A stretch of DNA of 64,000 nt. It comes from Elusimicrobiota bacterium (lineage in GTDB: Bacteria; Elusimicrobiota; Elusimicrobia; Elusimicrobiales; UBA9959). Below the pieces are notes generated by a model. That model worked only from the letters and a program-made list of their open reading frames with translations, made no database searches and had not been told where the DNA came from. The stretch spans positions 198,705 through 262,704 of the forward strand of contig JAPLKI010000016.1 in assembly GCA_026388155.1 (NCBI GenBank). Reading direction: 5' to 3'. This document shows, piece by piece, positions 1-64,000 of this stretch (positions within the stretch are counted from its first letter, which is position 1; every line of letters starts with the position of its first letter). Both the position numbers and the translations under genes were made by a program.

Positions 1-153
1 GTCACGGGTGAGAAGGATGACGCCGGGTTCTCTGGCTTCAAGGAGAATAAGCCCGGTATCGCGTTTGTCATGCGGCACGAAGGCGCAGTCATAGCCCATT
101 ATCCTGAGCCAATTGGCCAGTTTCCCCAGCATGGAATCCGCAATGAATTTCAT
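1..153 (-). CDS. Mut7-C RNase domain protein, N-terminal part (gene runs off the window start)
   Basis: Minus-strand ATG at 153 gives MKFIADSMLGKLANWLRIMGYDCAFVPHDKRD..., the typical N-terminus of Mut7-C/PIN-like RNase domain proteins. It is truncated by the window edge. Confidence 0.5.
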   Translation of the reverse strand, partial: MKFIADSMLGKLANWLRIMGYDCAFVPHDKRDTGLILLEAREPGVILLTRD

Positions 154-222
154 CCCCGCCCCCTTAAATTTACATTTTAGACAATGACAAAAGTGTAAAG
201 TTAAGGGGGTTTTTATGACAAA

Positions 223-255
223 AAGGCTTGAGGTTTCAGCTCAAGCCTTTTTTTA
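223..255 (-). terminator. Rho-independent terminator downstream of the oxidoreductase operon
   Basis: Hairpin AAGGCTTGAG-loop-CTCAAGCCTT flanked by an A-run and a T-run, immediately after the stop at 266. Confidence 0.6.
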
Positions 256-265
256 TCGCCCGCTC

Positions 266-805
266 CTAATTCAGCTTTACTTCCGCGCCGCGTTTCAGGG
301 CTCTTATATTCAGCTCTATAACTTCCGGTTTCAGCTTTTTGTAAACTTTGGGCAGGGCTTTGGCTATTGCGTCTATGGAAATCGCGCCGGTCTGCGCGGC
401 AAAAGCTCCCAGGGCCACCATGTTCATTACTTTGGCGTTGCCCAGTTCTCCGGCTATCTGGTTGCAGGGCACGTAAAGCACCTTTATGTCATTGCGGGAA
501 GCTTTTGAGTGAACGAGACAACTGTTCACTATTAACAGTCCCCCCGGTTTCACCAGCGGTTCGAACTTGGCAAGTGACGGTTCGTTGAGCACTATTACTG
601 TGTCAGGTTCTGAAACTATCGGAGTGGTGACTTCGTCGGAAGATATCACCACCGAACAGTTGGCCGTTCCGCCGCGCATTTCAGCCCCGTATGAAGGGAA
701 GAAGCTTACTTCCCGTCCTTCCAGCATCCCTGAATATGCCAGCAGTACGCCTGCCGAAATAACTCCCTGTCCGCCAAAACCCGAAATTCTTATGCCTTGA
801 TACAT
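266..805 (-). CDS. 2-oxoacid:ferredoxin oxidoreductase, gamma subunit
   Basis: MYQGIRISGFGGQGVISAGVLLA... gamma-subunit signature. Start moved to the ATG at 805 because GGAGGA lies just upstream; the TTG at 823 in the ORF track would include the RBS. Confidence 0.85.
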   Translation of the reverse strand: MYQGIRISGFGGQGVISAGVLLAYSGMLEGREVSFFPSYGAEMRGGTANCSVVISSDEVTTPIVSEPDTVIVLNEPSLAKFEPLVKPGGLLIVNSCLVHSKASRNDIKVLYVPCNQIAGELGNAKVMNMVALGAFAAQTGAISIDAIAKALPKVYKKLKPEVIELNIRALKRGAEVKLN

Positions 806-825
806 GTTAGTTCCTCCTAGCAAAT

Positions 826-891
826 CAGCGTATAGAGACTAGCGGCTAGGGGTTTAGGGAGGAAATTTCCTTCCCTAAACCCTATACGCTG
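826..891. repeat. Imperfect palindromic word element, family W1 (TAGGGG/TTAGGG ... CCCTAA), copy 1
   Basis: CAGCGTATAG..GGGTTTAGGGAGGAAA|TTTCCTTCCCTAAACCCTATACGCTG. Core AAGGRAnnTCCTTCCCTAA is shared with 2741-2835, 17928-18012 and 57474-57568. Confidence 0.7.
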
Positions 892-896
892 TCCGC

Positions 897-1652
897 TTAC
901 CCCTGCTTTTGCGCGTCTTTATAAACTCCCAGCGGGAACACCGGCAGCATCCCCTCGGCCACGAACTTGGTGGCCTCCGACGGATTGTCCAGCCTGGTTC
1001 CCCAGTTTGTCGGGCACATCGAGAGCACTTCCACCATTGAGAAGCCCTTGCAGTCCACCTGGTTCTGGAAGGCTTTCTTTATGGCAGCCTTGGTTTTAAG
1101 CACGCCCGGCGCGGTATGCACCGAGGTGCGTTCAAGGTATGCGGCCCCGTCTATGGTGGCAAGCAGTTCGCACATGCGTATGGGATAGCCCGCCTGTTTT
1201 GCCGTGCGGCCTTCCACACAGGTGGTGGCTTTCTGGCCTATTAAGGTGGTCGGGGCCATCTGGCCGCCGGTCATACCGTAGATGGCGTTGTTAATAAAGA
1301 TCACCGTTATGTTTTCCGAGCGTATGGCCGCATGTACTATTTCCGCCATGCCTATGGAGGCCAGATCGCCGTCGCCCTGGTAGGAGAACACTATAGTGTC
1401 GGGTTTAGACCTTTTAAGGCCCGTTGCGATGGCCGGGCCGCGCCCGTGCGCGCCCTGTATCGTGTCGCAGTTGAAGTAGGCGTCCGCGAATACCGCGCAG
1501 CCCACCGGGGCCACGCATATCGTTCTTGCGCGTATGCCCAGGTCGTCCATTGCCTCCGCTATCAGGCGGTGCACTATGCCGTGCCCGCAGCCCGGGCAGT
1601 AATGCATTTTCAGGTCCAGCAGGGATTCAGGCCTTTTATTTAATAGCTGCAT
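897..1652 (-). CDS. 2-oxoacid:ferredoxin oxidoreductase, beta (TPP-binding) subunit
   Basis: CPGCGHG N-terminal motif and GDGD...N TPP-binding motif (YQGDGDLASIGMAE). Overlaps the alpha gene by 17 nt. Confidence 0.9.
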   Translation of the reverse strand: MQLLNKRPESLLDLKMHYCPGCGHGIVHRLIAEAMDDLGIRARTICVAPVGCAVFADAYFNCDTIQGAHGRGPAIATGLKRSKPDTIVFSYQGDGDLASIGMAEIVHAAIRSENITVIFINNAIYGMTGGQMAPTTLIGQKATTCVEGRTAKQAGYPIRMCELLATIDGAAYLERTSVHTAPGVLKTKAAIKKAFQNQVDCKGFSMVEVLSMCPTNWGTRLDNPSEATKFVAEGMLPVFPLGVYKDAQKQG

Positions 1653-2727
1653 ATTCTTTGGCTCCTTTTTTCATTACGCCTTCAATGGTGGCAAGCACTT
1701 CTTCGGCGGTTATAACCGATCCGCCCGGCTTTGAATGCAGGTAAACCTCACCGCGGCCGTTAAGTGACAGGCGCACATCTTCCACCATCTGCCCCAGGCT
1801 CATCTCAACGGCGATGAATTTCTTTATTCTTCCTGAAAGCTCAATCAGGCGTTTTTTAGGATAAGGCCAAAGCGTGATGGGCCGGAACAGTCCGACTTTA
1901 AGCCCTTTCTCGCGGGCCATTTTCATCGCCGCCATTGAAACCCTGGCGGAAGTACCGTAGGCCACCAGGGCAACCTCGGCGTCCTCAAGCATCTTTTCCT
2001 CATAGAGGACTTCGTTTTCCTCTATCTGCTTGTAGCGTTTCGCGCGTTCCCTGACCATTATTTCAAGGTAGCCTTCGCGCAGGTCGTAAGATTTTACCTG
2101 GCGCTTGGCCCGGCTGTTGTTGACGCCCAGTGCCCAGTCGGGTTCTTTAAGCGTTGTAACATCCACTTCAGGATCTTTGAATTCCACCGGTTCCATCATC
2201 TGGCCTATAATGCCGTCGGCCAGAACCAGGGCCGGTACTCTGTATTTGAAAGCCACCTCATAGCACTTTTGCGGAAAATTACCCATTTCGTTCGCGCCAT
2301 TCGGGGCCATAACGAACAGCCGGTAATCGCCGTGGCCGCCGCCGCGGGTGGACTGCCAGTAGTCGCTCTGCGAGCCCGCGATATTACCCAGCCCCGGGCC
2401 GCCGCGCACTACATTGGCGACTAAAAAGGGAAGGTCCGCGCCGGCGCAGTAGGATATGCCTTCCTGCTTCAGGCTGATGCCGGGGCTGGAAGAAGAGGTC
2501 ATGCAGCGTTTGCCGGTGGCGGCGGCGCCGTAAATCATATTTATTGCCGCTACTTCCGATTCGGACTGTATGAAAGCTCCTCCCACCTGCGGCAGGCGCC
2601 ACGACATGTATTCGGGGACTTCATTTTGCGGGGTTATCGGATAGCCGGCGAAGAACCTGCACCCGGCGCGTACGGCGCCTTCGGCCAGGGCTTCGTTGCC
2701 TTTCATTAATTTTTTTTCAGACATCAT
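1636..2727 (-). CDS. 2-oxoacid:ferredoxin oxidoreductase, alpha subunit
   Basis: LMKGNEALAEGAVRAGCRFFAGYPITPQNE is typical of KorA/PorA/VorA. AAGGAG sits at 2731-2736, so the start is the ATG at 2727 or 2724 rather than the TTG at 2739. Confidence 0.9.
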   Translation of the reverse strand: MMSEKKLMKGNEALAEGAVRAGCRFFAGYPITPQNEVPEYMSWRLPQVGGAFIQSESEVAAINMIYGAAATGKRCMTSSSSPGISLKQEGISYCAGADLPFLVANVVRGGPGLGNIAGSQSDYWQSTRGGGHGDYRLFVMAPNGANEMGNFPQKCYEVAFKYRVPALVLADGIIGQMMEPVEFKDPEVDVTTLKEPDWALGVNNSRAKRQVKSYDLREGYLEIMVRERAKRYKQIEENEVLYEEKMLEDAEVALVAYGTSARVSMAAMKMAREKGLKVGLFRPITLWPYPKKRLIELSGRIKKFIAVEMSLGQMVEDVRLSLNGRGEVYLHSKPGGSVITAEEVLATIEGVMKKGAKEYAAIK

Positions 2728-2740
2728 ATGCTCCTTCAAC

Positions 2741-2835
2741 GTAAGGGTATAGGGGCGAGGGGTTAGCGGTTAGGGTTGAGGTATTAAGGAACTTCTTCCC
2801 TATCCCCTAGTCTCTATCCCCTAGCCCCTGTCACT
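2741..2835. repeat. Word-palindrome element family W1, copy 2
   Basis: GTAAGGGTATAGGGGCGAGGGGTTAGCGGTTAGGG...AAGGAACTTCTTCCCTATCCCCTAGTCTCTATCCCCTAGCCCCTG, between the alpha and delta subunit genes. Confidence 0.7.
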
Positions 2836-3034
2836 TGTAAACCTTTATTGCCAAATCCGGGCAGATGCGCGCGCAACTCTGGCAGGCTATGCAGCAGCCG
2901 ACCTTGGCGTCCAGGGCCGGGTAGTAGCCGGTCTTAGAGAATTTATGGGATTTTTCAATGCACTTCTTGGGGCAGACTTGTATGCAAAGATAGCAGCCCT
3001 TGCACTTATCCACTTCCACTTCCATTTTAGGCAT
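2831..3034 (-). CDS. 2-oxoacid:ferredoxin oxidoreductase delta subunit (2x[4Fe-4S] ferredoxin)
   Basis: Two CxxCxxCxxxCP clusters (CKGCYLCIQVCP, CIACQSCARICP) in 67 aa, first gene of the operon, GGGAGG RBS. Confidence 0.85.
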   Translation of the reverse strand: MPKMEVEVDKCKGCYLCIQVCPKKCIEKSHKFSKTGYYPALDAKVGCCIACQSCARICPDLAIKVYK

Positions 3035-3241
3035 TATAACCTCCCGATATTAGACTATGGATGTGCCGTAAAGGACTGTGTCCGTCGTACGGCCAGGCTT
3101 ATTATGACAGGGCTGCTGTCGCGGTAAAGCTCGATTGCAGCGTTCACTCAGGGTTTCTTTGCGCGGCTGGCAGAGCTCGGCGGGTATGTGTCGGGCTGCC
3201 GGAAGCCGCGTTCTATAAAAAGCCTGTTCTTAAAGTATATC

Positions 3242-3265
3242 AAAAAAAATGGGCGCCTAGCGCCC
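3242..3265 (-). terminator. Rho-independent terminator after the receiver-domain gene
   Basis: GGGCGC-CTA-GCGCCC hairpin preceded on the plus strand by A8, which reads as a U-run on the minus strand. Confidence 0.55.
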
Positions 3266-3293
3266 GTTTTTTGCCGGTTAAAAATCACGGCTT

Positions 3294-3653
3294 TTATTGT
3301 ATTTTCAGTAGTTTCTTGGCTTCGCTTATCAGTGTTTCGGGATTTACCGGTTTTTTGAGTACGCTGACATTGAAGGCTTTCCCCAGTTTCTCAACGCTTT
3401 CGGGCTTGCCGGTTGAAAATATTATGGGGGTGGCCGTTTGTAAAATATTGCGCAGGCGGTCAAAAACTTTCTGGCCGCCGCCCGCCGGCATGTCGACATC
3501 AAGCACCAGAAGATCCGGCTTGAATTGCTGGTAGCGCATGACGGCCGCGCTTGCGTCCTCCGCGGTCTGGATCTCAAAGCCGGCTTTTGTGAAAATTTCC
3601 TTGTAAAGTTCCAATATGCAAAGGTCGTCGTCAATAGCGAGTATTTTAAGCAT
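3294..3653 (-). CDS. Single-domain response regulator (CheY-like receiver)
   Basis: MLKILAIDDD...DLLVLDVDMP...KKP receiver pattern. Start set at the internal ATG at 3653; the upstream extension lies inside a repeat element. Confidence 0.8.
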   Translation of the reverse strand: MLKILAIDDDLCILELYKEIFTKAGFEIQTAEDASAAVMRYQQFKPDLLVLDVDMPAGGGQKVFDRLRNILQTATPIIFSTGKPESVEKLGKAFNVSVLKKPVNPETLISEAKKLLKIQ

Positions 3654-3660
3654 AAACCCC

Positions 3661-3745
3661 CGGGAGAGTCGTGCGTCTGAGGGGCTAAGAGTCAGAGAGT
3701 CGGAGAGTCGGAGAGTTGACTCTGACAATCCGCGCCTCTGAGACT
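3661..3745. repeat. Word-palindrome element (GAGTCRGAGA / CTCTGAGACTC words)
   Basis: AGAGTCAGAGAGTCGGAGAGTCGGAGAGTTGACTCTGAC...CTCTGAGACTCT. Same architecture as W1/W2 but different words. Confidence 0.55.
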
Positions 3746-4930
3746 CTAAGACTTGCCACCGTCCAGTACCTTATTATATAAACTTTTAAGCGAGATGTTC
3801 ATGGCTTCCACGCTGAACTGCGGATATCCGGTATAGTCTTTTTGTAGCACCCAGCGGCGGGCGGCCTCTCCCATGGCGCGTCTTTTGGCTTCGTTGTTAA
3901 GAAGGGGCTCGGCCGCTCCCGCAATAGCGCCCGGATCGGCCGGCGGCACCAGGATCCCGGTTACGCCATCCTTAACCGCATAAGGCAGTCCGCATACCTT
4001 TGAGGCTATCACGGGCAGGCGGGCGTATTGCGCTTCAAGGATGGTGCGCCCCATGGCTTCGTTGAGGGAAGGCTGGACATATATGTCCATGACGCAAAGA
4101 TAGCGGGAAATATCTTTTTGAAAGCCGGTAAAATTTATTTTCTCCCCCAGTGCAAGCTGTCTTGCCAGTGTGCGCAGTTCCGTCGCAAGTCCGCCGTCCC
4201 CGACTACAATAAAACGCAATTTTTTATTTTCCGCTTTGTCAGATATGAGTTTTGCCGCTCTTATGAAATATTCAACTCCCTTAACGGGTTCAAGCCTGGC
4301 CGCCACGCCCATAACCGTCTCGTCCGCGGATAGTCCCATTTCTTTGCGTATTGACGCCCTTTCGGATCCCATGGGCGTAAAACGCACGCCGCTGTGAATA
4401 ACGGTCCATTTTTTCCGCGCGCCCAGGCCGGCAGCCACGGACTCTTCAAGTTCTCCCGGCGTCAGGGCTATAAAGCGGTCTGTCCAACGCGCGGCCAGGC
4501 GTTCGGAGAGCTTGAATATAAATATTTTGAAATGGCCGAAACAGCCGTAGAGAAGGTGACCGTGAGGAGTGTGTATAACCAGGGCTTTTCCGCTTTTCAC
4601 GGAACGATTATAAGCCCTGGCGGCCAAGCGTCCCAAAAAACCTGCTTTTGCGGCGTGGGTATGTATTATTCCGGGCTTAAGCCTTAAAAATATCCGCTTT
4701 AATCCAAAGTAAACTTTCAGGTCGCTTAAAGGTGAAATCCCCCTTTTCAAATCGGGCAGTTCCAGGTATTGCACGTTTTCAGGCAATTCAAGCGCGGCGG
4801 AACAGGGGCCCGCCGCCAGCAATACGTCCCGGTCCTTTGCCTGATAGATGGCGCTGTCAATAACATTGCGCGCCGGGCCGCCCGGTTCAAGCCGGGTTAT
4901 AATGTGAATTATCAGCGTTTTACCCGCCAA
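3746..4930 (-). CDS. Glycosyltransferase family 4 (GT-B, retaining)
   Basis: C-terminal EAMGRTILEAQYARLPVIASKVCGLPYAVKDGVTGILV (E-x7-E motif region). TTG start with AAGGAG upstream. Confidence 0.8.
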   Translation of the reverse strand: MAGKTLIIHIITRLEPGGPARNVIDSAIYQAKDRDVLLAAGPCSAALELPENVQYLELPDLKRGISPLSDLKVYFGLKRIFLRLKPGIIHTHAAKAGFLGRLAARAYNRSVKSGKALVIHTPHGHLLYGCFGHFKIFIFKLSERLAARWTDRFIALTPGELEESVAAGLGARKKWTVIHSGVRFTPMGSERASIRKEMGLSADETVMGVAARLEPVKGVEYFIRAAKLISDKAENKKLRFIVVGDGGLATELRTLARQLALGEKINFTGFQKDISRYLCVMDIYVQPSLNEAMGRTILEAQYARLPVIASKVCGLPYAVKDGVTGILVPPADPGAIAGAAEPLLNNEAKRRAMGEAARRWVLQKDYTGYPQFSVEAMNISLKSLYNKVLDGGKS

Positions 4931-4960
4931 TCAAAGCTCCTTTAAAATTGGAAACAAAAA

Positions 4961-6292
4961 CTACTTTTTTGTTTTTACTTTCTCCGGCTGTTTTTTTGCG
5001 GCGCCTGCAATTGCCTTGCCTATGATATCCAGTCCCTCCGCCAGTTGTTCGTCCGTTATCACAAGGGGAAGTAAAAGGCGGATCACATTCTTGTGCAGTC
5101 CCGCGCCCGCAAGTATTACTCCGTTGTCGCGGGCGTCCTGTATGACTTTTTGGCATATTTCAGTGGCGGGCGACCATGTTTTTTCATCTTCAATGAACTC
5201 AATCGCCAGCATAGCGCCTATACCCCGCACATCTTTTATAACGGGATATTTTTGTTTAAGTTCTTCAAAGTTGCCCCTGATGATCTTCCCCAGGTGAAGA
5301 GCCCTTTCAAGCAGCTTTTCCCCGTCTATCATTTTTATAACTTCTATCGCCGCCGCGCACGCCAGCGGGTTCCCGCCGAAAGTGCTGCCTATCGAGCTTT
5401 TCGGCAGCGCATCAAAATATTTTTTACCTCCGACCACGGCGGACAGCGGCAGCCCCGCCGCGATCGATTTTCCGAGGGTTATAAGGTCGGGTTCCACTCC
5501 CCAGTTTTCAATGGCGAAGAATTTGCCCGTTCTGCCGTAACCCGACTGGACTTCGTCCGCGACCATCAGAATCCCGTATTTTTCGGTGACTCTGCGTATC
5601 TCCTGAAGAAAACCTTCTGGCGGAACGTTAAATCCGCCTTCACCCTGTATCGGCTCGATTATGACCGCCGCGACGTCTTCGGGGCAGACGGTCTCCAGCA
5701 GCAGCTTTTCAAAATCTTTCGGGGAATATTTGTTTTTGCGCGGATTCGGGTATGGCAGCCGGTGAACGTCCGGCGCGGTGCCGAAAATATATTTATACGG
5801 CATAGGCCGCTGCGTCATGGTCATAGTGAGAACCGTGCGCCCGTGGAACGCTCCCTCAAAAACCACTATACTCCTTCTCTTGGTAACGCCCCGCGCTATC
5901 TTGACCGCGTTTTCAACCGCTTCCGCTCCGCTGTTGAAAAATGCGACGGCTTTTTCGGATTTCCCCTGCGCTTTTGTAGCCAGTATTTCCGACAGTTCGA
6001 TCCAAGGCTCGTACGGGATCACGGTGAAGTCGGAATGAAGGTAATTTTCAGCCTGCGCTTTTATAGCCTCAACGACTTTTTTCGGCGAATAACCCGTAAC
6101 AAGGCAGCCCCAGCCGCCGGTAAAATCCAGGAACCTGTTCCCGTCCACATCCTCAATTACCGCGCCGTGGCCTTTTTTTATGTAAAACGGGGCAAGCGAC
6201 TCCATCGGGGAAGCGACGCAGGTTTTTCTTCTTGCGGTCAGTTCCCTGCTTTTCGGCCCGGGTATTTCCGTATGAATAAGTGTGTGTTTCAT
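4961..6292 (-). CDS. Class-III PLP-dependent aminotransferase (GabT/ArgD/LysJ-like)
   Basis: DEVQSGYGRTGKFFA and LGKSIAAGLPLSAV (PLP lysine) motifs, 443 aa. Confidence 0.85.
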   Translation of the reverse strand: MKHTLIHTEIPGPKSRELTARRKTCVASPMESLAPFYIKKGHGAVIEDVDGNRFLDFTGGWGCLVTGYSPKKVVEAIKAQAENYLHSDFTVIPYEPWIELSEILATKAQGKSEKAVAFFNSGAEAVENAVKIARGVTKRRSIVVFEGAFHGRTVLTMTMTQRPMPYKYIFGTAPDVHRLPYPNPRKNKYSPKDFEKLLLETVCPEDVAAVIIEPIQGEGGFNVPPEGFLQEIRRVTEKYGILMVADEVQSGYGRTGKFFAIENWGVEPDLITLGKSIAAGLPLSAVVGGKKYFDALPKSSIGSTFGGNPLACAAAIEVIKMIDGEKLLERALHLGKIIRGNFEELKQKYPVIKDVRGIGAMLAIEFIEDEKTWSPATEICQKVIQDARDNGVILAGAGLHKNVIRLLLPLVITDEQLAEGLDIIGKAIAGAAKKQPEKVKTKK

Positions 6293-6325
6293 ATTATTTT
6301 TTCCTTATATAAGTGAAGTTTTAAT

Positions 6326-6415
6326 GCTGGCGGGCTAGTACGCTGGTATGCTTTCCGAAGTCCCTGAATTAAGCATACAAGCATACTAGCTGGCAATCTT
6401 ACTCGCCTACTAGCC
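6326..6415. repeat. Word-palindrome element (GCTAGTAC / GCATAC words)
   Basis: GGGCTAGTACGCTGGTATGCTT...AAGCATACAAGCATACTAGCTGG...CCTACTAGCC between the aminotransferase and the dehydratase small subunit. Confidence 0.5.
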
Positions 6416-6455
6416 TATGGCTGTGCCGTACCAAGGGCTATGCCCATAAGACGGC

Positions 6456-6959
6456 CTAGCGGTTCACTGTTTCCATCAGTAATTTGCGTGTATAGGAGAC
6501 CAGTCCGCCGGCGTCTATAATAGCCTGGCGCGCCTTCGGGAGCGGCTCGATCGCGAACGATTCGCCGGACGTGCGGTTGAAAACCCTGCCCTGGGCTATT
6601 TCCAGTTCGTCGCCTTCCGCGGCTTCGATCGACGGACAGATCACTATGTCCAGGCCCAGGTTTATCGCGCTCTGCAGGAAAATACGCGCGATGTTCCTGG
6701 CCACTATCGTCAGCTCATGGCCCTTAAGGCAGGATACCGCCTGCTCGCGCGAGGAGCCGCAGCCGAAGTTGTTGCCGCCCAATATAACGCTTCCGGCGGG
6801 GATCCCCCCCGCCTTGAGTTTGCCGTTGAAAGCCGTGTTGTCGGCGAACGCGAACTGCGGTGTTTCGGTGGGCAGCACTGTCGCCATGAACCGGCCGGGA
6901 TAAATGATATCGGTGGACACGTCGTCGCCAACCTTTAGAACAATTTTTTTAGTAGCCAT
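6456..6959 (-). CDS. Aconitase-family dehydratase small subunit (LeuD/HacB-like)
   Basis: DDVSTDIIYPGRF...GGNNFGCGSSREQA swivel-domain motifs. Start at the ATG at 6959 with GGAGG upstream. Confidence 0.8.
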   Translation of the reverse strand: MATKKIVLKVGDDVSTDIIYPGRFMATVLPTETPQFAFADNTAFNGKLKAGGIPAGSVILGGNNFGCGSSREQAVSCLKGHELTIVARNIARIFLQSAINLGLDIVICPSIEAAEGDELEIAQGRVFNRTSGESFAIEPLPKARQAIIDAGGLVSYTRKLLMETVNR

Positions 6960-7013
6960 GTGAAAAATACCTCCAATATTAAATTCTTCTATCTTCAATG
7001 TTTCCTGTTTTGC

Positions 7014-8312
7014 TCATTTTGCAACCAGCGCTCCTCTGGGATCTGTTATTTTGCCCGTGATGGCGCTTGCCGCCGCCACAGCCGGCGAGCACAGATACAC
7101 TTCGGCCTTAGGGTTGCCCATGCGCCCCTTGAAATTACGGTTAGTGGTCGCCAGCGCGGTTTCCCCGTCGCCCAGCGCGCCCTGATGTATGCCGAGGCAC
7201 GGCCCGCAGCCGGGATTACAAACTACCGCGCCGGCTTTTGCCAGCGCGCTTATCGCGCCGCTTTCAAGCGCTTTGTGGTAAATCCGCCACGACGCGGGAA
7301 ACACCAGCATCCGCGTTCCGTCCGCCACGCGGCGGCCTTTCAGTATCTTTGCCGCGATTTCGAGATCGTCCAGCCGCCCGTTGGTGCAGGAGCCGATCAC
7401 GATCTGGTGCAGCTTCTTGCCCGCGACTTCTCCAATCGGTTTAACATTGTCCACCGTGTGCGGGCAGGCTATCTGAGGCTCAAGTTTGGAGGCGTCTATT
7501 TCAAGCACCTGGTCGTAGACGGCGTCCGGATCGGGACCGAAAATATCCAGCGGTTCTTTCACGCCCGCTTCTTCCCGCAGGTAGCGCTGGGTTTCCGCGT
7601 CGGGCGGCACCAGACCCGCGGTGGCGCCGGCTTCAACGCTCATGTTACAGAGCACCAGCCGCCCCGAGGTGGGCATATTGCTGATAGTGTCTCCATAAAA
7701 CTCTATCGCCTTGAAGTTGGCTCCCTGCGCGGTGAGCCGCCCTATCACGTGCAGTATCAGGTCTTTCGGGTAGACATGCTCCTGGAATTTTCCGTTGACT
7801 ATCACTTTTATCGAGCCCGGCACCTCCACATTCAGTATCCTGCCAAGCGTCCATACCGAGGCCATCTCTGTGGCGCCGATGCCGAACGCGAACGCGCCCA
7901 GCGCGCCATGTGTGGTGGTATGGCTGTCGGTGCCCACCAGCACGCTGCCCGGACGCACGTACCCGTTTTCGGCCAGTATCTGGTGGCAGATACCGCCCAC
8001 ATCGCCGCGGATATCGTGGAATTTGCGTATCCCCTGCTTACCCACGAACTCGCGTATCTTCTTCTGGTTGCCCGCGGTCTTTGATGACTCGGCGGGAACG
8101 CGGTGATCAAAGATTATCGCTATGTGGTCCGGATTCCAGACTTTCGCCTCGCGTCCCGTTCCCTTGAATATCTCGTCAAATTGGCTGATCACCAAAGCGC
8201 CGTTTTCATGCGACATTGCCAGGTTGACTTCCGGTTCCAGTACTTCTCCGACCGCCACCTGCGGACGTCCGACTGCCTTTGCCAACAGCTTCTGAACATA
8301 AGTCATGCCCAT
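7014..8312 (-). CDS. Aconitase-family dehydratase large subunit (LeuC/HacA-like)
   Basis: GTDSHTTTHGALGAFAFGIGATE, SCTNGRLDDL and CGPCLG Fe-S ligand motifs. 432 aa, the short LeuC/HacA type. Confidence 0.85.
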   Translation of the reverse strand: MGMTYVQKLLAKAVGRPQVAVGEVLEPEVNLAMSHENGALVISQFDEIFKGTGREAKVWNPDHIAIIFDHRVPAESSKTAGNQKKIREFVGKQGIRKFHDIRGDVGGICHQILAENGYVRPGSVLVGTDSHTTTHGALGAFAFGIGATEMASVWTLGRILNVEVPGSIKVIVNGKFQEHVYPKDLILHVIGRLTAQGANFKAIEFYGDTISNMPTSGRLVLCNMSVEAGATAGLVPPDAETQRYLREEAGVKEPLDIFGPDPDAVYDQVLEIDASKLEPQIACPHTVDNVKPIGEVAGKKLHQIVIGSCTNGRLDDLEIAAKILKGRRVADGTRMLVFPASWRIYHKALESGAISALAKAGAVVCNPGCGPCLGIHQGALGDGETALATTNRNFKGRMGNPKAEVYLCSPAVAAASAITGKITDPRGALVAK

Positions 8313-8351
8313 ATTATTATCTCCTTAATGCTAATTTGAGTAGATATCAAC

Positions 8352-8447
8352 TAGCGACTTGCAAATGGCGAATAGTGAATAGGGTCTGCGGAAGAGATTA
8401 TGTTTTTTAATAAACTATTCGCTATTCGCTGTTCCCTATTCGCTATG
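8352..8447. repeat. Word-palindrome element family W3 (GCGAATAG / CTATTCGC), copy 1
   Basis: GGCGAATAGTGAATAGGG...CTATTCGCTATTCGCTGTTCCCTATTCGCTATG. Related copy at 27821-27905. Confidence 0.6.
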
Positions 8448-8449
8448 CC

Positions 8450-9649
8450 CTACACCACGCCCTTAGCTTTCAGGGCGGCCAATTCGGTTTCATCAACTCC
8501 GAGTTCTTTGAGTATTTCCGCCGTGTCGGCCGAAAGGCGCGGGGGCGGCGCGTTAAGCTGTCCCGGCATCTTTTCAAACTTGGCGGAGAGGTCGAACAGT
8601 TTCAGCGTGCCTATGCCCTCGGCAGACACCTCTTTGAGTATCCCGCGGTGCTTTATCTGCGGCTGGTTAAGCGCAGCTTCAAGTTCCAAAATGGCGCCGC
8701 TCGGCACGCCTTTCGCGTTAAGCAGCTCCACCCACTCGGCGGTCGGCTTTTCGGCAAGCTTCACTTCCAGCAGCGGGGTCAGAAGTTTGCGGTTCTTTTT
8801 ACGGGTGTCCCGCTTTTCGAACCGCGGATCTTTCTTCAGTTCCGGAACTCCCAGAATGTCGCAGAGGGCTTCCCACTGCTCCTGCTTGTTCGCCGCGATA
8901 TTAATATAGCCGTCCCTGGCCTTGAACGTTCCTGACGGCGCGGCGGTTAAATTGTCGTTGCCCATCGGCACCGGATGCTGGCCGCCGATAAGGAGGTTCG
9001 CCGCCACCCAGCCCATAAGGGGCATGATCGAGTCCAGCATCGCTATATCGATAAACTGCCCTTCGCCGGTGCGTTCGCGATGATAGAGCGCCGCTAATAC
9101 GGCAAAGGCCGCGTTGAGCCCGCCCACCGTATCGCATACGGGGAAGCCCGCGCGCAGGGGGTTGAGCCTTTCATCGCCGTTGATGTCCATAACGCCGCTC
9201 AAGCCCTGGATTATCTGGTCGTAGGCGGGTTTGAACGCGTCGGGCCCGGTATGGCCGAAGCCGGAGATGGCGCAGTAGACTAGGCGGGGATTTATTTCGG
9301 AAAGGGATTTATAGCCGAGGCCCAGCCGGTCCATAACGTCGGGCCGGAAGTTCTCCACCAGCACATCCGCATTTTTCACCAGCTTCCGGAAGATCTCTTT
9401 ACCCTCCGGAGTCTTGGTGTTCAGGGTCAGCGACTTTTTGTTCGCGTTCTGGGCCAGGAAACTGGTTCCCATCAACTGGTCGTTCAAAGCCGGCATTATG
9501 CCGAGCTTCCGGGCCAGGTCGCCGTCTTTTGGGTTTTCGATCTTAATTACTTCGGCGCCCAGCAGCGCCAGGTGCAGAGTGGCAAAAGGCCCGGCTAACA
9601 CGTTGGTAAGGTCAAGCACCCGTATTCCCGAGAGGATTGGTTTGCTCAT
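8450..9649 (-). CDS. Family III CoA-transferase (CaiB/BaiF/Frc type)
   Basis: GIRVLDLTNVLAGPFATLHLALLGAEVIKIE N-terminus and conserved Asp region PVCDTVGG, 399 aa. Confidence 0.85.
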   Translation of the reverse strand: MSKPILSGIRVLDLTNVLAGPFATLHLALLGAEVIKIENPKDGDLARKLGIMPALNDQLMGTSFLAQNANKKSLTLNTKTPEGKEIFRKLVKNADVLVENFRPDVMDRLGLGYKSLSEINPRLVYCAISGFGHTGPDAFKPAYDQIIQGLSGVMDINGDERLNPLRAGFPVCDTVGGLNAAFAVLAALYHRERTGEGQFIDIAMLDSIMPLMGWVAANLLIGGQHPVPMGNDNLTAAPSGTFKARDGYINIAANKQEQWEALCDILGVPELKKDPRFEKRDTRKKNRKLLTPLLEVKLAEKPTAEWVELLNAKGVPSGAILELEAALNQPQIKHRGILKEVSAEGIGTLKLFDLSAKFEKMPGQLNAPPPRLSADTAEILKELGVDETELAALKAKGVV

Positions 9650-9654
9650 AAATG

Positions 9655-9850
9655 CTCCTTTAAGCGGCGTTCACGCCGCTGTCACAAGTTGCATGTCACA
9701 TGACAAGTTGCAAGTCTCATGGCCGTTTGTTAGCCATAGGCCCTGATACTGCACTACCATAGGCTTGTCTCAGGTCACAAGTGAAGAATGAGAGTTCGCT
9801 TGAAACTTGATACTAAGCTTGCTTGTGACCTGTGGCGTGTATCCTGTAAC
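9655..9850. repeat. Hairpin-rich spacer (GTCACAAGT words)
   Basis: GCGGCG-TTCA-CGCCGC hairpin, then repeated GTCACAAGT/GACAAGTTGCAAG words. CAGGTCACAAG (9771-9781) pairs with CTTGTGACCTG (9822-9832). Confidence 0.5.
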
Positions 9851-9853
9851 TCG

Positions 9854-10801
9854 CTACTGCTGGCTGACGGTCTGCGACTTGTTAATATGGATGTGTCCGA
9901 TCTTGTAAACGAAGCCCTGCATGTCGCGGCCGAAATGCGCGGCCGCGTCGCGGGCGACGGCGATAAGGAGGCCCAGGCTCACGTCCATGCGCAGGCCCTC
10001 CCTTTGAAGGGCGTGGACAAAATCCTCGGTGGCAACGTTGCCGGCCGCGACTTTTGTGAACGGGCAGCCGCCCAGGCCTGCAAAAGACGTTTCAACTGAA
10101 GTCACACCGGAGCGCATGGCGGCGAAGATGTTCGCCATGCCGAGGCCGTAAGTGTTGTGGAAATGACAGGCGCACTCAACGCCCTTGTCCATCTTGAAAA
10201 TTTCGCCGAAGAGCCGCTCCACCTGCGCCGGATGGGCATGTCCCGCCGTGTCGGCAAGGCTGATGTTGCGCAGGCCCGCTTCAAGGTAGGCCCGCACCAT
10301 ATTGAGTACGCGTTCCTCAGGGATAGCGCCTTCAAACCCGCAGCCGAACGCGGATTGTACCGAGACCTGCACTTTTTTACCGGCGGCTACGGCGGTTTTC
10401 GCGGCGCCGATTATACGCTTTGTGGATTCCTCTGTTCCCATGCCGGTATTCTTTCGGCTGTGGGTCTCGCTGGCCGAAGCGCCCATGCAGAACATCTCAA
10501 CGCCGCAGGCAAGTCCCCGCTCCAAACCTTTCTCATTAAGCACCAGTCCCGAGAGGACGGCCGCGGAAGTCTTTTTCGCTGTCAGCCGGCGGAACAGCTC
10601 GTCCGTGTCCGCCATTTGCGGGACTTTTTCGGGATGCACGAAAGAGCCGACCTGAATGATGTCCAGACCGGACTCCATCAGGTCCCGGAGCCAGGCCTCT
10701 TTCTTCTCAATGGGGACTACCTCCTTCTCCACTTGCAGGCCGTCCCGGGGGCCGACTTCGTGCAGCAGGATGCGCGGCGAATTATTCTGTGTTATATTCA
10801 T
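9854..10801 (-). CDS. HMG-CoA-lyase-like (HMGL family) TIM-barrel oxo-acid lyase
   Basis: LLHEVGPRDGLQ N-terminal motif typical of HMG-CoA lyase. About 315 aa with no LeuA-type C-terminal domain. The ATG at 10801 overlaps the upstream stop (ATGA). Confidence 0.75.
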   Translation of the reverse strand: MNITQNNSPRILLHEVGPRDGLQVEKEVVPIEKKEAWLRDLMESGLDIIQVGSFVHPEKVPQMADTDELFRRLTAKKTSAAVLSGLVLNEKGLERGLACGVEMFCMGASASETHSRKNTGMGTEESTKRIIGAAKTAVAAGKKVQVSVQSAFGCGFEGAIPEERVLNMVRAYLEAGLRNISLADTAGHAHPAQVERLFGEIFKMDKGVECACHFHNTYGLGMANIFAAMRSGVTSVETSFAGLGGCPFTKVAAGNVATEDFVHALQREGLRMDVSLGLLIAVARDAAAHFGRDMQGFVYKIGHIHINKSQTVSQQ

Positions 10802-11943
10802 GTCCGCGCCGGGCCGGCTACTGCGCACTTGTCCGCTATGGCCCGCGCCATATCAAGAGTGCTGGCAGAACCGCCCATATCGTAAGTGCGCACTTTGCCC
10901 TCTTTAATCACCAGGGCGGTTGCGTCCTCTATCGCCTTCGCTTTGTCGGCCTCTCCGAGCCATTCAAGCATCATCTTTGCCGCGAGAATGGTGGCGATGG
11001 GATTGACTTTGTAAAGGCCGGCGTACTTGGGCGCAGAGCCGTGAGAGGGTTCGAACACCGCCAGTTTCTCTCCGATATTGGCCGAGCAGCCGAAACCCAG
11101 TCCCCCCACCAGCTGCGCGCTCAGATCCGAGATTATGTCGCCGTACAGGTTCGGGGCGACCATTACGTCGTAGTTGAACGGGTTCTTGATCAGCCACATG
11201 GTCATGGCGTCAATGTTCGCGTCATCTATCTTTATCTCGGGGTAGTCCTTAGCCACGGCGCGCGCCGCTTCTAAAAACAGCCCGTCTGTCGCGCGTACGA
11301 CATTGGCTTTGTGAACCACCGTTACTTTCTTCCGGTTGAACTTGCGGGCGAACTCAAAGGCGGCCCGGGCAATGCGCTCCGAGCCTTTTTTTGTGTTTAT
11401 CTTGCAGGAAATAGCGTATTCATCGCTCTTTAAGTTCTTAAACGCTTTGAACGGGGGTGAAAGTTTGATAAGCGTGTCGCGAAGTTCGTCCGGCACGGTA
11501 TTGAATTCCACGCCTGAATAGAGGTCCTCTGTGTTTTCGCGGAACACCACTATATCAATGCCCTCTTTGTAGTTGAGAGGGTTGCCGGGGTAGGCTTTGC
11601 AGGGGCGCAGGCAAACATAGAGGTCGAACAGCTGCCTCATGCGCACGATAGGCGAGCGGTAAACCATCCCCTTGCCCTGGAGCGCGGGTATCAGCTCCTT
11701 CTCGGCGGTCTTAACCGGCTTTGAAGTGATGGCCCCGAACAGCGCGGCTTTCACGCTCTTAAGGAGGTCAATGGTGCGCTGCGGGAACGCGTCGCCTTCC
11801 TTGCACCAGAAGTCCCAGCCGATGTCGCCGTGGATGTATTCGGCGTCAAATTCAACGCGGTCAAGGACGATACGCGCCGCTTCCATTACTTCTTTGCCGA
11901 CGCCGTCGCCGGGGAGCCATGCTATCTGATGTTTTTTGCCCAT
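10798..11943 (-). CDS. Isocitrate/isopropylmalate/homoisocitrate dehydrogenase family protein
   Basis: NLYGDIISDLSAQLVGGLGFGCSANIG signature and SPIVRMRQLFDLYVCLRP, 381 aa. Confidence 0.85.
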   Translation of the reverse strand: MGKKHQIAWLPGDGVGKEVMEAARIVLDRVEFDAEYIHGDIGWDFWCKEGDAFPQRTIDLLKSVKAALFGAITSKPVKTAEKELIPALQGKGMVYRSPIVRMRQLFDLYVCLRPCKAYPGNPLNYKEGIDIVVFRENTEDLYSGVEFNTVPDELRDTLIKLSPPFKAFKNLKSDEYAISCKINTKKGSERIARAAFEFARKFNRKKVTVVHKANVVRATDGLFLEAARAVAKDYPEIKIDDANIDAMTMWLIKNPFNYDVMVAPNLYGDIISDLSAQLVGGLGFGCSANIGEKLAVFEPSHGSAPKYAGLYKVNPIATILAAKMMLEWLGEADKAKAIEDATALVIKEGKVRTYDMGGSASTLDMARAIADKCAVAGPART

Positions 11944-12150
11944 ATTGGAACCTCCTGGAGTCTCTTGATCTGAGTCGTTTTTAATGACGGATTTTTTCAG
12001 TAAATAGCCAATTAAAAATGAATGCGTAATAATCTTATCACAAGCCCGCTTTTATTGTCAACAACTTCCCCTTCCTGACTAAAAAAGCGCTTTGGCCTCT
12101 CAATATATTAAACAGGCTCCTTATAAACGGACGCCGCGCCGGATAAGCGT

Positions 12151-12179
12151 TATATTCATCTGAAAAAGTATTGTATAAT
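12151..12179 (+). promoter_or_regulatory. Candidate sigma70-type promoter for the 12252 gene
   Basis: TGTATAAT at 12172-12179 in an AT-rich divergent region. The -35 is weak. Confidence 0.25.
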
Positions 12180-12251
12180 CTGAAAAAGCACTTCTCAGAC
12201 AGGCAACGCGAATCCCTGCCTGTTGAAAAGATGCGGTAAAATGTCCGTACA

Positions 12252-12992
12252 ATGGAGAAAAAAATGATAAAAGCACCCCCTGAAAAGGTCTCGCAGGAAG
12301 TGGTAACCTTCAAAGTCTCTGAACTTGAGCCGTTATTGTGCGGCCCGTCAATGGATATACCGCCTTTTGAGCCGGCGATGGTAAAGCTGAAAACCGGCGA
12401 AACGATGGTGATCCGCCCGATAAAAAGAGAGGAAGCCCCTTTATTCCTTGACTATGTCAAAAAGTTAATGGACATTGACCATGATTTTTACGACATCGTG
12501 GGAGCCCGGGTCTACGCCGAGATTCTCGGCTGGGTCAGGAACCGCCTGAAAGACCCCTATCATCTCGTCGGTGTTATTGACGGACATGTGGTTGCGTTCT
12601 GTAACGGCCGTCTGATGAACGAGAATATCAATATCAGCCTTCATTCTCTGGCTTTCAGAAGAGGATTGCGGGCCGGGGCGATAATGTATTACGCGAAGTG
12701 CGAATACTGTTTCGAAACTTTGAAACAGAAGGAATTCTGGGCGACCTATGAAAGCTATAACGGCCTCAAGAGATGGGGCATAGGAATGGCCCAGCCTTCT
12801 TATCCGTGGCCCGACGTACAGCACGAGCTCGGCGGCGCCAAGGTTTTCTACATTACCCAGAACTATTGGAAAACAACGGTCAAAAAGTATCTGGAAGAGA
12901 TGACCCAGACAAAAATGGTCAGGCCGGTTCCCGCCGCGCTACTGAAGAAGAACGAGAAGCTTATCATGCCGACCAAACTGGAAGAGGATTGA
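12252..12992 (+). CDS. Hypothetical protein (possibly GNAT-like fold)
   Basis: Long ORF. The central region IRPIKREE...VGVIDGHVVAFCNGRL...RRGLRAGAIMYY loosely resembles acetyltransferases. Confidence 0.4.
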   Translation: MEKKMIKAPPEKVSQEVVTFKVSELEPLLCGPSMDIPPFEPAMVKLKTGETMVIRPIKREEAPLFLDYVKKLMDIDHDFYDIVGARVYAEILGWVRNRLKDPYHLVGVIDGHVVAFCNGRLMNENINISLHSLAFRRGLRAGAIMYYAKCEYCFETLKQKEFWATYESYNGLKRWGIGMAQPSYPWPDVQHELGGAKVFYITQNYWKTTVKKYLEEMTQTKMVRPVPAALLKKNEKLIMPTKLEED

Positions 12993-13111
12993 CAGGGAAA
13001 AACACGGAAAAAACGCGACTCCCCCGGACCAGCCGGGGGAGTTTTGCTTATGATGGCCGCTCCGCCAAAGCTCCGGAGCCGTCGGCGGGAAAAAACAGTG
13101 AATTGCCTTAT

Positions 13112-13987
13112 ATGAAAATATGGCTTATAGCCTTTATTCTTTTACTGCCTAAACCGGGCTTTGGCCAGTTTTATGTGGATAACGCCGCGCCTCAGGGCGA
13201 CGAGCCAATAATTGATTTCTGCTCCCAGGGCAGGTTCCTGATCTTCACCGGAAATTGCTCACTGCCGGAAAAATCAAAATTTAAGGATTCGATAACTTTG
13301 AAAGCCTGCACCGATATCCCGGCCTTTCTGAGCCAGGGGCTGGACGCGCTTTACCCTCAGACCAAAACGGAGATATACCAGGACCTGCCGGCCGATTCCG
13401 TTTATGAAACGCTCGCAAAACCGTTCGTGCTCGGTTTTTTCTTTATCGGCGAGGGCGACATCAAGGGCGGCTTTGTGACCGGTCCGAAAAAAGAAAAAGT
13501 TTATCCGGCCATTGAAGCCTGTATTTCCAAATATGACCTTTATGGCGGGTTCACTTCGCATAGCAAGTATTCGCCGGATGTGGCCGCCCCTGCGGCGCTC
13601 CGCGGGCGTATTTTAAGCCGTACGGAGCTGATTTACGGCGGCGCGGGAGCGGCGGCTGCCTCCTGGCCCAAACTCTGCAAGCCGAAGTTAAGTCTGGTTT
13701 ACCCCACCCGCACTTTTGCCGGCAGGATGAAAAGCGACGCGGCGAAGTTTTTTGAAACGCTGAAGGAAGAGAAGAAGAAGCAGGTGTTGAAAACACTGGA
13801 AGGTATTTGTTCCGCCTGCCCTCAGTATATCAAGGCCGGACATCCGCTCGCGCGCCTCTGCCCGCCCAACTCGGATGTGTGTAAAGTTAAAAAGATAATG
13901 CCCGGCACCGAACAGTTCATACTTGAAAATTACTGCCTGGCGATACATCCTGAGTATGGAAGCAGTACGGAAAATAAAAGTTATTGA
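13112..13987 (+). CDS. Secreted hypothetical protein
   Basis: Internal ATG gives MKIWLIAFILLLPKPGFGQ, a signal-peptide-like start. No recognisable domain and no clear RBS. Confidence 0.45.
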   Translation: MKIWLIAFILLLPKPGFGQFYVDNAAPQGDEPIIDFCSQGRFLIFTGNCSLPEKSKFKDSITLKACTDIPAFLSQGLDALYPQTKTEIYQDLPADSVYETLAKPFVLGFFFIGEGDIKGGFVTGPKKEKVYPAIEACISKYDLYGGFTSHSKYSPDVAAPAALRGRILSRTELIYGGAGAAAASWPKLCKPKLSLVYPTRTFAGRMKSDAAKFFETLKEEKKKQVLKTLEGICSACPQYIKAGHPLARLCPPNSDVCKVKKIMPGTEQFILENYCLAIHPEYGSSTENKSY

Positions 13988-14110
13988 AATAACGGTCAAT
14001 CTTTAATATATTAGTGTTGTCAGCCCTTTGGGCCGTGCGCCAGGCTGTAAAAGGCCGGATTTAAATTTTGAACTCAAATGTTAGGCGGCACAAAAGTTAA
14101 GGAGGGTTAA

Positions 14111-15817
14111 ATGTCTGAAAATGCGAAAGGTTTTACCAGTCACATCAATATGCGCAAGCGCGGGATTTTTATGGCACTCGCCTGTGTTTCTCTGGCTGTT
14201 TATTCCGCAACCGAATTACAGGCCGATTCTTACGAGTCAAGAGCGGAGGTTACCCGCCTTACAAAGTCATTGACCGATTCCAACAGCTATAAGCGCAAGG
14301 CAGCCATTGTCGCCCTGGGCGCACTGGGCTCCGACGCCAAAACTGCGGTTCCCGACCTTACAAACGCGTTGGGTGATTCTGATACCGATGTGCGCGCATT
14401 TGCCGCCGACGCTCTGGGTAAAATAGGCCCCGACGCCAAAACCGCGGTTCCCGAACTTGTAAAGGCGTTAAGCGATTCCAATCCCGATGTCCGCGTGGCG
14501 GCGGCCGTTGCCTTGGGTTTAATCGGCCCGGAAGCCAAAACTGCCGTTCCTAAACTTACAAAGCTTTCAAGCTCTTACAATGCCGACATGCGCGGGGAGG
14601 CTACTGTCGCCCTGGCTAAAATAGGCTCTAACACTCTTGCCGATCTCATAAAAGCGTTAAGCGATTCCGAGGAAAAGGTGCGCAGCCGCGCTGTTGCCGC
14701 CTTGGGCAAAATGGGCCTTGAAGCCAAAACCGCCGTCCCCGAACTTACAAAGGCATTGAGCGATTCCGCCGTCGATGTACGCGCATTAGCCGCCGACGCC
14801 CTGGGTAAAATAGGTCCGGAAGCTAAGACCGCCATTGCCGAACTCACAAAGGGATTGGGCGATTTTAATGCGGTGCGCATAAATGCGGCCTGGGCCCTGG
14901 GGAAAATAGGTCCTGACGCCGCACCCGCTGTTCCCGACCTTATCAAATCGTTGAGCGATTCTAATGACGAGGTGCGCATAAGTGCGGCCGGCGCCCTGGG
15001 GAAAATAGGCCCCGAAGCCAAAACCGCGGTTTCTGAACTCGCAAAATCATTAAGCGATTCTAACAACAAAGTGCGCGAAAACGCGGCCGGCGCCCTGGGG
15101 AAAATAGGCCCGGAGGCCAAAAGCGCCGTTCCCGAACTTACAAAGGCGTTGAGTGACTCTAACGATAAACTGCGCAAATTAGCCGCCGGCGCATTAGGTT
15201 TAATAGGCCCTGAGGCCAAAGACGCTGTTCCGGAACTCACCAAACTATTGGGCGATCCTAACGATGAGGCGCGCGCGAATGCCGCCGCCGCCCTGGATAA
15301 AATAAACCCTAAAGCCGAAACCGCCGTTCCTGAAAGCAAAACCACTGTGAGCGAGGCTGAGGATATTGCGCGCAAAGCGTATGCCCAGGCTCCGGATAAA
15401 ACAAGTCCTCAAAACAAAGACGCGGTTACCGAACTTATAAAAGCCTTAAGCGATTCTGACATAGGCGCGCGCACAGCTGCCGCCCGCACCCTGGGTAAAC
15501 TCGGTTCCGGAGCCAAAAACGCGGTTCCTGACCTTGCGCTGGCATTAGGCGATTCCGATGCCGGCGTGCGCAAAGCCGTCGCCCAAGCCCTGGGTAAAAT
15601 AGGCCCCAAGGCCAAAAGCGCCGTTCCTGAACTTATAAAAGCGTTGAGCGATTCAGATGCCGGCGTGCGCATATTAACCGCCCAAGCCCTGGGTAAAATG
15701 GGCACAAAGGCCAAAAGCGCGATCCCTGAACTTAACAAAGCGTTGAACGATTCCGACGCCGGCGTGCGCAAATTTGCCGCCAAAGCCCTGAGTAAAATAA
15801 ATCCGCCGGCTAAATAG
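14111..15817 (+). CDS. HEAT-repeat (PBS-lyase HEAT-like) protein, exported or anchored
   Basis: About 17 tandem ~31-aa units AKTAVPELTKALSDSNxxVRxxAAxALGKIGPE. AAGGAGG RBS. Hydrophobic N-terminal segment. Confidence 0.8.
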   Translation: MSENAKGFTSHINMRKRGIFMALACVSLAVYSATELQADSYESRAEVTRLTKSLTDSNSYKRKAAIVALGALGSDAKTAVPDLTNALGDSDTDVRAFAADALGKIGPDAKTAVPELVKALSDSNPDVRVAAAVALGLIGPEAKTAVPKLTKLSSSYNADMRGEATVALAKIGSNTLADLIKALSDSEEKVRSRAVAALGKMGLEAKTAVPELTKALSDSAVDVRALAADALGKIGPEAKTAIAELTKGLGDFNAVRINAAWALGKIGPDAAPAVPDLIKSLSDSNDEVRISAAGALGKIGPEAKTAVSELAKSLSDSNNKVRENAAGALGKIGPEAKSAVPELTKALSDSNDKLRKLAAGALGLIGPEAKDAVPELTKLLGDPNDEARANAAAALDKINPKAETAVPESKTTVSEAEDIARKAYAQAPDKTSPQNKDAVTELIKALSDSDIGARTAAARTLGKLGSGAKNAVPDLALALGDSDAGVRKAVAQALGKIGPKAKSAVPELIKALSDSDAGVRILTAQALGKMGTKAKSAIPELNKALNDSDAGVRKFAAKALSKINPPAK

Positions 15818-15846
15818 GGGCGGCTGGAAAAGCCAACAGCCCCTTT

Positions 15847-15925
15847 CAGGTATACAGAATTCAGTAGTCAGAATTCAGGATGGCCTGCTTCTGACTGCTG
15901 AATTCTTACTTCTGGCTACCTGAGC
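15847..15925. repeat. Word-palindrome element family W2 (CAGAATTCAG / CTGAATTCTG), copy 1
   Basis: CAGGTATACAGAATTCAGTAGTCAGAATTCAGGA...TTCTGACTGCTGAATTCTTACTTCTGGCTACCTG. Confidence 0.65.
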
Positions 15926-15961
15926 AGTTACGCTGACAGAACAATTACGAGGTAAAGCGCT

Positions 15962-16708
15962 ATGGACATGACAGTGAAAAAAAAGTTCATAGAAGAATGG
16001 AATAAATATTTTAACGGCGCGGAACTCCCTATCGCTTTTTATTACACCGGCACAGGGGATCGCGCCGAGCTGACAGCGCCGCCATCAGGCCGCCAGTGTA
16101 TTATCGGAGCGCTGGCAAAAGTCCGCAAAGGCGCCTCTCTTTGCTTTGAAGCGGGTTCTATCGGCTGCGCCGGCGGCAAAAGATACGCCGGATTTACAAC
16201 GGACCTCGCGCCGAACTTTGAGTATTTCCTGTCATGCGGTATTCCGGACAGGCTTGAAGGCGAGCGCTATAAAAAATCGCCCGAACTGGTCAAAGAGATG
16301 CTCGGGGCAGCTTCAAAGTTCACAGCTCCGGCCAAATATATAGTTTTTAAGCGGTTTGACTTTCTGGAGGAATCGGACTCTCCGGACGCGGTCGTCTTCT
16401 TCGCGACGCCTGATGTCCTGTCGGGTCTTTTTACTCTCGCGAACTACGATGAAGCGGAACCGAACGGGGTTTTCTGTCCTTTTTGCGCCGGCTGCGGCTC
16501 TATTATCCAATACCCCTATCTCGAAAAAGCTTCCGCCCGTCCAAGGGGGGTCATCGGGATGTTCGACGTGTCGGCCAGACCGTATGTACCGAAAGAAACG
16601 CTTACGTTCGCGGCGCCGATGAGTAAATTCCTCCGTATGGCCGCTAATATGGAAGAAAGTTTTCTGATAACCCGATCCTGGGATAAAGTGAGAAACAGGC
16701 TCGGATAG
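15962..16708 (+). CDS. DUF169-like protein
   Basis: The 248-aa sequence (…IGCAGGKRYAGF…FFATPDVLSGLFTLANYDE…) resembles the COG2043/DUF169 family as I recall it. Confidence 0.45.
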   Translation: MDMTVKKKFIEEWNKYFNGAELPIAFYYTGTGDRAELTAPPSGRQCIIGALAKVRKGASLCFEAGSIGCAGGKRYAGFTTDLAPNFEYFLSCGIPDRLEGERYKKSPELVKEMLGAASKFTAPAKYIVFKRFDFLEESDSPDAVVFFATPDVLSGLFTLANYDEAEPNGVFCPFCAGCGSIIQYPYLEKASARPRGVIGMFDVSARPYVPKETLTFAAPMSKFLRMAANMEESFLITRSWDKVRNRLG

Positions 16709-16753
16709 CCATTTGTAAACCATCGGCCCCGCACCCACAGTCTGCTTGCCAAT

Positions 16754-16787
16754 AAAAAAAGCGCCCCCGCAGTGGGGCGCTTTTTTT
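16754..16787. terminator. Bidirectional terminator between convergent genes
   Basis: A7-GCGCCCC-loop-GGGGCGC-T7. Confidence 0.7.
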
Positions 16788-16799
16788 GTCAAAGCGGAG

Positions 16800-17819
16800 C
16801 TATTGCCCGTCGTTCACGTAAATGGAACCGCTCAGGCGGCCTCTGCCGTTTAGATAGACGAAGCTGCCGCTGGGCCAGCCGCTGACATTGATGCTGCCGC
16901 TCATATTAGCGGAGCCGACATATTTGCCGTCCTGGTAAAACTGCGCGGAAACGTTGGGCCACACGGTTTGGAACACATACTGGTTCGGGTGTATCCACAT
17001 GGAGGCCGGCACGGTAATGTACGCCTGATTGGACCGGATCTTGCCGGAGGCGTCGCTGAAGGCGGCCGAGCCGGTGAGATTGACGGTGGTATAGCCGCCG
17101 TTTTGCGGCACAAAGCCGTTGCCGGTCAGGTTTACGTCGCCGGAAACCTGTACGTACTGGCTGGTTTTCGTCTTGGAGGGCTGAGCGGCGGGGGCTGATT
17201 TGTCGGCCTGCACGGCCAGTGCGAACGTGACTACGGCGGCCACGGCGGTTTTTGAATATTGCGTGGTGTCAAAGCTGCCGTTTATTCCGGTCTTGTTTAT
17301 ACTAAGGTTCAGGCCGTAGGAATTAACGTTGAAGGAGAACTCGTCGAAGCTTTTGTACATGGTCAGATTGAGGTATTTGGTCTGGCCGTTTTCAGTCACG
17401 TTGCCTGAAATATTATAGTTTCCCCCCCATTCATCCATACTAAGGAACATGCCCGAGCCGCTCAGCTGGTAGTTTGTATTACCGCTTTTGCGTACCGTGG
17501 CCCATTGGTAATTATTGTCCACTCTGCAGTTCACGTCGAACTGGCTATCAAAAACTTTGCGGACCGTGACGTCTATTCTCGCCATATAATCCTGCGCTTC
17601 CACCTCTTTCATGGAAACATTATTATTGATGTTCATCCAGAGGTTTGTGTATGCCCTGGTCTGCTCGGTTTTTACCGCCGGCTCCGCTTTTTGCGCAACA
17701 GGCGCAGGTACGCTTATTTCCTGTTGTTTAATGTCGGAAGCCTTAAGGGAAACAAGATCCAAAGCATAGGCGTTGGGAGCTATAGTAACGGCAAGTATCA
17801 GATATAGTATATTTTTCAT
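16800..17819 (-). CDS. Secreted hypothetical protein
   Basis: MKNILYLILAVTIAPNAYA signal peptide. No recognised domain. Confidence 0.55.
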   Translation of the reverse strand: MKNILYLILAVTIAPNAYALDLVSLKASDIKQQEISVPAPVAQKAEPAVKTEQTRAYTNLWMNINNNVSMKEVEAQDYMARIDVTVRKVFDSQFDVNCRVDNNYQWATVRKSGNTNYQLSGSGMFLSMDEWGGNYNISGNVTENGQTKYLNLTMYKSFDEFSFNVNSYGLNLSINKTGINGSFDTTQYSKTAVAAVVTFALAVQADKSAPAAQPSKTKTSQYVQVSGDVNLTGNGFVPQNGGYTTVNLTGSAAFSDASGKIRSNQAYITVPASMWIHPNQYVFQTVWPNVSAQFYQDGKYVGSANMSGSINVSGWPSGSFVYLNGRGRLSGSIYVNDGQ

Positions 17820-17927
17820 TATTCACCCCTTAACTTTGCAGAGTCTGTACTTATTAGTATAGCTTACATGAATAGCTTTTTTAAGGGTCCAAAGCCCCCC
17901 CGGAGTATGGGTCTAAAGGCCTATACG

Positions 17928-18012
17928 GCAGCGGATAGGGGCTAGCGGTTAGGGGATTAGGGGATGAATAAGGGACTCCTTCCCTAACCGCTAACCTCTC
18001 TCCTCTATTCTC
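17928..18012. repeat. Word-palindrome element family W1, copy 3
   Basis: GGATAGGGGCTAGCGGTTAGGGGATTAGGGGATGAATAAGGGACTCCTTCCCTAACCGCTAACCTCTCTCC upstream of mntP. Confidence 0.7.
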
Positions 18013-18054
18013 TGGAATTTTAACTCGCCGTCCATTAAATTATACAATCGTATT

Positions 18055-18630
18055 GTGAAAACATTGGAAATATTGCTGATAGCATTGGGGCTTTCCATGG
18101 ACGCTTTTGCGGTGGCGGTGGCAAGCGGGGCCGCTATGAAAAAACTGCATCTGCCCAATGCCGTTAAAATGGGGCTTTTTTTCGGCGGCTTTCAGGCGCT
18201 GATGCCGGCGCTTGGCTGGCTTGCGGGCCTGCGGCTGAAAAATTTTATTTCAGGTTTTGACCATTGGCTGGCCTTCGGCCTGCTTGGTTTTATAGGCGGG
18301 AAAATGATCCATGAGTCTTTCAAAATGAAAGAAGAGCAAACCTGCGGGAGCAAATCCTCCCCCTTTGATACGGGAACCCTTACCCTGCTTTCGATTGCCA
18401 CCAGTATTGACGCTCTGGCCGTGGGTATCACATTTTCCATGCTGACGGTTTCTATAGCCGGCCCCGCGCTTATAATAGGACTGGTGACGTTCGCTCTTTC
18501 TGTTCTTGGCGTGGCGCTGGGCTCAAAAACGGGGCACTTTTTTGAAAACCGGATGGAGGCTCTTGGCGGGCTTATACTGATAGCCATAGGCCTTAAGATC
18601 CTGTTTGAACACCTGGGCTTTATCGGCTGA
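18055..18630 (+). CDS. mntP: Manganese efflux pump MntP
   Basis: LGLSMDAFAVAVASG and SIDALAVGITFS duplicated motifs, six TM segments, GTG start. Confidence 0.85.
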   Translation: MKTLEILLIALGLSMDAFAVAVASGAAMKKLHLPNAVKMGLFFGGFQALMPALGWLAGLRLKNFISGFDHWLAFGLLGFIGGKMIHESFKMKEEQTCGSKSSPFDTGTLTLLSIATSIDALAVGITFSMLTVSIAGPALIIGLVTFALSVLGVALGSKTGHFFENRMEALGGLILIAIGLKILFEHLGFIG

Positions 18631-18680
18631 ACCGGGATTTTAACTATAGGATATACCGTTAAATTTGTAAACTATTACCG

Positions 18681-19196
18681 ATGAAAACCATCTTGAACTA
18701 CAGGATTCGGGTTAACACAGGCTGCGCGGTGCTTTTGTTGGCGCTTCTTTCCCCGGGCGCGCATTGTCAGCAGAAAATTGAAAAACGTCTGACTGGCCTT
18801 GAAGTCAGGGTGGTCAAGGTGGAAAAACGAGTCACCAGGCTTGAAAGCGGAAAAACCGCCCCACGGGCCTCAGATAAAATACCGCCCAAGCCTATAACGG
18901 CGACGTTTATCAAGAAAGAAAATATCATGGGCGGCAACAGGGTGGGCGTGAAGCTTTTTGTGGAACTTGAAAACGTCACGAACCGCCGCTTTGAGTCTTT
19001 CAGCGGCAAGATAGTGTTCATGGACGGCAACGGGCAGTTAATTTACGCTAAAAAATATTCCCGCGAAGAAGTGTTTGAGGGCGGGGAAAGAATAACTCTC
19101 GCCGTGGCCGTCACCGACAGCCGCATGAAGACCTACCTTAAATTACTGAAAGTAAAAGTGATCACTGCCGATTTTACGGAACAGAAATTCAACTAA
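18681..19196 (+). CDS. Secreted hypothetical protein
   Basis: Signal-like N-terminus and a short coiled segment (LTGLEVRVVKVEKRVTRLES). Confidence 0.5.
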   Translation: MKTILNYRIRVNTGCAVLLLALLSPGAHCQQKIEKRLTGLEVRVVKVEKRVTRLESGKTAPRASDKIPPKPITATFIKKENIMGGNRVGVKLFVELENVTNRRFESFSGKIVFMDGNGQLIYAKKYSREEVFEGGERITLAVAVTDSRMKTYLKLLKVKVITADFTEQKFN

Positions 19197-19246
19197 GGCT
19201 ACTGGTTATTACTCAGGGTCACATCTCTATAAAAATTTTGAAACAT

Positions 19247-19582
19247 ATGGAAGACTCCGTCACATCGGCTTGCTGGGCCTGCGCCGGGATAATAGCCCCT
19301 GAGGACAATTATTGCCGTTTCTGCGGAAAGGGGCAGGGAAAGTGTGTTCCCTGGTATTATAAGCACTGGGGTATAATAACGCTGACGTTATTGGCTATGG
19401 GGCCGTTCAGTATTGTTTTTGTTTGGAAATCTCCGCTTTTGTCCCGCCGGGCCAAATGGGCGTATACAGTCGTGATAGCGGCTCTGACATGGTATATAGT
19501 GTCGAAGATCTACGGTTTCTGGTGCATGCTGTCCGGGATGCTGAACCCCGTGATGTATCCTGGCAGCATATTGGGAATTTAA
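19247..19582 (+). CDS. Zinc-ribbon membrane protein, hypothetical
   Basis: CWAC...CRFCG zinc-ribbon followed by two TM helices. Start is ambiguous (TTG 19238 or ATG 19247). Confidence 0.45.
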   Translation: MEDSVTSACWACAGIIAPEDNYCRFCGKGQGKCVPWYYKHWGIITLTLLAMGPFSIVFVWKSPLLSRRAKWAYTVVIAALTWYIVSKIYGFWCMLSGMLNPVMYPGSILGI

Positions 19583-19619
19583 GCTAAAAAATAAACGACC
19601 TTAGCCTTTTCCGGTTTAT

Positions 19620-19652
19620 CCCGCACTTTGGGCTGTCGGAAAAAGTGCGGGG
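19620..19652. repeat. Conserved hairpin CCCGCACTTT-N13-AAAGTGCGGG, copy 1
   Basis: Near-identical hairpin at 62112-62145. Located between convergent genes. Confidence 0.6.
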
Positions 19653-19653
19653 T

Positions 19654-21318
19654 TTACTTTGCCGGCGGGACCAGCTTTTGGGCCTCAGCTTCTATCTTCT
19701 GAATATCTTCCGCGGTTTTTGCCTGCGGCCGGTCAAATCTATAGCTTTCAGGCATTTTCCATGGCTCGCCCCGGACAACGCCGCTTGTAAGGGCGCGCAG
19801 TCCGTGGGCCGGAATAGTGATCGTGAACCTGCCTTTCCCCCTCTTGCCGGCGACAGTGAAGGTCTCGCCGCTATAAAGGTCGATGTAATTGCCCGGAGGC
19901 AGAACGCTCAAAGTGACAGAGGCCCCGTTCTGCTCCTTATTCAGGAACACGAAAACAGATTCTCCGTTATATTCGCGCTTAAAAACATACTGGTCCTTTG
20001 AACCGTACAGCCGGGTCTGAACGCCCTTCTGTAAAGCGGGGTTCGCGCGCCGCACGGCATTGAGCTTTTGCAGATGAAGATAGACCGGGTTCGTTTTTGA
20101 GGCTTTTATTCCGTCCACTCCCAGGTATTTTCTGTTATCCGGGTCGCTGCCCCCCACCATCTGCACTTCGGTGCCGTAATAAACGCAGGGGATGCCGCGC
20201 GCGGTAAAATAAAAATTCAGCCCGTCAAAATACTGCTCGGTCGTTGCCGAACTGCCGTCCCAGCCGGGGCCGTTGAACCGGGGTTTGTCGTGATTGTCCA
20301 GGAAAGTCACCAGGTAAGTGGCGTCCTTGTATTTGGGGTCGTTCCTCAGGACATTGTCCACCTGATTGTAATCCCCGCCCTTGAACACCTGTTCAAACTG
20401 GCCCCACGAGCTCATGGCGGAGCCCGGCATGTCCAGCACGCTCATGGCCGAGTTCATCGGGTCGCCGGGAGCGAGGTTCGTGTAGCTGGCCAGCCAGTTG
20501 AAATCGCCGTTGGTCCACACCTCGCCGAACATAAAAAAATCCTTCCGGTTCTTGTGCATTTCGCCGGTGAAAGTCTTCCAGAATTCCGGCTTCATCCAGG
20601 CTACGGTGTCTATCCTGAAAGCGTCCACGCCCATGTTCTGATAACCCTTGTAGATGTCCACCAGCCATTGCGCTGTTTCCGGATTATCTTCGTTAAGGTC
20701 CAAAAGGTCCGCCACGGTGGGTCCGCCGTGATGGAACCAGTTCTGTTTGTCGTCGTAGAAATCAAACATCTTCCCGAGGCCGAAAACCTTGCCCCTGCTG
20801 TTATGCCATTGTATGGACGGATTCGTGTCTACGCCGTGGCCGTGGTTCGGCACTATATCCTGTATCAATTTCATCCCCTTGGCGTGCACGGCGCTGATAA
20901 GGTCCGCGTAAGAAACATCCTTTGATTCCAGGTGCTGGTCTATCTTTGAAAAATCCCAGCCCCAGTAACCGTGATACCCCGCCGCGTCATAGGAGCCGCT
21001 TGAGTTCATATACCTGCCGGGAGGCTGCATAACAGGCGGGGTAATCCAGACAGCCGTGAATCCCATGTCCTTAATATGGTCCAGGTTTTGTATCAGTCCT
21101 TTAAAGTCGCCTCCCTGATAGTATTTCAGGTTCCCCGGCTGGTATTCATCGCCGTAAATGTTGTTATTGGCCTTGTCGCCGTCCACGAATCTGTCGGTCA
21201 TAACGAAGTAAATGGTTTCGTCCCGGAAGTCCCATTTATTGGCGCGAGCGTCTTTTGAAAAAGCGGGAGCAAGAAAGCCCGCAAGCGATAATAAAACCAG
21301 CAGCGCTTTGTTTTTCAT
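19654..21318 (-). CDS. Secreted alpha-amylase family glycoside hydrolase (GH13)
   Basis: Signal peptide plus GH13 regions DRFVDGD, GFTAVWITPP, VDAFRIDTV, FMFGEVW and FLDNHD. Confidence 0.9.
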   Translation of the reverse strand: MKNKALLVLLSLAGFLAPAFSKDARANKWDFRDETIYFVMTDRFVDGDKANNNIYGDEYQPGNLKYYQGGDFKGLIQNLDHIKDMGFTAVWITPPVMQPPGRYMNSSGSYDAAGYHGYWGWDFSKIDQHLESKDVSYADLISAVHAKGMKLIQDIVPNHGHGVDTNPSIQWHNSRGKVFGLGKMFDFYDDKQNWFHHGGPTVADLLDLNEDNPETAQWLVDIYKGYQNMGVDAFRIDTVAWMKPEFWKTFTGEMHKNRKDFFMFGEVWTNGDFNWLASYTNLAPGDPMNSAMSVLDMPGSAMSSWGQFEQVFKGGDYNQVDNVLRNDPKYKDATYLVTFLDNHDKPRFNGPGWDGSSATTEQYFDGLNFYFTARGIPCVYYGTEVQMVGGSDPDNRKYLGVDGIKASKTNPVYLHLQKLNAVRRANPALQKGVQTRLYGSKDQYVFKREYNGESVFVFLNKEQNGASVTLSVLPPGNYIDLYSGETFTVAGKRGKGRFTITIPAHGLRALTSGVVRGEPWKMPESYRFDRPQAKTAEDIQKIEAEAQKLVPPAK

Positions 21319-21404
21319 TCATTCACCCCTGATCCGCGATATGCAGATTATTCTATTATATTTGACAGCCTTTCGAACTCTCCATAATGACAGATAGAAT
21401 ATTT

Positions 21405-22787
21405 TCACTTTTTTCCTACGGCGATGTCCTTCAGCTGTTTGAAGGCGGGAGAACCGCCGGCGCTTGCAGAAACCGGCTCTGATTTGGCCTGCCGCATGGC
21501 TTTGAGAGCGAGGTCAAGAGCGGCGGAGGATTTCTGCGCCCAGGCGGTGTTGTTCCAGAACCAGTAGCAGCTGGTCTCGGCCATGGCGAAATAATCCCAG
21601 GCCAGGGCTTTCTGCTGTTCCGGGGCAGCGGCCTGAAGGGCGGTCAACTGCTGCCTGACCTGGTTGACTTTGTCCCACATCTGCTTGTGCACCGCGCTGC
21701 TGTCCCAGGTTGAAAGGTCTATGTGCGCGCCACCGACTCCCCAGGAACCGCGCTCTACCGCAATGACGTCGGAAGGAGTATAGACGTTTTTGAGATATTC
21801 GGATATCGTGGCCAGCTTTACCCAGCTGTTCTGCGGGGCCTTCAGCGCGTCCAGAAGATTGGGCCAGAACCAGTCGTAGTAGCCGCCGCCCGCCTGCCTC
21901 ATCCAGCCGTTGTCTCCGTCGGTGACTATTACTACAAGGAAAGGCCTTGCGGGGTCGGTGTTCCATTTCTGTATCTGGGCCAGCTGTTGAAGAAGATAAT
22001 CCGAGCTTATGCCGTCGCTCTGATTGGAGCCCAGCCAGTGTTCGCGCGGTATCACGATGAATTTTACTCCGCCGGAATCGGAAAGATGCGGCCTGAAAGC
22101 GGCCTCCGAGTATTCCCTGCTCCATTTATCCTTGTTCGGCAGGTTCATAATATGGAAACTGTCGAACAGCGACCATTGAAAGCCCAACTCCTTAAGCCAG
22201 GGAGTTATTGAAGTGTCAAAAGCAATTTCAGGCGGGAAGAAGCCTTTTGGAACGGTCTGAAAGCGGTCCTGGACCACCGGCAGCAGTTTTTTTACCTGCA
22301 GCTCCGCGTCCTGTTTGGTTATAAGCGGGAAGATGGGATGATAATAACCGTCCGATATCATCTCAAGGCGGCCGGTCTTTACCGCGGTTTTATAATCGTT
22401 CCATATTCCGTCAAGCGGTGTGCCTTTTGAATTAAAGCCGTTCTTCGCCAGAAAATCCAGCTGTTCTATAAGCGAGCCGGTGAAATGCACGGTGAGTTTG
22501 GCTTCGGGGTTGTTGTTTATTATGGTCGCGGGCCTGCGGTAGCAGAAGCCGGTTTCGTCAAATACCTGCCTGACGCTGAAGTTTGAATCCGGGTCGGTGT
22601 TCATGTTGAAGTAATCCCAGTTGATGGGAACGCCGGGATTATAGATAGGCTGGTGCATATGCAGAACGAACGCCAGATACAGCGGCACCTGAGGCGCGCT
22701 TTGGGCGGAAGCGCCGGTTAACGGCAGGATGGAAAATAGAGCCAGCGGGAAAAGCAGCGATTTTTTTATGGTATTTGTTACACGCAT
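21405..22787 (-). CDS. Secreted GH57-family glycoside hydrolase
   Basis: LHMHQPIY (HQP region), FPPEIAF and VTDGDNGW resemble GH57 conserved regions. Signal peptide present. Confidence 0.65.
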   Translation of the reverse strand: MRVTNTIKKSLLFPLALFSILPLTGASAQSAPQVPLYLAFVLHMHQPIYNPGVPINWDYFNMNTDPDSNFSVRQVFDETGFCYRRPATIINNNPEAKLTVHFTGSLIEQLDFLAKNGFNSKGTPLDGIWNDYKTAVKTGRLEMISDGYYHPIFPLITKQDAELQVKKLLPVVQDRFQTVPKGFFPPEIAFDTSITPWLKELGFQWSLFDSFHIMNLPNKDKWSREYSEAAFRPHLSDSGGVKFIVIPREHWLGSNQSDGISSDYLLQQLAQIQKWNTDPARPFLVVIVTDGDNGWMRQAGGGYYDWFWPNLLDALKAPQNSWVKLATISEYLKNVYTPSDVIAVERGSWGVGGAHIDLSTWDSSAVHKQMWDKVNQVRQQLTALQAAAPEQQKALAWDYFAMAETSCYWFWNNTAWAQKSSAALDLALKAMRQAKSEPVSASAGGSPAFKQLKDIAVGKK

Positions 22788-23015
22788 TCACAAACCTCCA
22801 GTCCGTAAATTATGAACAGCCGGAAGAAGCCCCTTTAAGAAGCCGACTGCGCTGAATACTCGCGCACGGCAGCTATTATTGCAGCCGGCATTATGCCGTT
22901 TATTTTTTTATAGTTTTCCCCCTATATTTACCCAATAGTCTAGCCTGCGCCTTGATCGAAGTCATGGGCCATCGGTCCTACTCACCCGCTGTTTTTGGAC
23001 CTACTTTATGAAGAA

Positions 23016-23070
23016 AGGCTGAAGGCTGAAGACTGAAGGGTGAGGCAAAAAACATCAGTCGTCAGCCGGA
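23016..23070. repeat. Word-palindrome element (GGCTGAAG words)
   Basis: AGGCTGAAGGCTGAAGACTGAAGGGTGAGG...CATCAGTCGTCAGCCGGAAGC. The GGCTGAAG words recur at 35021-35040 and 35467-35475. Confidence 0.5.
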
Positions 23071-23077
23071 AGCGGGT

Positions 23078-23473
23078 TTATGGATCGATTGCGGCGATCT
23101 CATAAGGCCACTTCAGGGGACCTGTTATCGTTGCCATCCCGCCGTTGACCGGCATGGATGTGAAATCGCTCGTTGGCAGCGACACGTAGATATAATGGTT
23201 GCCTTCGCGGCCCTTGGAGTCTATTTCGTAGAGGTTGAGCCTGGTGCAGGGGACCTTATGGCCGTTGACCGTTTTAGTGCCCGAGTGGACATTAGCGACC
23301 ATGCCCGTCACCTGTACTTCCGTGCCTACATACAGCTTTGAGTTGGCGTGGACGGCAGCCACTGTTAAAGCTGTCTGGGCCCGCACTCCGATGAGGATGA
23401 AGAAAACTATGGCTCCCGACAGCCCGCCGATGAGGGCGGTCTTGTACCATGGAATTGAGACTTTTGTTTTCAT
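23078..23473 (-). CDS. Membrane-anchored hypothetical protein
   Basis: ATG at 23473 with GGAGG upstream, one N-terminal TM, then a beta-rich domain. Confidence 0.5.
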   Translation of the reverse strand: MKTKVSIPWYKTALIGGLSGAIVFFILIGVRAQTALTVAAVHANSKLYVGTEVQVTGMVANVHSGTKTVNGHKVPCTRLNLYEIDSKGREGNHYIYVSLPTSDFTSMPVNGGMATITGPLKWPYEIAAIDP

Positions 23474-23621
23474 GAGACCTCCAGTACGATTTATGCGACC
23501 ATTTTCAGGGGACATAAACAATTTAGCGTGAACTTTTCTCCGATACGAGTTCCACTACTTCACCTAAAAGTTGCTGAAACACGCTGCTACCCACTATGAT
23601 AATAAAAAAAACCGGGGGCGT

Positions 23622-25466
23622 TTACAACTTGTGCGCGCTTCCGGAGCAGACGGGGACGCGCGCGGCGGCAAGGAGTTTTTTGTAGCGCGCAAGCGGTTCC
23701 TGAAGGCCTTTTATTGAAGCCTCCCAGAAGGCGGGGCTGCCGAGATCGGCGCCAAGGCTGCGCCGGGCCACGTTTTCCACGGTATCCGAGCCGGTCAGCC
23801 GCAGGAAGGCCTCGTATTTAGGCAGGAAGGACGGGCCTTCGGCCTTGAATTTTCTGAAAAGCGTGGCCGCAAGCAGGAAGCCGAAGGTGTAAGGAAAGTT
23901 ATAAAAAGACACGCCGGTCATATAAAAATGCAGTTTTGAGGCCCAGAACAGCGGGTCTTCCCCGCCTGGCTCAAGCGCGTCACCGAAAACGCGCCGCTGG
24001 GCGGAAGTCATAAGTTCTTTCAGACGCGCCACTGAAACTTCACCTTTGCGCCGTTCTTCGTGGAAGGCCTTTTCAAACTCAAAGCGCACGGTTATATCCA
24101 GTATGGTGACGGCCGCTCCGGTAAGGTATTCGTCCAGCATCATGAGTTTTTGCGTATCGCTTACTTCAGGGTCGGCCTGCACGCCCTCGGCCAGTATATG
24201 TTCGCCGAAAATGGAAGCTGTTTCGGCCAGCGTCATGGGGTATTCCCTGGCCCAGGGCCGCATTTCCTTCAGCAGGTGGCTGTGCCAGGCGTGCCCGATT
24301 TCGTGCGCTATCGTGTTCACGTCGCCCAGCGAACCGTTGAAGGTCATGTAAACCTGCTGCTCCCCGGTTAAATTTGAACCGGTACAAAAAGCGCCGGGCC
24401 GCTTGCCGCCGCGCGACTCGGACTCAAGGCGGCGATGCGCGAGGAAGTCCTTATAGTAGCGGGCGAGTGCCGGATAAGACTGATTAAAAGCCGCCGAAAC
24501 TTTGGCGGAGCCCTCTTCCCAGGTATAGAGTTTGGAATCTTTCATCGGCAGGGGAGCCTCGCGCTCGAAGAAGGCTATTCCCTTGCGGTCCATAGCTCCG
24601 GCTTTAACGCGCAGTATCTCGCGCACGGAATCTATGTTCCTGTATACCGCCGCGTACATGGCGTCAAGGGTGCCGCGCTTTATGCCGGAGCCGAAAAGCG
24701 CCTGATCCAAAAAATGTTTTATCCCGCGATGCCGGTAAAGGGTAAGCCGTGTGCCTGAAATGGCGTTTAAGGCGGCTGCGCAAGTGTCTTCTATGCCGGC
24801 CCAGGCAATGTTTCCCCCCTCAAAAGCGGCGCGGCCCACCTTGCGGTCCGCGTCCGACATAAGGGCGCGCCAGCGCGAGACGGGCAGGCGTTCTTTGCGC
24901 CCGTCGGGCCAGACCATGTCGAACTGAAGTTTGCCTGAAATTTTGCTGTAGAGCCGGTCCCAGGACTGAAAACCGTCCACGCCAAGGTCGGCCGCCAGTT
25001 TTTCCTCGGTCGGGCCCATGGTGTGTTTCGCCTGCTCGCGCACGCGAGCGAGGGAATGCCGCACTGGCGCGAGTTTTTCGCGCTTTGTAAAAGCGGTAAA
25101 AATATTTCCAGGGACATTCTTGAAAGCCCGCAGCAGGTCCACTCCGAATTTTGCATATTCCGCCGCGAGCGAGTATAGTTTTGCGCTTTCAGCTGAGTAT
25201 TCCTCATTGTCCGCGTGAGCGGATTCAAGGCAGGTTACGTAGGAAATAATATGGCCCAGCCGGGTTTCAACATTTTCTGCAGTAAGCAGAAGCTTTTCCC
25301 AGTCAGCGGCGGTTTTTGCCGAGAGCGGGGCCAGTTTTGCCGCTTTTTTCTGCAGCGCGGCCACGTCGGCCGCCAGTTTTTTCTTAAACTTGAGCATTTC
25401 AGGCCCGTTGAATTCAGGGAAATAACTTTTAAGGTCCCATCGCACTCCCTGCGTTATAATTGTCAT
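23622..25466 (-). CDS. pepF: Oligoendopeptidase F family (M3B) metallopeptidase
   Basis: HEIGHAWH zinc motif, 614 aa, overall M3 organisation. Confidence 0.85.
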   Translation of the reverse strand: MTIITQGVRWDLKSYFPEFNGPEMLKFKKKLAADVAALQKKAAKLAPLSAKTAADWEKLLLTAENVETRLGHIISYVTCLESAHADNEEYSAESAKLYSLAAEYAKFGVDLLRAFKNVPGNIFTAFTKREKLAPVRHSLARVREQAKHTMGPTEEKLAADLGVDGFQSWDRLYSKISGKLQFDMVWPDGRKERLPVSRWRALMSDADRKVGRAAFEGGNIAWAGIEDTCAAALNAISGTRLTLYRHRGIKHFLDQALFGSGIKRGTLDAMYAAVYRNIDSVREILRVKAGAMDRKGIAFFEREAPLPMKDSKLYTWEEGSAKVSAAFNQSYPALARYYKDFLAHRRLESESRGGKRPGAFCTGSNLTGEQQVYMTFNGSLGDVNTIAHEIGHAWHSHLLKEMRPWAREYPMTLAETASIFGEHILAEGVQADPEVSDTQKLMMLDEYLTGAAVTILDITVRFEFEKAFHEERRKGEVSVARLKELMTSAQRRVFGDALEPGGEDPLFWASKLHFYMTGVSFYNFPYTFGFLLAATLFRKFKAEGPSFLPKYEAFLRLTGSDTVENVARRSLGADLGSPAFWEASIKGLQEPLARYKKLLAAARVPVCSGSAHKL

Positions 25467-25561
25467 GTAATGTCCCTTTGCGGTAATCTTTCAGTACATA
25501 TAATACAATACTCCCCCGTCCGAAGAAAGTCCATAACAAAACAAAATCGCCCGACTGCTAC

Positions 25562-26040
25562 TAACTTCCGCAATGAGACCCCCTGCTGTTTAAGCGCGAT
25601 TTATGAAAACTTGGCGGGTGGTTATGTTGGGGGCGGTTGGTGTTAAATAAGTCGCGATTCACTATTTGGAGCGGGTGGCGGGGGAGCTGGGTTAGCAAAA
25701 CCGTCCGGAGGCCGAGACTTGCATAAGCGGCGAGGCCGAGGAACGGAAGGGCGGGCACGGTGAGGTCCGGCTTTAGGCCGTCTGATGGGCATAGCCCGTG
25801 AAACGGCACGGCCATAGGCCAGAGCGAAGCATAATTATGCTTCGCGTCCGGGCCGCAAGGGCGGAGGCGGTTCCCTGCGCAGCAGAACCGCCGAGCCGGG
25901 GTCGCGGAAAACAGCTATGCGGTTTATCCGTGACTGTCCCGACCCTGGTTTTGCGTTCCAGTCGCCCGACAGGACCCGCGAACCCTAAATTTGGCTGCGA
26001 GAACACCCAAAACCCAGCATGCTATCGTCGTGAGGACCTT
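25562..26040. other. Large GC-rich noncoding structured element A
   Basis: No credible ORF. Many hairpins, for example the 22-nt palindrome GCGAAGCATAATTATGCTTCGC at 25825-25846. Three collinear blocks are shared with element B in reverse orientation. Confidence 0.6.
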
Positions 26041-26061
26041 TTATTTTCGGAGAGGGCAATT

Positions 26062-27813
26062 TCAATCCAGGTAATCGTCTTTCTTTTTTTTCATGAAGCG
26101 GGCGAACCAGCTTCCCGGCGCCGGTTTTTTTTGCTGTTCCTGGCGGGGCTGTTGCCCTTGGCGTTGTCCGCCGGACTGCCATTCCGGACGCATGCGGCTT
26201 CCGCCCTGGCCGCGGTTGCGGCGGGCAGGCGGGCGCGGGCCGTGCGGGCGGCCATGGCTGCGCGGTTCGTCAAAATAAGGGGAAGCCTCAACACGGTGCC
26301 CGCCCGGCGCGGTAAACCTGAAATTTCCGCTTTGATCTCTGCCCCGCGCTTTTGGGGCAATCTGTTGGTGTGTGGGGTTATAAACGGGGCGACCAGCCCT
26401 GCTTTCTGTGCCAAAAGTGCGGGGCCTGCTCCGCTCGTTTGGAGCGTTATGCGGGCGTGTGTAATTATGGGCGGGGCCTGACTGCCGGCGATAAGGCGCC
26501 GCCGGGGTCCTTGTATTGTCCGAAGGCCTGCGCTGTCCCTGATATTGAGGAGCCCTTTTTTGAAAGTGGCTTTGTGCCGGCGGTCGCGGGGGATTGGGCC
26601 GCTGCGCAGGTTTTGAAACGGGCGCCGACGGATTTAATTGTATGACCGGGGCTTTGGGTTTCGCCGGAGTGCGGGCAATCGGAGCGAGTTTCGGCAGAGG
26701 CAAAACGGGCAGTATAGTCCGGAGAAGCCGTTCTATGGCTTTCAGGTCGCCGCGCTGGTCGGGCGTGGCGAAAGAAATGGCGTGGCCGGGCTGGCCCGCC
26801 CGGCCGGTGCGGCCTATGCGATGAACATAATTTTCATTTTCGTCCGGCAGGTCGTAGTTTATTACCAGCTCGATGCCGATAACGTCTATGCCGCGGGCGG
26901 CAATATCCGTGGCCACCAGCACGCGGTAGCGGCCAGTTTTAAATCCGTCCAGGGCCTCCTTCCGCTGGTTAAGGGAACGGTTGGAATGGATTTCCGCCGC
27001 GTTGTAGCCGCTTTCGCGGATGTTCTGCACTATCCTGTGAGCGCTGCGCTTGGTGCGCACGAAAAGAAGAACGCTGCCGCCGTATTGCCCTAAAATAGTG
27101 GTAAGCAGCGCCGCCTTTTCGGCTTTTGAAACCATGAAAACTTCCTGTTTTGTCTTTTCTATCGCGGTGCCAGGCCTGGCTACTTCCACTCTGAGAGGCA
27201 GTTTCATGCGGGCGGCGGCGAGCTTCATTATCCCGTCGGGCATGGTGGCCGAGAACAGCATTGTCTGGCGGTCTTTGGGCACCTGCTCAAGTATGCGGTT
27301 TATCTGCGGGGCAAAGCCCATGTCGAACATGCGGTCCGCTTCGTCCAGTATGAGCACGCAGACATCGTCAAGGCGCACGGTGCGCTGCTGCATGTGGTCG
27401 ATAAGCCGGCCGGGCGTGGCTATTATCACGCGCGGTTTTTTGCGCAGGTCCTGCTGCTGGCGGCTTATGGACTCTCCGCCGATTATCACGGAAGTCTGGA
27501 TACCCGCGAGCGAAGCGAATTGTTTAAACACCTCGTTTACCTGCAAAGCCAGTTCCCGGGTCGGGACAAGAACAAGGCCCCTGCCTTTAAGTCCCGCCAG
27601 GCGCTGAAGCACGGGTATGGCAAACGCTATGGTCTTGCCCGTGCCGGTCTGGGCGATGCCCACAAGATCCTTTCCTTCAAGGGCGGGCGGGATGGCTCTT
27701 GCCTGTATGGGCGTGGGCGTTTTAAACTTCAGCGCGTCAAGCGCGGCTAAAAGTTTAGGGGCTATTCCAAGCCCGTAGAAACCTGCTGAATCGTTTTTTT
27801 CGTTTTCGGTCAT
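26062..27813 (-). CDS. DEAD-box ATP-dependent RNA helicase with a ~215-aa R/P/Q/G-rich C-terminal tail
   Basis: Q-motif PTPIQ, AQTGTGKT, DEAD, SAT and HRIGRTGRAG. Start at the ATG at 27813. Confidence 0.9.
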   Translation of the reverse strand: MTENEKNDSAGFYGLGIAPKLLAALDALKFKTPTPIQARAIPPALEGKDLVGIAQTGTGKTIAFAIPVLQRLAGLKGRGLVLVPTRELALQVNEVFKQFASLAGIQTSVIIGGESISRQQQDLRKKPRVIIATPGRLIDHMQQRTVRLDDVCVLILDEADRMFDMGFAPQINRILEQVPKDRQTMLFSATMPDGIMKLAAARMKLPLRVEVARPGTAIEKTKQEVFMVSKAEKAALLTTILGQYGGSVLLFVRTKRSAHRIVQNIRESGYNAAEIHSNRSLNQRKEALDGFKTGRYRVLVATDIAARGIDVIGIELVINYDLPDENENYVHRIGRTGRAGQPGHAISFATPDQRGDLKAIERLLRTILPVLPLPKLAPIARTPAKPKAPVIQLNPSAPVSKPAQRPNPPRPPAQSHFQKRAPQYQGQRRPSDNTRTPAAPYRRQSGPAHNYTRPHNAPNERSRPRTFGTESRAGRPVYNPTHQQIAPKARGRDQSGNFRFTAPGGHRVEASPYFDEPRSHGRPHGPRPPARRNRGQGGSRMRPEWQSGGQRQGQQPRQEQQKKPAPGSWFARFMKKKKDDYLD

Positions 27814-27820
27814 AATTAAG

Positions 27821-27905
27821 CGGCAAATACTAAGCAAGCAAATAGCAAATAGTTAATAGTGAACATTAAAGTTTCTCCGGCTGCTACTATTCGCCATTTG
27901 CTTTT
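27821..27905. repeat. Word-palindrome element family W3, copy 2
   Basis: GCAAATAGCAAATAGTTAATAGTGAAC...CTACTATTCGCCATTTGC in the helicase 5' leader. Confidence 0.55.
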
Positions 27906-27926
27906 ATCTTTCCACCTGAACAGTTC

Positions 27927-28391
27927 CTAAGGGTTCAGTTTCCGCAGCAGCTCGGCGGTGACTATAAGGCGATAGCTGTTGAGAGCGGCCGGAGTGCTGT
28001 TGCGGCCCTTGGGGGACACTTTTTCAAAGCCGAAGCGCAAATGACAGCAGGTGGTCACTAAATTCCCGTCCTCGCAGGCGTACCATATTTCCCTGGCCCC
28101 GTTTTCAATGGCGTAGCGGATGCGCGACGCCGTAAGGGCCTTGGCTATGCCGCGCTCTCTCCATTCAGGTTTTACCCGCAGACCGTCCAGCGTCCACCGC
28201 GAGCGCTTTTTATAAACTACCGAGTGTCCCACTATACCGCCGCCGCAATAGGCCGCGAAATAGGCGTGGGGCATGGCAAGGGTGGGCTTTGGCGGAGGAG
28301 AATCGCGGTAAAAGGCGTCAAACTGCTTTTTCCACGCCGCGTCTTCCACGGCCACCCTGCGTATTTCCACTATTTCTTTTTCCGGTTTCAT
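27927..28391 (-). CDS. GNAT family N-acetyltransferase
   Basis: 154 aa. RVKPEWRERGIAKALTASRIRYAIENGAREIW matches the acetyl-CoA-binding R/Q-x-x-G-x-A pattern. Confidence 0.7.
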   Translation of the reverse strand: MKPEKEIVEIRRVAVEDAAWKKQFDAFYRDSPPPKPTLAMPHAYFAAYCGGGIVGHSVVYKKRSRWTLDGLRVKPEWRERGIAKALTASRIRYAIENGAREIWYACEDGNLVTTCCHLRFGFEKVSPKGRNSTPAALNSYRLIVTAELLRKLNP

Positions 28392-28451
28392 AACTTAAGT
28401 ATAGCGGCCCCCGGCCTTAAACGGCTGTGTCAACGGCTCTATTTTGCTTTG

Positions 28452-28732
28452 GGCCTTTAGGGCCCGCAACAGAATAATATGAGCATTTGGAGGCCCAGAT
28501 TTGAGCCGGATGCAAGGCGCGACGAGGGAGCATAGCGGTGTCTATGTGACTGAGGAGCAACGCGGCAGCCGGTTCAAAGATGGGCCTCCCCCTGGGGGCT
28601 GGCCGCTTTTGGGCTGCGCCTTTGCGGCGTTCCGCTAACGTACATGTAGTACGCGTCGCTTCACGCCGCTTCGGCTCGCTCCAAAATCGACTCAGCCAAA
28701 TGTCCATATTATTCTGTTGCGGGCCCCTTAGC
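28452..28732. mobile_element. MITE-like noncoding element C with ~32-bp terminal inverted repeats
   Basis: GGGCCCGCAACAGAATAATATGagCATTTGG (28460-28490) against CCAAATGtcCATATTATTCTGTTGCGGGCCC (28697-28727). GC-rich hairpin-rich interior with no ORF. Confidence 0.55.
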
Positions 28733-28775
28733 TCATGTGTAGTGGGGCCAACGGCTCTTGCGGCTCACTAAAAGG

Positions 28776-30080
28776 CTATTTTGTTCTGTACATGCTGCGG
28801 CGCTTCATGCGGAAGCTGGTGGGCAGGTTTTTGGGGCTTGCTCCGCCTCCGCCTCCCCTGAAACCTCCCCGCCCGCCGGTGTTCTTGGACTGGGGAGGCA
28901 GGCCTATCAGCTTCGCGGCTGGAATTTCGGGATGGGATACTATATTGATCTGCATTCTTATGAGTCGTTCAATATTGCGCAGGTCTGTTTCCTGTTCGGG
29001 GGTCACGAACGAAATGGCGTGGCCCGCCTTACCGGCGCGGCCGGTGCGGCCTATACGGTGCACATAGCTTTCATCGTCGTCGGGCAGGTCGTAATTCAGC
29101 ACTATTTCTATGCCTACTACATCTATGCCGCGCGCGGCTATGTCGGTGGCCACCAGAATGCGGTATTTGCCGGTTTTAAATCCCTCAAGGGCTTCTTTGC
29201 GCTGGCCCAGAGTGCGGTCGGAATGAATTTCCGCCACGCTGTGGCCCATGTCGCGGATATCGCGTGTGATGTCGCACGCGTTATATCGGGTGCGCACGAA
29301 CAGCAGCACGGTGCCCCAATACTTATCCAGCAGCTTTGAAAGCAAAGCCGGCTTGAGGCCGCGGTTGACCACATAAACTTCCTGCACGACATTTTCCACC
29401 ACGGTGCCGGAGCGGGCCACTTCCACGCGGGTGGGAAGCTTCATGTATTTGGCGGCGAGTTTCATTATTTCATCCGGCATGGTGGCGGAGAACAGCATGG
29501 TTTGGCGTTCTTTCGGCACATATTGCAGTATGCGGTTTATCTGAGGGGCGAATCCCATGTCGAACATACGGTCGGCTTCATCCAGAACCAGCACCTGAAC
29601 GTCATCCAGTTTTACCGTGTTCTGCTGAACATGGTCGAGCAGGCGGCCGGGAGTGGCCACAATAACGCGCGGTTTCTTTTTAAGGGCGGTAAGCTGGCCG
29701 GAGATGTTTTCCCCTCCTATAAGCACCACGGAGGTCATTCCCAGAAGCGGAGCGAATTGTTTATACACTTCGTTCACCTGTATGGCCAGTTCGCGCGTGG
29801 GCACAAGTATCAGCCCCTTGCCCGGCTTGGCGGCCAGCGTCTGTATCATCGGAATGGCGAACGCTATGGTTTTGCCGGTACCGGTCTGGGCTATGCCGAC
29901 CATGTCGTTGCCCGAACAGGCTATCGGTATGGCTTGTTTTTGTATGGGGGTGGGTTCCACGAATTTCATACGGTCAAGGGCTTCAAGGAGCTTCGGGGCT
30001 ATGCCCAGCCCGTAAAAGCCCGGAACCGGAACGGAAACCTTGGCTTTTCCTTTCATCATCGAGATAAATCTTTTAATCAT
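28776..30080 (-). CDS. DEAD-box ATP-dependent RNA helicase (paralog) with a short RGG tail
   Basis: Same motif set as the 26062 helicase. C-terminus is GGRGGFRGGGGG. Confidence 0.9.
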   Translation of the reverse strand: MIKRFISMMKGKAKVSVPVPGFYGLGIAPKLLEALDRMKFVEPTPIQKQAIPIACSGNDMVGIAQTGTGKTIAFAIPMIQTLAAKPGKGLILVPTRELAIQVNEVYKQFAPLLGMTSVVLIGGENISGQLTALKKKPRVIVATPGRLLDHVQQNTVKLDDVQVLVLDEADRMFDMGFAPQINRILQYVPKERQTMLFSATMPDEIMKLAAKYMKLPTRVEVARSGTVVENVVQEVYVVNRGLKPALLSKLLDKYWGTVLLFVRTRYNACDITRDIRDMGHSVAEIHSDRTLGQRKEALEGFKTGKYRILVATDIAARGIDVVGIEIVLNYDLPDDDESYVHRIGRTGRAGKAGHAISFVTPEQETDLRNIERLIRMQINIVSHPEIPAAKLIGLPPQSKNTGGRGGFRGGGGGASPKNLPTSFRMKRRSMYRTK

Positions 30081-30145
30081 ATATTACATGATTATACATA
30101 ATTTCGTGAGGATGGTTATGGGAGGCTGATTTGCCGATTTGCGGG

Positions 30146-31366
30146 CTAAAAGGCAAGCGAAGCGCCGGCGTAGCCGTAAAAACCTGAGTGGGAAGGATAT
30201 CCCAGCAGATAACCTTTTGTCTTATATGCGGCCTTTGCGCTCAGCCCGAGCGAGCGGTATAGCGGCATATCCGCCTTTAACTGGAAATTCCGCCCGCTCG
30301 CGCGCAAAGGCAGCTGCGGATCTTTTGCCCCGGGAAAGGTCCAGATATCCAGCGCCGGGGTCAGCTTAAGGCCTGCCAGATCAACAGGGCCGAATTCCGC
30401 TCCGCCCCCTTTTATTTCACCTTCGGGGGTTTTGCCTGTCCGGTAGTAAAGCGAAAGCAGTCTGCCCTTTCCCCCGAGGAAGATATAATAATAGTTCTCA
30501 GGGCCCGAAGGTGTCAGGCTGGCTTTAGGCGCGAAAGCGGCCCCGATCCCCCCTCCCAGGGGGAGCATGGGCGCCGGGGCGTCGCGCCCGCCTGTCAGGA
30601 AATAATGGGCCCACACGTAAAACAGCCAATAAAAACAGGGGTCGAACTTCATGGCGCGGTCCAACGACCGGCGGCTTTTGCCGGCATAGCTTTCAGTGAG
30701 ACCCACTGACGCGCCGTAACGGGTCCTGAAATTACGCAGCCATGAGGTTCCGTCTCCGCCCTCAGTCCTTGCGGGATCCAGCCCGTCCTTCAGATAGGAT
30801 AGGTCCGAATAGGCGGCGCGAAAAATACCGGAATCGTAAACTTTCATCCTGCCCGAGCGGTATATCTCCTTTTCGGCGTCAAGCAGGTAAAGCTGGCTGG
30901 CTCCCGCGCCGGCGGCCAGCCAGAGCTGCTTTTGCTCATAAGTTCCAAGCGCCGTAAGTTTGTCGGAAATGGCATAACTGGGGCGGGGATCGGAAACGAA
31001 CCAGGACCAGCCGTATCGGGCGTCTTTGTAGCCGAATTCCCGTATAACCGAGCCGTGACCGTAATACTCGTGTATTATTTTTTCCGGAGAGGGCAGCAGC
31101 AATATTGAGGCGGGCAGGTTGAGGGGCCGCAGGAACCAGCGGGAATGCACGCCCGCTTTCAGGGCGGCGTAATCATAGCCGTCGTTAAGCAGGGCTTCGG
31201 CGGCCGACAGGGTAACCGCGCCGGATTCCATGGAACCATTACCGGACGGGTCGTAGACAAAACGATAGGTTTGGGAAGCGCCGGCGGGCGGGAGCCCCAA
31301 GAAAACGAGCAGGAGCGCCGCCCCGATGGCCGCTGACATTCTACGGCATTTTTCCTGCCCGCTCAT
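30146..31366 (-). CDS. Outer-membrane beta-barrel-like hypothetical protein
   Basis: Signal peptide after the ATG at 31366 (or 31339). Alternating beta pattern and a C-terminal ...YAGASLAF ending in Phe. Confidence 0.5.
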   Translation of the reverse strand: MSGQEKCRRMSAAIGAALLLVFLGLPPAGASQTYRFVYDPSGNGSMESGAVTLSAAEALLNDGYDYAALKAGVHSRWFLRPLNLPASILLLPSPEKIIHEYYGHGSVIREFGYKDARYGWSWFVSDPRPSYAISDKLTALGTYEQKQLWLAAGAGASQLYLLDAEKEIYRSGRMKVYDSGIFRAAYSDLSYLKDGLDPARTEGGDGTSWLRNFRTRYGASVGLTESYAGKSRRSLDRAMKFDPCFYWLFYVWAHYFLTGGRDAPAPMLPLGGGIGAAFAPKASLTPSGPENYYYIFLGGKGRLLSLYYRTGKTPEGEIKGGGAEFGPVDLAGLKLTPALDIWTFPGAKDPQLPLRASGRNFQLKADMPLYRSLGLSAKAAYKTKGYLLGYPSHSGFYGYAGASLAF

Positions 31367-31382
31367 GCGTTCATTATCCGGG

Positions 31383-32798
31383 TTAAGCCAGATTAAAGGT
31401 TTCCCCCATTTGCGGACAAAAAACATTTTTAAAACCTTCTTCCCCCAGTTTGGCGGACAGAGCGCCGCGCGCCTCATCGTCGCCGTGCACCAGGAAAATT
31501 TTTTTCGGCGCGGGCTTCATGGCTTTTATAAAAGCAAGCAGATCGTTCTTGTCGGCGTGGGATGAGAAACTGTGCAGGGTTTCCACATTGGCCCACACTT
31601 CGTGTTCAAGGCCGAAAATCCTGACCTTTGCCGCGCCGTCCTGCAGGCGGCGGCCCAAAGTGCCTTCCGCCTGATAGCCGACCAGCAGCACCGTGGTGTT
31701 TTCTTTTTCTATGTTGTTGCGCAGGTGATGCAGCACGCGCCCGCCTTCGCACATCCCCGAGGCGGAAATTATGATCATTGGGCCGGGCTTATAGTTAAGC
31801 GTCTGCGACTCCTCCTTGCTGCGCAGGTAGCGTATATAATCAAAGCCGAAAGGGTCGCCGTCCGCGCGGGCGTAATCGCGGAACTTTTCGTCAAAGCAAA
31901 AATCCTCCCGGTGTTTGTTGAAGATCTCGGTGAGGCTTGTCGTCATGGGGCTGTCAACGTATACGGGGATATCCGGCGCGCCTTTAGAACGGCGCAGCTT
32001 GTCCAGTATGAAGATTATTTCCTGGGAACGCTCAAGCGCGAAGCTGGGAATTATTATTTTCCCGTTTTCCTTTACGGCGCGCCTTATCGCATCGGCAAGT
32101 TTGTCTTCAGCGTCGCCAAGCGGCTCGTGCAGGCGGTCGCCGTAGGTGCTTTCTATAACCAGGCAGTCCACGCCTTCCGGCGGCACGGGCGCCTCCATAA
32201 GGAGTGTTTCCGGGCGGCCAAGATCCCCGGTGTAAAGCAGGCGCCGCCGCCCCGCGGGGCCGTCAATGTCAAGCTGCGACATGGCCGAGCCCATTACATG
32301 GCCGGCGTTAAGAAATCTGGCGGATACGCCCGGGATCGGCGCGAACTCCGCGTTACACTCGATCGGGCGCAGATGAGACAGCGCTTTATCGGCGTCTTCC
32401 TCAGTGTAAAGCGGTTCTATCGTCAGGCCTTCGGCTGCGTGTATTTTGTTGTAGAACTGCGCGTCCCCCTCCTGCAGGCGGGCGGAATCGGCCAGCATTA
32501 TGGCGGTAATCTCGGCGGTGGCGGGGGTGGCGTATAGCGGGGCGTCGCAGCCGTTGCGGTAAAGAAGGGGCAGCAGGCCGCAGTGGTCCACATGGGCGTG
32601 GCTTAGCATGACCGCGTCCACCGAGGCGGGCGGAAAACGGAAAGTGCGGTTCTTTGAGTCCGCGTCCGAGCGGTGGCCCTGGAACATGCCGCAGTCAAGC
32701 AGCAGGCTTTTGCCGTTAACTTCCAAAAGGTGCCGTGAGCCGGTAACTTCCCCCGCCGCGCCGTGAAAACTTATAGTGAGCTTATTGTCCGTGGTCAT
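31383..32798 (-). CDS. Beta-CASP family MBL-fold ribonuclease
   Basis: HAHVDHCG metallo-beta-lactamase motif, and C-terminal SSHAD ... LVHGD beta-CASP motifs, 471 aa. Confidence 0.8.
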   Translation of the reverse strand: MTTDNKLTISFHGAAGEVTGSRHLLEVNGKSLLLDCGMFQGHRSDADSKNRTFRFPPASVDAVMLSHAHVDHCGLLPLLYRNGCDAPLYATPATAEITAIMLADSARLQEGDAQFYNKIHAAEGLTIEPLYTEEDADKALSHLRPIECNAEFAPIPGVSARFLNAGHVMGSAMSQLDIDGPAGRRRLLYTGDLGRPETLLMEAPVPPEGVDCLVIESTYGDRLHEPLGDAEDKLADAIRRAVKENGKIIIPSFALERSQEIIFILDKLRRSKGAPDIPVYVDSPMTTSLTEIFNKHREDFCFDEKFRDYARADGDPFGFDYIRYLRSKEESQTLNYKPGPMIIISASGMCEGGRVLHHLRNNIEKENTTVLLVGYQAEGTLGRRLQDGAAKVRIFGLEHEVWANVETLHSFSSHADKNDLLAFIKAMKPAPKKIFLVHGDDEARGALSAKLGEEGFKNVFCPQMGETFNLA

Positions 32799-32866
32799 TT
32801 TTTCCTGCCTTTGGTGCCGGTGGTCTCTGACGCTGTCATCCGGCCAATACTTGTGTAGGTGCCGTA

Positions 32867-33376
32867 TCAGGGCCTATGGCCGTCGGACGGCCTCCTGTAA
32901 AAAACATTGACCGGGGCAATTGTCTTGCGCATTAATAGTTCGTCATGGCCCCGCACGATAAAATCCGCCAGGCGCCCGCATTGCCGGTAGCCCAGCCGCT
33001 TGTAAAACCTTATGGCTTTTTTATTAAAGGAAGAGACGCAGAGAAAAACGTTGGGCGCGCGCGAGAATATTTTTTCTTCCGCGTGTTCCATCATCTGGGC
33101 GCCCAGTCCCCGGTCGCGGAAGGTCTCTGCCACAAAAAGCGATTGTATATAGCCGCGGAAGGTGCCGTACATGGTTATTATCGCAAGGCCGGCGATCTCA
33201 CGCTCGGAGCGCGCTATGTAAACCTCGCGGAACGGAGCGGTCATGGAATTAAGGCAGGCGCGGTAGCCGCGGCCTAGTTTCCGCCAGGGGTCCGAGGCCG
33301 CCATAAGGCGCGCCGCGCGCTTTAAAACCTGCATGGATGAAGTTTTTGAGATTTTGATCTGGGCTTTAACCGGCAT
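32867..33376 (-). CDS. GNAT family N-acetyltransferase
   Basis: FVAETFRDRGLGAQMMEHAE acetyl-CoA-binding motif. Start at the ATG at 33376. Confidence 0.7.
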   Translation of the reverse strand: MPVKAQIKISKTSSMQVLKRAARLMAASDPWRKLGRGYRACLNSMTAPFREVYIARSEREIAGLAIITMYGTFRGYIQSLFVAETFRDRGLGAQMMEHAEEKIFSRAPNVFLCVSSFNKKAIRFYKRLGYRQCGRLADFIVRGHDELLMRKTIAPVNVFYRRPSDGHRP

Positions 33377-33431
33377 AACTAAATGATACAAAATTACTCA
33401 TCTGGGCTGGATTAGTGTAGGTTTTAATAAG

Positions 33432-33631
33432 GAGAGCCGGCGGGTTTTCCGCGCGCTCCTTTTAGGGTTTTAAGTCCGGGGTCTGGAGCAAATCCCTATC
33501 ATTAGGGACGGCGAGGACCATTCAAGCCGGACCGCTGTGCCGGGCCGGCGCGTTCCGGAGCTGGCGGAAGACCCCGGACTTCCTCATTGCAAAACCCGGT
33601 CTTGGAGCGCGCGGAAAACCCGCCGGCTCTC
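33432..33631. repeat. Long extended hairpin element E (28-bp perfect closing stem)
   Basis: GAGAGCCGGCGGGTTTTCCGCGCGCTCC (33432-33459) is the exact reverse complement of 33604-33631. A nested AAGTCCGGGGTCT/AGACCCCGGACTT stem lies inside. Confidence 0.65.
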
Positions 33632-33677
33632 TTAATTGCTGACTTTTTCAGCAGCCCCAATTTAGTAGAATTTTGAA

Positions 33678-33959
33678 ATGGACGATGAGGCTCGGTTAGC
33701 GGCTTTTCAAAAACTGGCGGGGCAAAACCCGTCGGGAGGTTTTTTCGGCTTTTCCCCCTGGGCTATAGCCGTGGGCGTCCTTTTTTCTTTAGTGGGGCTT
33801 TTCTATTTTAAACGCGGCAAACAGGAAATGGATATCCCGACCATATCCGCCGGCATAGCCCTTATGGCTTTTCCTTACTTCGTGTCAGATACGCTTTATA
33901 TGCTGCTTACCGGGGCCGCCATAATGGCCCTGCACTACATGGCGCGGAAATATTGGTAG
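33678..33959 (+). CDS. Small two-TM membrane protein, hypothetical
   Basis: 93 aa with two hydrophobic helices. Confidence 0.45.
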   Translation: MDDEARLAAFQKLAGQNPSGGFFGFSPWAIAVGVLFSLVGLFYFKRGKQEMDIPTISAGIALMAFPYFVSDTLYMLLTGAAIMALHYMARKYW

Positions 33960-34123
33960 CGACAGCCATTAATTCCTTTCTGTTTTTCAATCCCGCTGTT
34001 CTTGTAAACTATTGAATATAGGTCTAAAGGCCTATATTAAACCTAGGTCCTTTGGCCCTTGCCAAATAGGCCTTATGACATAGACTATGGTTGATATCAT
34101 TACGGTTGTGTTTTGGAGGAACT

Positions 34124-35017
34124 TTGAAACGCTTCGTTGTATTATCGGCAGTTCTTGCGGTTCTTCCCTTTTCATCCCTGTCAGCCCAGTTGCCTGCCGT
34201 CCCGCAGTATCCCGCTATTGAAGAACTTAGGGCTTCCGTTTTACCCGCGGCCCTGGAGTTTACCTTTCCTGAACCCGTTGCCGCGAAGGCTAAAGCAGCC
34301 AATATCCCCGCAAATCTTTCAGGTGAACAGCTTTTTCAGTATCTGCACATAAACATAGTCCCGGCCAACCGCGCTTCATCGGGATATTCCGTGGCCAAGG
34401 CCTACATGTATTCCAAGGCCGACAATGTTACCTGTAACGGCGGCCCGGGTATCATAACTTTTTACTCCGAGGTTTGCGTGAACGGTACAAGTGCCAACGG
34501 CAATGACTATATTGAAAAGGGCGACCAGGATAAGGACGGAGTGGCGGGCGATTTTGTGAACGCGGAGCATATCTGGCCGCAGAGTTATTTCAACAGCGCC
34601 TATCCCATGGTGGCGGACCTCCACCAGCTGGCCTCATCCTTTTCCAGCCCCAACGGCCGCCGCGCCAACCTGCGCTTTGCCAAAGTTTCAAACGCCACCT
34701 ACAGCACCTCGTCCGGTTCCAAGCTGGGCAAGGAAGGCTTTGAGCCCGCTGACGCCGTAAAGGGCAATGTGGCCCGTGCCATGCTCTACTTTGTCGTGTG
34801 CTATTACGATCTGGATATAAGCCAGGGCATGAACTACAATGACTTCTGGACCAGCCGCGTGCCCATGCTGCTTGAATGGAATCGTCAAGACCCCCCCGAT
34901 GCCAATGAGCTTCGCCGCAATGACCTGGTGGAAACCTTCCAGGGCAACCGCAATCCCTTTGTGGATGACCCCTCCCTGGCCGACCGCGTAGGCGCGGCGG
35001 TGTTTGCCTCTCACTAG
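34124..35017 (+). CDS. Secreted endonuclease I family nuclease
   Basis: AEHIWPQSYF, GNVARAMLYF and ETFQGNRNPFVDDP motifs. TTG start at 34124, 5 nt after GGAGGA, followed by a signal peptide. Confidence 0.75.
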   Translation: MKRFVVLSAVLAVLPFSSLSAQLPAVPQYPAIEELRASVLPAALEFTFPEPVAAKAKAANIPANLSGEQLFQYLHINIVPANRASSGYSVAKAYMYSKADNVTCNGGPGIITFYSEVCVNGTSANGNDYIEKGDQDKDGVAGDFVNAEHIWPQSYFNSAYPMVADLHQLASSFSSPNGRRANLRFAKVSNATYSTSSGSKLGKEGFEPADAVKGNVARAMLYFVVCYYDLDISQGMNYNDFWTSRVPMLLEWNRQDPPDANELRRNDLVETFQGNRNPFVDDPSLADRVGAAVFASH

Positions 35018-35056
35018 GAGTGCAGGCTGAAGGCTGAAGGTAAAAAATATAACCCG

Positions 35057-35464
35057 AAATCCTTAGTTAACTAAGGATTTCGGGTTAACAGTTTTCCCGG
35101 CTTCCGCAGGCCCCCTAAAAATCACCGTCTCTTCATTAGCAACCCTCTTGAAATCCGGGTGCCTCACGGGTAAGAGGGAGGAATGTTTTTTATCCGGCAG
35201 CCGGCCTTACGGGTTTGCGGGGCCTGCCGCCGGACCGGAACGCGGGGACAGCCGTCCACACCGTGGCCGGCTTCCATGACTCACCTTCGGCGCTTGCGTA
35301 AGCCTCAGGTTCGCGAAGGCCCCGCTAACCCGGCTCCGGCGGCACCCGCTCCATTTATTCAAGGGAGAAACTTGTTGTAAAAAAGGGAAGAGTCAAAGCG
35401 CCGGCGCCCGTTCCCGCAAGATACGCGGGCGTAAGGGTGCCTCATTGCGGAAGTCAGGAGACTT
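35057..35464. mobile_element. GC-rich noncoding element B (homolog of A, opposite orientation), bracketed by 27-bp direct repeats
   Basis: Direct repeats AAGGCTGAAGrTAAAAAATATAACCCG at 35030-35056 and 35465-35491. Termini CTTCCGCA (35101) and TGCGGAAG (35447) are inverted. No ORF is conserved with A. Confidence 0.6.
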
Positions 35465-35501
35465 AAGGCTGAAGATAAAAAATATAACCCGGGAAGACAA
35501 T

Positions 35502-35532
35502 AAAAAAAGGCCCCGTTAAAAGGGCCTTTTTT
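35502..35532. terminator. Bidirectional rho-independent terminator (the original carboxypeptidase terminator)
   Basis: A7-GGCCC-loop-GGGCC-T6. Confidence 0.65.
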
Positions 35533-35550
35533 ATTGCGCGCGTTACGCTT

Positions 35551-35702
35551 TAGTTGAGCAGCTTATACGGGTTGTCGGTCACGCTTAGCATGTAGAGCGC
35601 GGCTTTGATGTTGGCGGAAACAGCGTGGTCTATTATCGCGACTCCCGGATAGAAGCCGTTACCTTCAAGCTCGGTGGTGAAGGCGAATATTCCCGCCGCG
35701 GC
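35551..35702 (-). pseudogene. Orphan 3' fragment (about 50 codons plus stop) of the M14 carboxypeptidase gene
   Basis: 152 bp nearly identical to 40411-40562, with 2 mismatches in the 145-bp core and more at the stop-proximal edge. It keeps its own stop (…YKLLN* versus …YKLLQ*) and terminator. Confidence 0.8.
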
Positions 35703-35874
35703 CGACTAAACTCCCCTAAGCCACCCGCATTTTGCCTGGCTTTTCCCCCGCCCGGCTGGCCGCTATTTTTGATATTATACCTCTAATGACCGTTGCGGCA
35801 AAATTTTTTGTGCGATTTTAGCGGCTCAACCTGTTCTGCTGAATTGTGCTCCGCACCCACTATAATCTTGCAGT

Positions 35875-36318
35875 ATGTTTCCTACATTTTCCAAAAAGGT
35901 GGCAGCGAGCGATATGAAGAACTGTCCAAAATGCGGAGCTATCAATGCGGATAATACTGAAAAGTGTCCCAATTGCGATGCGGAGAAAGCGGGAACCTCT
36001 GTCGCAGCAGTCCCGGTGAACGATTTTGCAGCAAGCCGGTGGAAAGCGGTACTCTTATCCGTGTTCTGGTGCGGCGGAGGGCAATTTTATAAAAGGGAAT
36101 GGCTCAAGGGGGGCCTTATGTTCCCTGTTAACCTGCTTTTTTATCCCATGACCCTTTTCGCCCTCATGTCCATAGGTGACTACGAGCACCCCGGTGCCGC
36201 GGCCAAGATACTTCCCATCTACATCAAGGTTCTTTGTGTAACCGCTCCGGTCTGGGTTTGGGGGCTGGTTGATTCTTACAGGTGCCCGGCATCTTCAACC
36301 GGCGATAAAGGGCGCTGA
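35875..36318 (+). CDS. Zinc-ribbon / TM2-like membrane protein
   Basis: CPKCG...CPNC zinc ribbon followed by a WCGGGQFY TM2-like segment. Confidence 0.5.
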   Translation: MFPTFSKKVAASDMKNCPKCGAINADNTEKCPNCDAEKAGTSVAAVPVNDFAASRWKAVLLSVFWCGGGQFYKREWLKGGLMFPVNLLFYPMTLFALMSIGDYEHPGAAAKILPIYIKVLCVTAPVWVWGLVDSYRCPASSTGDKGR

Positions 36319-36390
36319 GAGGAATTCGGAACGAATTTTCAAAAGAAAAGGCAGCGGGAGCTTTTTTAATCCTATTCAGCCAGCTCAGCG

Positions 36391-37320
36391 TTATTCTTTT
36401 ACTCCGAACCCCACGTTTAACGTGACTTTATGCATAACCTCGCCAAGGTTGCCCGCGGGCTGAAAAGCGTAATCCAAACCTACGCCGCCGAAGTTAAATC
36501 CTGCGCCCGCAGTAAAACTCGTTTCTTTTTCGGCGCCGCCCGCGCGTTTCATCCCGCCGCGTAAAGACAGACCCGCCACATTGTATTCCACGCCCGCGCC
36601 GAGGTTAACATCAGCATCCGCCGGTTTTTGCGCTTCAACTCCTATTATCGCGTTGTTCTTGCCCAGATCCAGCCTGTATCCCGCACCGGCGCGTATTACG
36701 CGCAGCAGCGGATCCCCCACGGTTTTATATTTCAGCTCGCCGGTTATGTTCTGCACACCCGCGCCAAGCGTAAATCTGTCGCTTATTTTAAACATTATTC
36801 CGGCGTCAAAGGTAAGAGCGTCGGCGGTGTATTTCTCCGCAAGCTTGCTTGTGACGGATTTTACCTGGCCGCCGATAAAAAGCCAATCTGCAGCATGCAG
36901 TCCTAAACCCGCCGAAAGCGCGCTGTCGGATTCAAATTTCACATTGCCGGTCTGCGTTCCGTTCGTATCATATACCTTATCGCTCCCGCTGGCATATCCC
37001 AGATATCCGAAGCCCAGCGCTCCCAGCCCGCCCAGTTTCAGCGCCGCATATCCGAAGCTGTAAGTTCCTACTGCGGCAACGTCTTTCCAAGCGGATGCGG
37101 CCAAGCGTACATTGCCTGTCATGTTGCCCAGCAAGGCGGGGTTGATATACATCGCGCCAGGGTCATTTGCCGCCAGCAGGGACACTCCTCCAAGCGCGGA
37201 AACGCGCGCCGATGGTTCATCGGTAAGAAAAAGCCCGGACTGAGCGTCCGCCCCTCCGGCAAAAGACAAAACGGGGAACACTATCGCGAGAAGCAGTAAA
37301 AGAGTTGATTTTCTTTTCAT
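36391..37320 (-). CDS. PorV/PorQ-like outer-membrane beta-barrel protein
   Basis: Signal peptide, then ARVSALGGVSLLAANDPGAMYINPALLG, the motif typical of the PorV/PorQ family. The start lies 1 nt from the Kelch gene stop. Confidence 0.55.
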   Translation of the reverse strand: MKRKSTLLLLLAIVFPVLSFAGGADAQSGLFLTDEPSARVSALGGVSLLAANDPGAMYINPALLGNMTGNVRLAASAWKDVAAVGTYSFGYAALKLGGLGALGFGYLGYASGSDKVYDTNGTQTGNVKFESDSALSAGLGLHAADWLFIGGQVKSVTSKLAEKYTADALTFDAGIMFKISDRFTLGAGVQNITGELKYKTVGDPLLRVIRAGAGYRLDLGKNNAIIGVEAQKPADADVNLGAGVEYNVAGLSLRGGMKRAGGAEKETSFTAGAGFNFGGVGLDYAFQPAGNLGEVMHKVTLNVGFGVKE

Positions 37321-37321
37321 A

Positions 37322-40204
37322 TTATTTCACCACCATTACGCGCTTGGTTTTGCTGATTCCCGGTCCTTCCACACGCACCAGGTATATGCCGCTGCCCACG
37401 ATTTTACCTTCTTCGTTCTTGCCGTTCCACTGGTCCGAGTAATCGCCGGTGTTCCGGCTGCCCTCGAACAAGGTGCGCACTAAACGCCCCTTCAGGTCAT
37501 AAACCTTCACCGAAACCCTGCCCGAAGCCGACAACTGGGTGTCCACATAGGTCTTACCGCCGCTTGCGGGATCAAAAAGATTATTGCGGACCTGCACCTG
37601 CGGCGAATCCCTCATAGCATCGGATATAACGGTAAAGCCGTCGGTCAATTGGACCGGCGATTGCCCGGGGATGGTGACAACCACACTCCATTTTCCTGCG
37701 GCAGCGCCTGTCAGATTGAAAGTGCATGTGATTTGATTCGCGCTTACGACAGTGACGTTTGAGGCATTTATGTCTGTTTGCCCTGACTTCGTTATTTTCA
37801 CCGTTGCCCCGCTGGCAAAGCCGGTTCCCGCAACCGTTATACCGCTTGCGTTGTTGAATCCGGAATTTGGCGTTATTGATGTAATAGTCGCTCCCACCAG
37901 GGTAGCAGTGGAACCAAGTGCCGTGTACGCCGTTATTATTCCATCGCCGTTTATGGCCGCTACGCGGGCGTAATAGACAGTATTATCCGATAGGCCCGGT
38001 AAAACCGCGCTAAAATTATAGGTGTCGGAAGACGCCGCCACCGTGCCAAAGGCTGAATCAACAGACGCCTGCGCCCGGTATAAGGTTGTACCGGAGGGAT
38101 TACCGTTTTGAGTCCAGTTAACCGTGACGGAGTTCGGGTTGGCGCCTGTAAAAGCCGGAATTGCGGCAATCGGGACGGCTGCCAGCGTATAGGTAGAAAC
38201 CGTCGGGCTTTCGGCTGTTTCCACACCGCTTGAATCGCGGGCCTTGGCTGTGAAGCTGTACTGCGTATTGGGCGTCAGCGCGGTAAACGACGCCGTCACG
38301 CCGGGGTCGTATTCTTCGTTGGTGTTCCAACCACTCCCATCATCCCCCCCCACGGCATACAGCTTGCCGCCAATTACCCCGGCAGACAAACTATAACGAA
38401 CCGTGGGCATTACTGCTTTTGTACTCCATGTATTACTTGCAGGGTCATACTCCTCGTTGGTATTCAAATTGCTCACATCATTCCATCCCCCCACAGCATA
38501 CAGCTTGCCGCCTATGACTCCCGCTGACAAACAAACACGGGCCGTGGGCATTATTGCTTTTGTCGCCCAGGTATTGGCCGCGGGGTCATACTCTTCGTTG
38601 GTATCCAACCGACTTCCATTATTTCCACCCACGACATAAAGCTTGCCGTAGATTACTCCGGCAGACATTCCGTCACGGGCCGTGGGCATTGCAGCTTTTG
38701 TCGCCCACGTATTTGCCACGGAGTCAAACTCCTCGTTGGTGTTCAACCAACTCCCATTACCACCCCCTACGGCATACAGCTTGCCGCCGATTACTCCGGT
38801 AACACATGCGCTACGGCCCGTGGGCATTACCGTTTTTGTCTCCCAGGTATTGGCCGCGGGATCATACTCCTCGTTGGTATTCAAGTCACTACCATTAGTT
38901 CCCCCCATAGCATACAGCTTGCCGCCGATTACTCCGACAGACAAATTATAACGGGCTGTGGGCATTGCCGCTTTTGTCGCCCACATATTCGCCACGGGGT
39001 CAAACTCCTCGTTGGTGTTCACATAACTCCCATTCCAGCCCCCCACAGCATACAGCTTACCACCTATTACTCCCGCCGATAAAGCATCCTGGGCCGTGAG
39101 CATTCCCGCTTTTGTGGTCCATTTATTTCCATTTCGCCAGGTTGAATACGTTCCATCTTTTGCCACGTTTACGCCGGCTGAGCCTGTCTCAAGTCCGGTA
39201 AACGCAGGCGTGGCGGCGTAGCCTGAAGCGGTTATTGAATTACTTGAGACTTCGTCGAATACAACGCTCGTCGGCGTTTCAATTCCGGAAGTTGCTGGAT
39301 TGTACACGTTAAGAGTGGTTGTGGATCCTGCGGTAACGTATAGCTTGTTATCGATAACACCCGAAGAAAAAGAATTGTTCGCCACGGGCATTGACTCCCC
39401 CAAACTCCACGAGTCGGTGGACGGATCGTAGATTTGAACTATGTCAGTTTTTCCGGTGCCTGTAACGCCGCCGAGCAGATATATCTTGTTGTTAATCACT
39501 TCAGCCCTCGAGTCTTTCACGGGTGTTGGCAATGACGCCATACTGGTCCATGTGTCGGAGGCGGGATTATACGCTTCAACACTGCCCATAATGCTGCCGG
39601 AGATTTCCCATCCCCCGAAAGCATAAAATTTACCGTTATAGACCGCCATCGCGGCATCGGAGTGGTAGTTTACTGGCTGTGTTTTTTCAGTCCAGGCGTT
39701 TGTGTCAGGGTCATATACATAAAAATATTTATCCAGACCGCTATAACCATCAGCCGTATCAAGCACGTAGAATTTGCGGTCTATCACACCGCCCTGGTTA
39801 GAGCCGTTGAGGATGGGCATACTGGCGCCGGTGGTCCAGGTGTTTGAGGCTGGGTCGTAAATCTTCAGCAAATCATTAGGGATTGATGAAGACCAGCCAC
39901 CGACGATGTAAAGTTTATTGTCAATTATTCCGGCCGCGCCCAAATATTCAGGATAGTTCATGGCGGCTTTTGTGCTCCAGGTATCGGTGTTCGGGTTATA
40001 CGCATCAACCTCGGTTATTAGACCGGATGGTCCGCTGGTGGTCCCGCCGGCCACATATAAAACACCGTTAATAACACCTGATTGACAGTCTGATCTTGGA
40101 GTCGGCAAAGGCGCCTTTGTTGACCAGCCCGCATAACCGCTTTGGGCAGCCAGAAAGAAAAACATGCCAAAGGCCGCACAAACCTTAAAGTGTTTGGTTT
40201 TCAT
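37322..40204 (-). CDS. Secreted Kelch-repeat (double beta-propeller) protein with FN3/Ig-like domains and a FlgD-Ig/T9SS-type C-terminal domain
   Basis: About 12 Kelch blades (GGKLYAVGG...NTNEEYDP). The six in the second propeller are near-identical, with ~144-bp DNA periodicity over 38330-39130. C-terminal ...VKVYDLKGRLVRTL...GIYLVRVEG... sorting-domain-like sequence. Confidence 0.75.
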   Translation of the reverse strand: MKTKHFKVCAAFGMFFFLAAQSGYAGWSTKAPLPTPRSDCQSGVINGVLYVAGGTTSGPSGLITEVDAYNPNTDTWSTKAAMNYPEYLGAAGIIDNKLYIVGGWSSSIPNDLLKIYDPASNTWTTGASMPILNGSNQGGVIDRKFYVLDTADGYSGLDKYFYVYDPDTNAWTEKTQPVNYHSDAAMAVYNGKFYAFGGWEISGSIMGSVEAYNPASDTWTSMASLPTPVKDSRAEVINNKIYLLGGVTGTGKTDIVQIYDPSTDSWSLGESMPVANNSFSSGVIDNKLYVTAGSTTTLNVYNPATSGIETPTSVVFDEVSSNSITASGYAATPAFTGLETGSAGVNVAKDGTYSTWRNGNKWTTKAGMLTAQDALSAGVIGGKLYAVGGWNGSYVNTNEEFDPVANMWATKAAMPTARYNLSVGVIGGKLYAMGGTNGSDLNTNEEYDPAANTWETKTVMPTGRSACVTGVIGGKLYAVGGGNGSWLNTNEEFDSVANTWATKAAMPTARDGMSAGVIYGKLYVVGGNNGSRLDTNEEYDPAANTWATKAIMPTARVCLSAGVIGGKLYAVGGWNDVSNLNTNEEYDPASNTWSTKAVMPTVRYSLSAGVIGGKLYAVGGDDGSGWNTNEEYDPGVTASFTALTPNTQYSFTAKARDSSGVETAESPTVSTYTLAAVPIAAIPAFTGANPNSVTVNWTQNGNPSGTTLYRAQASVDSAFGTVAASSDTYNFSAVLPGLSDNTVYYARVAAINGDGIITAYTALGSTATLVGATITSITPNSGFNNASGITVAGTGFASGATVKITKSGQTDINASNVTVVSANQITCTFNLTGAAAGKWSVVVTIPGQSPVQLTDGFTVISDAMRDSPQVQVRNNLFDPASGGKTYVDTQLSASGRVSVKVYDLKGRLVRTLFEGSRNTGDYSDQWNGKNEEGKIVGSGIYLVRVEGPGISKTKRVMVVK

Positions 40205-40409
40205 TAGTGATTTCCCCCCACTAAACATCCATTTTTATGCTTTGGTGTTAAGCATTATGGAATTACCGTAAACCGTATCACTTAATATATTATTATGTCA
40301 AGACGATTTTAATCACAGGTTATGTTTGCAAGAATTAATGGTGTAAATCTTTGCCACCGGGAAACGGAAATACAGGCAAGTCCGGCGGACAGGCAGGAAT
40401 GATAATTTT

Positions 40410-41735
40410 TTATTGCAGCAGCTTATACGGGTTGTCGGTCACGCTTAGCATGTAGAGCGCGGCTTTGATGTTGGCGGAAACAGCGTGGTCTATTATCGCG
40501 ACTCCCGGATAGAAGCCGTTGCCTTCCAGCTCGGTGGTGAAGGCGAATATTCCCGCCGCGGCGTATGCCCAGTCGCAGGTGTCGCCGGTGGCCACATACA
40601 GATCGCTGGCCTGCTCGGGCTTGTAACCGGTAAAACCGGCCATAGCCGCGCCCATCTTCTCAAAAACCTGCCTGTCCCTGGCGTTTTCCACAGGCACAGC
40701 TTTGCCCCCCCAGGGGTAAAGCAAAAGGCTGGAATAGGAGTGGTAACTCATCAGGGTTTTAAGATTCCCTCGGGCTTCCGCGAATTTTTTTACGGCCTGC
40801 GTTTCCGGCTCGGAAAAGGCCGATGGGCCGCAATAAGTTTCAGCCGACGGGGAATGCGAGGCGCCGCCCTTACACCAAAGCGCGTCGTAGTTGCGGTTCA
40901 GGTCCACGCCGATGGATTTATCCGGGTTGACGCGCGTGTTTTTGCGCTGCCAGCGGTATTTGCCGGCGGCTATATCATACTCCACCCCGTCGCCGTTAAG
41001 CATGGGAACAATGTATATGTCCAAAGCGGACAGATAGCTTTTAATATCGGCGTCGTTCCTGTGTTCAAGCAAATAGGCAGCGAACAATAAAGGAACCTCG
41101 TTGGAAAGATGCTCGCGGGCGTGATGGTTGCCTATGTAAAAAGCGCCGGGCTTTGAGCTTGCGGCGTCGCCTTTGGCAGAAGTGTTAAGGCGCAGACACC
41201 ATATGTCGCGGCCTTCCACGGTTTTGCCGATGGAAAAAAGTGAAGCGATATCCTGGTTGGCGGCGGCCAGCTGTTTGAGCACATCTGCCGTTTCTTTGTA
41301 GTTATGGTAAGCGGAGTCGGCGGCGGGAAAATCTTTAAGGTATTGTCTGGCATAGTCGTATATGCTTTGCCTGCTCAGGACCACATAACCCTTTTCTGAA
41401 AGTGTGTCCAGCCCCTGTTTATGAATAAAACCTGAAACAGTTTTGTCATTGACTTCCGCTATATCCAGGCCGATTTCAAGAAGCGCGGTGCGCGCGTATT
41501 TATCGGAGGCCGAAACGGTCACCCAGAACCTGTCGTCGTTTTTAAGGTCTTCCAGGGCGGCCATTTCAACCCCGGGTTCCGGCAGGCTGATGTCTTTTAA
41601 TATCCCGCCTGTAAGCCGGTTCAGAAGCTGTTCAAAGGAGACATTCACCGCCTTCTCCGGAGACCTGTCCCCGGCGGCCATTAATGTTCCGGCCCAGAAT
41701 ACCGGAAGAATAATATAAATTGACAATTTTTTCAT
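40410..41735 (-). CDS. Secreted M14 family zinc carboxypeptidase
   Basis: GNHHAREHLS (HxxE zinc ligands) and SYHSYSSLLLYPWG, with a signal peptide. Confidence 0.85.
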   Translation of the reverse strand: MKKLSIYIILPVFWAGTLMAAGDRSPEKAVNVSFEQLLNRLTGGILKDISLPEPGVEMAALEDLKNDDRFWVTVSASDKYARTALLEIGLDIAEVNDKTVSGFIHKQGLDTLSEKGYVVLSRQSIYDYARQYLKDFPAADSAYHNYKETADVLKQLAAANQDIASLFSIGKTVEGRDIWCLRLNTSAKGDAASSKPGAFYIGNHHAREHLSNEVPLLFAAYLLEHRNDADIKSYLSALDIYIVPMLNGDGVEYDIAAGKYRWQRKNTRVNPDKSIGVDLNRNYDALWCKGGASHSPSAETYCGPSAFSEPETQAVKKFAEARGNLKTLMSYHSYSSLLLYPWGGKAVPVENARDRQVFEKMGAAMAGFTGYKPEQASDLYVATGDTCDWAYAAAGIFAFTTELEGNGFYPGVAIIDHAVSANIKAALYMLSVTDNPYKLLQ

Positions 41736-41745
41736 TGGTCAAAGT

Positions 41746-42507
41746 CTATTGTATCGCGTCAAGGGCGTTGTTTTGCTGCTCCTTAAGCAGCTTTTCGTTT
41801 TGCTTCGCTTCCTCTTCTTTCCTTTGCGCTAAGGCATGCGTGGAATCGTTTTTGAATTCCCCGAAAATATCCGCGCTCAGGTATGTGATCTCATAATTGA
41901 TTTCCGGCTCCGGACCGGGAAACAGCTTTTCCGTGCCCAGAACAATTATGGTTTTCTTTTTCTCCCATATCTCCAGGTTATAAGAGCCGGTCACCTTGTT
42001 GTCAGCGGGGTCGGTGTCCTGAAACGAGAGATTGCGCGAGCTGCCGCCGTGGATGGATACTATTTTTTGTTTATAGTCAGAGACCGGCAGGATTTTATCA
42101 AGGCCGCCCGTGTAGGCGAAAAAACGGTCTTTATAAAAGCCGAATACCGCTTCCTGCCGCGCGCTGTAAAACCATTCCAGATCGTCGCCCAGCAGATCGT
42201 CGGGATCGGTTTCGGAAACGCCTATTAAGCGCAGTATTTCCCAGGGCAGATCTGTGATGGAATTGTGCGGTTCGGAGCGCGAAAAATCAATATTCAGGCT
42301 GGCTTTGACTTCATCTTTTGAAATTCCCCAGGCGGCCTGTTTATAGCCGCTCAATTCCGTCCCGGAAGCCGGGGCGCTTTTAACCGGCTGCGCGGCGTCT
42401 TTCACGGCCCCGGCGGCGGAGCGCGTTGAAACCGTCTGGGCGTGAGATATATACGGAAAGACACTAAGCAACAGCAAAATTAACACCGAATTAGATAGTT
42501 TAAGCAT
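41746..42507 (-). CDS. Secreted hypothetical protein
   Basis: ATG at 42507 after GGAGGC gives MLKLSNSVLILLLLSVFPYISHA, a signal peptide. Confidence 0.5.
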   Translation of the reverse strand: MLKLSNSVLILLLLSVFPYISHAQTVSTRSAAGAVKDAAQPVKSAPASGTELSGYKQAAWGISKDEVKASLNIDFSRSEPHNSITDLPWEILRLIGVSETDPDDLLGDDLEWFYSARQEAVFGFYKDRFFAYTGGLDKILPVSDYKQKIVSIHGGSSRNLSFQDTDPADNKVTGSYNLEIWEKKKTIIVLGTEKLFPGPEPEINYEITYLSADIFGEFKNDSTHALAQRKEEEAKQNEKLLKEQQNNALDAIQ

Positions 42508-42745
42508 ACCGCCTCCGAATCCCGGTTCAATATTGTTCCTGCCCGGGAAGCCGCAGGAACAAGGTAAGCGTTGTTTGAAGTCCATGTAGCGCTGACTTTT
42601 TAGATTATATATTAAATTGTCAAAAATCGTAAGGGCCTGGAACATTCCCGGAACATTAGAGCATTTTAATTCTGTTTTAATCCTATATTAATGGATTTTC
42701 CGCTATACTATCCTAAGAAGTAAACTAGTCAAGGAGAAGCTGAAA

Positions 42746-43759
42746 ATGAAAAGTTCAAAATCACTTATACTGGGTTTTGCTTTGCTGCTGCCGGCCTTTG
42801 CCTCGGCGCAGGATCAATCCCCGGCAAGTAATACTCCCGCGGCGTCGGCCACGCCTGCCGTAACCTCCGCCGCCCCGGCCACACCCGCTGCTGCCCCCGT
42901 AACAACGCCAGCTGCCAGTCCCGCTGTCGCTCCTGCGGCTCAGGCTGTCCCTGCCGCCCCGGCCACTCCCTCTGTCGCGCCCGAAACAGCGCCAGCTGCC
43001 AGTCCCGCTGTCGCCCCTGCGGCTCAGGCTGCGCCTGCCGCCCCGGCCACTCCCGCTGTAGCTCCAGTAACGCCGGCTGTCCCTGTTGCCCCGGCCACGC
43101 CCGCTGTTGCCCCTGCGACACCGCCCGTCTCCCCCGCGACAGCCGAGATCGCCGCTAAAGTAGAGCAGGCTGTCATGGATACCGCATGCAAAGCCGATAA
43201 AGACAAGTTCTGCAAAGATGTAAAGCACGGCGGCGGCGCTACCGGCAAGTGTTTGAGAGAACATAAGGACGAACTTTCCGACCCCTGCAAGCAGTTAATG
43301 GAAGCGCGCGAAAAGAAACAGCAGGCTGAATTACAGGAAAAACAGCGGCAGGAAAAAAGGGAAGCCTGGATCGCGGCTTGCGGCGCTGATAAAGACAAGC
43401 TCTGCAAAGATGTGAAATCCGGCGTCGGCGCTACCAGCAAGTGTTTGAAGGAACATAAAGACGAACTTTCCGCCTCCTGCAAGCAATACCTTGAAGCGCG
43501 CGACAAGAAACAGCAGGCTGAATTAGAGGAAAAACAGAAACAGGAAAAAAAAGATGCCTGGAATACGGCGTGCGGCGCCGATATGGACAAGTTCTGCAAA
43601 GATGTAAAGGCCGGCCATGGCGAGAAAGCGAAATGCCTTAAAGCGCATGAAGCCGAACTTTCCCAGGTCTGTAAAGATAAACTAGCCGAAAAGAAAGAGA
43701 CAAAAGAAGAAAAAAAGGAAGAGAAAAAGGAAGAATCCAAGCCTGCGGATAAAAAATAG
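42746..43759 (+). CDS. Secreted protein with an Ala/Pro-rich linker and three cysteine-rich repeats
   Basis: Signal peptide, (A/P/T/V)-rich tandem segment, then 3x ~60-aa C-x-x-DKDKFCKDVK-x-G-x-G-x3-KCLKEHKDELS-x2-C units separated by KKQQAEL-EKQ coiled segments. Confidence 0.7.
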   Translation: MKSSKSLILGFALLLPAFASAQDQSPASNTPAASATPAVTSAAPATPAAAPVTTPAASPAVAPAAQAVPAAPATPSVAPETAPAASPAVAPAAQAAPAAPATPAVAPVTPAVPVAPATPAVAPATPPVSPATAEIAAKVEQAVMDTACKADKDKFCKDVKHGGGATGKCLREHKDELSDPCKQLMEAREKKQQAELQEKQRQEKREAWIAACGADKDKLCKDVKSGVGATSKCLKEHKDELSASCKQYLEARDKKQQAELEEKQKQEKKDAWNTACGADMDKFCKDVKAGHGEKAKCLKAHEAELSQVCKDKLAEKKETKEEKKEEKKEESKPADKK

Positions 43760-43776
43760 TAATCCCCCTGCAATAT

Positions 43777-43812
43777 AAAAGAGGCGTCCGCTTATAGCGG
43801 ACGCCTCTTTTT
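43777..43812. terminator. Bidirectional terminator
   Basis: AAGAGGCGTCCGC-TTATA-GCGGACGCCTCTT followed by a T-run, between convergent genes. Confidence 0.75.
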
Positions 43813-43858
43813 ACACCCCTGCGACTTTCGGGTTTATAATGGCAATTTTACCTGGCGG

Positions 43859-46800
43859 CTATTTTCCCCCCTCCGGTTTCATCTCGCCCAGCTCAATGAG
43901 AGCCTGCTTCAGGTCTTTCTCATGGCTGCGGCTTTCAAGTTTGGCCATCAGGCTGTAGGCGCATGGCACCACCAGCAGCGTAAGGAAGGTGGAAAACAGC
44001 ACCCCGCCTATGACCACCAGCGCCATAGGGATGCGGGTTTCCGCCCCCGGGCCAAGGCCCAGCGCCGGAGGAATAGCCGCCGCGATAGTGGCAAAAGACG
44101 TCATCAAAATAGGCCTTAGCCTGATAGGGCAGGCTTCAAGCAGCGCGTCGGTAACGTTCATTCCTTTCTCGCGCCTCCTGTTGTTGGTAAACTCCACCAG
44201 CAGGATGGAATTCTTCTTTACTATACCCATCAGCAGTATCATGCCTATCATGCTGTAGATATTCAGGGACTGGTGCCCGATGAGCAGCGCGATGAAAGCG
44301 CCGGTAATGCTGAACGGCAGCGCCAGAAGCACAGTTACCGGGTGGATAAAGCTGTTGAACTGCGAGGCCAGCACCATGTAGGCCACAAAGATACCGAACA
44401 CCAGCGCCGTGATCAGACTGCCGAAAGAGTCCTGGAAAGTCTGGGAGCTTCCTGACAGCACTATACGGTAACCGTCGGGCAGCAGCTCCTTGGCCTCCTT
44501 CTGCAGCTCGGTCAGCGCCTCGCCCTGCGATACGCCAGGGGCGGGATTTGCGAAAACGCCGATGGCGCGTTCCCTGTTGCGCCGCGAGATTGAAAGCAGG
44601 GTGGGTTTCTCCGTTATCTTCATAACCTCGGACAAGCGTATAAGTTCGCCCCGGTTGTTGCGCACCCAGATCTTGCCGATATCGGACGGGGTCCTGCGAT
44701 CCTTGTCCACCAGGCGGATGCGGATGTCATAGCGCTTTCCGTTCTTCGTGAATTTTCCCACGCGCACGCCGCCTATCATTGAGTTGACGGCGTCGCCTAT
44801 GGAAGCTATGTTCACTCCGCGCGCGGCGGCTTTTTCACGGTCCGGTATCACCTGCACCTCGGGCATACCGGCCTGGTAGTCGGTGTCCACATCCACCATC
44901 TTGCCCGAGTCAGCCATGCGCTTCATCAGCGCCTGGTCCAGCTCGGCGAGCTTATCCCAGTCCGGGCCGCGCAGGCTTATCTCCACCGGATAGCCGCGTT
45001 TGGCTGTGAAGCCGGCCTGCGACGGGTCCTGTATTGAAACCCGGTCCAGCTCCTTTATCTGCTTAAGGGATTTACGCGTGTAAACCATTAATTCCTGCTG
45101 GGTGGGTTTTTTCTTTCCTTTTCCGAGTGCTACGCGGTCAGCCGGCTGTTTGAGCGAAATAAACATCATGCCGCCGTTGACGCTGCCTCCGCCTACGGAA
45201 CCGAAATACCGGTCTATATTCGGCTCTTTCATCGCCCAGGCTTCCACTTTTTTGAACACTGTGTCCGTATATTCAAAAGAAGAGCCTATGGGGGTCTGCA
45301 GGCGCACCATGAACTGGCTTTGGTCCTGCGAAGGCGTAAATTCCATCGGCAGCTTAAGGGCTATCAACAGGGAGCCGGCGAATACCAGCGCCGCGGCCCC
45401 TATGGTCTTCCAGCGGTGCTGCAGGATGCGCCCGAGCAGCCGCTTGTAAAGTTCCGCGACGCGGATAAAAGCCTTGTCCATCCAGATCCCCATGGCGGTA
45501 GTGCGCCCGGAATCCACGAACTGGGAACAGCGCATGGGCGAGAGCGTCAGCGCTTCCAGCAGCGACAGCAGCACCGCGGCCGACATCGTTACCCCGAACT
45601 GGAAGAAGAACTTGCCGATGATCCCTTTCATGAAGATGACCGGCACGAATATCGCGAGTATGGCTATGGAGGCGGCCATGGCCGGGAAGGTTATTTCCCT
45701 CGCTCCCACAAGCGCGGATTTTACACGCCCATAACCCATTTCATTGTACCGCACGATATTCTCAAGCATCATTATGGCGTCGTCCACAACTATGCCTATG
45801 GCGAGCGACAGGCCCAGAAGCGTGAAGGTGTTCAGCGTGAACCCCATGAAATAGAGTATAAGGAAAGCGCCGATGATGGATGTCGGGATGGCCAGCAGCA
45901 CGTTCAGCGTGGAGGACCAGGAGCCCAGGAACAGCCAGCAGACTATCCCGGTCAGAATGGCGGAAAGGATAAGAGTGAAGTTCAGTTCATGTGTGGAAGC
46001 TTCTATAAAGCGCGTGGAATCATTGACCACGGTAAGGTCCATGCCGCTGGGGAGGCCTTTCTGCAGCTCGGCCACCCTTGCGCGCACCGCCTTGGCCACG
46101 GACACGGCGTTCGAGCCGCGCTGCTTCATTACGCCGATGCCCACCGAAAGTTTGCCGTTGGTGCGCGCTATGCGCCGTATATCGTTAAGGCCGTCCTCCA
46201 CCTCCGCCACGTCCTTTATGCGGAAGGTTTTCCAGATGGCGGCCCCGCCGCGCCCGGTTATGACCAGGTTCGCGAATTGTTCGGGTGTGGTGGCCTCGCC
46301 CATCACGCGCACGTTCATTTCCTTGTTGCCGGAGCTGATATAGCCCGCGGGCATCTCGGCGTGCTGGTTGCTCACTGTGTTCATTACATCTTCCACTGTA
46401 AGCTGCTTCGCGTTGAGCTGGTCGGTGTTCACCCAGATGCGCAGGTTGGGGTCCACAAAACCCCCCATGTCCACGTCGCCAACCCCGGCGATGGTGGTAA
46501 ACTTGTCCTTTAGGAAGTCATTGGCGAAGGCCATCAGGTCCTTAAGCGGCCTGTCGCCGGTAAGGGCCACGCGCACGATAGGCTGGTCTTCCGGGTTGGT
46601 CTTGCTTATGGTCGGCGGGTCTATGTCGCGAGGGAGGTCATGCGCCGCCTGCGAGATCTTAGCCTGCACTTCCTGCATAGCCACGTCTATGTCGCGGCCC
46701 AGATCGAATTCTATGGTTATATTGCATTGTCCGCGCTTGGAATTCGAGGAGACGTCCTTGATCCCCTGTATGCTCATAACCACGCCTTCCAGTACGTCGG

Positions 46801-46990
46801 CCACCTGGGTTTCCATAACCTCGGGGGCGGCGCCTTGCAGGGATACGGAAACGTTGACAACGGGGTAGTCCACGTCCGGCATCTGGCTTATACCCATGTT
46901 GGAAAAGCCTATCCAGCCGAAAACAATAAGGCCCAGCATCAGCATCCAGGCGAAAACCGGGTTTTTTATGGCGACGTCTGAAAGTGTCAT
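43859..46990 (-). CDS. RND (HAE1/AcrB-type) efflux permease
   Basis: 1043 aa with 12-TM RND organisation. N-terminus is AIKNPVFAWMLMLGLIVFG. Confidence 0.9.
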   Translation of the reverse strand: MTLSDVAIKNPVFAWMLMLGLIVFGWIGFSNMGISQMPDVDYPVVNVSVSLQGAAPEVMETQVADVLEGVVMSIQGIKDVSSNSKRGQCNITIEFDLGRDIDVAMQEVQAKISQAAHDLPRDIDPPTISKTNPEDQPIVRVALTGDRPLKDLMAFANDFLKDKFTTIAGVGDVDMGGFVDPNLRIWVNTDQLNAKQLTVEDVMNTVSNQHAEMPAGYISSGNKEMNVRVMGEATTPEQFANLVITGRGGAAIWKTFRIKDVAEVEDGLNDIRRIARTNGKLSVGIGVMKQRGSNAVSVAKAVRARVAELQKGLPSGMDLTVVNDSTRFIEASTHELNFTLILSAILTGIVCWLFLGSWSSTLNVLLAIPTSIIGAFLILYFMGFTLNTFTLLGLSLAIGIVVDDAIMMLENIVRYNEMGYGRVKSALVGAREITFPAMAASIAILAIFVPVIFMKGIIGKFFFQFGVTMSAAVLLSLLEALTLSPMRCSQFVDSGRTTAMGIWMDKAFIRVAELYKRLLGRILQHRWKTIGAAALVFAGSLLIALKLPMEFTPSQDQSQFMVRLQTPIGSSFEYTDTVFKKVEAWAMKEPNIDRYFGSVGGGSVNGGMMFISLKQPADRVALGKGKKKPTQQELMVYTRKSLKQIKELDRVSIQDPSQAGFTAKRGYPVEISLRGPDWDKLAELDQALMKRMADSGKMVDVDTDYQAGMPEVQVIPDREKAAARGVNIASIGDAVNSMIGGVRVGKFTKNGKRYDIRIRLVDKDRRTPSDIGKIWVRNNRGELIRLSEVMKITEKPTLLSISRRNRERAIGVFANPAPGVSQGEALTELQKEAKELLPDGYRIVLSGSSQTFQDSFGSLITALVFGIFVAYMVLASQFNSFIHPVTVLLALPFSITGAFIALLIGHQSLNIYSMIGMILLMGIVKKNSILLVEFTNNRRREKGMNVTDALLEACPIRLRPILMTSFATIAAAIPPALGLGPGAETRIPMALVVIGGVLFSTFLTLLVVPCAYSLMAKLESRSHEKDLKQALIELGEMKPEGGK

Positions 46991-48246
46991 TTTTCCTCCA
47001 TGTTAACGGCCGGCCCTCCGCCGGCCACTTCCAGCTGGATACCCGCCAGGCAGGTCTGGGCGTGCGCCTGTTCAAGCCGCAGTTTAGTCTGAAGAAGCGT
47101 ATTCTGGGCATTCAGCACATCCAGGTTGGTCACCAGTCCCAGTGTGTAGTCCCTCGACTGAAATTTTGCGTTCTCGTCGGCCAGCTTAATGGCTTTTCTT
47201 AACGATTCAAGAACGGCTATAGAATGGATCAGTGTGGAATAAGACTGCTTTACCTCCGTGTCGGCCTGGCGTATGGCCAGCTTTAAAGCGAACTCGGCGG
47301 CCGTCTGTTTTGCGGAAGCCTGGTCAATGGAGGCGTCCGTGGAGCCGCCGGTATAAAGAGGTATTTTGAGAGTAAGGACGCCGGCCCAATGTGAATCCTG
47401 ATTGGGAGAAGGACGCTTCAAATAGTAATCCGCGTCCAGGTACAGGGACGGCCAGGCAAGATTTTCAGCTATCTCCGCGTCCAGCCGGGCCGCCTCAAGG
47501 GCTTTGCGCGCGGCCTCCACGTCAAAACGCCGCGCCGCTCCGGCCAGGTACGGATCTATGTGTTGGTTTTCCGGCAGGCGCAGATGGTCAGGCGCGATGT
47601 CCTCATTAAGCCCGGTCAGGAAGCGCAGTTCGAACTGGGCCAGACTTTCCCGGCTCCGCGCGCTTTGGAGATCGGCGTCGTCCGAGGCGAGCTGCGCCTG
47701 GGCGGCCACCACCTCGCTTTCACGGGAGCGGCCTATCTTCTCGCGGTCCTGGAGCTCTTTAATTCTGGAATTACTAACGGCAAGCTGTTCCTGCCGCACG
47801 GAGATCTCCTGCCTGATCTCAACGAGATCTATATACGCCAGCGCCACATCCTGATAAAGCGCCTGCCGGGCGCGGGCGAATTCGAGCCTGGCCGATCCGG
47901 TCACAAGGCCGGCCGCTTTTGCCGCGATATAATCGCGCATGCCGTCGAAGATCGAGTAGCTGAGGCTCACGGCCGACTGGAATTTCCCCGTCTGCGCGGC
48001 ATTGAGCGTTTCCGATGTGTTAAGGTTAAGGGAGGGCAGGAAATACGACTTTATCTGGCGTTCGGCGGCTTCAAGCTGTTTTATGCCTTCCGCGCTTGAG
48101 GCCAGGGTTTCGCTTTTTGCCAGCGTCAGTTTAAAAGCCTGGTCCAGGGATATAGGCAAGCCGGGCGCCGGCGCGGTTGAAAGGTTTTGAGCGTAACCCG
48201 CGGACACTAATAAGGAAAGAAGGAGCGCCAGCAAAAGATGTCTCAT
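46987..48246 (-). CDS. TolC-family outer-membrane efflux protein
   Basis: Signal peptide and duplicated coiled alpha/beta TolC pattern. ATGA overlap with the RND gene. Confidence 0.8.
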   Translation of the reverse strand: MRHLLLALLLSLLVSAGYAQNLSTAPAPGLPISLDQAFKLTLAKSETLASSAEGIKQLEAAERQIKSYFLPSLNLNTSETLNAAQTGKFQSAVSLSYSIFDGMRDYIAAKAAGLVTGSARLEFARARQALYQDVALAYIDLVEIRQEISVRQEQLAVSNSRIKELQDREKIGRSRESEVVAAQAQLASDDADLQSARSRESLAQFELRFLTGLNEDIAPDHLRLPENQHIDPYLAGAARRFDVEAARKALEAARLDAEIAENLAWPSLYLDADYYLKRPSPNQDSHWAGVLTLKIPLYTGGSTDASIDQASAKQTAAEFALKLAIRQADTEVKQSYSTLIHSIAVLESLRKAIKLADENAKFQSRDYTLGLVTNLDVLNAQNTLLQTKLRLEQAHAQTCLAGIQLEVAGGGPAVNMEEK

Positions 48247-48827
48247 TTTTTTCTCCTAATACCGTCAAGATATATTGCAATGACCCTGTCGGTTTTTTCG
48301 CCGGCGCTGAGCGTCCGGCCGGCGCCCCTTGCGTAGGCAAATGAGCCCCTGCAAAGCCCGAAAAGGGCGGAAGCCATGTAAAGCGGGTCTTCAAGCGTGA
48401 CCAGCCCGTCGGCGGCGCATTTTTCAAGTATATCCTTAAGAGCGCCCAGTACCGCCGGCTTTTTTGCCCGCAGTTGCGGCGGGCAGCCGCCGCCGGTTCC
48501 GGGACGTTTTTCCCCCAAAGCGTCCATAAGCCCGGTCTTCCTGGCCAGATGCTCAACTACCGACTTGACGGCGGCGCGAAGAAGCGCCTCGCCGCGCAGG
48601 CCCGAGTCGCGGACCGATTCCAGGTCGGCGACAAAAGTTTTCATTAGGTCGGAGTGAACGGCGGCAAGCAGGGCGTCTTTGCTAGGGTAATAAAGGAAAA
48701 GGGTGCCTTTGGCCACGCCGGCCTCAGCGGCTATGCGGTCCATAGTCGCGCCTGCCGGATCCGAGGCCGCCAGCACCCTGCGCGCGGCCTCCAGTATGGT
48801 TTTTTGTTTCAAAATTTTAACTTTCAT
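48243..48827 (-). CDS. TetR/AcrR family transcriptional regulator
   Basis: N-terminal HTH ILEAARRVLAASDPAGATMDRIAAEAGVAKGTLFLYYPSKDAL. ATGA overlap with the TolC gene. Confidence 0.85.
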   Translation of the reverse strand: MKVKILKQKTILEAARRVLAASDPAGATMDRIAAEAGVAKGTLFLYYPSKDALLAAVHSDLMKTFVADLESVRDSGLRGEALLRAAVKSVVEHLARKTGLMDALGEKRPGTGGGCPPQLRAKKPAVLGALKDILEKCAADGLVTLEDPLYMASALFGLCRGSFAYARGAGRTLSAGEKTDRVIAIYLDGIRRKK

Positions 48828-48883
48828 GCGGTTGCCTTTGTGCGTCTAACCCGAATCCGGCAGTTCAATATGGTTCTCATTGA

Positions 48884-49030
48884 GAAAATCAGGGAACAGA
48901 AATATTGCAGGATTCCCCGCAGTAGCGGGTCGCTGACCAAGCGCTACGCGCGCCAGGTCAGCGAGGGTGTATGCCGCGCGAAGCGCACCTGAGCTCCGCG
49001 AAGGGAAAGTTTTAACTGAAACTTTCAGGC
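48884..49030. ncRNA. Candidate structured RNA motif D, copy 1
   Basis: Aligns to 50582-50731 with compensatory changes in at least four helices. Strand unresolved. Confidence 0.55.
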
Positions 49031-49414
49031 CAAATATGACTGACCGGTCAGTCATAATTATAACACATAGAACCGGAGGGGTTGCAAGCGGTTTTTTGGG
49101 TAATGGTTTTCAGCCCGAAAGCTGCGTTCAACTGCAACTTTCGCCCCAGAGGGGCCGCCCTTTTCCGATGCTGAGTTACGCCGGTGCAAGCAAAATGCGG
49201 AACGAACAGGAATATACACTCAATAATTGCACTATGGCCGTAAAAGGGCGGGGCAACCCAGCCCTTTTGCCCAATGATTCACAAATCATTGGGCAAAAGA
49301 GCTGCCCTTCGGGCGAATCCTTCAACTGAAGGATTCGGGTCAGGCGGGAACAATGCCCGGGGAGGATACATTATTTATAAGGGGAGCAGCCGGCCGAGGC
49401 GGACGGGGTTACGC

Positions 49415-50449
49415 CTATTTATTCAGTATCATCAGCAGAAGCGTTTTGGTAAACCTGCATCTGTCAAATTTCAATACCGTATCCTCCGACATCACCGTCA
49501 CCATGTGGTCCACGCCCGGCAGTTTAATGTAGTCGGAGCCCGGCAGCACGGCGCTTTCCACCGGCACCAGGCCGTCGTTGGCGAGCCCCTGCTTCAGCAT
49601 GTAATCTCTTGGCAGTTCAAGCAGCGTGTCCAGCTTATTAGGTTCATCCTCTTTCCAGGAAGCGAAAGATATCATGTTGACCCCGGATATTATTTCCCGG
49701 ATGGGGCCGCGGTTCGACTGCTGGAACATGGCCCTTTCTCCGGGGGTAAGATTCAGCAGCGAGTCTATTGTCCCGCCGAAATGACCGAGGAGCTTCGCCA
49801 TCGCTTCGGACAGGTATTTATGACCTTTTATATATTCGGCGACCGGAGTGCCGCCAAACGGGGCCTGGAGCGAAATAAACCCGCGCACCCTGGGGAGAAG
49901 GTCCTTATGGACCGTAAGAGCCTGTAAAACGTACATGCCGCCGTCGCTATGGGAAATTATGATAACGGGCTTATCCGAATCTCTTATGTCTTTCGCCGCT
50001 ATTTCCGCGTTGTGCGCGGGCGGCATGGTCGAGTCTACATCCACCACCTTAAACTCCACGCCCATTTCCTTCAGCAGCTTGATCTGATCGTTAAAGTAAG
50101 GCCCTGTCCAGATCTTTTTGCCGAAAATATTTATGGGCTGCACATAGGCCCCGGTAAGGAATCCGCGCACAAGCAGCACTTTGTAATTAGTGAGTTCGGT
50201 TTTTTCCCTTTCACCAAGCTTTAGGTCCGCCGTAGCCCATGTCAGATTGAAATTTTCGGTTAGATCACGGCCCGCTCTTTCGGGTTCGGCCGTAACCGGA
50301 ATCTCTACGGAAGCGGCATTATCGCCGGATAACGCGGTGGTCCGGGCCAGTTCCTGAAAAGACCCTCCCCCCGCGTCCGGGGCGGCGCAGTAAGCGTTCA
50401 ATGATAAAGCGGTCAGAATTAGAACCAACTGCGTTGTGCGGTACATCAT
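49415..50449 (-). CDS. Secreted alpha/beta-hydrolase (lipase/esterase-like)
   Basis: Signal peptide, nucleophile elbow IISHSDGG, and later NDGLV and DHM, candidate Asp and His residues. Confidence 0.65.
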   Translation of the reverse strand: MMYRTTQLVLILTALSLNAYCAAPDAGGGSFQELARTTALSGDNAASVEIPVTAEPERAGRDLTENFNLTWATADLKLGEREKTELTNYKVLLVRGFLTGAYVQPINIFGKKIWTGPYFNDQIKLLKEMGVEFKVVDVDSTMPPAHNAEIAAKDIRDSDKPVIIISHSDGGMYVLQALTVHKDLLPRVRGFISLQAPFGGTPVAEYIKGHKYLSEAMAKLLGHFGGTIDSLLNLTPGERAMFQQSNRGPIREIISGVNMISFASWKEDEPNKLDTLLELPRDYMLKQGLANDGLVPVESAVLPGSDYIKLPGVDHMVTVMSEDTVLKFDRCRFTKTLLLMILNK

Positions 50450-50581
50450 ATGTGCTTATATCATACATCGCGCGTAAACATCGGCCAAGTGAATATAGGC
50501 CCATATGACCCCCATATTATGGCCTATACGGGTTTGGGCCTTTATTATCCTGAATCCTGCAGTCCATTGTGGTTTCCATAG

Positions 50582-50731
50582 AAAAATCAGGTGAACAATA
50601 AAATGCAGGATTCCCCGTAGCAACGGGTCGAAAACCAAGCGCAATGCGCGACAGGTTTTCGAAGGTGTATGCCGCGCGAAGCGCACCTTGAGCTCTGCGA
50701 AAGGGAAAGTTGCAACTGCAACTTTCAGGCT
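50582..50731. ncRNA. Candidate structured RNA motif D, copy 2
   Basis: See copy 1. Located between the satP stop and the lipase start. Confidence 0.55.
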
Positions 50732-50887
50732 ATTGAAGACTGGCGGGCTACTATGATCAGGCGTGAGAAAAAAACAGGGACACCGTTTTTCATCGCTAAA
50801 ACGGTATCCCTTGTTCTTCCAAAAAGGCTCTTTTCAAAAGAGAGCAGCCGCGCCTTCTCACTCGCGCCTGACGCGGGGGCGGCTGAA

Positions 50888-51466
50888 TTACAGCGGCAGG
50901 ACGGTTTTTCCGTAGACTTCGTTCAGTATCTGGGCCAGCGCCGCATACATGGCCGATAACCCGCAGAAGACGCCTTCATAGCCGGCAAATATTTTAACAC
51001 CGCCGCTCCCTGAAAAGTCGCTGAAAGCCAAAAGGAAGAAAAGCGCCGCCAGCGAACCGAAAACAACCCGCAGCGCCCGGCTCAGTTTCAGCGTGCCGAC
51101 GAACATCACGGCCGTGAAAACGCCCCAGACAGTAAGATAACAGCCCATCGCGAAAGCGGAGGGCGCGTCGCCCAGGCCCATTTTCGGGAAAACCAGCAGG
51201 CCGACCAGGGAAAGCCAGAAAAATCCGTAGAGGGTAAACGCGGCGGTGCCGAAAGTGTTTTTCTTCTTCCACTCCATGACGCCCGCTATAACCTGCGCTA
51301 TGCCGCCGATGAATACTCCCATGGCAAGGATCATCGTATCCATGCCGCTGAAGCCCGCGTTATGGATGTTCAGAAGTACGGTGGTCATGCCAAAGCCTAA
51401 AAGCCCCAGCGGGGCGGGATTGGCGGTGGAATCGGTTAAAGTTATAACGGAAGCGGGTTCGGCCAT
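50888..51466 (-). CDS. satP: Acetate/succinate uptake transporter, GPR1/FUN34/YaaH family
   Basis: [18 protein letters not shown] family signature, six TM. Confidence 0.85.
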
Positions 51467-51560
51467 TGTTTGTCTCCTTTGTGGATTTTTTAAATTATAC
51501 TATTTTACCCTGTGCCGGACTTTCTCACGGAACCGGTTTTGCCCTGCCATCTATAATGGA

Positions 51561-53126
51561 CTAAACCTCCATCGCCGACATTTCAGCCTGGGTTTTGATG
51601 TGGCGGGTGCCTTTGAAAAACGCTATAAGAGGCATCGCGAGTATCGCGGTATAGGCCAGCCATCTGAAGCAATCCATGAAAGAGAGCATGACCGACTGCA
51701 CGACCACCGCTTTATAGGCCAGCCCGTAAGCCGCCATAGGGTTGGAAACAAGGCGCCCGACCTGGGCGGACCAGACCTGGAATTGATAACCGTACGGTGA
51801 AATATTGGCGGCCAGTACCGACTGGTGCACCTGCGCCATGCGCGCCTGCATGGTGAACATCAGCGAGATGCCTACGCTCGCGCCTATGTTCCTGAGCAGG
51901 CTGAATATGCCGCTGGCCTGCTGCATATCGGACTGGCGGATGTTAGCCATAGTGAGCGTGGTCAGCGGCACGAAGGTGAAACCCATAACAAGCCCGTTAA
52001 AGAACAACGGAGCCATAATATTCGAGCGGGCGATGCTGAGGTTGAGCCCGGAAAATATCAGCATGGTAATTGCCAGGCCGAGGAAGCCGAAGACTATCAT
52101 GAGCCGGTTCCCGAACTTTGAAACCAGCCTGCTTATTATGAGCATGGATATCATCGAGCCTATTCCGCGCGGCACCATGGCCAGGCCGCTCTGGAAGGCC
52201 GGGTAACCAAGCAGATTCTGCATAAAGATAGGAAGCATGGAGGTGGACCCCATCATTACGGCGCCTTGTATAGCCATGATAGCCGTGCCGATGGCCAGGT
52301 TCCGGCTTTTCAGCAGGCGCAGGTTCATGAACGGGTGCTGCCGCCGCAGTTCCCACCAGGCGAACAGCGGCATGGCCAGCGCAAAGATGAACGTGCCGGC
52401 GCGTATCCACAAGTCGGCGAACCATTCCACATCCTGGCCTTTGTCTATCACCAGCTGGAACGCTCCCAGGCCGATAACCATCAGCGCCAGGCCGAAATAA
52501 TCCACCGTGGCCGCCGTGCTCCGTTTAAGGTAAGGAGGGTCCTCAAGGAACATTTGCTGCATTATCAGCCCGAATATTCCTATCGGCACATTGATATAGA
52601 ATATCCACCGCCAGGAATAATTATCCGTTATCCAGCCGCCGAGTATCGGGCCGATTATCGGCGCCACTATTATGCCCATGCCGTAAGCGGCCATGGCCTG
52701 GGTCCTCTTTTCCTGCGGGAAACTTTCCAGCAGTATGGCCTGCGCCATCGGCTGGAGACCGCCGCCGCCGATGCCCTGCAGTATACGCGCTAGTATCAGC
52801 TGTGGCAGACTGTGCGCCATTCCGCACAGCATTGAAGAAACAGTGAACATAGCCACCGAGATGGCCATATAGCGTTTGCGGCCTATGAACGAGCTGAGCC
52901 AGCCGGAGGCGGCCAGCACTATCGCGCTTGCCACAATATAGCTGGTGAGCACCCACGACACCTCGTGCGTGGAGGCGGACAGCCCTCCAGCTATGTGCGG
53001 GAGCGAGACGTTGGCCACCGAGGTGTCCAGCACCTGCATGAACGTGGTCAGCAGCACGGAGAACGCGACCAGCCAGGGCGAATGGCTGGGCCGCCAGAAT
53101 CCGGGTTGATGACTTTTTGGGTCCAT
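51561..53126 (-). CDS. emrB: MFS DHA2 (EmrB/QacA, 14-TMS) efflux permease
   Basis: MQVLDTSVANVSLPHIAGGL is typical of EmrB-type transporters, 521 aa. Confidence 0.85.
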   Translation of the reverse strand: MDPKSHQPGFWRPSHSPWLVAFSVLLTTFMQVLDTSVANVSLPHIAGGLSASTHEVSWVLTSYIVASAIVLAASGWLSSFIGRKRYMAISVAMFTVSSMLCGMAHSLPQLILARILQGIGGGGLQPMAQAILLESFPQEKRTQAMAAYGMGIIVAPIIGPILGGWITDNYSWRWIFYINVPIGIFGLIMQQMFLEDPPYLKRSTAATVDYFGLALMVIGLGAFQLVIDKGQDVEWFADLWIRAGTFIFALAMPLFAWWELRRQHPFMNLRLLKSRNLAIGTAIMAIQGAVMMGSTSMLPIFMQNLLGYPAFQSGLAMVPRGIGSMISMLIISRLVSKFGNRLMIVFGFLGLAITMLIFSGLNLSIARSNIMAPLFFNGLVMGFTFVPLTTLTMANIRQSDMQQASGIFSLLRNIGASVGISLMFTMQARMAQVHQSVLAANISPYGYQFQVWSAQVGRLVSNPMAAYGLAYKAVVVQSVMLSFMDCFRWLAYTAILAMPLIAFFKGTRHIKTQAEMSAMEV

Positions 53127-53140
53127 TATTGTTGTAACCT

Positions 53141-53238
53141 AAGTAGACAGAATTCAGGAGCCAGAATTCAGAATAGCCGTAATGTTCAGGCCATCGCCTT
53201 TACATCTTCTGGCTTCTGACTTCTGGCTTCTGACTACA
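53141..53238. repeat. Word-palindrome element family W2, copy 2
   Basis: GTAGACAGAATTCAGGAGCCAGAATTCAGAA...TTCTGGCTTCTGACTTCTGGCTTCTGACTAC between emrA and emrB. Confidence 0.65.
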
Positions 53239-53248
53239 AGTTCCCTCG

Positions 53249-54139
53249 TTATTTCAGATGCACTGTGGGAACTACGGACATGCCGGGCACCAGCATCAGG
53301 TCGCCGACGGGTTCGTCGAAAACTATCTTGACCGGCACGCGCTGCACCACCTTCACAAAATTGCCGGTGGCGTTCTCGGCCGGCAGCAGGCTGAAGCGGG
53401 CGCCGGTGCCTGACTGTATGCTGTCTATGTGGCCTTTAAAATCCCTGCTTGGGAAAGAGTCGATCTCTATAGTGACCTTCTGCCCCGGATGCATGCGCGT
53501 AAGCTGGGTTTCCTTGAAATTGGCTATTATCCAGACGTCGTCCATCACTATGGCCAGCAGCGGCTGGCCCACCTGCACATAGGCGCGCTGTTCGGCGTTC
53601 TTTTTTGTGACCTTGCCGGCCTCGGGCGCGGTTATGCGGGTGTATGAAAGATCCAGTTCAGCGGCGGCGGTCTTCTTTTCCGCCAACAGAGCCCTGGCTT
53701 TCAGCACTTCGGCGTCAGCCACGGCTTTGTCGAACGCCTGGCTGGAAAGGTCGTCCTGTTTAAAAAGCTGTCTGGCGCGCTCGGCGTCCACAGCCGCGCG
53801 CTGGGCGTCCGCTTTCGCGGCTGAAAACTCGGCGCGGGCCTGGTCCAGCTTTACCTGGTAGTCGCGCGGGTCTATTTCTATGAGCGGCGCGCCCTTTTCC
53901 ACGTGCTGGTTATCTTCCACGCTAATGGTCTGTATCTGGCCGGATACTTTTGCGCTTATAGGAATGACATGCGTTTCTATAGCGGCGTCGTCAGTGCTTT
54001 CATGACCCTGCGCGTAATGCCAGTAGGCGGCCGCGGCGGCCAGCACAAGGATGCCGCCTGTAATCAGCACCCCCCAATGCGGCCTTTTGATCCTTGATCT
54101 TTTGGGAACGGGGTTCGTGGTGGTAATATTTTCAGTCAT
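53249..54139 (-). CDS. emrA: HlyD/EmrA-family membrane fusion protein
   Basis: N-terminal TM, coiled-coil hairpin, and C-terminal barrel GNFVKVVQRVPVKI typical of EmrA. Confidence 0.85.
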   Translation of the reverse strand: MTENITTTNPVPKRSRIKRPHWGVLITGGILVLAAAAAYWHYAQGHESTDDAAIETHVIPISAKVSGQIQTISVEDNQHVEKGAPLIEIDPRDYQVKLDQARAEFSAAKADAQRAAVDAERARQLFKQDDLSSQAFDKAVADAEVLKARALLAEKKTAAAELDLSYTRITAPEAGKVTKKNAEQRAYVQVGQPLLAIVMDDVWIIANFKETQLTRMHPGQKVTIEIDSFPSRDFKGHIDSIQSGTGARFSLLPAENATGNFVKVVQRVPVKIVFDEPVGDLMLVPGMSVVPTVHLK

Positions 54140-54176
54140 GGTGTCCTTGGATAAGCTGGAACTTGTTACTGCATTG

Positions 54177-54270
54177 GAAGACAGAATTCAGTAGTCAGAA
54201 TCCAGAATATGGAACTTACTTATTGTCAGCGTCACAATTCTGGCTCCTGAATTCTGACTTCTGGCTACTT
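54177..54270. repeat. Word-palindrome element family W2, copy 3
   Basis: GAAGACAGAATTCAGTAGTCAGAATCCAGAA...AATTCTGGCTCCTGAATTCTGACTTCTGGCTAC between the TolC gene and emrA. Confidence 0.65.
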
Positions 54271-54279
54271 GCGTAGTTC

Positions 54280-55590
54280 TTAAAACTTCAGATCTTTCAT
54301 CCGGCCTAGCGCGAGCGTCAGCCGTATGTTAGCTTCCTTGTGCCTGGACAAGGCATCCACACGGTTGTCCCGGGCGCGGGACAGAGCGGTCTGGGCGTTC
54401 ACCAGCTCCTCATTGTCCCCCACCCCGGCGGAGAAGCGGTTGCGGGACATCTCCAGCTCCTGCTCCGCCAGCGTTATGGTCATCGAGGCGGTTTCAACCT
54501 CTTCCGCTGAGGCTTTAAGCCGGTAAATGGCGATTCTTACTTCCTCCTCCACCTGCACCGACGCGTCGTTGAGGCGGCTTTCGGACTGGGTCTTTAAAGC
54601 TGAAGCCGCGTCTATGCCGGCATCAATGCGGCCTCCGGCGAAAAGCGGCAGCCTGGCCGATATCCCTACGTCGCCGACGAGTTTGACTTCATTATCGGGG
54701 TTCTGGCCGCTCATCGCGGCCGAGCCGGAAACATTTACCGAGGGCAGGCGGGCTCCTTTTGCCGCATCCAGAACATATTCTCCGGCGGAAACTTCCGTCT
54801 TCGCTATCGCTATTTCAAGCCGTGCCGTCAGCGCGTAATTTACCGCCTTGCCCGGGTCAAATGGACGGGCAGGTGAAAAGGACAGTTCTTCTGTAAGGCT
54901 TATTTCTTCGGCCAGAGGCAGGCCGAGTATATGTTTCAAGCGCAGGCGGGCTTCTTCCAAAGCGGTCCGGGCCCGGATTACCCTAAGACTCTCTTCCGCC
55001 TCGCGTGTCTTGGCCCTTACCACGTCCAGGCCGGTGGCGGTGCCGGCATAGTGCTTGTTCTCCGCCAGCGTCCTCAGGCTTGCGGCCATATCCCGTCCGG
55101 CGGCGGCCGAGTTCTCCGCCGCGGCGGAGCGCAGAACATCCAGGTAGGCAAGGGCGGCTGCGGCTGTTACCTGTTCTTTAACCAATTCCAGCCGCAGGGC
55201 GGCGATTTTCTCCTCTTCTTTTTTAGACCGGGCCAGGCCCCGGGACGAAAGATCCAGAACGCTCGCCACCAGGCGCAGCCGCGCGTCGAAAGTGTTAAAA
55301 GGGCCCATCAGGTATGCCCCTCCGCCGGGCGCGGCGCCGAAGCCCAGGGCGGTAAGGTTTTCCTTGAACGTGCGCTCCTGCGACAGCGAAAATTCCACCT
55401 GAGGCAGAAGCCTGGCCGCGGCAGCCAGTGCCGCGGCTCTCTGAGCGTCTCCGGAGGCGGCGGCCAGCTTTACGTAAAGATTGTTCTTCAGCGCCAGGTC
55501 TATGCTTTGCGTGATATCCAACCCGGGGGCGGCGTGGACCGGCGCGCACAAGAGCGGCGTAATAAAGAGAATAAATATAATATTTTTCAT
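54280..55590 (-). CDS. TolC-family outer-membrane efflux protein
   Basis: Signal peptide and TolC repeat pattern. ATGA overlap with the MarR gene. Confidence 0.8.
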   Translation of the reverse strand: MKNIIFILFITPLLCAPVHAAPGLDITQSIDLALKNNLYVKLAAASGDAQRAAALAAAARLLPQVEFSLSQERTFKENLTALGFGAAPGGGAYLMGPFNTFDARLRLVASVLDLSSRGLARSKKEEEKIAALRLELVKEQVTAAAALAYLDVLRSAAAENSAAAGRDMAASLRTLAENKHYAGTATGLDVVRAKTREAEESLRVIRARTALEEARLRLKHILGLPLAEEISLTEELSFSPARPFDPGKAVNYALTARLEIAIAKTEVSAGEYVLDAAKGARLPSVNVSGSAAMSGQNPDNEVKLVGDVGISARLPLFAGGRIDAGIDAASALKTQSESRLNDASVQVEEEVRIAIYRLKASAEEVETASMTITLAEQELEMSRNRFSAGVGDNEELVNAQTALSRARDNRVDALSRHKEANIRLTLALGRMKDLKF

Positions 55591-56108
55591 ATTTTCCTGA
55601 AAGCGGGTATATTGGAGTTTATCTTGTCGAGAAAGCTTACCAGCGTTTTCCGTTCAGCCTCCGACAGGCAGGACATCAGCTTCGCCACGCGGCGCAGACG
55701 CCCCGGCGCCAGAGAATCCACAAGACGCGCACCCTGCGGGGTGAGGGCCACCATTATGGAGCGGCGGTCGCCTTCAAAAGGCAGGCGTTTCGCCAACCTC
55801 TCGCGTTCTATTCCGTCGATCAGGCCGGTAACCGAGGCCCGCTCTATGCCCAGTTTTTCCGCAAGTTCCCTGGGATGCAGGCCGCGCCACCCGGCCTGCC
55901 GCAGGCGCATCAGCAGGCGGAAGCGGGCCTGCGAAATGCCGTGCTTTGCCAGCGTAAAATTCACGGCCGACAGGAGCTCGGCGGACATGCTCAGCAGAGC
56001 GCTGAAAACTTCCATGGCCGAAGCGTCCGTTTCCGGGTAGACGGCGGCCAGATCGTCGAGACCCGGGCCGCGAGGCATGTTTTTGAGAAGGAATTTATGT
56101 TGTGCCAT
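55587..56108 (-). CDS. MarR family transcriptional regulator
   Basis: Winged-helix region ISQARFRLLMRL...HPRELAEKLGIERASVTGLIDGIERERL. Confidence 0.8.
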   Translation of the reverse strand: MAQHKFLLKNMPRGPGLDDLAAVYPETDASAMEVFSALLSMSAELLSAVNFTLAKHGISQARFRLLMRLRQAGWRGLHPRELAEKLGIERASVTGLIDGIERERLAKRLPFEGDRRSIMVALTPQGARLVDSLAPGRLRRVAKLMSCLSEAERKTLVSFLDKINSNIPAFRKI

Positions 56109-56339
56109 AAGGGTTCGCGACAGAATAGTTAGGAACCATATTATATGGTTTCTAACTACCCCGTGTCAAATCCTGAACCTGCGGGTAAATTCAGGCTATG
56201 CCGGCGCCTCCGGAAGGTTATGCCGCGCCGGGGAATATCGGGCTTAAGCCGGAACGCGCTTGAAAAGCGCGAGTGTATAATATAAACTGAAAACCTGCGG
56301 CCGTTCTTACGGCGATTTTTGGATATCAGGGGGATTGTC

Positions 56340-57476
56340 ATGAAAAATATAACTGCATTAATATTGTTTTTTTCCTGCGGCCTGCTTTGCGCCGGGGAAC
56401 GGGCGCCGGACCTCGGCATAAAGATCGGGCAGTTTGAGCGCGGCAGATATGACGCCATCACAGATGTGGCGGGCGTTAAGGTAGGGCATGCAACTCTGAT
56501 TTCCGGGAAAGGCGCGCTTGAGCAGGGAAAGGGTCCGGTAAGAACCGGCGTCACCGTTATCATCCCCGCCGAAGGGGACATCTGGAACTCAAAAGTCGCC
56601 GCGGGGTCTTTCGTGCTGAACGGCAACGGCGAGGCGACGGGGCTTATGTGGGTGCAGGAATCGGGAATATTGGAAACCCCGATCGCGCTGACCAATACGC
56701 TCAGCGTCGGGAACGTTCAAAGGGGCCTTGTGGAATGGATGCTGCAAAACCATCCCGCCGTAGGCATTTCTGACGATACCCTTACCCCCGTGGTTTTTGA
56801 ATGCGATGACAGCTCGCTTAACGACATACGCGGAATGCATGTGAAGCCGGAGCATGTTTTTGAAGCCATTGCCAAAGCCTCCTCCGGCCCGGTAACGGAA
56901 GGGGCTGTGGGCGCGGGAACAGGCATGATCTCTTACGAATTTAAGGGCGGGATCGGAACCGCCTCCAGGAAAGTGCCGAAGCCCGCTTATGTTGTGGGGG
57001 TGCTTGTGAACGCGAACCACGGCATCAGGGAAAACCTGCGCATAAACGGCATTCCGGTGGGACGGAAAATAGCCGACCTTAAACCGAAGCTCAGGCAGGA
57101 CGGCTCTATCGTGGTGATAGTGGCGACCGACGCCCCCCTGGATGCCCGCCAGCTTTCGCGGCTGGCAAAAAGGGCGATGCTTGGCGTGGCCAGAACAGGG
57201 GCTGTCGCCTACCACGGCAGCGGCGATGTGGCGCTTGCTTTTTCAACCGCGAACAGAATTCCGCATTATCCCAAGGTCCCTGTTATGAACATGGCTGTGC
57301 TGTCGGATTTCTGGATCGACGACCTGTTTGAAGCTACCGCCGACGCCGCGGAAGAAGCGGTAATAAACGTTCTTCTTTCCGCCGAAACCGTTGAGGGCAG
57401 GGATGGAAATACCGCCTACGCGCTTCCTCACGACCGCCTTAAAGAATTGCTGAAGAAATATGGGGATGGAGAGTAG
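56340..57476 (+). CDS. P1/DmpA-family (S58) aminopeptidase, exported
   Basis: DAITDVAGVKVGH N-terminal motif and GAGTG...FKGGIGTAS self-processing region. ATG at 56340 after AGGGGG. Confidence 0.7.
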   Translation: MKNITALILFFSCGLLCAGERAPDLGIKIGQFERGRYDAITDVAGVKVGHATLISGKGALEQGKGPVRTGVTVIIPAEGDIWNSKVAAGSFVLNGNGEATGLMWVQESGILETPIALTNTLSVGNVQRGLVEWMLQNHPAVGISDDTLTPVVFECDDSSLNDIRGMHVKPEHVFEAIAKASSGPVTEGAVGAGTGMISYEFKGGIGTASRKVPKPAYVVGVLVNANHGIRENLRINGIPVGRKIADLKPKLRQDGSIVVIVATDAPLDARQLSRLAKRAMLGVARTGAVAYHGSGDVALAFSTANRIPHYPKVPVMNMAVLSDFWIDDLFEATADAAEEAVINVLLSAETVEGRDGNTAYALPHDRLKELLKKYGDGE

Positions 57477-57568
57477 GGGCGAGCGGCTAGTGGCGGGAGG
57501 CTGGGGAGAGGGTGCAGAAATAAGGAATTCCTTCCCTAAACCCTAGCCCCTAGTCTCTAGCCCCTGCC
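57474..57568. repeat. Word-palindrome element family W1, copy 4
   Basis: GTAGGGGCGAGCGGCTAGTGG...ATAAGGAATTCCTTCCCTAAACCCTAGCCCCTAGTCTCTAGCCCCTG. Confidence 0.7.
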
Positions 57569-57569
57569 T

Positions 57570-58661
57570 TCACCTGCCGCAGTCCTGCGGGCAGCGGCCC
57601 GGGTGCGCTCTTTCAAAGGCGTCGCATATCCCGTCCCCGCAGTAGCCGTGCTGCCGCACCGGTCTGGTCCAGCGGATACGCCGTATGGAAGGTACTATAT
57701 CGGCCTGGCTGAAGTGAATCGGCTTAAGCCGGGGGATTTGCGTTCTTTGGTCTTCGGGCAACGCGGGCTTATATGGTTTTTCCACTCCGACATCCGGTTT
57801 TTTGGGGCCTGCCATGGCTTTTTTTTCAGGCAGAATTTTTTCTTCCACTATCCCCGCCACGGTACGGCTGCGCAGGCCCTCAGGGTCCAGGTCTTTCAGG
57901 AAACCCAGCCAGGCGTAGAAGGCCCCGAATTCCGAAGGGGAACTTTTGAACGACGCGCAGTAAGCGCCGCTCTCCATTCCGGAAAAAGCTTTTTTTGAAG
58001 CTTCGATCCCGGCTTTGTCGGCCGGATGAGAGCATGAAAGCCGCTTTTTTCCCTTTCCGGGTCCGCCGGCGCTGGCCAGAAATTCATTTACACCTTCAAA
58101 AACCTTACCCGCCTTTCCCGCGCCGGCCATTTTCATGTCCGGGCCAGGACAGGCTTCGTATTCCGGCGCGGCAGCCAGGAACTTTTTGTCCACCTTGTCC
58201 ATCATGCAGCCCGTCTTTATTTCCGCAGCCAGGCGGCTTAGAGCGGCGAAATAGTCGAGGTGGGTGCCCGCATGTTCAGTTGTTTTTGCTCTTTTCCGCT
58301 CCAGCTCCAATGCCTCTCCCGTCAGGTCGCAATAACCATCCCAGGCCTTTGTGTCCGGGCCCTGATGAAAAGCTCCTATCTCATGTCCGGTTTGTTTCCA
58401 GCTCTCCAGTTCCGTCAGCCGGACCGGGTCGGAAGAAATATAATCCGCGTATTGCGCGCTGAACATAAGCGTCAGTCGCACATGCCGCGCGTCCGCCAGT
58501 TTGACCATTTCCCGGAGCACCTTATGAGAGTCCTCCAGTTGTTCCATACCGCCCTTGAAATTATAAGCGCCGTTCTGCACTTCTATAAAATAATAGGGCC
58601 GGGCCCCGCCGGCGCGCGCCGCGGCCGGAAGCAGAAATATCAGTATGAGAATTATTCGCAT
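57570..58661 (-). CDS. Secreted hypothetical protein with a Cys-rich C-terminus
   Basis: Signal peptide. C-terminal CGDGICDAFERAHPGRCPQDCG. No domain recognised. Confidence 0.5.
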   Translation of the reverse strand: MRIILILIFLLPAAARAGGARPYYFIEVQNGAYNFKGGMEQLEDSHKVLREMVKLADARHVRLTLMFSAQYADYISSDPVRLTELESWKQTGHEIGAFHQGPDTKAWDGYCDLTGEALELERKRAKTTEHAGTHLDYFAALSRLAAEIKTGCMMDKVDKKFLAAAPEYEACPGPDMKMAGAGKAGKVFEGVNEFLASAGGPGKGKKRLSCSHPADKAGIEASKKAFSGMESGAYCASFKSSPSEFGAFYAWLGFLKDLDPEGLRSRTVAGIVEEKILPEKKAMAGPKKPDVGVEKPYKPALPEDQRTQIPRLKPIHFSQADIVPSIRRIRWTRPVRQHGYCGDGICDAFERAHPGRCPQDCGR

Positions 58662-58673
58662 ATTTTTACATAA

Positions 58674-58708
58674 AAAAGGCCCGCGGTTAAGCGGGCCTCT
58701 TTTTTTAG
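58674..58708 (-). terminator. Terminator of the cold-shock gene
   Basis: AGGCCCGC-loop-GCGGGCCT flanked by A6 and T7. Confidence 0.7.
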
Positions 58709-58720
58709 GCAGGAGTTACT

Positions 58721-58924
58721 TTAAAGTTTGACAACTTTAGTGGCCTTGGGGCCTTTTTCACTCTGCGTCACTTCGAACTCCACTGCCTGGCCCTCCGCGA
58801 GCGTTTTGAAACCCTCGCCGGGGATGTCCTGATGATGCACAAATAGATCCTTCCCGCCGTCGTCCGGGGTAATGAATCCGTAACCTTTCTGATCGTTAAA
58901 CCACTTCACTTTTCCTTTAGGCAT
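58721..58924 (-). CDS. cspA: Cold-shock protein (CspA family)
   Basis: [15 protein letters not shown] (RNP1) and VHH (RNP2), 67 aa. Confidence 0.95.
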
Positions 58925-59187
58925 TGTATTATTTTCCTTAACTGCTCTTTAACTTCAGCGCCACTTCTTTCTGCGCTGTAGTTATATTATACCCTTATTC
59001 CGTGAGGATTGATACGATTTTTATTAAAAGACGCATTCAAGGTGCCAGTGCAACAAAACTACCAAAGACTTCTGCCGGTGTTCTAACGCCCTAGCAAAAC
59101 CCGTGATTTTTTTAAATAAGGAAAATTATTTTGATATAATTAACACATCAATATTCCCCGGTAGCTCAATGGTGGAGCGATCGGCTG

Positions 59188-59728
59188 TAGACAAAAGCGG
59201 GGACTGATGCGGGACAAGCGGCGATATAGTGACCGCAGAGAATACCTTATAGAAGCTGTCAGAAAGCGGAGAAGGAAAATCCGGGAAATGGCGGTGGATT
59301 ATAAGGGCGGCAAATGCCGGCTGTGCGGTTACAATAAGTGCAGCGAAGCGCTTGAGTTTCATCATCTTGACTCTTCCGTTAAAGACTTTGGGATATCACA
59401 CAAGGGATATACCAGAGGCTGGAAAAGGGTCAAAATGGAACTTGATAAATGCGTAATGCTGTGCGCCAATTGTCACAGAGAGGTTCACGCCGGAAAGCAG
59501 CTTCTACGGGAAACCGTAGTTGAAAAACCAGGTGAACTCAGGGAAACCCTTAAAAAATAAGGGCAATCCTGAGCCAAGCCGCGAACAACATCGCGGAAGG
59601 TGCAGAGACTATCCCGAAAGGGAGTACTGTCCTTCGCAGTTAAGGATGGGAAGCGCCTGGGTCCGTAAAGAGCGAGTGTTCCACGGATATGATATAGTCC
59701 AAGCTCTGAAGCAATTCAGAGGCTCTTG
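59188..59728 (+). ncRNA. Group I intron, IC3-like (tRNA-intron type)
   Basis: Follows a U and ends in G. Core blocks CTCAGGGAAACC, GGCAATCCTGAGCCAAGCC and GGAAGGTGCAGAGACTA, plus GAAA- and GCAA-tetraloop hairpins, as in cyanobacterial tRNA-Leu introns. Confidence 0.85.
59207..59560 (+). CDS. HNH homing endonuclease (intron-encoded)
   Basis: CRLCGY...LEFHHLD...N...CVMLCANCHREVH HNH/zinc motif, 117 aa, lies wholly within the intron. Confidence 0.8.
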   Translation: MRDKRRYSDRREYLIEAVRKRRRKIREMAVDYKGGKCRLCGYNKCSEALEFHHLDSSVKDFGISHKGYTRGWKRVKMELDKCVMLCANCHREVHAGKQLLRETVVEKPGELRETLKK

Positions 59729-59766
59729 TAACCGATAGGTTGTAGGTTCGAGTCCTACCCGGGGAG

Positions 59767-59810
59767 AAAAAATTTAGGCCACCTTTAATTTACGGTGGCC
59801 TAAATTTTTT
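59767..59810 (+). terminator. Terminator after the tRNA gene (bidirectional form)
   Basis: AAATTTAGGCCACC-loop-GGTGGCCTAAATTT followed by a T-run. Confidence 0.7.
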
Positions 59811-60035
59811 CTCCCTTGTTGCTCGAGCCTCTTCCCAGGTTCGTGTGCGACTTTACATCTCGCGTTTCCCCAAGGAGCCGCGCGGAGCGCCGTCCTACCA
59901 CCCAGTAAGGCCGCCTTTAATTTAGGGCGGCCTTAAATTTTCCCCCCTGTCGATTCGAACCTCCTCCCAGGTTCGTGTGCGACTTCGCATCTCGCGTTTC
60001 CCCAAGGAGCCGCGCGGTGCGCGTGTCCTACTCAA
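59776..60035. repeat. Two tandem ~125-bp units (hairpin plus an 85-bp conserved block)
   Basis: Unit 1 is about 59776-59895 and unit 2 about 59897-60035. The hairpin changes GGCCaCC/GGtGGCC to GGCCgCC/GGcGGCC, which is compensatory. Confidence 0.65.
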
Positions 60036-60088
60036 AAGGCCCCTTTACGGAGCTTTTTAATTCCCCGCCCTGTTAACCACAAAGTGCT

Positions 60089-60793
60089 TTATTTCTCGCT
60101 CTTTTTCAGGTCAAACTTTATTTTTACGCGCTCCCCGTCTATTTCCATCTTGCCGGTATTGGCCGCGGCCTCCTCCGGGATCGGCAGTATTTTTACGTAG
60201 CTTTGAGAGGACTCTTTTTTTATTATTCCGCCCGCGCTTTTTTCCTCGGAGGAGATTTTCGCGCTGAACGATAATTTTATGCGGTCATTTGTTATATCGA
60301 TATCTGCGATCTTGGCGATCAGACCGGGCACATATATGATAAGCGTCACATCCCTGTTCGCCCTCAGAATATCCACTTTAAATTCTTCAATGCCCAGCCT
60401 TTGCGCGAACCATTTATCCCAGTAATTATCAAAAAGGGTCTTTTTAGGCCCCGCGAACACATCCCGCATTTGCCGGTGTATATGCTCCATCTCGGTAAAA
60501 GGGTTGTAATCCCTTGAAAAGAACCGGTCGTTAAAGAAAACGTCAAAATCCCGCTCCTGCAGGGGAGTGCCCAGGTTAAGCTGCCCCTTAATTTTGTCGC
60601 GCCACGTTTCAAATTCCTCCCATCGCGAATCAGAGGCTTTTTCGGCGTGAAAACTTTTCTGGATCTCCGGCCGTAAAGGCTGCTGTTCAAGATCCTCTGT
60701 GGCGGCCAGGCTGTGCTTGTGTATGAAACGCGCCTGCCCGAGGGTTAAGACCACAAGAACTGCGATAGCAAGCCATAGGTATTTTTCCCGCAT
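60089..60793 (-). CDS. Membrane-anchored protein with a C-terminal Hsp20/alpha-crystallin-like domain
   Basis: N-terminal TM. The C-terminal pattern FKVDIL...IIYVPGL...DIDITNDRIKLSF...ILPIP...GERVKIKF resembles an ACD. Confidence 0.45.
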   Translation of the reverse strand: MREKYLWLAIAVLVVLTLGQARFIHKHSLAATEDLEQQPLRPEIQKSFHAEKASDSRWEEFETWRDKIKGQLNLGTPLQERDFDVFFNDRFFSRDYNPFTEMEHIHRQMRDVFAGPKKTLFDNYWDKWFAQRLGIEEFKVDILRANRDVTLIIYVPGLIAKIADIDITNDRIKLSFSAKISSEEKSAGGIIKKESSQSYVKILPIPEEAAANTGKMEIDGERVKIKFDLKKSEK

Positions 60794-61111
60794 AGCTGTT
60801 TCCTCCTTGCGTTCTGCCGTCCTCGGACAGAATTATCAAAAACGCAAATATTCATCCGCAACCGACATTCTATACCCTTTTCAGCGTAAAAATCAATTAT
60901 TTTTTGAGCAAAAAAAATTTTTATGCGGCATATTGACACCTTATTCCATTTTTAAGGAAAAAAATAACAAGAGGAGAACATGCGGTTTCCCCTTATGGCG
61001 GAAGGACAATTGTCTGCCCTCTGGGTTTTATAATTATCTGCTTCCGGGAAACTCAATAGCGAGCGCAAAAAACATATAATAATTATCGGGCAGCACTCAA
61101 TTTGCGGATTT

Positions 61112-62110
61112 ATGACAAAGATATCATTGCTCGTTATTTTATTTCTCGCTCCGGCGGCAGCGCGCGCCGGGGAGGAGCGCGGCGCAGTTAAAGCCGAAGC
61201 GCTTATTCCTTCTTCTATTCCCGTTGACAAGCCGGCCCAGCCGGGGCTTACAGCGGAACTGCGCCAGAAGGTTAAGACCCTCGGATTTAACGGTTTGGGG
61301 ATTCCCGGCGGAGCGGTGTCGCGCGCGCTGCTGTTGCTGCCTAACGACCGCGCCCGGGCCGGTATTATTAATTTTGAGATCGAGGCCGGCAGCCGGGCCG
61401 GGGTTTACCAGTGCGAGGCATTGGGCCGCGGCCTTACCTCAACCGCCCCTGTGGCCGGCTGGCAGCAGGGCCTGCTGGGAAGCGCCACGGTCTATTACGC
61501 GCCAAAGGATTCCTCCGACGGCGCCACGATGCCCGGCGTTTACGACTTGCGTAATATTTCCCCCGACCGCTACGAGATAGCCCTGCTGGGCAGCCCGGGC
61601 ACTCCGGAGGAGGAAGCTGCTGTTCTGGCCAAAACTCAAATTAAAGACGCGGAACGCCGTCCGTTTTTTTCAGGCGTATGGCGGGATTGGTATCCGGCGG
61701 GCGTCGCACTTATGCCGGTGGATCTGGTCTGGGCTGAGAATTTTCAGGCCGGTTCCCAGGGTGAGGGCGTGCCGTTCTTCGAGCGCCGCCCCGTGCCGTC
61801 TGGCCCTGCGTCCAAAGCCAGGCAGGCGGCGCAGTTGGACCATAACCCTAAATATTATTACGGCCCGTACGGACGCTCCGGTTTCGCCGTGCATACCGAC
61901 GTCTGGGACGACCCTGTAACTCACACCGACCCTGAATACGCCGGGCGGCCCGAGCTTTCGGATTTCCGCTGGCGCGACACCTACGGCTGCGTAAAACTGC
62001 GGCCCGGCTGCCTGGCCCTGCTGAACGAATTTATAGCGGAACAGGCGGCGCTGGGCCGCCGCGTGCAGCTGGAGGTGAGAGAAACCGGGCTGCTGGACAA
62101 ACTGCCGTAA
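61112..62110 (+). CDS. Secreted hypothetical protein, possibly L,D-transpeptidase-like (YkuD fold)
   Basis: Signal peptide. C-terminal GFAVHTD...TYGCVKLR resembles the H...(S/T)xGC(I/V)(R/K) catalytic motif. Confidence 0.35.
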   Translation: MTKISLLVILFLAPAAARAGEERGAVKAEALIPSSIPVDKPAQPGLTAELRQKVKTLGFNGLGIPGGAVSRALLLLPNDRARAGIINFEIEAGSRAGVYQCEALGRGLTSTAPVAGWQQGLLGSATVYYAPKDSSDGATMPGVYDLRNISPDRYEIALLGSPGTPEEEAAVLAKTQIKDAERRPFFSGVWRDWYPAGVALMPVDLVWAENFQAGSQGEGVPFFERRPVPSGPASKARQAAQLDHNPKYYYGPYGRSGFAVHTDVWDDPVTHTDPEYAGRPELSDFRWRDTYGCVKLRPGCLALLNEFIAEQAALGRRVQLEVRETGLLDKLP

Positions 62111-62111
62111 A

Positions 62112-62145
62112 CCCCGCACTTTGGCCCTCTCGGAAAAAGTGCGGG
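62112..62145. repeat. Conserved hairpin CCCCGCACTTT-N13-AAAGTGCGGGG, copy 2
   Basis: Matches 19620-19652. Confidence 0.6.
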
Positions 62146-62199
62146 GCAAATCGGGAATATTGCAGGATATGGGCAACAACGCAAAGGGGAAAGTATAAA

Positions 62200-62397
62200 A
62201 TGAAAAGACTTTACAGAAGCAGTGAAAACAAGGTGTTTGCCGGCGTGCTTGGCGGACTGGGAGAGTATTTCAACGTTGACCCGGTGCTGTTAAGGCTGTG
62301 CTATGTTTTTCTGGTGATTTTTACGGCCATCATACCGGGCCTCATCGCCTACGTCGTGTCCATCTTCGTGGTCCCCGAAAAACCTGCCACACCTTAA
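62200..62397 (+). CDS. PspC domain-containing membrane protein
   Basis: RLYRSSENKVFAGVLGGLGEYFNVDPVLLRL PspC signature, 65 aa. Confidence 0.8.
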   Translation: MKRLYRSSENKVFAGVLGGLGEYFNVDPVLLRLCYVFLVIFTAIIPGLIAYVVSIFVVPEKPATP

Positions 62398-62448
62398 AGA
62401 TCCGCCGCTTTTTGAGTGGCGGGTTTTAAAAATGTAAGATATCAACTG

Positions 62449-62955
62449 ATGGAAAAGCAGAATTTAAACGTCTCGGCTGATAATGCGCGACCGTATCAGA
62501 CCAAGATCTCTTTCGGCATCACGTCCGCTGTCATCACGAGCCTGGCGCTTATTACCGGCCTGGATACGCTGACACATCCGAAATCAGGCATTATAGGCAG
62601 CATACTGGTAATAGCCCTGGCGGACAACCTGTCCGATTCAATGGGGATACATTTCTATCTGGAATCGGAGCACATCCAAGGCAAAGAGGTCTGGCTTTCT
62701 ACGCTGACCAATTTTTTGGCGCGGTTGGGCGTATCTCTCAGCTTTATTTTGCTTATCGGCTTCCTGCCGATACGAACGGCGGTCAATTGTTCCATTATCT
62801 GGGGGTTGGCCATATTGGCCGGGTTGAGCTACGCCATAGAACACAAGCGGGGGACGAACCCGTTTCACGAAGCTTTCGTGCATCTGAGCCTTGCCGTTCT
62901 GGTAATAACCGGAAGCCATTTTGCCGGAAGTTTTCTCATAGATAAATTCAAATAG
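62449..62955 (+). CDS. VIT1/CCC1-like integral membrane protein
   Basis: Multi-TM. GITSAVITSLALITGL and LADNLSDSMGIH segments resemble the VIT family. Start is the ATG at 62449 (GTG at 62416 is possible). Confidence 0.4.
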   Translation: MEKQNLNVSADNARPYQTKISFGITSAVITSLALITGLDTLTHPKSGIIGSILVIALADNLSDSMGIHFYLESEHIQGKEVWLSTLTNFLARLGVSLSFILLIGFLPIRTAVNCSIIWGLAILAGLSYAIEHKRGTNPFHEAFVHLSLAVLVITGSHFAGSFLIDKFK

Positions 62956-62984
62956 CGCGCGCGGTTTTTTTGTAGAATATCCGT

Positions 62985-63359
62985 ATGGTAAAAAATATTC
63001 AGGAATATTACCAATGCATACTGGACAACCTTACCGGCGGACTTGTAAGCGTGGACATGAGCGGAAAGGTGGTTTATATAAATCCCACCGCCGGCCGGAT
63101 ACTTCACCTTGAAAGTGTTCCCGGCTGCCTGGATAAGAAATACGACTCCGCTTTTGAAAGTTTCCCCGCGCTCAGGGATGTTATACGCGAAACCATTGAA
63201 ACCGGAAAAACCGTGCGGCGCGCTGAGATTTCCATCATGCACGCCAGCACCCCCCTTATAATCGGTTACAGCACCATGCAAGTGCGCGGCGCCGACGGCA
63301 AGGAAATGGGAGTTACCGTTATTTTTCAGGACATTTCTTTTGTGGCCGCAAAAAAATAG
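62985..63359 (+). CDS. Stand-alone PAS domain protein
   Basis: YQCILDNLTGGLVSVDMSGKVVYINPTAGRILHL is a typical PAS N-terminal segment, 124 aa. Confidence 0.6.
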   Translation: MVKNIQEYYQCILDNLTGGLVSVDMSGKVVYINPTAGRILHLESVPGCLDKKYDSAFESFPALRDVIRETIETGKTVRRAEISIMHASTPLIIGYSTMQVRGADGKEMGVTVIFQDISFVAAKK

Positions 63360-63361
63360 CC

Positions 63362-63676
63362 ATGACCAAAAGACATAAGGAGCCTAAAAGCCCCCATAAC
63401 CCCGCGCAGCCTTCCGCCGCCGCGGCCAACGCCGGGCAGAGTCAGTATCAGCAAGATCAAGCGGTACCTCCACAAACCCAGAACGATTCCGCGCCCGCGC
63501 CGGCTCCTTCCATGAAGAAGCCGTTGTTGGTTTTTTGGAGTGCGGTGATACTTGCCGTGGCCGTTTCATGGACGCTTGAACATTTCATGCCTTTGGCGCA
63601 CGAATACATAATTGAACGCTGTGTAATGCTTGTTTTCGGCGGCTTTCTGGCCGTTTTCCTCTTCTTCCTGAAATAG
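63362..63676 (+). CDS. Small membrane protein, hypothetical
   Basis: Disordered Q/P-rich N-terminus followed by two TM helices. Confidence 0.4.
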   Translation: MTKRHKEPKSPHNPAQPSAAAANAGQSQYQQDQAVPPQTQNDSAPAPAPSMKKPLLVFWSAVILAVAVSWTLEHFMPLAHEYIIERCVMLVFGGFLAVFLFFLK

Positions 63677-63685
63677 GATAACTAC

Positions 63686-63808
63686 TCAGGTAGACAGTGG
63701 GCCGTTTGATGGCCAGAGGCCTTTGAGACGGCACCTCCAAAGGATTGTCAGAATTCAGTAGTCAGAAGCAGGAATTCTGAATTCTGCATTCTAAATTCTG
63801 TCTCCTGC
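63686..63808. repeat. Word-palindrome element family W2, copy 4
   Basis: CAGGTAGACAG...GTCAGAATTCAGTAGTCAGAAGCAGGAATTCTGAATTCTGCATTCTAAATTCTGTCTCCTG. Confidence 0.65.
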
Positions 63809-63817
63809 CCTTTGACT

Positions 63818-64000
63818 ATGCCCCCAAAATACATCAACTACTATTCTGTTCTTGGCGTGTCCAAAACCGCCTCCGGGGCCGAAATAAAGTCGGCCTATCG
63901 AAAGCTTGCCCTCAAACATCATCCCGACCGCAACCCGGGAAACAAAACCGCCGAGGCTAAATTCAAGGAAATAAACGAGGCCAACGAAGTTCTGTCGGAC
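63818..64000 (+). CDS. J-domain protein (DnaJ/CbpA-like), N-terminal part, truncated by the window end
   Basis: [32 protein letters not shown], including the HPD motif. Confidence 0.85.

Follow-up and report, generated by a model that had tools for sequence, protein, structure and literature searches.

How did a block of three genes come to lie right behind the last codons of a carboxypeptidase gene, with a second copy of these codons on its far side? The question is raised by a 64-kb stretch of Elusimicrobia DNA (hereafter the window), in which a sequence-only reading had noted near-identity between 35551-35702 and 40411-40562 and had seen in the DNA between them an integrated cassette that supplied its target with a replacement 3' end. 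A repeat search and alignment of the window lengthen the match slightly, to a direct repeat of 154 nt (35549-35702 and 40409-40562; spacing 4860 nt), identical at 149 of 154 positions and with a longest exact run of 104 nt. The five mismatches (3.2%) fall at 35553, 35555, 35556, 35661, and 35667, the last two exactly where differences within the core had been placed. The repeat holds codons 391-440 of the gene for an M14 carboxypeptidase, the stop codon TAA, and one nucleotide more, so that its 5' edge is a codon boundary (Ala391) and its 3' edge lies 1 nt past the stop. It is far beyond a chance match, since it is the sole long non-tandem repeat of more than 90% identity in the window. The gene and the two copies are as follows.

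40410-41735, minus strand: intact gene for an M14 zinc carboxypeptidase of 441 aa (PF00246, E=2.5e-65; identical to NCBI MCX5785471.1)
40409-40562, minus strand: M14-attached repeat copy (codons 391-440, TAA, and 1 nt; ends in KLLQ and stop; from the alignment)
35549-35702, minus strand: orphan repeat copy (the last 50 M14 codons with TAA at 35550-35552; an in-frame TAG stands two codons upstream; not a listed open reading frame)

Reading of both frames agrees with the earlier observation that the orphan keeps a stop of its own, the attached copy ending in YKLLQ and the orphan in YKLLN.

Between the copies lies an island of 4.7 kb with three genes and with spacers of 72-181 nt.

37322-40228, minus strand: Kelch beta-propeller/FN3/Ig-like protein with a C-terminal type IX secretion system (T9SS) type A sorting domain (Kelch_1, E=8e-107; FlgD_ig; fn3)
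36391-37320, minus strand: PorV/PorQ-family outer-membrane barrel, 309 aa (NF033709, 92.7 bits, cut-off 90; PF11751, 31.8 bits, cut-off 22.3)
35914-36318, plus strand: small zinc-ribbon and membrane protein, 134 aa by the gene call on Logan contigs (the frame opens at 35875), convergent with the PorV gene
40229-40408, minus strand: AT-rich spacer from the M14 stop to the Kelch start, with two promoter-like sites and zero terminator-like sites
35703-35874, no strand: non-coding edge of the insert next to the orphan, where the junction 35702/35703 comes after the palindrome GCCGCGGC

Profile searches agree with the gene content first proposed, with a qualification for the zinc-ribbon protein, whose profile matches are weak and below cut-off; it has a CPKC...CPNC motif and a hydrophobic C-terminal half. 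The Kelch frame spans 968 aa (960 aa in the NCBI call; P0024 is 100% identical), and its residues 892-966 match the type A sorting domain model TIGR04183 at 31.2 bits (cut-off 23). The PorV start codon lies 2 nt past the Kelch stop, and P0001 is 100% identical to the PorV protein. An assignment of the barrel to PorQ itself was rejected, the PorQ equivalog score being 72.6 against a cut-off of 220. Cargo sorting domain and PorV/PorQ-family barrel thus both score above curated cut-offs. PorV is the shuttle that binds the C-terminal sorting domains (CTDs) of T9SS cargo (PMC5562754), and in four other loci (L078, L080, L082, L086) a PorV-like gene again comes after a cargo gene; the Kelch and PorV proteins are probably a functional pair. 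The island has the same arrangement as known T9SS cargo/partner pairs, in which the gene for a PorV/PorQ/PorP-family barrel comes immediately after that for a secreted repeat protein bearing a C-terminal sorting domain. In Bacteroidota, type B CTD cargo is paired with PorP/SprF-like neighbours. The present pair differs from those of Bacteroidota in its host, a member of the Elusimicrobia, and in a type A CTD with a FlgD_ig-like fold match. Core T9SS components (PorK/L/M/N, Sov, PorU) were not found among the genes scanned in the window.

The composition of the island is atypical, which we count in favor of a foreign or relocated origin. The comparison of GC content and codon usage with the flanks that the earlier reading had proposed gives GC3 values of 0.56-0.57 for the island genes, against 0.64 +/- 0.06 for the window; a codon-usage distance of 1.26 for the Kelch gene, against 0.45-0.85 in other genes of more than 500 codons, except for the gene at 14111-15817 with its 99-nt repeat (1.51); and a tetranucleotide distance exceeded in just one of 60 comparison windows. 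The upstream region described as AT-rich (40229-40409) has 36.5% GC, against 54% for the window.

Whether the block was inserted or is an old component of the locus can be judged from related loci. In four of them, all from Elusimicrobia, the Kelch, PorV, and zinc-ribbon genes are absent and the M14 gene runs straight into a convergent gene for endonuclease I, across gaps of 600 nt (L001), 1090 nt (L074), 13 nt (L066), and 69 nt (L084/L085), and the AT-rich spacer has no counterpart in L001, L074, L066, or L084. In the window the endonuclease gene lies beyond the orphan, next to a terminator.

34124-35017, plus strand: endonuclease I gene (PF04231, E=1.2e-38), convergent with M14; adjacent to M14 in L001, L074, L066, L084, and L085; 297-aa product in Logan contigs
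35503-35532, minus strand: ancestral bidirectional terminator of M14 (12-pair stem and T-run; orthologous hairpin in L001 and L084)

Synteny is kept on the M14 side in L001 (TetR-OEP-AcrB-M14) and on the endonuclease side in L084 (EndoI-orf93-beta-CASP-DEAD-GNAT-DEAD). Because the four relatives have no island genes at this position, gene order confirms the island as a lineage-specific insertion, at the carboxypeptidase 3' end as first supposed, and endonuclease I is the ancestral downstream neighbour of M14. Orthologues of the M14 protein share 82% (L001), 75% (L074), and 73% (L084) aa identity; a homologue search returned none closer than 82%, the 90% cluster is a singleton, and exact-match searches placed neither the M14 nor the Kelch protein in another context. 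A 27-mer of the repeat that is conserved with L001 had no match among JGI metagenome contigs or viral contigs, and these searches brought up no near-identical strain with an empty site. M14 itself differs by 17.7% between the window and L001, and with repeat copies 3.2% apart against about 18% between orthologues, the event is younger than the split from the nearest relative. An arrangement already present in a common ancestor and repeatedly lost in the relatives is highly improbable. Recombination between direct repeats could indeed remove the block precisely and without a scar, but the copies are far less diverged than the orthologues (18-28%) and would have had to be kept alike by continuous gene conversion; the island is absent from the four relatives and from 16 more distant M14 loci as well (20 Elusimicrobia M14 loci examined), and its composition is atypical of the window.

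The orphan had been taken for the original gene end on account of a strong terminator past it (35502-35532). The hairpin was found at 35503-35532 and ranks second of 15 terminator-like sites in 34000-43000. Orthologous hairpins follow the M14 stop in L001 (11830-11869) and L084, and the orphan together with its downstream sequence can be aligned with M14 end and terminator in both loci. Since the terminator past the orphan is orthologous to the one after M14 in two of the four island-free loci, the proposal is supported that the orphan is the ancestral end of the gene, still in its ancestral context. Relative to the four relatives, the M14-attached copy carries one derived change, which is synonymous (CTT to CTG), and shows an end of the ancestral type, KLLQ, which L074 shares; the orphan carries three or four derived changes among the five variable sites, including the sole amino-acid change, Q to N. 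This outgroup polarity indicates that one resident-type sequence gave rise to both copies, of which the orphan is probably decaying. One synonymous change in the gene against three or four changes in the orphan is what would be expected of a functional copy and a pseudogene fragment that started out identical, and the pattern is compatible with copies that were identical at the time of insertion. A replacement 3' end brought in by the element, as the sequence-only reading had it, is not required, because polarity derives both copies from resident-type sequence. The diverged stop-proximal edge was correctly observed, with three mismatches within 4 nt just ahead of the shared TAA; as a sign of a foreign 3' end it was dropped after ungapped comparison and outgroup polarity, which attribute it to decay of the orphan. 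These three clustered changes could also be an inherited allelic difference.

The source is a metagenome-assembled genome, and a misassembly had been named as something to exclude. In that case the assembler would have threaded into the chromosome a 4.86-kb circle, or a block from another strain, with the 154-bp segment in common. At least 12 runs, assembled independently in Logan, reproduce the island/orphan junction. The contigs L075/L097 (eight samples), L076, L077, L098, L100, and L101 are 100% identical to the window, and the junction 35702/35703 is present in L075 and L097-L101. On the orphan side L075/L097, L098, L100, and L101 end exactly 30 nt into the repeat, as expected of a k=31 graph, and k=31 contigs cannot resolve a repeat of 154 nt. 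L099 reaches from 35557 to 36754 and so joins the orphan alleles at 35661 and 35667 to the island. Across the 104-nt exact run, the link from these alleles to the edge with KLLN, stop, and terminator comes from the original assembly alone; Logan contigs on the endonuclease side, examined for this link, all end in the palindrome at 35050-35087. One junction with copy-specific alleles is thus seen in independent assemblies, and the other edge in the original one. Against an artefact or an episome, at least 12 runs bear out the island-repeat junction, which L099 ties to orphan-type alleles; the copies can be told apart at five sites, and a stretch of 104 nt is within reach of common assembler k-mers or 150-nt reads. 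The phasing of the assembly is also coherent, with a conserved functional copy and a decayed orphan; were the phases swapped, the functional gene would bear the amino-acid change and most of the derived changes. We regard such an error as quite unlikely.

What, then, placed the block there? The earlier report of no integrase, recombinase, or transposase in or near the island holds: such families were found in no gene from 19.6 to 57.5 kb, about 15-17 kb to either side. Terminal inverted repeats were not found at the island ends, the best end-to-end match scoring 17, a value reached by 53 of 500 shuffles. Scans of viral contigs with the PorV and zinc-ribbon proteins gave no copy or relative. 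A contig with PorV and the Kelch end at 83-85% identity (L086) diverges right past the PorV stop and has no zinc-ribbon gene downstream of the PorV homologue, and no gene-end repeats surround the Kelch/PorV pairs in L078, L080, and L082, which stand in ordinary contexts. Nor was a donor or circular form of the island found. These results lend no support to a mobile cassette as first pictured, and we propose that the island is a passive, non-autonomous insertion with no recombinase, inverted termini, or mobility backbone. An integrase acting in trans is still conceivable, the scope of the scan lying within the 64 kb.

The most serious alternative, which we consider possible but clearly the less probable reading, is that the island is a remnant or satellite of a site-specific integrative element, whose attP carried the M14 3' end, whose tyrosine or serine recombinase acted at the 5' edge of the homology and was since lost or lies elsewhere, and whose attL and attR are the two repeats. 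The geometry is that of e14 and phage 21 in icd of Escherichia coli, where the gene extends into the element and stays intact through a copy of its 3' end at the proximal edge, while the icdC fragment remains as an orphan at the distal edge, and where loss of the insert recombines gene and orphan (PMC13626634; Hill et al. 1989, PMC210168). Both cases have an intact protein-coding gene, a distal orphan C-terminal fragment of about 50 codons, copies that differ by a few mostly conservative changes, and flanking repeats of which one completes the target gene (here 154 nt, 149/154). The run of the repeat from a codon boundary to 1 nt past the stop, by which the frame is restored, would fit such an element, as would the sharp 5' boundary at the palindrome GCCGCGGC and the separate duplication in L001, where copies of the M14 stop region flank a different insert. 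However, e14, a prophage of 15 kb, encodes its own integrase and is excised on SOS induction, whereas the island has 4.7 kb and is filled by three non-mobility genes (Kelch, PorV, zinc-ribbon), with no tyrosine or serine recombinase beside the repeat or anywhere in 19.6-57.5 kb; and both of its repeat copies would derive from the resident gene, not from a diverged allele borne by the element. A described class of elements that keep attL and attR but have lost their integration genes, the CIMEs, offers another parallel: in streptococci such segments sit at the 3' end of genes (fda, tRNA-Lys), bounded by direct repeats and devoid of integration and transfer genes (PMC5704250), as the island is. 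CIMEs, though, are decay products of ICEs or IMEs with a known cognate integrase and have short att repeats; the island's repeat has 154 bp and covers exactly the end of the frame, its 72-181-nt spacers leave no room for pseudogene remnants of a decayed backbone, and a related or integrase-bearing element occupies the site in none of the 20 Elusimicrobia M14 loci.

Transposition with widely staggered target cuts, by a transposase supplied in trans, would also leave a long repeat. IS1549 and IS1634 make long and variable target duplications of 8-514 bp (PMC2266710), a range that includes 154 nt. These are elements of 1.5-2 kb with a DDE transposase and defined ends, and the island has neither. 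Duplications flank inserts three times at the M14/endonuclease spacer in the window and L001 (154, 33, and 28-36 nt), one of them as follows.

35024-35491, plus strand: second local duplication, a 33-nt direct repeat (35024-35056 and 35459-35491, 91%) around a structured small-RNA element with its core at 35210-35353

Its repeat score was reached by none of 200 shuffles. The 28-36-nt duplication of the M14 stop region in L001, around another insert, is independent; L001 is the only one of the 20 loci to show a gene-end duplication around M14, and this duplication hints at a recurrent, possibly site-specific target. Rfam has no family for 35000-35900 or for the second RNA copy. The small-RNA element was considered as a general maker of long target duplications and rejected, because its flanking repeats reach significance in the window and in L001 but not in any of 12 other copies. 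With no general mobility of this kind, no inverted termini, and no transposase family in 19.6-57.5 kb, we think transposition very unlikely. It is doubtful, but worth stating, that in this Elusimicrobia clade the M14/endonuclease I spacer may be the target of an unrecognised recombinase-independent (or trans-acting) process that makes long gene-end duplications (154, 33, and 28-36 nt) and moves both the cargo/PorV cassette and the small-RNA element; if so, it would be a new way to add surface-protein modules and leave the target gene undisrupted.

We put about even weight on our preferred account, a single passive insertion. A single event, later than the split from the nearest relative sampled, would have put the 4.7-kb block at the very end of M14 and, in the same step, duplicated the resident last 50 codons and stop (154 bp), so that M14 remained intact upstream of the insert and a second, now decaying copy stayed downstream beside the ancestral terminator. 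The junction may have formed by recombination through the 154-bp M14 homology, either as a single crossover of circular DNA carrying the segment or in a one-ended, homology-anchored manner; alternatively, repair or a template switch may have left the gene just past its stop and re-entered it 154 bp upstream. Because no donor or circle was found, we infer this recombination step from the geometry alone. One feature counts against this account: a repeat that ends exactly 1 nt past the stop is not predicted by random repair and resembles a selected replacement end borne by an element, as in e14 at icd.

For the organism, the insertion has brought the Kelch and PorV genes directly downstream of M14, on the same strand and with no terminator-like site between, and has left the orphan as a pseudogene "fossil" that marks the original end of the gene. 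Homologous recombination between the two repeats could remove the block again. Since e14 at icd and decayed integrative elements already show this geometry, the finding is mostly a further example and not a new principle, and is fairly ordinary in that respect. It is a clean and comparatively dated case, from an uncultivated phylum, of a surface-protein/secretion pair added behind a housekeeping gene that was not inactivated. If integrase-free, repeat-bracketed blocks of this kind are common, they would escape island finders that depend on integrases or tRNA targets and, since their repeats allow precise loss, would be a source of reversible variation in gene content.

The island between the two copies of the duplicated M14 carboxypeptidase gene end, and the gene end itself, comprise the following features.

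35549-35702 and 40409-40562, 154-nt direct repeat at a spacing of 4860 nt (repeat search and alignment)
40410-41735, minus strand, M14 zinc carboxypeptidase gene (PF00246, E=2.5e-65)
35503-35532, terminator after the orphan copy, with a 12-pair stem
Island, Kelch protein with ten Kelch motifs and FN3 and Ig-like domains, 968-aa ORF (annotated by NCBI as 960 aa; P0024)
Island, PorV/PorQ-family barrel (NF033709, 92.7 bits; cut-off 90), 309 aa, start codon 2 nt past the Kelch stop
Island, zinc-ribbon membrane protein, 134-147 aa, on the strand opposite Kelch and PorV, with weak family matches only

The repeat copies match at 149 of 154 positions in an ungapped comparison (mismatches at 35553, 35555, 35556, 35661, and 35667; longest exact run, 104 nt), and they form the sole long non-tandem repeat above 90% identity across the 64-kb window. 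Read on the minus strand, the repeat opens on an M14 codon boundary and covers the final 50 codons with their TAA stop, plus one further nucleotide. The gene-attached copy terminates in ...YKLLQ* and the orphan copy in ...YKLLN*. For the orphan, which does not appear in the ORF list, a TAG stands in frame two codons upstream. The spacer between M14 and Kelch has 36.5% GC and promoter-like sites, and a scan of it for terminator-like sites found none. On re-examination of the repeat, genes, terminator, and AT-rich spacer, all descriptive statements of the sequence-only reading hold.

That the assembled structure is an artefact or reflects an episome is very improbable. Logan contigs L075/L097 (one contig, from eight samples), L076, L077, L098, L100, and L101 show 100% identity to the window, so that the island is carried by independent assemblies. 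Those reaching the orphan side (L075/L097, L098, L100, and L101) end exactly 30 nt inside the orphan repeat, at 35673, the point at which a k=31 graph would break, the following k-mer also occurring in the gene copy; the contigs on the side of the endonuclease I (EndoI) gene, which is convergent with M14, all terminate in a palindrome at 35050-35087, short of the KLLN* edge and the terminator. Across the 104-nt exact run, the orphan alleles are thus linked to that edge and terminator in the original assembly alone, but L099, from a separate run, matches 35557-36754 at 100% and joins the orphan bases at 35661 and 35667 to the island, and the assembled phasing is the biologically coherent one, with the functional copy conserved and the orphan drifted.

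The comparison drew on 74 loci encoding M14 relatives, plus one further contig found by homologue search. The relevant relatives are L001 (82% M14 amino acid identity), L074 (75%), L084/L085 (73%), and L066 (63%), in all of which a convergent EndoI gene follows M14, at gaps of 600, 1090, 69, and 13 nt, respectively; none of these gaps contains a Kelch, PorV, or zinc-ribbon gene. Flanking synteny is kept, upstream in L001 (TetR-OEP-AcrB-M14) and on the EndoI side in L084 (EndoI-orf93-beta-CASP-DEAD-GNAT-DEAD, the order found in the window). The orphan and its downstream sequence align with the M14 end and terminator of L001, and in L084 the M14 stop is followed directly by the same AATAAAAAAGGCCC...GGGGCC terminator as the orphan. 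Together these comparisons indicate that the block is an insertion in the window's lineage, the orphan and terminator being the original end of the gene, retained at its old position; the earlier proposal of an insertion is supported by both the comparative loci and the independent assemblies. Since the repeat copies differ by 3.2% and the M14 genes of the window and L001 by 17.7% at the nucleotide level, the event postdates the split of these two lineages.

We polarised the five variable repeat sites against L001, L074, L084, and L066. The functional gene copy carries one derived change, which is synonymous (a Leu codon that is CTG here and CTT in the orphan and four of four relatives). The orphan carries three to four changes, including the only amino acid change: its GGT, its CTC, and the third base of its AAC are each found in the orphan only, the gene copy sharing the relatives' state, and the CTGCTGCAATA of the gene copy is identical to L074. 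Such a distribution would be expected of two copies of a single resident-type sequence, of which the orphan subsequently drifted; it is suggestive rather than strict, because C-terminal residues differ among M14 relatives (E, Q, N, and K). Three clustered orphan changes could be one complex mutation. The diverged edge noted from the sequence does not show the supply of a foreign replacement 3' end, a reading not established here, since the polarity, which places most changes in the orphan, fits a shared resident-type origin.

The M14/EndoI spacer holds two further features.

35024-35056 and 35459-35491, 33-nt direct repeat (91%) around a 400-nt non-coding element
35210-35353, plus strand, 143-nt RNA core of that element, 92% identical to L001 11438-11579

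In L001 the RNA core follows the M14 stop and precedes the terminator, its orientation with respect to M14 being reversed, and there the final four M14 codons, the stop, and approximately 15-20 nt are duplicated (11315-11342 and 11802-11829, 86%) around a 450-nt insert containing the core, which runs opposite to the window copy. With the 154-nt repeat and the 33-nt repeat around the window RNA copy, this makes at least three duplication-associated rearrangements of the spacer in two related genomes; the spacer around the insertion is a rearrangement hot spot.

No gene from 19.6 to 57.5 kb belongs to an integrase, transposase, or other recombinase family, as had been noted from the sequence, and the spacers between the three island genes (72-181 nt only) are too short to hold a decayed mobility gene. 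No significant inverted repeat was found at the ends of the island, and the PorV protein, zinc-ribbon protein, and 154-nt repeat have no relatives in viral contigs. The description of the block as a mobile cassette is therefore not established. In Escherichia coli, icd continues into an integrated e14 or phage 21, at the other end of which there is an icdC fragment (PMC13626634; Hill et al. 1989, PMC210168), and cis-mobilizable elements (CIMEs) retain attL and attR after loss of the integration genes (PMC5704250). The island has the same geometry as the former and resembles the latter, and is a new example of a geometry already known. An integrase that acts in trans or has since been lost is nonetheless unlikely: a site-directed process would account for a repeat ending exactly 1 nt past the M14 stop, and for the independent 28-36-nt duplication of the L001 M14 stop region around a different insert, but, counting against the e14/phage 21 and CIME families, the island has neither recombinase nor decayed backbone, no cognate element occupies the M14-end site in 20 other Elusimicrobia loci, and the polarity of the repeat does not require an element-borne allele. 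IS1634/IS1549 produce long, variable target duplications (8-514 bp; PMC2266710), but the island lacks their ends and transposase. Our preferred reading, to which we give an even chance, is a one-off insertion that used or created a 154-bp duplication of resident sequence, which might have arisen by a single crossover of a circle carrying the 154-bp segment, by one-ended, homology-anchored recombination, or by a template switch that exited just past the stop codon and resumed 154 bp upstream.

The proposed comparison of GC and codon usage found the island genes somewhat atypical in composition: GC3 is 0.56-0.57 versus 0.64 +/- 0.06, the codon distance of Kelch is 1.26 versus 0.45-0.85 in other genes of more than 500 codons, and the island's tetranucleotide distance is exceeded by just 1 of 60 comparison windows. 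The closest homologues are all from Elusimicrobia. A 568-aa ORF of approximately 13 tandem 99-nt repeats (14111-15817), the exception to the range of the long genes, also has atypical codon usage (distance 1.51).

The Kelch protein carries a T9SS type A sorting domain (TIGR04183, 31.2 bits; cut-off 23), and PorV is a shuttle that binds such C-terminal domains (CTDs) (PMC5562754). By analogy, and because other contigs, L078 (CARDB/BACON cargo), L080 (NHL/TIG), and L082 (Kelch), likewise have a PorV-like gene after a cargo gene, Kelch and PorV probably form a functional two-gene unit. L086 has a Kelch-end/PorV pair 85% identical to that of the island, with homology going no further than the stop codon of PorV; the zinc-ribbon gene is therefore not a constant partner. 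Gene-end repeats were not found around the pairs of L078, L080, L082, and L086. Elusimicrobia contigs repeatedly have a large repeat-domain protein with a FlgD_ig/T9SS-type C-terminal domain adjoining a PorV/PorP-like barrel gene (L078 2693-6782, L080 85-3670, L082 10001-14070, and L086); a cargo-plus-partner arrangement thus exists outside Bacteroidota.

On the other side of M14, 41746-43759, between AcrB and M14, is a second lineage-specific block, encoding a 299-aa ORF without family match and a 337-aa cysteine-rich-repeat protein whose gene has atypical codon usage and contains internal tandem repeats of 84 and 192 nt; the corresponding interval of L001 is just ~370 nt, partly masked as N. 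A non-coding repeat of ~150 nt (48860-49010 and 50558-50708, 82-88%; no Rfam match) brackets 1.7 kb with an alpha/beta hydrolase gene, and a related copy occurs immediately after the Kelch/PorV-like pair in L082 (14224-14317). A group I intron (RF00028, 82.9 bits, 59445-59721; region ~59200-59790, plus strand) is overlapped by an upstream ORF with the HNH-type motif CANCHREVH (59207-59560). After the intron, at ~59740-59770, come a tRNA-like T-arm and acceptor 3' half; as ARAGORN reports no tRNA in the window, the region looks like an intron-split tRNA gene.

The RNA core of the M14/EndoI spacer has no family in Rfam 15. We gathered 13 distinct copies from the window, comparison loci, and JGI metagenomes, to which a longer, diverged second window copy is additional.

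Window 35210-35353, plus strand, and 25663-26000, minus strand (the second copy)
L001 11436-11578
L009 9696-9867 and 17141-17384
L010 9710-9856
L087-L096

The fold of the family, of ~145 nt, combines a three-way junction with a long closing stem, and the motifs GGACCGGAACGC, CACACCGUG, and GCUAACCCGG are conserved. In a 12-sequence alignment, paired cells amount to 94.4%, and 18 of 42 pairs are changed on both sides (10.0 +/- 1.7 in shuffles, with 18 reached in 0 of 500; 0-8 when partners are slid). Each genome has several copies, in gene contexts unrelated to one another; examples lie after atpC in L087, ahead of adenine deaminase in L009, and around a BrnT/BrnA-like pair in L091. Some share a conserved upstream TTTGGGTGTYC motif, and flanking repeats reach significance only for the copies in the window and L001. 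A 49-nt inverted repeat (6410-6458 and 25774-25822, 88%) places one hairpin module of the second window copy in another intergenic spacer. This structured RNA family is a separate lead, possibly more novel than the island.

Follow-up and report, generated by a model that had tools for sequence, protein, structure and literature searches.

Two copies of a structured, non-coding sequence flank a hydrolase gene in the 64,000-nt stretch of Elusimicrobiota DNA analysed here (the window), and both very probably belong to a family of MITEs that has expanded among groundwater/sediment Elusimicrobia of one clade. This MITE family is new; its insertion signature is IS5-like, and the hairpins of its interior are conserved to an unusual degree. 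Its members are small and non-coding, have inverted termini, are flanked by a duplication of fixed length, occur as many dispersed copies, and show presence/absence polymorphism. The earlier note on this DNA had considered that the two copies might be a cis-regulatory leader or riboswitch of the hydrolase gene or of the TetR-efflux operon, a proposal that gives way here to a multi-copy mobile element that is absent from orthologous TetR operons.

Two Copies of the Element in the Window

The presence of two direct copies around the hydrolase gene was confirmed, with a mean column identity of 86% in the gapped alignment and 80% identity in an ungapped comparison of 48885–48990 with 50583–50688. 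They are somewhat longer than first described, the similarity reaching further left than the main coordinates first assigned; the true limits, defined from 40+ family members, are 48850..49029 for copy 1 and 50549..50729 for copy 2. With these corrected ends, the distance to the start codon is 22 nt for copy 1 (TetR) and 99 nt for copy 2 (hydrolase), instead of the 57 and ~130 nt previously reported. Each of the helix differences listed between the copies was found as described, and the claim that no ORF is conserved between them is consistent with our ORF analysis.

Copy 1 (plus strand, 180 nt, canonical form) matches nhmmer model positions 1–179 with E=1e-52, and its termini on that strand, CCCGAATCCGGCAGTTCAA on the left and ...TAACTGAAACTTTCAGG on the right, are the family boundaries. 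It interrupts the 5′ UTR of the tetR-efflux operon (minus strand), with the operator on one side and the ribosome-binding region on the other. Copy 2 (plus strand, 181 nt, canonical form, E=1e-51) is placed between the terminator of a GPR1/YaaH-family gene and the hydrolase start; a terminator-like site is predicted near it on the minus strand (50811–50776). The duplications of the window copies are both imperfect, with 3/4 positions matching in each case: CTAA (48846–48849) and CCAA (49030–49033) form a degraded duplication around copy 1, and TTAT (50545–50548) and CTAT (50730–50733) flank copy 2. The most conserved core, the 24-mer GGTGTATGCCGCGCGAAGCGCACC, is identical in both copies (plus strand, 48966..48989 and 50664–50687) and has exactly two matches in the window versus 0 expected. 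It is built as a GCGC-GAA-GCGC hairpin (containing GCGAAGC) inside an outer helix, GGTG/CACC. A further family member, of which only a truncated left end remains (CCCGAATCCTGTAGTTCAAGATGGTTTTCATC...; nhmmer model positions 1–37), is located in the window at 18675..18711 on the minus strand and is preceded by TTAA.

Termini and Target-Site Duplication

The elements are bounded by imperfect terminal inverted repeats (CCCGAATCCTGCAGTTCAA / CCTGAAAAATTCAGTTGAA) with the terminus consensus CCYGAA...T.CAGTT.AA, and their ends are sharp, the alignment dropping to noise exactly at CCCGAA... and ...TTTCAGG. As inverted repeats, the consensus termini match at 13/19 positions and those of copies such as L097 and L160 at 16/19. 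Outside the termini lies a 4-bp target-site duplication with the consensus YTAR. Indeed, the two flanks are identical in 57/87 pairs versus 25.3 expected, the maximum reached in 20,000 permutations being 41, and an exact match is also seen in 25 of the 44 pairs with a non-TTAA left flank. The flanks are composed of T69/C15 at position 1, T85 at position 2, A86 at position 3, and A57/G25/T5 at position 4, and the 57 exact duplications comprise TTAA (32), TTAG (14), and CTAA (9).

The canonical element is 176–184 nt long and non-coding, with variants spanning 80–294 nt that correspond to the loss or gain of whole modules. A separate hairpin repeat of ~48 nt was also observed, both alone and nested in the element. 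Furthermore, a second, different non-autonomous element of 226 nt occupies 49114..49339 on the minus strand. It has termini of the same type (CCCGAATCCTTCAGTTGAA ... GCAGCTTTCGGG), flanked by the perfect 4-bp duplication CTGA|CTGA, and an unrelated interior that includes a 21-bp hairpin at 49259–49304. As the termini, about 20–25 nt, are all that this element has in common with the family, the interior is probably not needed for recognition of the termini.

Copy Number and Spread

The core 20-mer has 36 matches in the Elusimicrobia MAG RIFOXYA12_FULL_51_18, 8 in UBA9634, 8 in GWA2_51_34, and 1 in an Elusimicrobiales MAG, and the terminus pattern matches 93 metagenome stretches. Pooling these searches gave a total of 142 copies or fragments, with 88 unique insertions. 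The family fragments assemblies: at least eight copies are cut by contig ends, and all of the short-read contigs listed as encoding the exact TetR or hydrolase proteins (11/11) end inside elements. A BLAST of copy 1 against plasmids and phages gave no match, and scans of viral contigs by terminus and by core were empty.

Considered by themselves, two direct copies 1.7 kb apart could point to a recent segmental duplication within this locus, in which a single intergenic sequence was copied and then acquired, by chance, differences that preserve the helices. This reading was rejected and its probability is practically nil, since dozens of copies are found in further contigs and genomes, the window copies are each flanked by a duplication of their own, and the covariation described below is far above controls.

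Genomic Context and Empty Sites

The copies occupy intergenic gaps in both orientations and beside unrelated genes. Those between tandem genes are co-oriented with them in 21 cases versus 16 opposed (p=0.51); 23 gaps are convergent and 9 divergent. Copies are often found exactly at a TAA/TAG stop codon, where the duplication restores the stop, and the stop codon lies within the duplication in 16/94 neighbouring gene ends. The fixed position and orientation upstream of homologous genes that characterize a riboswitch were not found.

Presence/absence polymorphism is apparent at three empty orthologous sites. The first one is the empty target site ATAA at 25723..25726 of the window (plus strand), whose homologous position in metagenome contig L072, CTAA, carries an element with the duplication CTAA|CTAA; the comparison of window positions 25667–25753 with L072 covers 87 nt across the junction at 81.6% identity (E=3e-15). 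The second one is provided by the pair L050 and L137, and the third one is the tetR leader, which is without the element in L165, L166, and L167 when compared with window copy 1. In these TetR-efflux orthologs, a TATAAT box and an operator palindrome are located 18–25 nt from the start codon, indicating that copy 1 is an insertion into a short 5′ UTR. The ancestral tetR control region matched in these three orthologs is still present in the window at 49036..49062 (minus strand), now parted from the gene by copy 1, and includes the same palindrome, ATGACTGACCGGTCAGTCAT (49036–49055, minus strand), probably the TetR operator, and the same TATAAT −10 box (49057–49062, minus strand). A TetR ortholog at 88% identity has an intergenic gap of just 126 nt. 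Hydrolase orthologs, sought as further empty-site markers, are not syntenic and are therefore uninformative in this respect.

The operator lies between copies 1 and 2 in the window, yet it directly abuts tetR in the orthologs, which argues for two independent insertions. The bracketing of a lipase gene emphasized at first is thus incidental, and a composite transposon in which copy 1, the hydrolase gene, and copy 2 would form one unit was rejected on the same ground.

These data bear on the idea of a novel cis-regulatory RNA, be it a riboswitch, a structured leader, or an antisense RNA, controlling the hydrolase gene and the TetR-efflux operon. The element has in common with riboswitches and 5′ leaders a conserved, strongly folding, and covarying multi-helix structure and, in the window, a location in a 5′ UTR; both window copies are indeed upstream of minus-strand genes, as initially stated. 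In agreement with the earlier impression that the motif belongs to no recognized class, no Rfam 15 match was obtained over the copies, by gathering score or at E<=10. However, the element is absent from orthologous TetR-efflux operons, in which the promoter and operator stand at the short distance given above, and it has neither a conserved gene association nor a preferred orientation, being found beside unrelated genes in all arrangements. It is present in dozens of copies per genome, is bounded by transposon ends that bear the insertion marks of terminal inverted repeats and target-site duplications, and shows no strand preference, both strands folding equally well. A promoter-like site between copy 2 and the hydrolase start, for which the evidence is weak, points in the same direction. 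A cis-regulatory RNA is thus exceedingly improbable, and we favor a mobile element.

A Chain of Covarying Hairpins

Both copies, on both strands, fold far better than shuffles (z −5.4 to −6.0). In order, the left terminus is base-paired to a complementary segment inside the element and is followed by a 5-bp hairpin; next come a 7–9-bp helix capped by a GC-rich triloop hairpin and the core with its GCGAAGC mini-hairpin; finally, one more helix precedes a terminal hairpin in which the right terminus is the outer arm. The preservation of helices by compensatory changes, first proposed from the two copies, extends to the family: among 44 distinct copies, double changes affect 19/45 pairs, while shuffles give 7.3 (0/500), and pairing holds in 97.4% of cells versus 28–54% with partners slid. 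Independent compensatory changes are many and occur in each helix but the terminus helix. Helix P3 occurs as 16 variants, of which 8 are fully Watson-Crick, and the long-range GAATCC..GGATTC pairing, initially put forward as an alternative helix, proves to be real (helix 2, 99% paired).

The core is nearly invariant across subfamilies and is kept in the shortest deletion variants (80–126 nt), its variants covary, and its loop reads GAA, GCA, or GTA. This conservation is partly an ascertainment effect, since the search used the exact core, and copies found by profile only do vary in this region. Regarding the strand, the mild plus-strand preference deduced from the two copies vanishes with more copies: the top strand is the stronger one in 22/44 (Wilcoxon p=0.78), the MFE is −76.5 kcal/mol for the top versus −76.9 for the bottom strand, and G-U counts are 108 versus 122. 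The mini-hairpin motif GCGN(N)AGC is found on the top strand in 80/87 copies and on the bottom strand in 50/87. A strand assignment from G-U pairs or from this motif was rejected, given the lack of asymmetry and the occurrence of the motif on both strands.

Retention of the fold is best read as a property of the element itself. Fold-back DNA or RNA may aid persistence or transposition of the element and hence be selected; alternatively, the hairpins may be maintained by palindrome-correcting template switching. Either process would act on both strands, since copies in both orientations are read or replicated.

The depth of covariation exceeds the obvious needs of a selfish DDE-type MITE, and we have also considered a mobile element whose structured interior is functional and directly selected, as an RNA or ssDNA mobilisation cofactor or as a host-co-opted module (mRNA stabiliser, processing site, or small RNA). 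This possibility, which we deem unlikely, would account for the abundance of independent compensatory changes outside the terminus helix and for a core that persists in the deletion variants, and it is in line with the second-type element, which implies that recognition of the termini probably does not require the interior. The presence of mini-hairpins of the GCGNAGC type (PMC13037366), a very stable DNA mini-hairpin (PMC13037366, PMC3201870), also speaks for it. However, a single RNA product should show a strand preference and there is none, the mini-hairpin motif is found on both strands in the proportions given above, the element has no evident internal promoter or terminator, and the conservation of the core stems in part from the search itself. 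Concerning the hairpin chain as such, its near-invariant core with a GCGNAGC mini-hairpin, the survival of that core in the shortest deletion variants, and the many independent compensatory changes would point to a functional single-stranded structure for mobilisation, or to a host-co-opted, orientation-independent RNA-stability/processing module, under direct selection. We hold this to be unlikely; were it true, the family would be one of DDE-type MITEs that carry a conserved structured 'payload'.

Short GC-rich hairpins with compensatory change, a modular organization, and an intergenic location often just past stop codons are likewise features of REP/BIME and REPIN. REPs are mobilised by RAYT (Y1) transposases and have no terminal inverted repeats and no target duplication. 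A REP/REPIN-like or IS200/IS605-derived palindromic element, which a Y1 (HUH) transposase (RAYT or TnpA) would move in single-stranded DNA form, would naturally explain conserved hairpins, and the hairpin-rich, covarying, and modular interior, the GC-rich triloop mini-hairpins typical of stable single-stranded DNA structures, and the ~48-nt repeat are compatible with it. Nevertheless, such elements insert without target duplication and without terminal inverted repeats, whereas here the termini are clear inverted repeats and there is strong support for a 4-bp duplication whose two sides vary in concert; moreover, single-strand transposition is strand-specific and no strand bias is seen. Such an origin is highly improbable, and the family is better regarded as a MITE with duplicated target sites.

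Relation to Known Elements and Mobilisation

Bacterial MITEs include Correia/NEMIS (Neisseria), ERIC (enterobacteria), RUP and BOX (Streptococcus pneumoniae), and Nezha (cyanobacteria). Like these, the Elusimicrobia element is small, non-coding, and multi-copy, has terminal inverted repeats and a short target duplication, is intergenic in either orientation, is predicted to form stable hairpins when transcribed, and has length variants produced by deletion or by modules. Unlike Correia, which duplicates TA, it has a 4-bp YTAR duplication. It also departs from known MITEs by an interior made of five or six separate hairpins with compensatory variation instead of one long fold-back, by its host, and by the lack of sequence likeness in Rfam, plasmid, or phage comparisons. 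A literature search found no description of a MITE for Elusimicrobia.

From the duplication, we propose that the element may be mobilised in trans by a DDE-type transposase making a 4-bp staggered cut at YTAR. Ends that begin with CC(C) and 4–5-bp duplications are found in the IS1380 family, and piggyBac elements have TTAA duplications and CCC...GGG ends, so that IS1380-family and piggyBac-like elements remain candidates. As in piggyBac, TTAA is the commonest duplication here (32/57 exact pairs), but the target is YTAR and not strictly TTAA, as TTAG and CTAA demonstrate. IS5 termini start with GGAAGG, unlike the CCCGAA of the Elusimicrobia element. Shared with IS5 are insertions biased to non-coding DNA and a 4-bp target-site duplication of the motif 5′-YTAR-3′ (PMC5009759); the IS5-related IS711 also targets YTAR (PMC2266754). 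A literature survey of the ends and duplications of IS families confirmed only this correspondence between IS5 and YTAR.

A parent element would have CCCGAATCCTGCAGTT... at one end and ...AACTGAANNTTTCAGG at the other, between YTAR duplications. Searches of 1.05 Mb of DNA, together with genome, metagenome, and viral pattern scans, yielded no autonomous parent encoding a transposase, no IS5-family transposase with matching ends, and no IS1380/piggyBac-like transposase; absence of the parent is weak evidence because MAGs often lack multi-copy insertion sequences. Several candidates were dismissed: the unpaired left end found in L024 belongs to a truncated copy that lacks a transposase, the 492-aa ORF preceding the right-end-only copy in L043 was judged from its translation to be a membrane transporter and not a transposase, and the 20 metagenomic terminus matches that lack a canonical right end represent truncated copies or other non-autonomous variants. 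A search for CCYGAA...TTCRGG pairs 0.6–3.5 kb apart with identical flanks returned only two copies on either side of a semialdehyde dehydrogenase gene.

Implications

A strongly folding, covarying, and Rfam-negative motif in two 5′ regions thus turns out to be a transposon, which removes a false riboswitch candidate. Screens for ncRNA flag such motifs, which could be filtered out elsewhere by checking for inverted termini, duplicated flanks, and copy number. For the host, the insertion lies in the leader of an RND efflux operon under TetR control and could alter the expression of this operon; the bottom strand of copy 1 would add about 180 nt of structured sequence to the tetR-efflux leader. 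For copy 2, upstream of the hydrolase gene, any regulatory effect would likewise be a by-product of insertion rather than a conserved function. More broadly, these elements constitute an abundant, previously undescribed MITE family in uncultivated Elusimicrobia, and the depth of compensatory change, unusual for a MITE interior, makes them a data set for weighing selection against template-switch correction of mobile-DNA palindromes.

Two copies of a dispersed mobile element

The two copies in the window belong to a family of bacterial miniature inverted-repeat transposable elements (MITEs), which are non-autonomous, have inverted termini and a 4-bp YTAR duplication, show insertion polymorphism and survive in intergenic regions; in kind, they are comparable to the Correia, ERIC, RUP, BOX and Nezha elements. 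The duplicated structured motif described in the earlier note is present as two direct copies with 86% identity in a gapped alignment, detected by repeat search as the pairs 48885-48990 / 50583-50688 and 49001-49047 / 50701-50747, and every helix difference listed there is found in the sequence. The 24-mer GGTGTATGCCGCGCGAAGCGCACC occurs exactly twice in the window against 0 expected, and the family alignment sets the limits of copy 1 and copy 2 at 48850-49029 and 50549-50729. They lie on either side of an alpha/beta hydrolase gene (49415-50449), which is encoded on the minus strand, as are an AcrB-type RND pump (43859-46990), an outer-membrane factor (OMF, 46987-48246), TetR (48243-48827), a GPR1/YaaH-family protein (50888-51466) and an MFS transporter (51561-53126). 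Folding of each copy compared with shuffles gives z = -5.4 to -6.0 on both strands, and Rfam 15 returned no family for either copy at the gathering score or at E<=10.

Using the 20-nt core, the most conserved segment, as query against one genome per species, 53 loci were identified, 50 of them in Elusimicrobia MAGs and three being chance matches in unrelated phyla. The matches per MAG amount to 36 in RIFOXYA12_FULL_51_18, 8 in both UBA9634 and GWA2_51_34, and 1 in an Elusimicrobiales MAG. Scanning metagenomes with the left terminus added 93 further stretches, and a profile search found 142 copies or fragments in 1.05 Mb of collected loci, 102 of which have both ends and represent 88 unique insertions. 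Element lengths fall into classes of 80-126, 146-168, 176-184, 190-196, 216-228 and 240-294 nt that differ by whole hairpin modules. Furthermore, contig ends truncate at least 8 copies, and 11 of 11 short-read contigs among the matches listed that encode the exact TetR or hydrolase proteins of the window end inside elements, as expected of a multi-copy repeat, where assemblers break in this way. Plasmid and phage searches detected no similarity to the element, and a full-text literature search yielded no description of MITEs from Elusimicrobia, the one paper that mentions both being a general IS survey.

Termini and target-site duplication

Similarity among the aligned copies ends sharply at 5'-CCCGAATCCTGCAG... 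and ...TTTCAGG-3'. These termini are imperfect inverted repeats, with 13 of 19 matches in the consensus, rising to 16/19 in the subfamilies with the right hairpin GAATCCTTC/GAAGGATTC. The left and right 4-base flanks are identical in 57 of 87 insertions, versus a mean of 25.3 and a maximum of 41 when the left/right pairing is permuted (20,000 trials), and an exact match is still seen in 25/44 when the left flank is other than TTAA (e.g. TTAG|TTAG, CTAA|CTAA, TTAT|TTAT, TAAA|TAAA). The consensus of the flanks is Y-T-A-R; a 4-bp YTAR duplication is the signature of IS5 (PMC5009759), and YTAR is also the target of IS711 (PMC2266754). The duplications of the window copies are slightly decayed (CTAA|CCAA and TTAT|CTAT). 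The window also contains the truncated left end of a family member (18675-18711) and a second non-autonomous element (49114-49339, minus strand) with the same type of termini, an unrelated interior and a perfect CTGA|CTGA duplication. The latter shares its intergenic region with copy 1, and a near-perfect 21-bp hairpin at 49259-49304 gave spurious microRNA-family matches in a permissive Rfam search.

The element would be moved in trans by a DDE transposase that cuts with IS5-like geometry; alternative candidates would be enzymes of the IS1380 or piggyBac-like kind. No autonomous parent element was found in the collected loci or in the metagenome and viral scans. A REP- or IS200/IS605-type element was rejected, its defining tests having failed.

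Empty sites and the tetR leader

Empty sites came to light in three cases. Locus L072 contains a copy flanked by a CTAA duplication where the window has uninterrupted homologous sequence (25667-25753; 81.6% identity and E = 3e-15 over 87 nt that span the junction), and the orthologous region of L050 lacks a copy that L137 has 6 nt ahead of a start codon. The third concerns the tetR leader of the window, which reads in gene orientation GTTATAAT-TATGACTGACCGGTCAGTCATA-TTTGG|element|TTAGACGCACAAAGGCAACCGC-ATG. Orthologous tetR-OMF-AcrB leaders, associated with TetR proteins 81% and 67% identical, read GGTATAAT-AATGACTGACCAGTCAGTCATT-ATTGCAGGCTCGTAAGGCACACACA-GTG and ATAATATA-ATGACTGACCAGTCAGTCATA-TTTAAGCGGAGCTGAACA-ATG; neither contains the element by profile search, and one of the two has an intact TTAA at the insertion position. 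In an ortholog with an 88%-identical TetR, just 126 nt separate the genes.

A perfect 20-bp palindrome, ATGACTGACCGGTCAGTCAT, adjoins a TATAAT box at 49036-49062 on the minus strand. Their joint conservation upstream of the orthologous tetR-efflux operons of L165, L166 and L167 indicates that the palindrome is very probably a TetR operator overlapping the promoter, which copy 1 has moved ~180 nt away from tetR in the window. Since the orthologous leaders lack the element, copy 1 is not an ancestral leader; it inserted upstream of tetR, separating the operator/promoter from the ribosome-binding region. The location of the operator between the two copies rules out a composite transposon, in which both copies and the hydrolase gene would have arrived together.

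Genomic positions of the copies

According to a simple longest-ORF gene call, the copies sit in intergenic gaps. Between tandem genes, the element runs with the genes in 21 cases and against them in 16 (p = 0.51), while convergent gaps number 23 versus 9 divergent ones. In 16 of 94 cases, the duplicated target supplies the TAA/TAG stop codon of the adjoining gene (e.g. L010, L011, L016, L034, L040 and L049), so that insertion regenerates the stop codon. This placement is as expected of target preference and purifying selection, unlike that of a dedicated regulatory element. The riboswitch or leader once envisaged for the hydrolase gene or the tetR operon failed its defining tests and is excluded by the element-free orthologous tetR leaders and the unbiased orientation.

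Two inverted copies surround a semialdehyde dehydrogenase gene at 3315-4905 of L015 (L142 represents the same locus), and TTAA adjoins the pair on either outer side; this is a parallel to the bracketed hydrolase of the window. The two copies are probably independent insertions, mobilisation of the gene by the flanking MITE pair being a possible alternative.

A genuine but strand-neutral fold

From a structure-blind MAFFT alignment (A3) of 44 distinct canonical copies, RNAalifold predicted 45 pairs; double changes occur in 19, versus 7.3 in shuffles (0/500). Paired cells reach 97.4% versus 91.9% in shuffles, none of the 500 attaining the observed value; covariation scores 0.194 versus 0.090, and pairing falls to 28-54% when partners are slid. 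P3, one helix of the hairpin chain, has 16 sequence versions, including 8 with Watson-Crick pairs throughout, and the core hairpin appears as GCGC/GCGC, GAGC/GCTC or, in L089 and L129, CCC/GGG (three of four pairs); the sole helix devoid of covariation pairs the left terminus with its internal complement. The proposal that compensatory changes preserve the helices is thus borne out, shuffle and sliding controls agreeing. The plus-strand preference suggested alongside is not upheld: the top strand is more stable in 22/44 copies (Wilcoxon p = 0.78; mean difference 0.39 kcal/mol), and the G-U pair counts are 108 for top and 122 for bottom. The core harbors GCGAAGC or its loop variants GCGCAGC, GCGTAGC and GCGCAAGC, all of the type GCGNAGC / GCGNNAGC, known for DNA mini-hairpins of extraordinary stability (PMC13037366, PMC3201870). 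Of 87 elements, 50 also have such a motif on the bottom strand, so that no strand is singled out, and the fold is genuine but strand-neutral. It would be kept through replication and transcription of copies in both orientations, either by selection on harmlessness or transposability or by palindrome-correcting template switching, acting on both strands.

Nested modules and a group I intron

Elements of the 225-nt class contain an extra ~48 nt, GCAATACCTGCGTAGGTGCCGTATAAGGGCCTATGGCCATCAGACGGCC; this insert occupies another position in reversed orientation in other copies and consists of tandem arrays of hairpins with 4-bp stems, which covary, and TAT loops. It gave 55 BLAST HSPs in 48 loci, and a solo copy of the module CCAATACTTGTGTAGGTGCCGTATCAGGGCCTATGGCCGTCGGACGGCC lies in an intergenic gap of the window (32845-32892, plus strand; 89.6% over 48 nt). 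The occurrence of the module alone, in either orientation and at differing positions, shows it to be a small repeat in its own right that lies nested within the element, and it looks like an independent REP-like family. The GC-rich, apparently non-coding stretch 25660-26020 (plus strand), homologous to L072 and containing its empty site, has no Rfam match; at ~25745-25940, it carries ~200 nt more than L072, with module-like hairpins (GGCCGTCTGATGGGCATAGCCC…GGCCATAGGCC) and a GCGAAGC…GCTTCGC palindrome.

The only Rfam match in the window lies away from the copies and is a group I intron at 59445-59721 (plus strand; 82.9 bits, E=1e-19). An upstream, partly overlapping ORF (59207-59560) has an HNH-like motif in translation (…CVMLCANCHREVH…), and the sequence directly after the intron resembles a tRNA 3' half (…GGTTCGAGTCCTACCCGGGGAG). 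A gene split by a long intron would escape ARAGORN, which predicts no tRNA anywhere in the window. The features of 59207-59770 may thus reflect an Elusimicrobia tRNA gene that is interrupted by an intron and accompanied by a homing endonuclease.

Significance of the family

The element illustrates cleanly how deep compensatory evolution can run within a transposon, and one of its copies has inserted into the leader of an efflux operon.
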